DNA of 26,524 nucleotides from positions 1 to 26,524 of the IMG/VR virus record IMGVR_UViG_3300037721_000101; one strand, given 5' to 3'. Both the position numbers and the translations under genes were made by a program. Numbering within the stretch: position 1 is the first letter of the stretch; each line of letters opens with the position of its first letter. Below, in pieces: positions 1 through 26,524 of this stretch. Origin of the DNA: a virus. Its lineage: Duplodnaviria; Caudoviricetes. The notes below the pieces were generated by a model. The model was given only the letters and a program-made list of their open reading frames with translations, did not search any database and was not told the DNA's origin.

Positions 1-256
1 CGTGGTCGTCGGCGGCCAGCCCTTCGACGATCACAAGGAAGCTGTCTGAGTCCAGGTCCATGACCACCCGGGCTGGGACGCCCTGACGGCGCTGGATCGC
101 GGCGAACGACTCCGCCGGCCACTGACCGCGCGGGTGGCCAGCCGGGAAGGACTCCAGCACCGTGCGGGACGGCTTCGAAGCGGAGGCGGCACGGACCGGG
201 CCCTGCGCGAAGTCGTGGGCCAGACGGTCGGCCAGGGAGAGAGTCGAGGTGCTCAT
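1..256 (-). CDS. hypothetical protein, runs off the window edge (MSTSTLSLADRLAHDFAQGPV...)
   Basis: ATGA overlap at 253-256 with the preceding gene; frame stays open to position 1; absent from the ORF track. Confidence 0.75.
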   Translation of the reverse strand, partial: MSTSTLSLADRLAHDFAQGPVRAASASKPSRTVLESFPAGHPRGQWPAESFAAIQRRQGVPARVVMDLDSDSFLVIVEGLAADDH

Positions 257-687
257 GCCGCACCCCGCATGTCCTGGATCAGGTCGCGCACCGCGGCGAG
301 ACGCTCGATCGGGTCCTGTCCGGCGGGGACGACGATGACGTTGCCGTCGCCGACGGTCCGGTCGTACACGGCCGTGATGTGGTCGCGGAGCCGGGAGTCG
401 AGGGAGCTGACGTCCCACTCCTCGACGCTCAGGCCGTGCTCGGCGATCAGGGCGGCCAGCGTCTCGCGGGCCTCCTGCTCGTCGGCGAGGCGCTCGAACT
501 CGGCGAGACGGGTCCGGGTCGCGGCGACCATGTCGCGCAGGCGGGCCGGCGTGACGTCGCCGAAGTCGGCCAGCTGCGGGTCGGTCGAGGCGACGAGCGA
601 CAGACGGCCGGTGTCGGCGTCCGGCATGACCTCGGCCTCGAGGGTCAGGCTCACAGCGCGCTCGGCGGGGGGTACGGTAGTGCTCAT
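253..687 (-). CDS. hypothetical protein (144 aa), first gene of the operon divergent from the GntR
   Basis: ATG at 687 (MSTTVPPAER) with GGGAGA RBS; typical high-GC codon usage; coupled to the next gene. Confidence 0.8.
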   Translation of the reverse strand: MSTTVPPAERAVSLTLEAEVMPDADTGRLSLVASTDPQLADFGDVTPARLRDMVAATRTRLAEFERLADEQEARETLAALIAEHGLSVEEWDVSSLDSRLRDHITAVYDRTVGDGNVIVVPAGQDPIERLAAVRDLIQDMRGAA

Positions 688-725
688 TGGATTCGGTCTC
701 CCTGCTCTGGAGGGATCGAGTCGTT

Positions 726-760
726 GGCCCCGTTTGGCGCTGGTACCGCCGGGCGGGGCC
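726..760 (+). terminator. hairpin with G-U pairs on the + strand, followed by CTTTC; contains TTGGCG
   Basis: ggccccgtttggcg-ctggtac-cgccgggcggggcc. Confidence 0.5.
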
Positions 761-791
761 CTTTCATTGCCTGGGGTCGAGTAAAGCACTA

Positions 792-873
792 TGCTTAGTA
801 CTACGCAAGCCCGCCACAACGACTCCCCGTCGCCGTCACTGGAGGGGGGTGGGAGACTCGTGCAGTACTACAC
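792..873. promoter_or_regulatory. two imperfect palindromes with AGTACT core, putative GntR operators in the divergent promoter region
   Basis: TGCTTAGTACTACGCA (792-807) and GTGCAGTACTACAC (860-873) share AGTACTAC. Confidence 0.6.
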
Positions 874-893
874 ATAGAGAAAGGATCCGGCTC

Positions 894-1622
894 ATGGCAG
901 AGAAGCTATTCCCGGAGATCGCTGCGCACTTCAGGCGGCTAATCGACGACGGAACGCTGCGCCCCGGCGACCCCATGCCCTCAATGGCCAAGGCGGCCGA
1001 GCAGTTCAACGTCACCGTGACGACGATCAACAAGGCCTACAGAATGCTCAAGGCAGAGGGCCTGACCCTCGCCAATCAAGGCGTCGGAACCGTCGTCGCA
1101 GTCCGGCCGAAGGTGGCCTACACGGGTGCAGCGCGACTTCGGCGCATCGCTCGATCCGGGAAGCCCTACGCGGAAGGCGAGACGTCCACCAACCACACGG
1201 CCGCGCTTCGATCCTGCGCCGACTCGGACATCGCGACCCAGCTCGGTATCGAACTGCACGACGAGATCGTGTTGCGCACCCGCGTGTTCCTCCGAGACGG
1301 AACGCCAACCGTCGTGGCGCTGTCCGCCATCCATCCGCGCGCCCTGGCGGCAGTGCCCGAGCTCCTCCAGGAGGAGCCTTTCGAGCGCTTCTGGCAGGAG
1401 ATCTATACCGAGCGCACCGGGCGCGAGGTCACGCGTTTGCCGGAGCGGCGAGGGGCACGCTTGGCTGCTCGCAGCGAACTGGACGCCCTCGGGGTCGTGG
1501 CCCCGCCCAGCGCAGCCGTTCCGGTGCTGGTTCTGATGAGCGTCTTCCATGACGACGAGGGGCCACTGGAGGTGTGGGAGGACGTCTACGCGCCAGGGAT
1601 CTGGCAGGTCGACGATCAGTGA
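894..1622 (+). CDS. GntR (HutC subfamily, wHTH + UTRA) transcriptional regulator, KorSA/TraR-like
   Basis: IAAHFRRLIDDGTLRPGDPMPS...TINKAYRMLKAEGL...QGVGTVV wHTH followed by a UTRA-like domain; GAAAGGA RBS before ATG 894. Confidence 0.9.
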   Translation: MAEKLFPEIAAHFRRLIDDGTLRPGDPMPSMAKAAEQFNVTVTTINKAYRMLKAEGLTLANQGVGTVVAVRPKVAYTGAARLRRIARSGKPYAEGETSTNHTAALRSCADSDIATQLGIELHDEIVLRTRVFLRDGTPTVVALSAIHPRALAAVPELLQEEPFERFWQEIYTERTGREVTRLPERRGARLAARSELDALGVVAPPSAAVPVLVLMSVFHDDEGPLEVWEDVYAPGIWQVDDQ

Positions 1623-1627
1623 CGCCG

Positions 1628-1660
1628 AAGGGCCCGCTCAGATGAGGTGAGCGGGCCCTT
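1628..1660 (+). terminator. stem-loop terminator after the GntR gene
   Basis: perfect 13-bp inverted repeat aagggcccgctca/tgagcgggccctt. Confidence 0.8.
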
Positions 1661-1699
1661 GACCATCTTGCCAGGGAAGACCATCAGGGAGGGGGACGA

Positions 1700-2230
1700 A
1701 TGTCTGAAGTCGTCTACGTACTGGGAGCGCCCGGGATCAACACCGTGAAGATCGGTCGCACGACCAATCTGGCGAAACGTGTCGCCGACATCCAGCGCAT
1801 GTCACCGGTGCTGCTGGCCGTTCTCTGGACGCATCCAGGCGGCAGCGAACTCGAAGCCCGGCTTCACCGTCACTTCGCAGCTCGGCGGGCGCACGGCGAG
1901 TGGTTCACCTTTGACGATGACCCGCTGCCAGCCGTGAAGGAGGCCGTCGCGAAGGCATTGCAACCCGCCCCCGCGCTTCCGTCCCCACGCTCCGCTCTCG
2001 ATGAAGCAGAGGCCCAGAGGCTGCTCGACCTCGTAGCCGAAGACTCGGAGCTGCATCGAACAAAGCGGGCTGAACTGGAGCAGACGATCGCCGAGGCCCG
2101 GCGCGCTGGGTGCTCACTGACACTAATCTCAGAGCACGTCCCGTTCAGCAGGGAGTGGATCCGCCAGATGGTCGAAAAGGCGGATCAGGAAGATCAAGTA
2201 GCGGCACCCATCAGTCGGCTCCCTAAGTGA
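1700..2230 (+). CDS. GIY-YIG superfamily T5orf172/MUG113-type protein fused to a C-terminal HTH
   Basis: VYVLG..VKIGRTTNLAKRVADIQ...ELEARLHRHF....GEWF motif; C-terminal GCSLTLISEHVPFSREWIRQM HTH-like segment. Confidence 0.85.
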   Translation: MSEVVYVLGAPGINTVKIGRTTNLAKRVADIQRMSPVLLAVLWTHPGGSELEARLHRHFAARRAHGEWFTFDDDPLPAVKEAVAKALQPAPALPSPRSALDEAEAQRLLDLVAEDSELHRTKRAELEQTIAEARRAGCSLTLISEHVPFSREWIRQMVEKADQEDQVAAPISRLPK

Positions 2231-2258
2231 CCTCTCACCCCCGAAAGGACTCCATCGT

Positions 2259-2642
2259 ATGCACCCCGCCGAGTACCGCGACTACCTGGTTGACCTGCTG
2301 CATCGGACTCCGGGCGTGCAGGGCGTGAAGGCGCTGGAGGGTGGCCCGCACCCGTATGCCCTGGCCGCCACGGTGGGTGGCCGCGAGCGGCGCTGGCAGG
2401 TGATCGGCCAGCTGGCGGACGGCGCGAAGCACGACACGCCGACCGCGCCGGTGCTCGCCGGACCGCCCTCGCTCACGGCCGCGCCGCTGGATGCCGCACC
2501 GGATGCCTGGCTGGCCGGGCTGATCGGCGCATCGGAGCCGGCGGATACGGAGCGGCTGGACGTGTGGTCGGCGCGCGACCGCAGTCCGGGCGTGACGGTC
2601 CACTTCCACAACGGGGAGCGGGCGTTCGTGCGGCTCGTCTGA
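2259..2642 (+). CDS. hypothetical protein (127 aa)
   Basis: GAAAGGA RBS, good codon usage, ends just before a terminator. Confidence 0.75.
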   Translation: MHPAEYRDYLVDLLHRTPGVQGVKALEGGPHPYALAATVGGRERRWQVIGQLADGAKHDTPTAPVLAGPPSLTAAPLDAAPDAWLAGLIGASEPADTERLDVWSARDRSPGVTVHFHNGERAFVRLV

Positions 2643-2652
2643 CGGCACAACA

Positions 2653-2689
2653 GAAGGCCCCCGCTCGCGGTGTGCGAGCGGGGGCCTTC
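2653..2689. terminator. bidirectional terminator between convergent blocks
   Basis: perfect 16-bp inverted repeat gaaggcccccgctcgc/gcgagcgggggccttc. Confidence 0.85.
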
Positions 2690-2694
2690 GTCGT

Positions 2695-2784
2695 TCAGTG
2701 CGTGATGCGCCATAGGAGCTCGGCGAGGACGGTGCCGACCGCGTAGCCGACGGGAACGCCAACGATGTACAGCAGGACGGTCAT
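2695..2784 (-). CDS. 29-aa hydrophobic peptide MTVLLYIVGVPVGYAVGTVLAELLWRITH
   Basis: ATGA overlap with the upstream gene; single TM-like stretch; stops just before the terminator. Confidence 0.6.
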   Translation of the reverse strand: MTVLLYIVGVPVGYAVGTVLAELLWRITH

Positions 2785-3266
2785 CGCCTTCGCCTCGCAG
2801 GCCCGTAGGGGCTCTGCCAGGCGGGCCGGTCGCGCCGGCGGCCGGGCGGGAGCGGCGGGTCGACGTGCTGCATGGCCTTCTGGAACTCGGCAATGCCCCG
2901 CGCTGCCGCCTCCATGGCCGGCTTCACGGCCTGGGCGTAGGCGCGATTGAAGGCTTCGATGGCCGCCCGTGCACGGCGGACCCGTTCGGCCTCGACGCGG
3001 ACCATGTACTCCCTGAACTCCTGCCAGGCTCGCTGGAACTCGGGGTCGATGGCGGGCGGTTCAACGTGGAAGTCGATGCTGGTGACGTGGCCGATTTCTT
3101 CCCAGCCGGTCTCGCCGGGGCTGGTGCCAGAGGGTGCGATCCACATGCGGGGGCCGCTGCTGGGCTGGGGTTCGTCCGCCGGCACAGATCGCATGGCGTC
3201 GTCGCTGACGGTGCAGTCGTGGAGGGCGTTGTCGATCTGGTCGAGGATGTGGTCGGCGGTGCTCAC
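2781..3266 (-). CDS. phage hypothetical protein (161 aa)
   Basis: GTGA-coupled with AAGGAGG RBS. Confidence 0.8.
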   Translation of the reverse strand: MSTADHILDQIDNALHDCTVSDDAMRSVPADEPQPSSGPRMWIAPSGTSPGETGWEEIGHVTSIDFHVEPPAIDPEFQRAWQEFREYMVRVEAERVRRARAAIEAFNRAYAQAVKPAMEAAARGIAEFQKAMQHVDPPLPPGRRRDRPAWQSPYGPARRRR

Positions 3267-3502
3267 GGCCGGGCCTCCTTGGGCGGGTTGCTGGTTCTCA
3301 TGATGGCCAAACAGTCGAGGTTGTCGGCCTCCATCTCGATGCCGGTAGCGACCGCTTCAAGGCTGGAGTCGGGGTCGTCGGCGAGGATGCGGCAGGACTC
3401 GGCGATGGCGCGGAGGAGGGCGACGACGGCGTCGGCGCCGAGGTAGGCGTGCCCGTCGGTGGAGGTGACGATGGGGAGCCGGTCGGTGGCATGCTCGGTC
3501 AT
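3263..3502 (-). CDS. hypothetical protein (79 aa), DUF6213-like
   Basis: ATG 3502 overlaps the upstream stop; LPIVTSTDGHAYLGADAVVALLRAIA. Confidence 0.7.
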   Translation of the reverse strand: MTEHATDRLPIVTSTDGHAYLGADAVVALLRAIAESCRILADDPDSSLEAVATGIEMEADNLDCLAIMRTSNPPKEARP

Positions 3503-4122
3503 GCGGCCCGCCTTTCGGCGAGGGGGAGCTGGAACAGATCGTCGTGCCCGTACTGGGTTGCGCAGGCGGGGCATTTGGCGCCGGCGGTGTCGAGGGTGAC
3601 GCGGAGGATGTGCCCGCAAGTGCAGGTGACGGGGATGCGTCGGGCAGGCTTCTCGCCTTCCGTGAGCGTGGTGGCGTGGCCGTGCAGCCGCCGCAGTTCT
3701 TCGTGCATTTCGTCGGCCGCGGCGAAGGCGCTGTAGATCCAGGGAGCATTGCCGACGAGGAAGCCGACTATGCCGGTGAGGGTCTGCTCGTAGTTGCCGC
3801 GGAAGGCGGCCGGGCTGTAGCCGAGTTCGTCGCGGATGGCGTCTTCCCAGCTGGCGAGGACGGTCACTAGGCCGCCGCGGGCCCGCAGGTCAAGGATGCC
3901 CACCGAGCACGGGAGGGGTGCGCTCTTGCTGCCGCTGACGCGTCCTTCGCTGCGGCCGGCGCCGGGCTGGAGGAGGTCGCCGAGCTGGGTGTACAGGGCT
4001 GGCATGGCGCGCAGCATGACCGTTCCGCGTTCCTGGCAGAGGCGGCAGCAGTACCGGCCGGACTCGTCGGCGTAGAGGGCGCGAAGGCAGACGATGCAGG
4101 CGGGAGTCGAGGCGGCATTCAC
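3499..4122 (-). CDS. Zn-finger protein (207 aa), actinophage OvmZ-like putative regulator
   Basis: GTG 4122 with AAGGAG RBS; CxxC/CxxC at the N-terminus, CxC/CxxC ribbon at the C-terminus, central LASWEDAIR. Confidence 0.75.
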   Translation of the reverse strand: MNAASTPACIVCLRALYADESGRYCCRLCQERGTVMLRAMPALYTQLGDLLQPGAGRSEGRVSGSKSAPLPCSVGILDLRARGGLVTVLASWEDAIRDELGYSPAAFRGNYEQTLTGIVGFLVGNAPWIYSAFAAADEMHEELRRLHGHATTLTEGEKPARRIPVTCTCGHILRVTLDTAGAKCPACATQYGHDDLFQLPLAERRAA

Positions 4123-4160
4123 GGCGGTACTCCTTGCAGGCGGGGCGGTGGGGCGGTGGT

Positions 4161-4418
4161 TCAGGAGGCGTTGCGCTGCTGTTCGAGTTCGAGTTCGTCG
4201 AAGCGGATGACGGATCGCCGGAGGGCGATGACCACGGCGTGGGTGCGGGATCGGGCCCCCAGGCGGACGGTGGCTTCCTTCAATCGCAGGTGGACGCCGC
4301 CTTCGGTGCTGTCGAGGCGGTTGGCGATCTGGCGGCTGGTGTAGCCGGATGCGGCCAAACGGAGGGCTGCGAGCTGCCCCGGGCTGAGGGGCTGCCCTTC
4401 GACGCCGGGGTTCCTCAC
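4161..4418 (-). CDS. stand-alone LuxR-type HTH protein
   Basis: LSPGQLAALRLAASGYTSRQIANRL...LGARSRTHAVVIALR. Confidence 0.85.
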   Translation of the reverse strand: MRNPGVEGQPLSPGQLAALRLAASGYTSRQIANRLDSTEGGVHLRLKEATVRLGARSRTHAVVIALRRSVIRFDELELEQQRNAS

Positions 4419-4597
4419 GGCCGCCTCCCGGGTTCGGGCCGGCGGACTTGGCCGCGGGGGTCGAGGAGGCCGTCGGATTGGGCGAGGAGGCGGAGCGCGC
4501 GGCGGAGGACGGAGCGCAGGGGTTCACGGGTGCGGGCGTAGGCGGCGATGATCTGGGCGGATCCGTCGTCGGGCAGCCAGTTGATGCGGCGGGTCAC
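4415..4597 (-). CDS. hypothetical protein (60 aa)
   Basis: GTGA coupling at both ends; GGAGG RBS. Confidence 0.65.
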   Translation of the reverse strand: MTRRINWLPDDGSAQIIAAYARTREPLRSVLRRALRLLAQSDGLLDPRGQVRRPEPGRRP

Positions 4598-4707
4598 GGT
4601 TTCCTCCGGGTGCGGATGGCGTGTACGGCGAGTGCGAGTGCGGCGAGGACGCTGATGCCGGGGCAGGCGAGGCCGAGCGCGGTGGCGGCGGTGAGGGCGA
4701 GGGTCAT
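4594..4707 (-). CDS. 37-aa membrane peptide MTLALTAATALGLACPGISVLAALALAVHAIRTRRKP
   Basis: exactly fills the gap with ATGA/GTGA overlaps; hydrophobic helix plus basic tail. Confidence 0.65.
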   Translation of the reverse strand: MTLALTAATALGLACPGISVLAALALAVHAIRTRRKP

Positions 4708-5036
4708 GCGGCGGCTCCGCAGGCGCGGCAGGCGAACCCGACGGGCGGCTTGTCCATGCAGGCGAAGCAGTCGGGCGGGGTGAGGAGTTGCTCGGGCCGG
4801 ACGCCGAACACGGCGGCGAGGGCCACGAGGTCATCGACGATGACGGCGGCGGCCGGGCGGGCTGGGTCCCGGTTCCGTTCGATGCGGCCGATGGTGAGGT
4901 AGCCGACGGGCTTGCCTGCGAGTTCGGTCTGGCGGCCGACTTCGCGCAGCGACCAACCACGTGCGGTGCGGAGGGCATGGATGCGGGCGCCGACGATGCG
5001 GGAGGTGGGGAGGTCTTGGGCGAGGCGGGGAGGCAT
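4704..5036 (-). CDS. XRE-family HTH protein with C-terminal CxxC..CxxC zinc ribbon
   Basis: GARIHALRTARGWSLREV...TIGRIER...DDLVALAAVFGVRPEQLL, then CFAC..CRAC. Confidence 0.85.
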   Translation of the reverse strand: MPPRLAQDLPTSRIVGARIHALRTARGWSLREVGRQTELAGKPVGYLTIGRIERNRDPARPAAAVIVDDLVALAAVFGVRPEQLLTPPDCFACMDKPPVGFACRACGAAA

Positions 5037-5089
5037 CGCGGCCTTTCGGTGGGTGGCCGCCCCGGGGTGGGGGCGGCCGACGGGCAGGG

Positions 5090-5467
5090 TCAGGCGGGGA
5101 GGGTGCGGGCGTGTTCGTAGCGCTGGCGGGCGGCGATGAACGCCTCGTCGGTGCCGCCTCGGTCGGGGTGGGCGGCGGCCATCGCGGCTTTCAACTCGGC
5201 CAGGTTCGGCGGCTTTGTGCGGCCGGGGATCTCCGGCTCGGCGAGGTACAGCGTCCGGGCGATGGGCCGGTAGAAGATCTCTCCGGCCGACTCGATCTGC
5301 TGCCGGTCGACGAACGCGGGTCGGGCCCTGTCTCGGGTGAAGTAGATCCGCTTGGCGGTCTTCTTCGTGATCGGGTGGCGGCGGATCTTGTAGTTGCCGA
5401 GGGGGCCGTCGTCCCAGTTGGCGTCCCAGATCTCGTACAGGTACTCGGTGACGGCGAGGTCGGTCAT
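5090..5467 (-). CDS. protein with C-terminal J-domain-like HPD segment
   Basis: LAELKAAMAAAHPDRGGTDEAFIAARQRYE. Confidence 0.75.
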   Translation of the reverse strand: MTDLAVTEYLYEIWDANWDDGPLGNYKIRRHPITKKTAKRIYFTRDRARPAFVDRQQIESAGEIFYRPIARTLYLAEPEIPGRTKPPNLAELKAAMAAAHPDRGGTDEAFIAARQRYEHARTLPA

Positions 5468-5730
5468 GCGGCTTCCCTTCGCATTGGCGGCCCTGAGGGC
5501 TTCTCTGGCACTTCTGACACCACGGGGGCACGGGAGGGGAGTTCGGCGCCCCTAGACCCCGTCAGGCCCCTTCTCGGCCCTCCTCCGGCCCGAGCGGAGA
5601 TCCGCCTCCACGCCCACACCCCCGCGTTCCCGACGGCCGCACCCAGCAGCCCGGCCGCCACCACGCCTGCGGTGACTGCGAGGAGGAGCGCGGTGATGAC
5701 GAGGTCACCGACCTCCCACGCCTCCGTCAC
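5464..5730 (-). CDS. small membrane protein (88 aa)
   Basis: GTG 5730 overlaps the upstream stop; hydrophobic LVITALLLAVTAGVVAAGLLGAAVG. Confidence 0.7.
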   Translation of the reverse strand: MTEAWEVGDLVITALLLAVTAGVVAAGLLGAAVGNAGVWAWRRISARAGGGPRRGLTGSRGAELPSRAPVVSEVPEKPSGPPMRREAA

Positions 5731-6845
5731 GGCCGGGCCTCGGTCGGCTGCTGCAGGTTGGTGCCGGGGCAGCGGCGGGTGGGGCCGTCGGGTCGCTGTG
5801 TCCAGTCGTGTGGGGCGTGGGGCTGCCGAGTCGAGATCGCGATGTCGCAGCGGATCACCTTCGGCTGCTGCGGGTCGCCGGCGGCAGGCCTGAACCCGCC
5901 GCGCGCGACTGCCCGGCGCACGGCGGCGGCCTGGTGCTCCCAGTACGCGCGCTGGTCGTCGTCGAGGTTGGTCCAGCCCTCGCCGTCCGCCATGAAGCGC
6001 TGGTACAGCCAGGCCGGGAGGGTGTCCGGCGTCTCGTCCTGTGTCTCGTCGGCCGTCCGACCCGACACGACGGCAGCAGGGGCGGCGGTGAGCGGGCAGG
6101 GTCCGCCGTTGCAGGCCCCGGCGTCTCCGCACTGCGGGCACCCGGCGGCCATCCGGCGCTCCTGCACCGCCATGTGCCGCACGACCCCGGCCGCAGTCTT
6201 CCAGGCGGACTCTCCGGCCAGCACAGCCTTCGCCGGGGGAAGGCTGGCCAGCTTGTCGGCAGCTTCGTCAAAGGCCTCAGCGCGCACGGTCGTCCGGTCG
6301 GTGGGCTCGGGCAGCACCGCGAGCACCGCGTCGGCGTCGGCACCGTACTCGTCGGGCTCCAGCATGTCCGTGCCCCACAGGGCGGCTTGACCGTCACGCT
6401 CGCAGAGGACTCGCCGGATGCGGTCCCGGAGCGCCGTGCGGTCGGGGGTGGGCGCCTGCCCGACAGACGAGACGGCAGGCTCGTACCCGGCACGGAACGC
6501 CTCGTCGCGCTCGACGTCGAGGTGGTCCTCGAACTTCAGCACCCAGCGGCCAGGGCTGATGCCCGTCCAGTGGCTGGCCTGGACGAGGACTTGGGCGTCC
6601 TGGTCTCCGTCCTCGATGCGGTCCTCGGGGTCGATCGTGTCGAAGTCGGTTCCGCAGAACGTTCGCAACTGGGCGGTGTTGCTGCCGGTCCACTGGACGG
6701 CTTCGATTTCAGCGGTGCGACGCCGGTAGCGGGCGACGGATGCCACCTGGCCGATCGGGCACTCGGGGTGCGGGTGGACTTCCTCGCCCTGCTCCTCGAA
6801 GCAGTGGCCGCAGTCGAGGAGGCGGGGGCTGTCGGTGTCACTCAT
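5727..6845 (-). CDS. modular phage hypothetical protein (372 aa)
   Basis: ATG 6845 with GGAGG RBS; several Cys/His modules and an EAVQWTG module. Confidence 0.8.
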   Translation of the reverse strand: MSDTDSPRLLDCGHCFEEQGEEVHPHPECPIGQVASVARYRRRTAEIEAVQWTGSNTAQLRTFCGTDFDTIDPEDRIEDGDQDAQVLVQASHWTGISPGRWVLKFEDHLDVERDEAFRAGYEPAVSSVGQAPTPDRTALRDRIRRVLCERDGQAALWGTDMLEPDEYGADADAVLAVLPEPTDRTTVRAEAFDEAADKLASLPPAKAVLAGESAWKTAAGVVRHMAVQERRMAAGCPQCGDAGACNGGPCPLTAAPAAVVSGRTADETQDETPDTLPAWLYQRFMADGEGWTNLDDDQRAYWEHQAAAVRRAVARGGFRPAAGDPQQPKVIRCDIAISTRQPHAPHDWTQRPDGPTRRCPGTNLQQPTEARP

Positions 6846-7003
6846 CGGGTTCCTCCGGTGCGGCGGGCGAGCATGCGGGCCTTGATCTGGTCTTGGGTGG
6901 GTTGGGTCCACTTGTGCCATTCGGCGGTGCGGTGCCAGCGCTGCATGTGGTCGCGCTTGGGGATGCCGCACCAGCGGCAGGCGCCGGGGTCGGGGTCGGT
7001 CAT
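6842..7003 (-). CDS. small Cys/His protein (53 aa)
   Basis: CRWCGIPKRDH..RWH....H; GGAG RBS; coupled to the downstream gene. Confidence 0.7.
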   Translation of the reverse strand: MTDPDPGACRWCGIPKRDHMQRWHRTAEWHKWTQPTQDQIKARMLARRTGGTR

Positions 7004-7127
7004 CGGGTCTCCAGGGCAGGGCCGGCCGCACGAGACGGCCAGCAAGGGGGCGGGCGTGGGATGGTGGGGCCGGCCGCCCGCTGATGATTCCGACACCAGC
7101 GGGCGGCCTTCTGCGGTCACGGGGTGG

Positions 7128-7487
7128 TCAGTTGGCGCGGAAGAGCGTCACGGCCAGCGCGTCGGGTGTCTTGGAGTCGGCCCAGTCGCCGACCCACTCC
7201 CAGTCCGGGTCCTCACCCTTGGCCTCGTCGGGGCGGCGAATGATCACCCAGTTCTCGGTGATCGAGTCGATCCAGTCCTCGACGTGGGCGCCGCAGTCGT
7301 CGGCGAGGTTGGCGAGGTGGCAGAACGTGCGGGCGTGCCGGTTGAAGGCGGCGAAGGCGCGACGGGTGCCGGGGTGGCCGAGGGCGAACATGTCGCCGTC
7401 CTCGCCGTAGTGGGCGACCTGGATGCCGTAGTGCGTGGCTTCCATCTCCGGGTTGGTGATGATCTCGGGCTGGGCGGGTGTGGTCAT
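7128..7487 (-). CDS. hypothetical protein (119 aa)
   Basis: AGGAG RBS before ATG 7487. Confidence 0.75.
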   Translation of the reverse strand: MTTPAQPEIITNPEMEATHYGIQVAHYGEDGDMFALGHPGTRRAFAAFNRHARTFCHLANLADDCGAHVEDWIDSITENWVIIRRPDEAKGEDPDWEWVGDWADSKTPDALAVTLFRAN

Positions 7488-7575
7488 GTCGGCTCCTGGT
7501 TGTGTGTGGCGGCCGTCCAACGAGACGCCGCGTGTTGCGATGGGTGTCTGGTTGTCGGCGGGTTCGCGGTAGTGA

Positions 7576-8040
7576 TCACGGGCGCGCGGGGGTGGGGGCG
7601 TTGACCGGGCAGTGCGACTCGTGCTGGTAGAAGGCGGGGCGCTTGTAGTCCTCGTGCTCGCGGGTGGGCTGGCAGTCGCAGAGTTGGGATTCGAGTTCGT
7701 TGACGCGGCCGGAGAAGTCGGCGAGTTCGGCGGTGAGGCGGTGGACCTCGGCGAGGAGGGCGTTGACGTCGTCCGGGGCGTGGGCGATGAACTTGGCGTC
7801 GGCCTGGACCTGCGCCCAGTCCTCCTCGGCTGTCCACTCGCGGTGCGTCGGGTCGTTGTCGAGGGGCTCGTCTTCGAGGCGGCAGACGCCGCGGCGGGCC
7901 CGGTAGCCGCAGCCGGTTTCCTTCAGGTCGGCGGCGATCTCGATGACGGGGCCGCTCTCGTAGACGCCCCACGGCCCGGCGGTGGCGGCGTCGTGGCGGG
8001 CCTGGATCTCGTCGAGCTGCTGGGCGGTGGGCTGGGTCAT
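7576..8040 (-). CDS. Ead/Ea22-like phage protein
   Basis: LDEIQARHDAATAGPW...DAKFIAHAPDDVNALLAEVHRL signature plus coiled coil. Confidence 0.8.
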   Translation of the reverse strand: MTQPTAQQLDEIQARHDAATAGPWGVYESGPVIEIAADLKETGCGYRARRGVCRLEDEPLDNDPTHREWTAEEDWAQVQADAKFIAHAPDDVNALLAEVHRLTAELADFSGRVNELESQLCDCQPTREHEDYKRPAFYQHESHCPVNAPTPARP

Positions 8041-8084
8041 GGTTTCTCCGGGGTGGTGGGTGGACGGCGGTCAGGCGGGGTGGG

Positions 8085-8453
8085 CTAGTGGCTCCAGCCG
8101 AGGAGGCGGAACTCGGCGCCCGCGTCTTCCATCTCGCGCTTGGAGGTGCACTGCTCGGACGCCCAGACGAGGCGGAGGATCGCGTCGCCGTGCGAGGAGG
8201 GGCTGGTCTGGTATTCGCCGTAGAGGAAGCCCTCGTCGTCGATCCAGACGGCGTCGTGGTTGTCGGTGGGGCGTTCGGCGGCGGGTGCGATCCCGGCCTC
8301 GACGGCGGCGCGCAGCCAGGCGTCTGCAACGGAGATGGCCTGCTCCTGCTGGAGCGGCGTGAGGTCGGTCCACTTGCTGGTGGTGCCGTTGTCGTCGTGA
8401 GCGATGCGCTGCCTGTGCTCGGCGAGCTTGCGGGCGCGGGGGTCGGTGGTCAT
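8085..8453 (-). CDS. hypothetical protein (122 aa)
   Basis: GAAAGG RBS; codon usage. Confidence 0.75.
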   Translation of the reverse strand: MTTDPRARKLAEHRQRIAHDDNGTTSKWTDLTPLQQEQAISVADAWLRAAVEAGIAPAAERPTDNHDAVWIDDEGFLYGEYQTSPSSHGDAILRLVWASEQCTSKREMEDAGAEFRLLGWSH

Positions 8454-8478
8454 GTGTGTGGCCTTTCGGGTCGCGGTG

Positions 8479-8700
8479 TCAGGCGGCGGTGGGGCGGTGG
8501 TTGCACGGGGGCGGGGTCGGGCCGGACGCGGCGGTACCGCACGGCCAGGCCCCGGGGCGGGGGATGTGGTAGGCGGGCGGCTCGTCCGCGGGCTCAGCCG
8601 GCGGCGGCTTGGTCGGGGTGCGACCCGTCAGGGAGAGCAGGTAGTTGACGAGGTCGCCGTCGGCCCGGAGGGCTGCGATGTCATCCCGTTCGGCCGTCAT
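8479..8700 (-). CDS. hypothetical protein (73 aa) downstream of the helicase
   Basis: TGATG overlap with the dnaB stop. Confidence 0.7.
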   Translation of the reverse strand: MTAERDDIAALRADGDLVNYLLSLTGRTPTKPPPAEPADEPPAYHIPRPGAWPCGTAASGPTPPPCNHRPTAA

Positions 8701-10067
8701 CAGGTCTGCGCCATGTCGATGAACTGGGCATAGTGGCCCTGGAACGCGGTGGTGATCGTCGCGGTGGGGCCGGCCCGGTGCTTGCCGACGATGAAGTCCG
8801 CCTCGCCCGCCCGCGGGGACTCCTTGTCGTAGGCGTCCTCGCGGTGCAGAAGGATCACGATGTCGGCGTCCTGCTCGATCGCCCCGGACTCGCGCAGGTC
8901 GGAGACGAGCGGCTTCTTGTCGGTGCGCTGCTCAGGCCCGCGGTTGAGCTGGGCAAGGATGATCAGGGTGATCCCGAACTCCTTGGCCATGAGCTTCAGT
9001 CCGCGGGTCAGCTTGGAGACTTCGGCCTGCCGGTTCTCCGCCTTGGGCGCATCCATCAGCTGCAGGTAGTCCACGACCACGAGGCGCAGCCCGGCCGTTC
9101 GCACCATGTGCCGGACCCGCCCGCGCAGCATCGGCAGGGACAACTCGGACGAGTCGTTCAGGTAGAGCGGCGCCCCGTTGATCCGCTCGGCTGCCCGCAC
9201 CTCCCGGGCGACACCGGCGTCGTCGACGACGCCGGACTTGATGTGGTGCAGCGGCACCCGCGCCTCGGCGGACAGCAGGTTGTCGCCGAGTTCGTCGTCG
9301 CCCATCTCCAGCGATTCGAACAGGGTGGGCACGCCGTTGCGGATGGCGGCGGCTCGCGCGAAGCCGAGGCCCAGCGTCGACTTGCCCATCGCGGGCCGGG
9401 CGGCCACGACGACGAGCTGGCCCGCCTTGAAGCCGCCGTTGAACAGCTTGTCGAGGTCGATGAAGCCGGTGGGGATCCGGTCTTCGTTCGTCGGGGGCGT
9501 CACGGACCGTTCGAGGGCGCCGCCGATGATGTCGCGGGCCAGCTTGGGGGTGCTCGTGTCGAGATTGCGGACGATGTCGTCGAGGGCGTCCTGGGTGGCG
9601 GAGATGTCGGCCGCCGAGTCGAAGGCGGCGGACCGGCCCCGGATGGTCATGTCGTGGCCGAGGGCGAGGTAGCGGCGGGCGATGGCCGCCTCGGTGATCT
9701 GCTGCGCGTAGTACGAGGCCGCGGAGTACGAGGTCTGCGCCTCGTCGTACAGGCGGGCGAGCTGCGCCAGGTCGAGCGGCGGGACGGGCATGTAGCTGGT
9801 GGCGCGCCATGCCTGCATCTGCCGGTCGACGGCCTGCCAGCGGATCTCGCCCTTGGTGAGGGTCTCCCTGATCTCGTCGACGGCGTGCCACACCCAGCGC
9901 AGCTGGTCGGACTGGATGTCGGCGGGGTCGAACTCTCCCGCGAGTTCGTCGATCAGGGCGGGGCGGGCCATCGCGGAGGCGGCGATGATCCGCTCAGCCT
10001 CGATGGCGGACGGGCCGGCCGTGGCGGCGACGGCGTCGGCTTCCCAGATGTCGGGCTCGGTGCTCAC
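8700..10067 (-). CDS. dnaB: phage replicative DNA helicase, DnaB family
   Basis: Walker A AARPAMGKS, VVVDYLQLM, LAQLNRGPEQR, DLRESGAIEQDAD, KHRAGPT; GTG start at 10067. Confidence 0.95.
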   Translation of the reverse strand: MSTEPDIWEADAVAATAGPSAIEAERIIAASAMARPALIDELAGEFDPADIQSDQLRWVWHAVDEIRETLTKGEIRWQAVDRQMQAWRATSYMPVPPLDLAQLARLYDEAQTSYSAASYYAQQITEAAIARRYLALGHDMTIRGRSAAFDSAADISATQDALDDIVRNLDTSTPKLARDIIGGALERSVTPPTNEDRIPTGFIDLDKLFNGGFKAGQLVVVAARPAMGKSTLGLGFARAAAIRNGVPTLFESLEMGDDELGDNLLSAEARVPLHHIKSGVVDDAGVAREVRAAERINGAPLYLNDSSELSLPMLRGRVRHMVRTAGLRLVVVDYLQLMDAPKAENRQAEVSKLTRGLKLMAKEFGITLIILAQLNRGPEQRTDKKPLVSDLRESGAIEQDADIVILLHREDAYDKESPRAGEADFIVGKHRAGPTATITTAFQGHYAQFIDMAQT

Positions 10068-10684
10068 GCGGCGGCCCCCTTGCGGCGGTCGGCGCCTTCG
10101 AGGAGGACCACGCTGTCGCCGCACATCTCGGCGAGGCGGGAGGAAACCCGGGGGCCGGTGATCTCGGAGAGTTCGACCGGCAGCACGTCACAGGTGATGA
10201 TCGCGGGGCGGCGGTTGATGTACCGCTCATCGAAGATCTCGAAGAGCCGCTCCTGCGTCCACGTGGAGGCCTTCGCGGCGGCCAGGTCGTCGACGAACAG
10301 CAGGTCGCAGTCCTGGAGTTCCTTGACGAGGGTGCGGCGGATCTCGTCGGGGCCGTCGGGGCGGAGCGCGTCGAAGAGGGTCGTCGAGCGGAACGTGCGC
10401 AGGTCGGGGCCGCCGGACCAGGGCCGAGTGGGGGCGTACCAGGCCTGGAGCCAGCGGCGGCAGGTCTGCCAGGCGGTGTGGGTCTTGCCGACGCCGATGG
10501 GGCCGGCGAGGAAGAGGCTGTTGCCGCCCCAGCCGCCGATCCAGTCGTGGATGTCCTGGGGGATCTCGATGGGCTTGCGGTAGATGACGGGGGTCCTGGC
10601 GTCGAAGCGGTCCAGGGCGTGTAGGGATCGCTCCTGGAGCCAGACGTCGCGGGGGCTGAGGTCGTCAGCCGAACTTGAGGGCAC
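10064..10684 (-). CDS. DnaC/IstB-like AAA+ helicase loader
   Basis: GPIGVGKTH Walker A, LLFVDDL Walker B, RVSSRL, GADRR; lies between initiator and helicase. Confidence 0.9.
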   Translation of the reverse strand: MPSSSADDLSPRDVWLQERSLHALDRFDARTPVIYRKPIEIPQDIHDWIGGWGGNSLFLAGPIGVGKTHTAWQTCRRWLQAWYAPTRPWSGGPDLRTFRSTTLFDALRPDGPDEIRRTLVKELQDCDLLFVDDLAAAKASTWTQERLFEIFDERYINRRPAIITCDVLPVELSEITGPRVSSRLAEMCGDSVVLLEGADRRKGAAA

Positions 10685-11510
10685 GCTTCTTCTCCTCGTC
10701 AGTCATGTCGTGGGGTGCGGTGGCGGGGCCGGCACTCTGGCGGCGCGGCAGGGGCGGCGGGTCGTCCTCGTAGCGCTTCTGGTTGAGCCAGGTCGAGGCG
10801 TGGGGGATGAACTGCTGCTCGGTCTCGGCCGCCCGGTAGTAGTCGGCGTGGGCTTTGAGAGCAGCGAGGAGGGACGCGGAGTCGACCCCGTCCTTGATCG
10901 CCTTGCCCCAGGCTTTGGCCGCTTCGCTCTTGCCGGCCTTGCGGGGGTACAGGTGCCAGAACTCGTCAAAGGCCGGGCCGGGATCGTCACGCATGCTCGC
11001 CGCCGCAGGCGGTGAGGGAGTCTTTTTCCCTGCTCCCTGCTCCCTGCTCCCTGCTCCCTGCTCAGGGCGGAGGGTCTCCGGAGGACTCTGGCGGCCCTCC
11101 GGAGGGTTTCCGGAGCCCTCGGGAGGGTTGCGAGATGCCTGGTCAGAGGGGGTGGGCTGCCGAGGGGTGACGTCTTCCGGCCTGGGGAAGCGCGGTTTCC
11201 GTGGGTGGCTGACTTTCTGGTGCTCGGACCAGTTGGAGACGGCCAACAGACGCTTTCCGGAGGCCTCATAGAGAGTGATGAGTTGGGCCGTCTGAAGGCT
11301 CTGGAGGTCCTCGCGAGTCCTCTGGAGGATGTCCGGAGCTTCTTCGAGGGGCCAGATGGCGGCCCGGATGAGACGCGGGTCCGCCAGGCCGACGCCGTTG
11401 TCGTCGACGTAGGTCCACAAGCCGATGAAGGTGAGGCGCGCGGACAACGGCTGCTCGGCGATCGTCAGGGAGGTGAAGAACTCCGGCTTGATCGAGCGGA
11501 TCCGTGCCAT
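10665..11510 (-). CDS. phage replication initiator (replisome organizer)
   Basis: MARIRSIKPEFF N-terminus; C-terminal FDEFWHLYPRKAGK...FIPHASTWLNQKRYED. Confidence 0.9.
   Translation of the reverse strand: MARIRSIKPEFFTSLTIAEQPLSARLTFIGLWTYVDDNGVGLADPRLIRAAIWPLEEAPDILQRTREDLQSLQTAQLITLYEASGKRLLAVSNWSEHQKVSHPRKPRFPRPEDVTPRQPTPSDQASRNPPEGSGNPPEGRQSPPETLRPEQGAGSREQGAGKKTPSPPAAASMRDDPGPAFDEFWHLYPRKAGKSEAAKAWGKAIKDGVDSASLLAALKAHADYYRAAETEQQFIPHASTWLNQKRYEDDPPPLPRRQSAGPATAPHDMTDEEKKRALKFG
11027..11338. repeat. putative replication origin inside the initiator gene: (TCCCTGC)x5 plus TCCGGAGG-like iterons
   Basis: heptamer array 11027-11061; TCCGGAGG or close variants at 11077, 11098, 11109, 11119, 11256, 11300, 11321, 11332. 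Confidence 0.7.
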
Positions 11511-11599
11511 GGATTGGTCTTCTTTCGAATGCTTCGGATGGATGGGCTGGCGTGGTGTGGCGGGTCAGGGTGCGGCGCGCGGCCGGCGGACGGCGGCGG

Positions 11600-12073
11600 T
11601 CATACGGCGGCCGTCCATCCGTTGCGGGCCGCGACGGTGCGGGTCCGCGGGGACGGGCCGGGCGTCGCTCGCAGGGCGCGGTAGACGGTGTCGACGGCCT
11701 CGGCCTGCTGGCGCGGGATCCGCTTGCGCCGCCCAGCCGCCACGTCGTTGACCTGCGTGAGATACATGCCGGCGACGTGCCCGATGTGAGCGAGCGGCCA
11801 GCCGAGCGCTGCGAGGGCCTGGAGGCGGCGCATGGTGCCGGTGGCGGCCACCCGGTTGGGTGCGTCGCAGGGGGCGAGCTGGAGGATGGCGGCGGCGGTG
11901 CTTCGGAGGACGTTGGGGCGGGCCGCTGTGGCGATGTTGTGGATGGTGCGCCGGTCGACGTTGGCGGCTGCGGAGATTTCGGGCTCTGTCCACCCGTCGC
12001 TTTTGAGTGCGGCAACGTGGCGTGCGACCAGGGCGGCCAGGATGTAGCGGGTGGGTGTTCCGGGGGCGATCAC
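11600..12073 (-). CDS. tandem-HTH DNA-binding protein (157 aa)
   Basis: GTG 12073; two HTHs, GTMRRLQALAALGWPL motif. Confidence 0.8.
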   Translation of the reverse strand: MIAPGTPTRYILAALVARHVAALKSDGWTEPEISAAANVDRRTIHNIATAARPNVLRSTAAAILQLAPCDAPNRVAATGTMRRLQALAALGWPLAHIGHVAGMYLTQVNDVAAGRRKRIPRQQAEAVDTVYRALRATPGPSPRTRTVAARNGWTAAV

Positions 12074-12894
12074 GCGGCCACCGCCACGGCGTACTGGGGG
12101 TGGTCGCGGAATGCGTGTTCGACGTAGCTCTTGGAGACGCCGAGGCGTTCGGCGGCGGCGGCCCGGTCGAGTCCGGCGTACCGGATGAGTTCGCTGGCGT
12201 CCTGGGCGATGATCTGGCGGCGGGTGATGCCGTACATGGGCTCGAAGTCCGGGTCGTCGATGACGTCCATGCGGTCGGCCCAGTACTTCGGGTCGGGCCA
12301 GCGGTTGCCCTTCGCGCGCTGGCGGCTGCGGTTCGTCTTCCAGGTTTCGACGCCGTGCTCTTCGGCGGCGGTGCCGCACAGTTCCTCGTAGGCGACGGCG
12401 AGTCGTTCAGCGAGGCCGACGGAGATGACGGAATGGGGTCGCAGTTCCCATGCCCTGCGCGGTGAGATTCCCGCGTGTCGGGCCACGTGACTGACCGGCC
12501 ATCCCAGGTGTGCGAGGGCCTGTATGCGCCTGAGTGCGCCGATGACGGTCAGGGGCTGAACGGAGAGGATCTTTGCTGCGGTTTCGGGGGTGGTCTGCTG
12601 TCGCCGGCCGCGGCGCTTGGACGGCTGGGCGTGCACGAAAGCGCAGACGGTGGGGTGCCAGACACCTGCCAGTCGGGCGATTCCGGTGAGGCTCATCCCG
12701 AGTTCCTGCAGGGCCTGGATGTGTTCGCGGACGTCTGCGGCGTCGATGAGGATGCGGTCGGGCTGCTGGGTGCCGGCTTTGATGGCGCGGCGTCGTTCGT
12801 TGAAGCGGGTCCGGCAGTCGGGGAGTTGGCAGCCGTACAGCTTCACGCAGACGGTGTTGCGGTGGTGGGGGGCTTCGCGGATTGCGGTGCTCAC
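12070..12894 (-). CDS. triple-HTH DNA-binding protein with N-terminal Cys knuckle (274 aa)
   Basis: GTG 12894 with GAAGGAG RBS; YGCQLPDCR, GALRRIQALAHLGWPV, AAAERLGVSKSYV. Confidence 0.8.
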   Translation of the reverse strand: MSTAIREAPHHRNTVCVKLYGCQLPDCRTRFNERRRAIKAGTQQPDRILIDAADVREHIQALQELGMSLTGIARLAGVWHPTVCAFVHAQPSKRRGRRQQTTPETAAKILSVQPLTVIGALRRIQALAHLGWPVSHVARHAGISPRRAWELRPHSVISVGLAERLAVAYEELCGTAAEEHGVETWKTNRSRQRAKGNRWPDPKYWADRMDVIDDPDFEPMYGITRRQIIAQDASELIRYAGLDRAAAAERLGVSKSYVEHAFRDHPQYAVAVAA

Positions 12895-13088
12895 CGGTTC
12901 TCCTTCCGGCTGGTGGCGGGCAGGGCGTTGATGCGGCGGCAGGTCCACAGGGCGGTGGTGTCGCGGCCGGGCTGGTTGTCGGGTGCGGCGGGGATGCTGC
13001 GGCGGGCGGCGCGCCGGAGTTGGCGGTGCTGCCAGGCGACGGGGATGACCATGACGGCCATGACGGCGAGGTAGGTGATGGCGCGCAT
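12891..13088 (-). CDS. small membrane protein (65 aa)
   Basis: N-terminal hydrophobic helix; abuts or overlaps both neighbours. Confidence 0.7.
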   Translation of the reverse strand: MRAITYLAVMAVMVIPVAWQHRQLRRAARRSIPAAPDNQPGRDTTALWTCRRINALPATSRKENR

Positions 13089-13466
13089 CTATGCGGCCCT
13101 CCGCTGCTGGATGCGGGCGGCGGCCCGGCGGGCGGCGGCTATGCCGCTGCCCTTCGCGGTCAGCTGCCAGAGCGCGATCCTGTGGCCATGGGTGTTGGCC
13201 TGCGTGGACGGCACCATGCGGCCGGTGTGCTGGATGATCCCGCCGTTGCGCAGGGCGTTGATGGCGGCGCCGAGGAAGCCATGGCCCAGCTCGGGCAGGA
13301 CGTCTCGGAGGTCGTTGCAGGAGAACTCGCCGCGCTGCCCGCCGAAGTGGAGGACGGCCTGCTGGACGAGGAACAGGGACCAGTCGTCGGTCCGCACGAT
13401 GTCGTCGAGGAGGAGGTTCTTCTCGTCGGCTGCGAGACGCTCGGCGAGAGACAGACGCTTCGTCAT
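13089..13466 (-). CDS. winged-helix-like hypothetical protein (125 aa)
   Basis: AAGGA RBS; FSCNDLRDVLP...GAAINALRNGGIIQHTG. Confidence 0.75.
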   Translation of the reverse strand: MTKRLSLAERLAADEKNLLLDDIVRTDDWSLFLVQQAVLHFGGQRGEFSCNDLRDVLPELGHGFLGAAINALRNGGIIQHTGRMVPSTQANTHGHRIALWQLTAKGSGIAAARRAAARIQQRRAA

Positions 13467-13525
13467 GTGATGTCCTTGGGGTGAGGGCCGGCCCGATTCC
13501 CGCGGGCCGGCCTCCGGCATGCGGG

Positions 13526-14377
13526 CTACTTCGTGGCGGTCCCGGCCCACGGGTCGTCATTCGGCGGTGCGTTCCTCTTGGCCTTGCTGGTGATTTCGGC
13601 GCCGGTGACGCGCGCCTGGGGGAACGCTTCGGCGACGGTGATCTCGCGCCGGTCGATCGACTTGTGGGTGATGAGTAGCTGGGCGATGTCGGCGCCGGTC
13701 CACTGGTCCTTCTTGCGGCCGAGCTTCTGCTCCAGCTGCGCCTCGGTGACCCCGAGTGCGGTGAACACGGCGACGGCGCCCTCGACGCGCTGCTCGATCG
13801 GCTTGCCGTCGCCCTTGTTCAGGGTCTCCCGGCACAGATCTTCGGCCTCGTCGATGAAGTAGTCCGGGATCACCGCGAAGATCGCCTCGCGGAGTCGGCG
13901 GGCGCCGTTGTTCGCGTTGTTCTCATAGATGTCGCGCAGGTCGAGGAGGGCCTCGACCTTGCCCTTGGCGAACTTGGCGTGCGGGACGATGAACGTCAGC
14001 ACGTGCCGGGTGTTGGCCTCGACGTCCCACGCCCAGGCCTGCATCTCGGACTGGCGGTACTCGTCGTCGCGGCGCATCTCGGAGACGCCGTACTGGATGT
14101 TGCCCCAGGCCTGGGCGAGGGTCTTGGCGAGGTGGATCGTCGATCCCTCGACGGAGCCGCCGGCCCGCGGGAACTTGTAGAACGCCTTCTCGGCGAGCGC
14201 CAGCGTTCCGCAGGCGGCCTGCATGGAGGAGCGGGAGCGGCCGACGTCGCGGGGGAACTGGCGGGCCACGTAGATGGCGGCCTGGACTTCGGCGACGGCG
14301 CGGGACTGCTCGACGGCGGTGGACTGGCCGACGCGGTCGGGGCCCTGTGCGGGCGGCATCTGGGCGGGGAAGCTCAC
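13526..14377 (-). CDS. putative single-strand annealing protein (RecT-like partner of RecE), 283 aa
   Basis: GTG 14377 with AAGGAG RBS, directly after the RecE-like gene; ARQFPRD...FYKFPRAG.SVEGSTIHLA...AWGN; function inferred mainly from synteny. Confidence 0.65.
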   Translation of the reverse strand: MSFPAQMPPAQGPDRVGQSTAVEQSRAVAEVQAAIYVARQFPRDVGRSRSSMQAACGTLALAEKAFYKFPRAGGSVEGSTIHLAKTLAQAWGNIQYGVSEMRRDDEYRQSEMQAWAWDVEANTRHVLTFIVPHAKFAKGKVEALLDLRDIYENNANNGARRLREAIFAVIPDYFIDEAEDLCRETLNKGDGKPIEQRVEGAVAVFTALGVTEAQLEQKLGRKKDQWTGADIAQLLITHKSIDRREITVAEAFPQARVTGAEITSKAKRNAPPNDDPWAGTATK

Positions 14378-15297
14378 AGGTACATCTCCTTGTCGCGGGT
14401 CTCCGCGTATCCGGGGAGGGCGAGGTAGTTGGGTTCGGTGTCGGCGTAGCCGGGCCAGTTGCCGGTGGCCTGGCACTCGGCGAACTTTTCGATGGCGGCA
14501 CGGTTCTTGGCGCGGCCGATGGCCCGGGAGAAGAACTCGATGCCGATGACGTTGACGAGGTAGGGCGGCTTCTTCTCCTGCGCGATGAGCAGGAGTTCGG
14601 CGTCGTCTCCCCCGAGGACGAGTGCTCGGGAGGCGTCCTCGTACCAGTCGGCTTGCTGGTTGTAGCCGTACTTGGCGATGTCCTTCTGCATCGCTTCTTC
14701 GCTGGCGTCGGTGGTGGTCTTGTAGTCGGGGATGATCAGTCGTCCGGCCTGGATGGAGGGCAGCCAGTCGAAGCGGACGCGGCGCCGTATGCCGGTGGCC
14801 TCGTCGATCCAAAACCCGGACTGCTCGGGCGCCCCATAGGCGGGGTTGAGGAGGGCAGCGGCGAGGGGGTGCTGGCGGATGGCGTCGGCCATCGCCTTGA
14901 CCATGTTGAGTTCGTGCCGCTTGAGAGGGATGCCGCCCCGGGCTCGGGCTGCGGCGACCTCGGTCTTGGCCTCCTTCGTCGTCCACTCCGGGTGGTCGAC
15001 CAGGATCAGTTCGGGGCCGTTGCCGAGGACGAGCTTGTGGGCGGCGTTGCCGTAGTCGAACGTCTTGGTGGGTGCCGACGGGTTGTCCTGTTCGTAGCGG
15101 AACTTGGCGGGGCAGGACGGCGGCAGGAGCTTGCGAGCGCCGGACGAGGACAGCGACGTCTTGTCGGCGTGGTAGGTCTCGTTGGAGAGGTCCGTGTGCA
15201 GACCGAGGGCGGGCGGCTGGTCGCAGTCCTCGCAGAGACCGCCCCGGGTGAAGGGTCCGTCGGTGTTGCCGCACTGGCGGCAGGCGAGCGGGCTCAT
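14374..15297 (-). CDS. RecE-like exonuclease (exonuclease VIII / DUF3799 PD-(D/E)XK)
   Basis: YHAD..LSSSGARKLL..CPAKF, FDYGNAAHKLVL, RVRFDWL, DYKTT, YGYNQQADWY, AQEK.PPY. Confidence 0.9.
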   Translation of the reverse strand: MSPLACRQCGNTDGPFTRGGLCEDCDQPPALGLHTDLSNETYHADKTSLSSSGARKLLPPSCPAKFRYEQDNPSAPTKTFDYGNAAHKLVLGNGPELILVDHPEWTTKEAKTEVAAARARGGIPLKRHELNMVKAMADAIRQHPLAAALLNPAYGAPEQSGFWIDEATGIRRRVRFDWLPSIQAGRLIIPDYKTTTDASEEAMQKDIAKYGYNQQADWYEDASRALVLGGDDAELLLIAQEKKPPYLVNVIGIEFFSRAIGRAKNRAAIEKFAECQATGNWPGYADTEPNYLALPGYAETRDKEMYL

Positions 15298-15707
15298 CAG
15301 AACGGCACATCCGTGCTGACGTCGACGGGGACGGTCCACTGCGTGCCGCTGGGCGTCTGGTGCTGGCCGTGCCTTCCCTGCTGTACGCAGCGCCGAAGGT
15401 CGCCGGTGTCCGGGTTGAGCAGCGCCTCAGGGCACTGCGGCACCGGGGACTCCTCGGTGGCCGCCTCGCCGCGGACGATGCGCTGCAGGTAGCCGACGGC
15501 GTCGCGGTCGTACTGGATGGCGGTGACGGCGGCGACGTACTCGGGGAAGCCGGCCGCGAGGCGCGCCTTGTTGCTGGGGTCGGCGGAGTCGATCGCGACG
15601 ATCAGGTGGGTGGTGAACGATCCGGCCTGGTAGCCGCCGTCGTGGCCGAAGTGGAACAGGACGTGCGCGGCGACGTCCGGGGGGATGGTGGGGTTGCTGG
15701 TGCTCAT
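15297..15707 (-). CDS. hypothetical protein (136 aa)
   Basis: GGAG RBS; GSFTTHLIVAIDSADPSNKARLAAGFPEY; C-terminal Cys/His module. Confidence 0.8.
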   Translation of the reverse strand: MSTSNPTIPPDVAAHVLFHFGHDGGYQAGSFTTHLIVAIDSADPSNKARLAAGFPEYVAAVTAIQYDRDAVGYLQRIVRGEAATEESPVPQCPEALLNPDTGDLRRCVQQGRHGQHQTPSGTQWTVPVDVSTDVPF

Positions 15708-15876
15708 GTGGGGCTCCAGGAGGGTGCGAGGGATGGGTGGGCCCGCCGTTCGGGCGAGGGGGAGGTGCCGTGAACGGCGGGCCCTGGGATGCCGCGGCGT
15801 GGGGGCGCCGGCGGCTGGCTGTGGAGGTTGGGCCGCCGCCTCGCCAGCCGGGTGGTCATCTGGCGGGGCGGCGGGG

Positions 15877-16092
15877 TCAGAGGGCGACTTCCGGGATGCG
15901 GGCCCGGTCGTGCACGAAGTCGCTCTTGTCGCAGACGAGCCGGACGCCGATCCGCTCCCACCGTCCGTACTCGGCGACGTACTGGACGCCTTCCTCGGAG
16001 GCGGCGAAGTGGAGGACGATGCCGTCCATGTCGTAAGGCGTGCCGCAGATGTCGCAGGTCACGACGACGACCGTGATCGTGCGCGTCGCCAT
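15877..16092 (-). CDS. small CxxC protein (71 aa)
   Basis: TGATG overlap; VTCDICG. Confidence 0.7.
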   Translation of the reverse strand: MATRTITVVVVTCDICGTPYDMDGIVLHFAASEEGVQYVAEYGRWERIGVRLVCDKSDFVHDRARIPEVAL

Positions 16093-16496
16093 CAGGCCGT
16101 CCCCCTGTCGGTCTGGGCCCAGGCGGGCACGTGCGCGGGGTTCGCCATCGGCGAGAGATGCAGCGGGACCGGCTTCGCGCACATCTGGCGGATCTGCTCG
16201 ACGGGGATCTCCTGCGTCTTCGCGACGATGTGCTCGGCGAGGACCCCGATGTTCAGGCGGTGTTCCAGGTCGGCGATCTGCTGCTCAAGCCCGCGGACTG
16301 TTTCCGCGTGCCGCTTGTCGATGCGGGCGACGGTGTCGGCGTGCGCGCGCTCCTGGTCCTCGAGCTGGACGCCGAGCCCCTTGATGAGGGCGTTGGCGCC
16401 GCCGAGGAGGAACTTGAGGCGATCCACCTCGTCTGCCGCGCGGTGCTTGCGGGCGGGTCGGGGGCGTCGCGTGGGTAGCCGGTCGATGATGCTCAC
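16092..16496 (-). CDS. coiled-coil hypothetical protein (134 aa)
   Basis: GTGA overlap and GGAGG RBS. Confidence 0.75.
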   Translation of the reverse strand: MSIIDRLPTRRPRPARKHRAADEVDRLKFLLGGANALIKGLGVQLEDQERAHADTVARIDKRHAETVRGLEQQIADLEHRLNIGVLAEHIVAKTQEIPVEQIRQMCAKPVPLHLSPMANPAHVPAWAQTDRGTA

Positions 16497-16735
16497 GACG
16501 CGGCCCTCCGGTGCTGGCAGTCGCCGAGGAGGCAGGTTTCGGCGCGGCGCTTCCACTCGGCCCGGTCGACGCGCTCGTGGCGCCAGCCGTGCGCGGCCTC
16601 GTACAGACGGGTGGGACGCTCGGGAACGAACTCGGCGTGCGCACCCTGGGCGCTGTCCTCCGAGAGGTAGGAGGCGTACACGGAGCCCTCGACGCAGCCC
16701 TGCGGGTTGATGCGGATCCAGAAGCCGGCCATCAC
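16493..16735 (-). CDS. hypothetical protein (about 80 aa)
   Basis: AAGGAGG RBS; coupled at both ends. Confidence 0.7.
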   Translation of the reverse strand: MMAGFWIRINPQGCVEGSVYASYLSEDSAQGAHAEFVPERPTRLYEAAHGWRHERVDRAEWKRRAETCLLGDCQHRRAAS

Positions 16736-16914
16736 GTCCCCTCCTTGCTGATGCGGGTGCAGAAGTCCTCGAAGGACTCGGTGAAGCGGCCGTCGATGGA
16801 CGCCTGGAAGTCGGGGTCGGTGGGCCGTCGGGTGATGCCGAGGGCGGTGAGGAGGCCGGGCACGATGACCGGGGGCGCGTCCTCCGGCATCGGCGGCAGG
16901 TGGAGGATGCTCAC
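16732..16914 (-). CDS. hypothetical protein (60 aa)
   Basis: GTGA overlaps at both ends; GGAGG RBS. Confidence 0.65.
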   Translation of the reverse strand: MSILHLPPMPEDAPPVIVPGLLTALGITRRPTDPDFQASIDGRFTESFEDFCTRISKEGT

Positions 16915-17321
16915 GAGGCGGCCTCCGTCCGCTGCTCGCCGGGGTGGGTGAGGTTGCGGACGGGCTTCCATGGCGGTTTGCCGGATCCGGGGCACGGCTT
17001 GGACCATCGGAAGGTGCGGGACCCCAGGTAGTCGCGGCCACTCCAGTGGTGGCGGCCCATCAGGCCGTCGGCGGTCATGGCCCGGTCCTGCATGCAGTGC
17101 TTGCACCAGCCGCGCGGCCGGGCGGGCTCGGGGACTGCGGGGTAGACGATGCGGTAGCAGGGGTGCCCGATGGTGCGCCGCTTCTCGCCGTCGATGCGGA
17201 AGCGGAGGTAGCCGCCTCCGGCGCCGATGATCGTGGCGGGCTTGCCGTCGTACTCGATGCGCATGCCGTGGCGTGCGGGCACGTCGTAGGTGCGGCGGAT
17301 CCACTCCATGGTGCTGGTCAC
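16911..17321 (-). CDS. hypothetical protein (136 aa), beta-rich N-terminus plus CxxC/H/C module
   Basis: EWIRRTYDVPARHGMRIEYDG...HP; CKHC...H...CPGSG. Confidence 0.8.
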   Translation of the reverse strand: MTSTMEWIRRTYDVPARHGMRIEYDGKPATIIGAGGGYLRFRIDGEKRRTIGHPCYRIVYPAVPEPARPRGWCKHCMQDRAMTADGLMGRHHWSGRDYLGSRTFRWSKPCPGSGKPPWKPVRNLTHPGEQRTEAAS

Positions 17322-17569
17322 GACGCGGCCCCCTTGGGCGCGCGGTTCGGGTAGGGGAAGGCGGGCACGGTGGCGTCCTCGTCGGCGTCATAGAGGAGGT
17401 GGCCCCACTCGGCGCGCTCCCCGACCGGTGCGGGCGTTCCCGCGGTCGCGTACTCGGGGTGGGCGAGCAGGTCGTCGAGGCGGGACATGCGGGCTTCGAA
17501 CTTCTGCCGGGCGACCTGCTTCACCAGCTCGTTCAGGTCGACGTTCAGGCGGGAGATGTCGGTGCTCAT
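17318..17569 (-). CDS. hypothetical protein (83 aa)
   Basis: ATGA overlap, GAGGT RBS. Confidence 0.7.
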   Translation of the reverse strand: MSTDISRLNVDLNELVKQVARQKFEARMSRLDDLLAHPEYATAGTPAPVGERAEWGHLLYDADEDATVPAFPYPNRAPKGAAS

Positions 17570-18093
17570 CGGGCCACCTCTGTCTCGGGCTTGAGGCCGA
17601 GCAGGGCGGGCGCGATGTCCTCGACGAACACGAACTTCTTGCCGTCCTCGTTGCGCCACGTCCGCGTCATCGCCGCGTCGTGTAGCCGCTTCTGCGCCTC
17701 GTCGCGTTCCTTGCGGACCGCGGCTAGCTCGGCGAGGAGGGCGGGAACGTCCTCGCGGGCGTGGGTGATGAACTCGGCGTCGATGCGGACCTGCTCGCGG
17801 TCCTCGGCCTCGGTCCAGTCCCGGTGGGCCGGGTCGTTGTCGATCGGCTCGGGGTCAAGCTGGGCGATGCCGCGGCGGCAGCGGTATCCGTGGCCCGTCT
17901 CTTCCAGGCCGGCCGCAATGTGCTGGTGGCCAGTCGCCTCCTCGTACAGGCCCCACGGGCCCTTCGTGGCGAGCAGGTCGCGGGTCTGAATCTCGGCTTC
18001 GCGTTCCTGCGTGAGGCGGGCCGGGCCGGTGGGCATCGGCAGGGCGCCCAGAGCGGTCACGGCCGCGGGGAGGGAGGCGATCGGCTCGGTCAT
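17566..18093 (-). CDS. Ead/Ea22-like protein, paralog of 7576..8040
   Basis: ATKGPWGLYE...DAEFITHAREDVPALLAEL. Confidence 0.8.
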   Translation of the reverse strand: MTEPIASLPAAVTALGALPMPTGPARLTQEREAEIQTRDLLATKGPWGLYEEATGHQHIAAGLEETGHGYRCRRGIAQLDPEPIDNDPAHRDWTEAEDREQVRIDAEFITHAREDVPALLAELAAVRKERDEAQKRLHDAAMTRTWRNEDGKKFVFVEDIAPALLGLKPETEVAR

Positions 18094-18434
18094 CGGACAC
18101 CGCCCTCGGGGTCGGCGGCGACTGCGTCGGAGAAGTCGAGGTAGATCTGGTTGTCGATCCACTGGCGGGCCGCCTGAAGCCTGCGGCGGCGTACTGCCGG
18201 AGTCACCTCAATGACGGAACCGTCGGGGTGCTTACCGTTGGGCTCCAGGACGATGAGCCCCTGACTGTCAGTTGCCACGTTCATCCAGAGCGGCACATTC
18301 CGACGCCACCAGGCCAGGGTGCGCGGAAACGCAGGGGCACCTCGGGCTACGAGGTTCTCGTCGATCCGGATCTTCGACTGGTCAATGACTATGCGAGCGG
18401 TCAGGCCCGCCGCTGTCTGAGAGGATTGAGGCAC
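18090..18434 (-). CDS. hypothetical protein (114 aa)
   Basis: GTG 18434 with GAAAGGGG RBS; coupled to the downstream gene. Confidence 0.65.
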   Translation of the reverse strand: MPQSSQTAAGLTARIVIDQSKIRIDENLVARGAPAFPRTLAWWRRNVPLWMNVATDSQGLIVLEPNGKHPDGSVIEVTPAVRRRRLQAARQWIDNQIYLDFSDAVAADPEGGVR

Positions 18435-18477
18435 GTGAAGCCCCTTTCGTTTCGTCTGTTCGTGAGGGGTGGATCGC

Positions 18478-18516
18478 GAGGTCGTCCCTGGCTTGGCGGT
18501 AAGGGGCGGCCTCTTT
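18478..18516 (+). terminator. hairpin with TTGGCG loop and G-U pairs on the + strand, antisense to the early operon
   Basis: gaggtcgtccct-ggcttggcggta-aggggcggcctc-ttt. Confidence 0.55.
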
Positions 18517-18526
18517 GCGTGTCGCG

Positions 18527-18811
18527 TCAGGCGGCGACGGGGGTCTTGCGGCGCGAGGTGCGGGGCTCCGGCGGGCGGGTCTCGTGGACGCTCTGGGTGT
18601 CGGCCCCGTCGTCCATCTCGGCCTTGAGCCAGGCGTCCAGCTCGGTGATCGAATAGGCCAGCTTCCGGCCGATGGGCGTGGCTTTCGGGCCCTTGCCGAG
18701 GTGCCGGTAGTTCCAGAGGGTCTTGACGCTGAGGCCGATACGGCGGGCTGCTTCGGGGGTCCAGAGGTAGCCGGCGGGCGGCGGAGTCGGGACCTTGGCG
18801 AGCCTGGGCAC
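18527..18811 (-). CDS. excisionase / AlpA-MerR-type HTH protein
   Basis: YLWTPEAARRIGLSVKTLWNYRHLGKGPK...GRKLAYSITELDAWL; GAAGGAG RBS. Confidence 0.85.
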   Translation of the reverse strand: MPRLAKVPTPPPAGYLWTPEAARRIGLSVKTLWNYRHLGKGPKATPIGRKLAYSITELDAWLKAEMDDGADTQSVHETRPPEPRTSRRKTPVAA

Positions 18812-18855
18812 GTCCTCTCCTTCCTGTGTGGGGGTGAAGTCTTGTCGGCGTGTCC

Positions 18856-19098
18856 CTAGTTCGGGGACATGGGAGGCACGAAAAGCACCAGCACGGCGAC
18901 ACCGAGGGCCTCCGCGACCGCATGTGCGTCGTTGACGTCGAGGTTGTTCAGATCGCCAGTGAGCAGACGCCCTATCTGGGACCGGGATACACCGGTTGCA
19001 TCCGCCAGGTCGCGGACGGTGTAGGGGACCCCCCGACCTGGGCATTCCATGATTTTCTTGAAGGTTTCCAGGTCTCTCAAGGCGTAGCGCACACTCAA
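18856..19098 (-). CDS. Cro-like XRE HTH regulator
   Basis: YTVRDLADATGVSRSQIGRLLTG; first gene divergent from the repressor. Confidence 0.85.
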   Translation of the reverse strand: MSVRYALRDLETFKKIMECPGRGVPYTVRDLADATGVSRSQIGRLLTGDLNNLDVNDAHAVAEALGVAVLVLFVPPMSPN

Positions 19099-19152
19099 TG
19101 GATCTCCCCCGTTGCAGAGGTGCCTTTCACTGCCCTTGAGTTAACCCCTCCA

Positions 19153-19180
19153 GGGACAACCTGTCAACAGAATCGGGACA
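19153..19180. promoter_or_regulatory. putative immunity operator (TGTC-N11-GACA, GGGACA half-sites)
   Basis: TGTCAA-N7-GGGACA at 19162-19180 and an extra GGGACA at 19153; a perfect TGTCCC-N7-GGGACA lies at 18851-18869. Confidence 0.55.
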
Positions 19181-19343
19181 CACTACCGTCGAGTATCGGC
19201 AAAGTTCCTGGCTGGATAGCATGGATTCGTGGACGGACTGTCCCAGATCCGAGAAGGTTGTAGCGAGTGACCTGCTATTTTTCCCGCGCTATCCGTTATC
19301 CCTAGAGACAGCCGGTGTGACAGTGACCCGAGAGGAAGACGAA

Positions 19344-19775
19344 ATGACGGCAGCGGCCACCGCCCCTGACCAAGGCTCGGCCGGAACCACCCCCGTGGGC
19401 GCACTCTCCCGACTCATCCAGGATGCCAACGAGGCCGGAGTCACCTACCAGGAGATGGCCGACCGAGGCATCGACCCGGACGGCAACCGCCTGCCCAGGC
19501 AGTGGTACCAGAAACTCGTCAAGACTCCTCCCGTCAACCCGCCCTCCGTTGCCCAGATGCACGCCATCGCGCGCGGTATCGGCAAGTCGTTCCGGCGCGT
19601 TCAGGAAGCCACCGCGGAACAGTGGCTGATGTACGAGGCCACCACACTCGCGGGCTACGACGAGGAGGTCCGGATCATCGTCGGCCACCTCGCGGGCAAG
19701 ACGAAGGCTGAACTCATGCGCTGGCGCTACATGATCGAGGCCGAGGAGCGTGCCCGGCGCGAGGCCGACGAGTAG
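19344..19775 (+). CDS. putative immunity repressor (XRE-like, no S24 peptidase domain)
   Basis: GVTYQEMADR...QWYQKL...MHAIARGIGKSFRRVQEATAEQWL; divergent from cro, upstream of int. Confidence 0.8.
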   Translation: MTAAATAPDQGSAGTTPVGALSRLIQDANEAGVTYQEMADRGIDPDGNRLPRQWYQKLVKTPPVNPPSVAQMHAIARGIGKSFRRVQEATAEQWLMYEATTLAGYDEEVRIIVGHLAGKTKAELMRWRYMIEAEERARREADE

Positions 19776-19932
19776 CAGGCGGCTCCGAGCGGCGGGCCAC
19801 CTGACCGCGATTGTCCGTAAGTAGACATTTCCCGAACGGATTGTCGACGACTCTCAGTAGACGTACCCTTCACCAACCGTGCACTTCTAGCCGAACTGGC
19901 TCGGAGTGCACCGTTGCACTCGGGGAGGACTC

Positions 19933-20373
19933 ATGCTGGATGTCGCCTACGAAGCCGTCACAACTCTCGCGCCAGGACGACTGGCAACGATCGACGAAGA
20001 CCGCGGAACCATACGCGTCCGCCTCGACAAGCACTCACCCCTCACCGACGTCGTGCGGCAGCTGAACATCGAGATAGACCAACTCCTCTCGTATGCCCAC
20101 TGGTTCCAGCTGTGGGGCACGGAGATCGTCTCGCGCGACACCCCGGGCCGGCCCCTGCGAATCGAGTACATCCTCAAGATGAAGGTCCCCCGGAGCGCCT
20201 TCATAGAAGAACGCAAGGGCCTCGTCAGCGTGTTCATCGACCCCGTCCTGAACACGGAAGAGTTCGCCGTAGCGATGAACCCCGCCACCCGCAACTTCCT
20301 TGCCGGCGGCCAGTGGTTCCAGCTGCACGGCGGCGAGATCATCGACAATAGCCCCGAGACGCACAGGGTCTGA
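19933..20373 (+). CDS. hypothetical protein with internal tandem duplication (146 aa)
   Basis: GGAGGA RBS; two halves of about 70 aa ending WFQLWGTEIV and WFQLHGGEII. Confidence 0.8.
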   Translation: MLDVAYEAVTTLAPGRLATIDEDRGTIRVRLDKHSPLTDVVRQLNIEIDQLLSYAHWFQLWGTEIVSRDTPGRPLRIEYILKMKVPRSAFIEERKGLVSVFIDPVLNTEEFAVAMNPATRNFLAGGQWFQLHGGEIIDNSPETHRV

Positions 20374-20389
20374 GCGAACGGGGGCGGCG

Positions 20390-21706
20390 GTGCCGGGATA
20401 TATCGAGGACCGCTGGTACAAGAAGGGCCCGGACGGCAAGCGCAACGTCCCCACGGACCGGCACGGTCAGGGCAAGCGCTACAAGGTCGCCGGCATCCCA
20501 GGCGTGCGCGCCCGGTCCTTTCCCGACGGCAAGCTGACCGCGGCGAAGAAGTGGCTGGCCGACGCCCAGACCGACAGCACACGCGGAGAGTTCTACGATC
20601 CGCGAGACGGCACTATCACCCTCGACGCCTACGTGCGCAACCACTGGTGGCCGACCACCCGTTACCCTCCCACGACGAAGGCCTCCGTCAAGTCCAAGGT
20701 CTTCAACCACATCCTCCCGCACGCCGGCGCGCTGTCGCTGAACCGCATCGGGTTCGAGGAGATCCGCGCCTGGCAGACCCGCGCCGAGCGGGACATCGAC
20801 GTGGGCACCCTCGTCGTGACGTGGGCCCACTTCTCGTCGATCATGCAGGCGGCGTTCAAGGCGAAACGCATCCCCGCCAACCCATTCCGTGACGACGAGC
20901 TGAGAGCCCCGCGGCTGCCCAAGTCGAAGGCTCTGGCATGGCCGCAGGAAACCGTGCTCGCCATCAGGTCGGCTCTGCCTGAGCGATACCGCATCTTCGT
21001 CGACCTGGCGGTCGGTGCCGGCCTGCGGCAAGGGGAGACGTTCGCCTTCTCCCCCGATGATGTGGACGGCGAGGACATCAACGTTGTCCGGCAGATCGTG
21101 AAGGTGGGCGGCCGGTTCGCGTTCGCGCCGCCGAAGGGCAACAAGGAGCGCGTCGCGCCCTGCGCGCCAGAGTTGGCAAAGGCCGTCAAGGAGTACGCCA
21201 ACCGCTTCCCGTCGGTGGCCGTGACGCTCCCGTGGGTGGATCCCGACCGGCCGAACCTCGCCTGGGACGAGCGGCCGAAGTGCACGGTCCGGCTGCTCGT
21301 CACCACCCAGTTCACGGCAGGTGCCAACGGCGGAGCGGTCACGAGGGACACCTTCAACGACCGGCAGTGGAAGCCGGCTCTGCGGGACGTGGGGCTGATC
21401 GACGCCCCGGACGTTACGTGGCACGAGCCGACGAATGGGAAGCAGCCCTGGCGCAAGGAGGTGTGGGCGATGCCGCGGGAGTTCGGCTTCCACGTCCTGC
21501 GCCACACGTTCGCTAGCGTCGTCCTGGCCGAGGGTGAGACCATTACTCAGCTGGCTGCCTGGCTGGGGCACTCGGATCCGGCGTTCACGCTGCGGACCTA
21601 CGTGCACTTCATGCCGAAGTCCGGGAGCCGTGGCCGGGAAGCGATCGGGCGGTTCATGTCCGGGCAGCCGGCCGAGACCGACGGGCTCGCCGGGGAGCGC
21701 TCCTGA
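20390..21706 (+). CDS. int: tyrosine integrase
   Basis: GLRQGE (R), PPKG (K), HVLRHTFAS (HxxR), LGH, YVH (catalytic Y); N-terminal arm-binding region. Confidence 0.95.
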   Translation: MPGYIEDRWYKKGPDGKRNVPTDRHGQGKRYKVAGIPGVRARSFPDGKLTAAKKWLADAQTDSTRGEFYDPRDGTITLDAYVRNHWWPTTRYPPTTKASVKSKVFNHILPHAGALSLNRIGFEEIRAWQTRAERDIDVGTLVVTWAHFSSIMQAAFKAKRIPANPFRDDELRAPRLPKSKALAWPQETVLAIRSALPERYRIFVDLAVGAGLRQGETFAFSPDDVDGEDINVVRQIVKVGGRFAFAPPKGNKERVAPCAPELAKAVKEYANRFPSVAVTLPWVDPDRPNLAWDERPKCTVRLLVTTQFTAGANGGAVTRDTFNDRQWKPALRDVGLIDAPDVTWHEPTNGKQPWRKEVWAMPREFGFHVLRHTFASVVLAEGETITQLAAWLGHSDPAFTLRTYVHFMPKSGSRGREAIGRFMSGQPAETDGLAGERS

Positions 21707-21749
21707 AGTGGATCTCCCCAGATTCTCCCCAGCGAAGAGGACCATGAGA

Positions 21750-21784
21750 GCGGCGGTCGGATGCACTACAGATCCGGCCGCCGC
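21750..21784. terminator. hairpin between int and the lyase 3' fragment
   Basis: gcggcggtcggat/atccggccgccgc 13-bp stem with one G-U pair. Confidence 0.7.
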
Positions 21785-21823
21785 TTCATCGAGAAGACGA
21801 AGGTGTTTCCGCAGGTCAGACGG

Positions 21824-21925
21824 TCAGGGCGTGTGGACCGTGGGCCGGGGTGCCGTCGCCATGCCGTTGCCGATGAAGAAGCTCGGGTGGGGCGGCTGGT
21901 TGTAGGCAGTGTTCTGCCAGGCCAG
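21824..21925 (-). pseudogene. 3' replacement fragment of a host PL11 rhamnogalacturonan lyase (YesW/YesX family) carried in attP
   Basis: translates LAWQNTAYNQPPHPSFFIGNGMATAPRPTVHTP*, matching the conserved PL11 C-terminal AWQNxAYNQPPH motif; no lyase sequence upstream. Confidence 0.85.
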
Positions 21926-22121
21926 CATTCCGTGAGCTGTCACGTTCGCCGGCGCAAGCCACTCGGCTTGTCTGACCTGCCGCCTTTCAGATCCCTGGCC
22001 ATCCCTTCACTTCCCTTCACGTCCCGGATTCTCCCTCCCTGGACGCTCCCCCCGTCCACCCGCTCCCCAGATTCTCCCCACGAAAGGCGCCACCGAGACG
22101 CTCGCGACCTGCTGGGACGCA

Positions 22122-22361
22122 TCATCCCGGACACTTCCCGAGGTGTCCCGGCTCGTAGTACCGCCCCGCCCGCGCGGCGTCCTCGCGCCGTATGTCTTCC
22201 ATGGCGATGACGCAGTCCTCGCAGCCGCGCACCTCGCGCTCACCGGCGGCGGCTGGATGGATGGTGCCGACGACGGCAGTGCGCACCCTCCCCTTGGAAG
22301 GGTGGCGGAAGCAGGTCCCGTCTCTCCACTCGTACAGATCCAGGATCTGCTGTCGGTCCAT
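22122..22361 (-). CDS. small Cys/His protein (79 aa), probably SOS-regulated
   Basis: AGGAG RBS; CFRHP...CEDC; LexA box upstream. Confidence 0.75.
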   Translation of the reverse strand: MDRQQILDLYEWRDGTCFRHPSKGRVRTAVVGTIHPAAAGEREVRGCEDCVIAMEDIRREDAARAGRYYEPGHLGKCPG

Positions 22362-22467
22362 CGTGGTGTCTCCTGGTGTGGCGGCCGGCAGAGGACGCGG
22401 GGGGTGTGTTTCGGGTGCCCGGGACGTGTCGCCAGATGCCGGGCTAGCTGGCTGTTCACCCGATCGT

Positions 22468-22483
22468 GTGAACATCCGTTCGA
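22468..22483. promoter_or_regulatory. LexA (SOS) box
   Basis: GTGAACATCCGTTCGA versus actinobacterial consensus TCGAAC-N4-GTTCGA. Confidence 0.7.
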
Positions 22484-22608
22484 ATCACGGACACTACAGC
22501 GAGCCCTGCGGCATATGCCAGATCATCCGCAGGGCCATGTGGTTGCTCAACGAGTAAAGCGACAGTTTTGGTACTGACGCAAGATCGACTTAGCCAGAGC
22601 GTTGCCGG

Positions 22609-22848
22609 GTGCCAGCCCGTCGACACCCGCGCCCTGATTGGGTCCGCAGTAAGCAGATCGCCCTCGGCCGCCGCATCGGCGACCTCAGGCGCGCCGCCGA
22701 GTTATCCCAGGACCAGCTGGCCGACCGCATGGGAGTCGAGCGGCGAACTGTCCAGAGGTATGAGAACGCGGTCACCGACCCCCGATACGCCGACCTGCTG
22801 CTGCTCGCCAGCGCGTTGAGGGTGCACGTCACGGACCTCCTCCCCTGA
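22609..22848 (+). CDS. XRE-family HTH regulator with an in-frame TTA codon
   Basis: GRRIGDLRRAAELSQDQLADRMGVERRTVQRYE; TTA at 22702-22704. Confidence 0.9.
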   Translation: MPARRHPRPDWVRSKQIALGRRIGDLRRAAELSQDQLADRMGVERRTVQRYENAVTDPRYADLLLLASALRVHVTDLLP

Positions 22849-23011
22849 AAAGTTGTCAACAGACAACACGTCTCGCCCCGATCACCGCAAGGTCATCGCC
22901 GCATATATCTGACCGGATGTATGCAGTGAGAACGTTTCCGTAACCGCAGGCCAAGCGTTGGCCAAACGTTTCTGCCGGTAACTCGATCATTGGACCGGGC
23001 GGGTCACCGGA

Positions 23012-23350
23012 TCAGTCACGTATGCAGTCGGCGAGCGCGCGAGCGGCCTGGCCGAGGGTGGCAACGTGGAGGGCCGCGGAGCGCAGCCCTAGGCCGAGGC
23101 CTCCACAGAGGGCGGCCTGGGCGACGAGGAGGGCGCGCTCGCACTGCTGCCAGGCGGCCTCGTCGCGCGGCAGACGGTCCTGGCGGCGGCGGGCGCCGGC
23201 AGCGAGGTCGCCGATGGCGTCGCGGACCGCGGCCTCGAGGCGCCGGCAGTCGTCGATCGTGGGCAGGATGCCGGTCGCGGCTTCGGCTTCGGCGATGAGC
23301 GCCGCGTAGCACTGGTGTGGCGCAATGGTCTGGTCCGTAGGCTGGGTCAT
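23012..23350 (-). CDS. DUF6415-like helical protein (112 aa; alternative in-frame start at 23407)
   Basis: GGAG RBS; GLGLGLRSAALHVATLGQAARAL motif. Confidence 0.7.
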   Translation of the reverse strand: MTQPTDQTIAPHQCYAALIAEAEAATGILPTIDDCRRLEAAVRDAIGDLAAGARRRQDRLPRDEAAWQQCERALLVAQAALCGGLGLGLRSAALHVATLGQAARALADCIRD

Positions 23351-23420
23351 GCGACGCTCCGCTCGCCGGCCGGTCTCCCCGGCCGTGCGTGGTCGCGGGG
23401 GCTGCATAACAGCAGCTTAG

Positions 23421-23436
23421 CCATAGCATGCTATGG
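23421..23436. promoter_or_regulatory. perfect 16-bp palindrome, putative operator of the adjacent GntR
   Basis: CCATAGCATGCTATGG between divergent genes. Confidence 0.6.
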
Positions 23437-23491
23437 GGTGCCACGTATGCGACCGCTCGCGTGGTACGCCCTGGCGTGTCACGTTGACCGA

Positions 23492-23740
23492 GTGATCGAA
23501 TTCGAGGCGGATGTGCCTAGGTGGCGGCAGGTAGCGGAGGTGATCCGAGGGCGGATCACGGACGGCACGTATCCTCCCCGCACTCGCGTTCCCTCGGTCG
23601 TCCAGCTGGCCACCGAGTTCGGGATCGCGCAGGCCACCGCGCAGAAGGTCCACCGTGGGCTCCGGGATGAGGGGCTCATCTACACGGAGCCGGGCCTTGG
23701 CTCATTCGTCGCGAGCGCGCCCCGTCCGGCCGGTTCGTAG
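23492..23740 (+). CDS. GntR wHTH-only regulator (82 aa)
   Basis: PRWRQVAEVIRGRITDGTYPP...PSVVQLATEFGIA..TAQKV...GLGSFV. Confidence 0.9.
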   Translation: MIEFEADVPRWRQVAEVIRGRITDGTYPPRTRVPSVVQLATEFGIAQATAQKVHRGLRDEGLIYTEPGLGSFVASAPRPAGS

Positions 23741-23774
23741 CCCGCTGTCGGACCCGGCTCCTAGACTGATCGCC

Positions 23775-23954
23775 ATGTCTCCCACTCCCCCGGCCCCGGG
23801 CCCCGCGCGGTCTGCTGCGGTTGTGCAGGCGGAGATCCACGCCCTGCTGCTGTCGACGGGCGGCTGGCTGTGGGGGCCGACGCGGGAGCGGTACGAGCGG
23901 CTGCGGGACGAGTGGGTCGAGGCGGTCCGCGAGGAGATGACGACCGCGGCCTGA
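23775..23954 (+). CDS. small hypothetical protein (59 aa), leaderless
   Basis: TAGACT -10 box 7 nt before ATG; followed by a hairpin at about 23960-23996. Confidence 0.7.
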   Translation: MSPTPPAPGPARSAAVVQAEIHALLLSTGGWLWGPTRERYERLRDEWVEAVREEMTTAA

Positions 23955-24052
23955 GATGAGAGCGCCCGCCCCGGTGCATCACGCCGGGACGGGCTCAGCA
24001 ACTCACTCAGCAAACCCGTGCTTGGCTAGTGCCTGCAACGGATCCTGTCAGG

Positions 24053-24184
24053 CTACGCCCCGCCACTGACAACGCCGGGGCGCGTCGACAGGCGGTACTC
24101 GTCGACGGGGAAGTCGGCCTCCTCGCCGAGCACGTCCTCGAAGTCGTCGTCCGGCTGCGGTTCGGCCTGCTGCTCGTCACTCAT
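24053..24184 (-). CDS. 43-aa highly acidic peptide MSDEQQAEPQPDDDFEDVLGEEADFPVDEYRLSTRPGVVSGGA
   Basis: strong GC3 bias; CATCCT -10-like box 6 nt upstream; below the ORF-track cutoff. Confidence 0.55.
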   Translation of the reverse strand: MSDEQQAEPQPDDDFEDVLGEEADFPVDEYRLSTRPGVVSGGA

Positions 24185-24204
24185 CGCGCCAGGATGGCAG
24201 ACGG

Positions 24205-24402
24205 CTACGTCTCGCCCGACCACTCCGTCAACGTCGCTCCGGTCTCCTCGTCGACGAGGGTGATGCGGGCGCCCGGCCGGCTGCCGTGCTCGCCGATCCA
24301 GGCGGTCCAGCGTCGGCGGGCGGTCGCCTCACTGGCCCACCAGCCGTGCATCACCAGCTTGCCGTCGCAGGCGAGGGTGAGGTGGAAGCGCTGGTCAGTC
24401 AC
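24205..24402 (-). CDS. small hypothetical protein (65 aa), leaderless
   Basis: RFHLTL..DGKLVMHGWW..EATARRR; TACCCT -10 box 6 nt before GTG. Confidence 0.75.
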   Translation of the reverse strand: MTDQRFHLTLACDGKLVMHGWWASEATARRRWTAWIGEHGSRPGARITLVDEETGATLTEWSGET

Positions 24403-24441
24403 AGGGGCAGGGTAAGCAGGCTCGGACAGGCGCGCGTAATA

Positions 24442-24457
24442 TCGAACAGGTGAACGA
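24442..24457. promoter_or_regulatory. LexA (SOS) box overlapping the start of the DUF6233-like gene
   Basis: TCGAACAGGTGAACGA directly after a TAATAT -10 box. Confidence 0.7.
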
Positions 24458-24788
24458 CCTGCCGCCGGACCTGCCGCGCCTCCGCATCCTGGAGACGTGG
24501 CTCGTGCTCACCCTCGACCGGGTTCGGCAACAGATCACCGATGCGGAACGGCGCGAGCAGGAGCGGCAGCGCGGCGAGCAGGCCCGCCCGCCCGCACCCG
24601 ACTGGCTCCTGGAGATGGGACTCAACCGGGACGCGCCACCGAACATGGTCCACGTCGGCGGCTGCCACATGGCGGGCAAGCGATCCCGGAGCATCGGGCG
24701 CGCGGACGCACTGCGGTGGCTGGCCGAAGGGATCCAGGCCTGTACGCACTGCCGGCCCGACAGCGAGCTCGGGTATCTGGAGGGGTAG
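24450..24788 (+). CDS. DUF6233-like protein
   Basis: LPPDLPRLRILETWL; VHVGGCHM...A..ACTHCRPDSELG. Confidence 0.8.
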   Translation: MNDLPPDLPRLRILETWLVLTLDRVRQQITDAERREQERQRGEQARPPAPDWLLEMGLNRDAPPNMVHVGGCHMAGKRSRSIGRADALRWLAEGIQACTHCRPDSELGYLEG

Positions 24789-24871
24789 CGAACCACATGC
24801 CCAAATCGGCACCAATAGGACTATCCGGGTGGGGGTACTCGCTGCACATCCCCCACAGAACGGAGCACACC

Positions 24872-25153
24872 GTGATCATCAAGAAGATGCACGACATGGG
24901 CATCCGCAGCGAGCACGCCTACACGGCCGGCCTGGTATCCATCGGCCTGTCCGTCTTCACCTGGGCCACCAGCCTCAAAGCAGAGCCCGGGGCCTACGCA
25001 GACCTCGCCCGCGCCGACCGATGGGGCATCTTCGTTGGCGAATGGGCCCCCACCTTCTTCGGCCTCGGACTCGCCCTCTCCCACTACGAGCAGCAGGACG
25101 GCACCCTCACCGCCAGCGTCCACGAACTCCACGAGCACAAGGCCGCCAGCTGA
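24872..25153 (+). CDS. small two-TM membrane protein (93 aa)
   Basis: GGAG RBS; ADRWGIFVGEWAPTFFGLGLAL. Confidence 0.8.
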   Translation: MIIKKMHDMGIRSEHAYTAGLVSIGLSVFTWATSLKAEPGAYADLARADRWGIFVGEWAPTFFGLGLALSHYEQQDGTLTASVHELHEHKAAS

Positions 25154-25167
25154 GCCACACTCGTGAC

Positions 25168-25195
25168 AGCCCGCCTCTGGAACAAGGGGCGGGCT
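25168..25195 (+). terminator. intrinsic terminator
   Basis: agcccgcctct/aggggcgggct stem followed by TCTT. Confidence 0.65.
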
Positions 25196-25389
25196 TCTTG
25201 CAGGCAGCCGCATGCCTCCCGTGGGGAGCCGGGAGGCGCGGCGGGCCCTCCGTCTTCAGGGGACAGCAGGGCCCGAGAGGGGGATTCCACCCGGGGGTGG
25301 AGCGGGATCCCGTGCGCCAACGATGCACCACAAATCAGCCAGCGGGATAGATCGCGGCCGGAAGTATTCGGGCCGAACTTTCGAGCGGA

Positions 25390-25590
25390 TCAGATGCAGC
25401 CGCGCTGCACCACGAACAGGGTGGCCCGGCCCGGGACGAAGCGCTGCGGCTCCTCTTGCGGCGGGAGCGTGAAGCGCGCACCGCAGACGCAGGTGACGCG
25501 GGTCCGTCCGGTGGGCAGGTAGACGACCTCATCGGAAGGGTGGACGGCCGGACGAAGGTCCGGGGCGAAGGTGTAGCTATGAGCGGTCAT
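25390..25590 (-). CDS. hypothetical protein (66 aa)
   Basis: GATACT -10-like box 6 nt before ATG; TCVCG motif. Confidence 0.55.
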   Translation of the reverse strand: MTAHSYTFAPDLRPAVHPSDEVVYLPTGRTRVTCVCGARFTLPPQEEPQRFVPGRATLFVVQRGCI

Positions 25591-25689
25591 GGCCGCAGTA
25601 TCGAGGCGGCCTCGTGAAGATCATTCCGGGGCGCAGGCGGCGTGCCGTCCCCTTCTTCGTCTGCTTGCCGCAGACCCGAGCAGCGGCGG

Positions 25690-26259
25690 TCATGGGCGCT
25701 CCAGGTGCCGGTAGATGGTGGGGCGGCTGACGCCGAACTCGTCGGCGATCTGCTGGACGGTGTACTTACGCTTGCCGTCACCGCCGGTCTCGTCGTACAT
25801 CTGCTGGGCCAGCTTGATCTGGCGAGATCGGAGCTTCGGCTTCTGCCCGCCTGTGCGCCCGCGGGCGCGGGCGGCTTCGAGTCCCTGCTTGGTGCGCTCG
25901 ACCATGAGGGAGTGCTCGAACTCGGCGACGGCGCCGAGGATGTGGAAGAACATCTGGCCGACGGGGGTCGAGGTGTCGATGCCTTGGTCCAGGACGACGA
26001 GCTGGACGCCGCGCGCTCGCAGGTCGTCGCCGATGTCCATGAGGTTGCGGAGCGAGCGCCCGAGCCGGTCAAGCTTGGTGATGACGAGATGGTCGCCCTC
26101 GCGGACGGCGACGAGCGCCTTGTCGAGTTCGGGCCGCGAGGCGAGCTTCCCGCTGAGCTTGTCGACGAAAATCTGGTCGCACTTCGCTTCGGTGAGGGCG
26201 TCGCGCTGGGCTTCGGGGTGTTGGTCGGAGGTGGACACGCGTCCATAGCCGATTCGCAT
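25690..26259 (-). CDS. serine resolvase/invertase (small serine recombinase)
   Basis: IGYGRVST.DQ, DKLSG, KLDRLGRS, C-terminal HTH IADEFGVSRPTIYRHL. Confidence 0.95.
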   Translation of the reverse strand: MRIGYGRVSTSDQHPEAQRDALTEAKCDQIFVDKLSGKLASRPELDKALVAVREGDHLVITKLDRLGRSLRNLMDIGDDLRARGVQLVVLDQGIDTSTPVGQMFFHILGAVAEFEHSLMVERTKQGLEAARARGRTGGQKPKLRSRQIKLAQQMYDETGGDGKRKYTVQQIADEFGVSRPTIYRHLERP

Positions 26260-26264
26260 GGCTC

Positions 26265-26390
26265 AGTGTATCGAGAAGGGGGGAGATCGTTACATAGGCG
26301 CGGACACGGGTTCTGTAACAACAGTCATGCAGGGCGCGCAAGTTCGACCGCAGCGAGTCACAGACGTTCGTTCGCGGACACGCGATACGA
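26265..26390. promoter_or_regulatory. putative res site and resolvase promoter
   Basis: TACACT -10 box on the minus strand; CGCGGACACG at 26299 and 26373; GTTACA/TGTAAC inverted pair at 26289/26314. Confidence 0.55.
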
Positions 26391-26436
26391 CCTGGCACAT
26401 GTGCGCTCAGACTGGTTCGTTTCTACGCTCGACGCC

Positions 26437-26524
26437 ATGAACGAATACAACGGCGCGGCCGTCCTCCTCATCGACGATGGCCGCCAGTTCGAAACCACCG
26501 CAGACCTCACGAAGGACTCGTCGG
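26437..26524 (+). CDS. hypothetical protein, 5' part only (MNEYNGAAVLLIDDGRQFETTADL...)
   Basis: TACGCT -10 box 7 nt before ATG; open to the window end. Confidence 0.55.
   Translation, partial: MNEYNGAAVLLIDDGRQFETTADLTKDSS

Follow-up and report, generated by a model that had tools for sequence, protein, structure and literature searches.

The DNA analysed here is a 26,524-nucleotide stretch of a partial virus record (hereafter the window). It very probably carries the attachment site (attP) of a phage whose tyrosine integrase targets the 3′ end of a host gene for a family PL11 rhamnogalacturonan lyase, with the gene being repaired on integration, and the lyase is likely to be kept whole in the process. 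The evidence comes from sequence: a lyase tail carried by the phage, arm repeats around it, an integrase beside it, related prophages with two tails and a complete lyase frame, and an empty site. According to the mechanism that we propose, the integrase would recombine within the codons for Trp-Gln-Asn-Thr-Ala, close to where the host PL11 gene ends. The last codons, stop and hairpin of the phage would complete the lyase gene at one end of the prophage, while the host's own lyase tail would move to the opposite end. We infer catalysis by this integrase, the exact 7-bp overlap, binding at the arms, termination at the hairpin and activity of the repaired lyase. Gene-restoring integration into coding sequences is known, and the PL11 lyase is a new target for this known strategy.

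The window belongs to a temperate Streptomyces-type soil phage. It encodes a replication initiator, a DnaB helicase, HTH regulators, an HTH_17 protein and a tyrosine integrase; no head or tail genes were identified among the window ORFs scanned with Pfam and PHROG, and a tRNA scan of the window yielded no tRNA or tmRNA genes. An independently assembled contig from a sequencing run that is a possible source of the window spans positions 21300-22109 with no differences. The features that define the integration module are the following.

18527-18808, minus strand: candidate excisionase or directionality factor (HTH_17) in the immunity-integration module; Pfam PF12728, E = 1.3e-8, with the role predicted.
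20393-21706, plus strand: tyrosine integrase of 437 aa, from the GTG at 20393; Pfam PF00589, E = 2.4e-12; PHROG phrog_1, E = 2e-34.
21714-21731, no strand assigned: integrase-proximal arm-type repeat pair, predicted arm-binding sites.
21749-21785, no strand assigned: hairpin between the convergent lyase tail and integrase, from folding and a repeat scan.
21812-21818, no strand assigned: CAGGTCA motif flanking the core towards the integrase, in inverted orientation to its counterpart at 21973-21979.
21824-21925, minus strand: phage-borne end of a PL11 rhamnogalacturonan lyase gene, comprising its last 33 codons plus the stop (identity block), from structure and Pfam matches.
21896-21920, minus strand: predicted recombination core, with imperfect 9-bp inverted repeats (6 of 9 positions matching) around a 7-bp overlap at 21905-21911.
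21973-21979, no strand assigned: TGACCTG motif; in related attP and attR sites it precedes the Trp codon by 59-61 nt.
22035-22080, no strand assigned: distal arm, predicted arm-binding sites, with a degenerate pair at 22035-22051 and a perfect pair at 22063-22080.

The integrase contains R212, K248, H367-x-x-R370, H393 and Y403, which correspond to the full R-K-H-R-H/W-Y catalytic set. Homologues of the excisionase candidate occupy the equivalent place in two prophages. The unannotated gene preceding the integrase contains an internal 34-nt repeat (20097-20130 and 20310-20343) encoding two HWFQL/QWFQL motifs, and a resolvase/invertase-type serine recombinase is located near the end of the window (25690-26259, minus strand).

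The tail peptide (LAWQN...TVHTP) is read on the minus strand from 21925 to a stop at 21824. Among PDB chains it aligns with the C-terminal end of YesW (chain residues 551-583, E = 3.2e-11), and also with those of YesX (1.4e-9) and 4cag (1.7e-8). In Pfam it covers positions 463-490 of the 490 of RGL11_C (E = 2.5e-10; score 40.2 bits, cut-off 27). These matches bear out the preliminary description, which had assigned the segment to a PL11 C-terminus and had noted that lyase-like sequence ends abruptly upstream of LAW: the match starts at the Leu of LAWQN, and the residues upstream of it do not align. At the nucleotide level, 96 of 102 positions are identical to a single-copy host gene (L135). 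The window holds only these 33 lyase codons, and not the full-length enzyme of a phage auxiliary metabolic gene.

The same description had reported identical 18-bp repeats downstream of the integrase and a hairpin 3′ of the lyase tail, and both are present. The repeats are located at 21714-21731 and 22063-22080; each consists of two CTCCCC units 11 bp apart, and the exact pair occurs at these two places only in the window. The fragment between the arms is lyase sequence and not part of a tRNA or tmRNA gene. Direct-repeat arm sites with a putative binding role flank the tail on both sides at a spacing that is conserved among relatives. Where it is present in related tails, the integrase-proximal arm is located 181-191 nt beyond the Trp codon. 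On the other side, the distal pairs of related attP and attR sites are found at -160/-149 and about -132/-121 relative to the Trp codon, and the distance from the distal arm to the hexamer CAGAAC, which encodes Gln-Asn, is 162-164 nt in all PL11-type attP sites measured.

The two arms of the hairpin span 21749-21762 and 21772-21785. The 101-nt stretch that contains it folds at -35.2 kcal/mol (z = -2.55), a value reached by 1 of 200 shuffles. A strong stem-loop of differing sequence follows the stop codon in all 18 integrase-adjacent tails folded, with z between -1.4 and -5.5 relative to base shuffles. It is likely a phage-supplied terminator; a scan for canonical U-tailed terminators did not list it. 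An inverted CAGGTCA/TGACCTG pair brackets the core at near-constant distance in many sites of the family, and is possibly a site for a host factor or excisionase.

This layout bears on the reading that the fragment is a host leftover, either as the attR of a prophage already integrated or as the decayed remains of a captured gene, with no relation to integrase specificity. Orphan tails that follow phage arm sequence do have the appearance of an attR. However, in a true attR host DNA comes after the tail, whereas in the window the hairpin, second arm and integrase come next, and this arrangement is conserved throughout an integrase clade. We consider a host leftover extremely improbable.

A search with the integrase alone collected 70 loci, 35 viral and 35 from genomes. 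The lyase tail is located 3′ of the integrase on the opposite strand in 16 of these. It is present in 13 of the 14 loci with near-full-length integrases at least 72% identical to that of the window and in none with near-full-length integrases below 72%; three partial, 3′-end-only integrase matches also carry it. Eight loci resemble the window in having only the tail between the phage arms (attP-type). In seven others it ends an open frame with 606-888 upstream codons, and an eighth such junction is partly unreadable. Two of the seven full frames were scanned (L041 and L036), and both encode a full PL11 enzyme, matching RGL11_C over 1-490 of 490 positions as well as RGI_lyase; the target lyase of the relatives matches YesW with E = 4.5e-87 over the last 266 aa. 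A pattern search for arm plus tail added three attP-type sites, with integrases 80-83% identical, and one attR-type site; these were found through the tail and are excluded from the 13 of 14. The same attP layout is found in a 27.7-kb contig (X7) from a separate soil study. In a set of 50,697 annotated phage records, none of the 253 integrase matches reached 60% identity, and the lyase tail had no real match. The integrases of the Streptomyces phages VWB, mu1/6 and OnionKnight, of the same enzyme class and from the same host genus, are only 26.6-27.9% identical to that of the window.

Five Streptomyces genomes provide the integrated state. In G001 (S. griseoflavus JCM 4479), G002, G003 (S. acidicola K1PN6), G004 and G006, one tail copy completes the lyase beside the integrase, and a second, orphan copy follows the distal arm at fixed spacing, marking the far end in direct orientation. 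Close homologues of the integrase thus sit convergent with full-length PL11 genes, with a displaced tail at the far end of the element, as expected from integration into this gene. The tail-to-tail intervals are 89.1 kb in G001, 66.5 kb in G002, 2 x 89.9 kb in G003 and about 64.7 kb in G006, where both ends are on one contig in each genome; in G004 the copies are on two contigs. The intervals of G001 and G002 encode terminase, major capsid and tape measure proteins. The window genes to the left of the tail (integrase side) correspond to genes running inward from the lyase end of these prophages, and those to the right to genes running inward from the orphan end, so the window has the joined, attP form. 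The closest integrated integrases are 78-83% identical, and no lysogen of the exact window phage was found. In G007 and G008 only the 3′ part of the integrase is present, beside a complete lyase. G005 is a decayed case, in which the second tail copy carries the phage hairpin and two non-synonymous changes.

The empty site is represented by G016, whose lyase is 96% identical to that of G002 over 701 nt and whose first 42 nt after the lyase stop are those that follow the G002 orphan tail. More generally, the DNA after the orphan tails of G002, G003 and G006 matches the DNA after single-copy lyases, while in the five clean lysogens the DNA beyond the tail next to the integrase has no match among the 24 loci compared. 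No empty-site match was found for G001 and G004 in the loci compared. The close-relative comparison used the same 12 genomes whatever the centre, so that a close empty relative was available for G002 only. Together, the two-tail pattern and the empty site point to an attP-type junction in the window and to a lyase that is likely preserved on integration.

The same junction would also arise inside a tandem double prophage, or through a collapsed assembly; the target would then be unchanged and only the state of the window would differ. G003 offers a precedent, with three tail copies exactly 89,881 bp apart and an attP-type junction in the middle one; furthermore, the second copy of G005 also has the phage hairpin, and none of the ORFs scanned in the window, a 26.5-kb partial record, was identified as a head or tail gene. 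On the other hand, the window is a virus record, and the same junction recurs in seven viral contigs from the integrase search and in three contigs from the pattern search. We regard an origin within a tandem or collapsed arrangement as improbable, and a phage attP as the better description.

Several further observations concern the integrated elements and their surroundings. The three tail copies of G003 are located on contig C111 at 18880, 108761 and 198642, in either a tandem double prophage or an assembly duplication. In the G002 prophage, a tail-fibre-like protein (L157, 1840-4023) has a match (E = 1.8e-15) to a PHROG family annotated with pectin lyase activity, which probably reflects a receptor-binding depolymerase fold. 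In four loci (L082, L113, L073 and L098) the stop of the host lyase is followed by a convergent gene with a glycoside hydrolase-like translation; such a neighbour suggests that the target lyase belongs to a plant-cell-wall degradation cluster.

The preliminary description had placed attB in the last ~100 bp of the lyase gene, which agrees with our results, and the crossover at 21910-21926, which overlaps only partially with the interval that we consider more likely, located slightly further 3′ in the lyase gene. Exact attL/attR blocks from 12 clean lysogen pairs (five PL11, five kinase-phosphatase-like, one sigma-domain and one rnpB) intersect in the 15 bp at 21916-21902, assuming one cutting register across the family, and the crossover probably falls within 21902-21916. 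Counted from the first C of CAGAAC, the PL11 group alone brackets the exchange between about -4 (L009 compared with hosts) and +22 (G004), and all four target types together narrow the shared block to 0 to +14. G005 was left out of this bracket and rejected as an attL/attR pair because of the phage hairpin and the non-synonymous changes in its second copy; including it would narrow the right limit to +11.

Within this interval, symmetry favours 21905-21911 as the overlap heptamer, a placement that we hold with modest confidence. An overlap just upstream of CAGAAC was ruled out, as both L009 and the rnpB pair G421 are without identity there. The predicted heptamer includes wobble positions, and the window version is found in none of the 21 single-copy host tails examined, which means either that the host is unsampled or that the heptamer is misplaced. 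Recombination by phage lambda needs identity in the overlap. Were the same needed here, the heptamer would restrict the hosts open to lysogeny.

Strand exchange in the Tyr-Arg-Thr codons, upstream of this region at about window positions 21930-21940, would account for the identity that begins 17-20 nt before CAGAAC in L002-L004, L040, G002 and G003, and many relatives already match the host in these codons. Nevertheless, the window, L007 and L009 are without that homology while their arm spacing is unchanged, mismatches between attL and attR occur at -12 (G001) and -10 (G004), and the shared block in the sister clades is limited to about -3 to +16. An upstream exchange is thus very unlikely, and we retain the crossover in the Gln-Asn region.

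Without the phage tail, the lyase would lose about its last 28 residues. The lost part includes a Tyr located 60 residues after the conserved Lys of NNGTK. The available text of PMC8787155 describes, for two PL11 enzymes, a Tyr 60-61 residues after the equivalent Lys modelled as stacking on a sugar ring, to which the Tyr of the tail would correspond; the literature searched gave nothing on the YesW residue numbering. The complete lyase frames beside the integrase in the relatives support the earlier proposal that integration restores the lyase with a tail supplied by the phage. In each of the 12 attP-type tails examined, the reading frame stays open as far as a stop where the host gene has its own, and the sequence shared between copies ends within 2 nt of the stop in four of the five clean pairs (12 nt in G003). 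Combined with the varying hairpin, these properties favour selection for repair.

The same target is compatible with a tail that came along with the capture event and is not maintained for the sake of the lyase, its sequence being renewed by gene conversion between the ~100-bp direct repeats of lysogens. Within each genome, the two copies are identical at 96, 95, 92, 85 and 93 of 96 nt in G001, G002, G003, G004 and G006, respectively, and the G002 copies share variants that are absent from the empty relative G016; conversion can therefore refresh the tail without selection. In addition, the lyase is patchy in its distribution, and a related clade truncates its target without repair. Relative to the nearest sampled host tail, the attP tails differ by 56 synonymous and 39 non-synonymous codons, which is compatible with both readings. 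What conversion explains less readily is that all 12 tails stay open to the host stop position, that the shared sequence stops at the lyase stop codon, that each of the 18 tails folded has a hairpin behind it whose sequence varies, and that the window and L007 have an intact segment downstream of the core but no lyase-like sequence immediately upstream of it. A tail maintained by conversion alone appears rather unlikely to us, and selection for repair is preferred. That host tails might be leftovers recoded by phages was ruled out, since their third-position A/T excess is the same as in controls (6.9% in the tail and 4.5% in the body of 21 host tails; 8.1% and 5.2% in 97 control frames).

The best-known phage sites that are repaired on entry are in RNA or housekeeping genes, and the present case would add the gene of a dispensable plant-cell-wall enzyme to these docking sites. 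In E. coli, e14 and phage 21 integrate into icd, where the phage supplies the C-terminal codons of the enzyme gene. The icd and guaA elements supply C-terminal codons as here, but in core-metabolism genes of other bacteria. In a survey of 430,134 proviruses (PMC13626063), as far as its available text goes, guaA is the top coding target, coding sequences make up 39.9% of targets, and the targets of tyrosine integrases are balanced between coding and RNA genes; the statement in the preliminary description that the target is usually a tRNA gene was therefore too strong. A close parallel is given by the Bifidobacterium prophages that integrate into dnaJ2, which, in the accessible part of PMC6109161, are also actinobacterial temperate phages using the 3′ end of a coding gene, with a 7-bp exchange region inside a longer common core. 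These prophages reconstruct a functional protein on integration, and their excision was shown (PMC6109161). Their target is a conserved chaperone gene with a 35-bp core, whereas here it is a patchily distributed plant-polysaccharide lyase with a shared block of about 100 bp. The tRNA and tmRNA islands detected by Islander, as presented in the sections of PMC4383910 available, resemble the present case in that attP carries a fragment of the target, the gene is restored, the regenerated gene and the displaced fragment mark the ends, and tandem arrays occur. Islander islands target RNA genes (PMC4383910) and the window a protein-coding gene, so that frame and codon wobble constrain the core. The literature searched, to which large att databases and subscription journals do not belong, yielded no PL11 gene as an integration target; the term is also absent from the available supplements of PMC13626063 and PMC12884075, whose external databases may list such prophages.

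Among 401 sampled Streptomyces genomes, 172 carry the lyase tail and two show the occupied-site pattern, one of them the search centre. A search of the same genomes for the attL pattern returned the centre genome only, with a gap range that is likely too narrow for the spacing of the G004 type. Given the many tails and the few occupied sites, the integrase could provide a likely neutral integration vector for many strains.

Two quick integrase trees were calculated, the corrected set consisting of 46 rows without near-duplicates and partial integrases. The PL11 clade has an SH-aLRT support of 87-89, and the window clade (SH-aLRT 89) comprises 19 rows, of which 16 are PL11 and one is cut off. 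The remaining two have other neighbours, contrary to the idea that PL11 is the sole specificity of the clade. In L039 (G009, with L172), the integrase is 79% identical and the element is in a gene with a Sigma70_r2 domain, with a repair tail of about 80 C-terminal codons; the PL11 lyase gene of this genome is unoccupied. L006, with an integrase 70% identical, has a neighbour other than PL11.

The sister clade is mostly associated with rnpB, in 29 of the 70 loci, with a full match to Rfam RF00010 in three of the 12 scanned. These loci carry the 3′ end of the RNase P RNA gene, or their integrase sits in it. Their integrases are 57-69% identical to that of the window and share the arm repeats and the CAGAAC core hexamer; what they restore is the RNase P RNA gene at its 3′ end, as the window type is predicted to do for the PL11 lyase. 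In more distant members, a gene with AAA_33 and metallophosphoesterase domains, presumably a polynucleotide kinase-phosphatase, is truncated and not repaired (L056-L059 and L064 with L166-L170; attP-type L029). Other members are located beside YceI, DUF6397, sulfatase (L042), ABC permease and MFS genes, with one junction only seen for each. The hexamer C(A/T)(G/C)AAC is present at the junction in most targets of the family, and none was found at the ABC permease and MFS junctions.

These comparisons suggest a broader picture, which we put forward tentatively and rate somewhat below an even chance. An integrase family of Streptomyces may have switched its target repeatedly, among rnpB and five or more unrelated protein genes, with its arms and a single core hexamer conserved; the hexamer is read in frame as Trp-Gln/Leu-Asn in four protein targets. 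A repair tail would be present in some branches (PL11 lyase and sigma-domain gene) and absent from one (kinase-phosphatase-like), and the lyase tail would be kept because a pectin-digesting lysogen serves the phage. If so, the family is a natural series for how integrases change specificity and when gene repair evolves. With rnpB and several enzyme-gene targets around one core motif, target switching by these integrases is directly testable, and it is a more interesting lead than the PL11 site.

Two minor observations concern the sister groups. The rnpB gene is located just 3′ of the integrase in L012-L026, L028, L034, L044-L046, L048-L054, L067 and L069, and the arm-to-core distances of the rnpB type within L012-L035 cluster at 151-154, 161 and 172 nt, in steps of about one helical turn. 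Five prophage-like elements split the AAA_33/metallophosphoesterase gene with a shared core of only 20-24 bp and no repair, and in the four single-contig cases its C-terminal part is displaced by about 55-70 kb.
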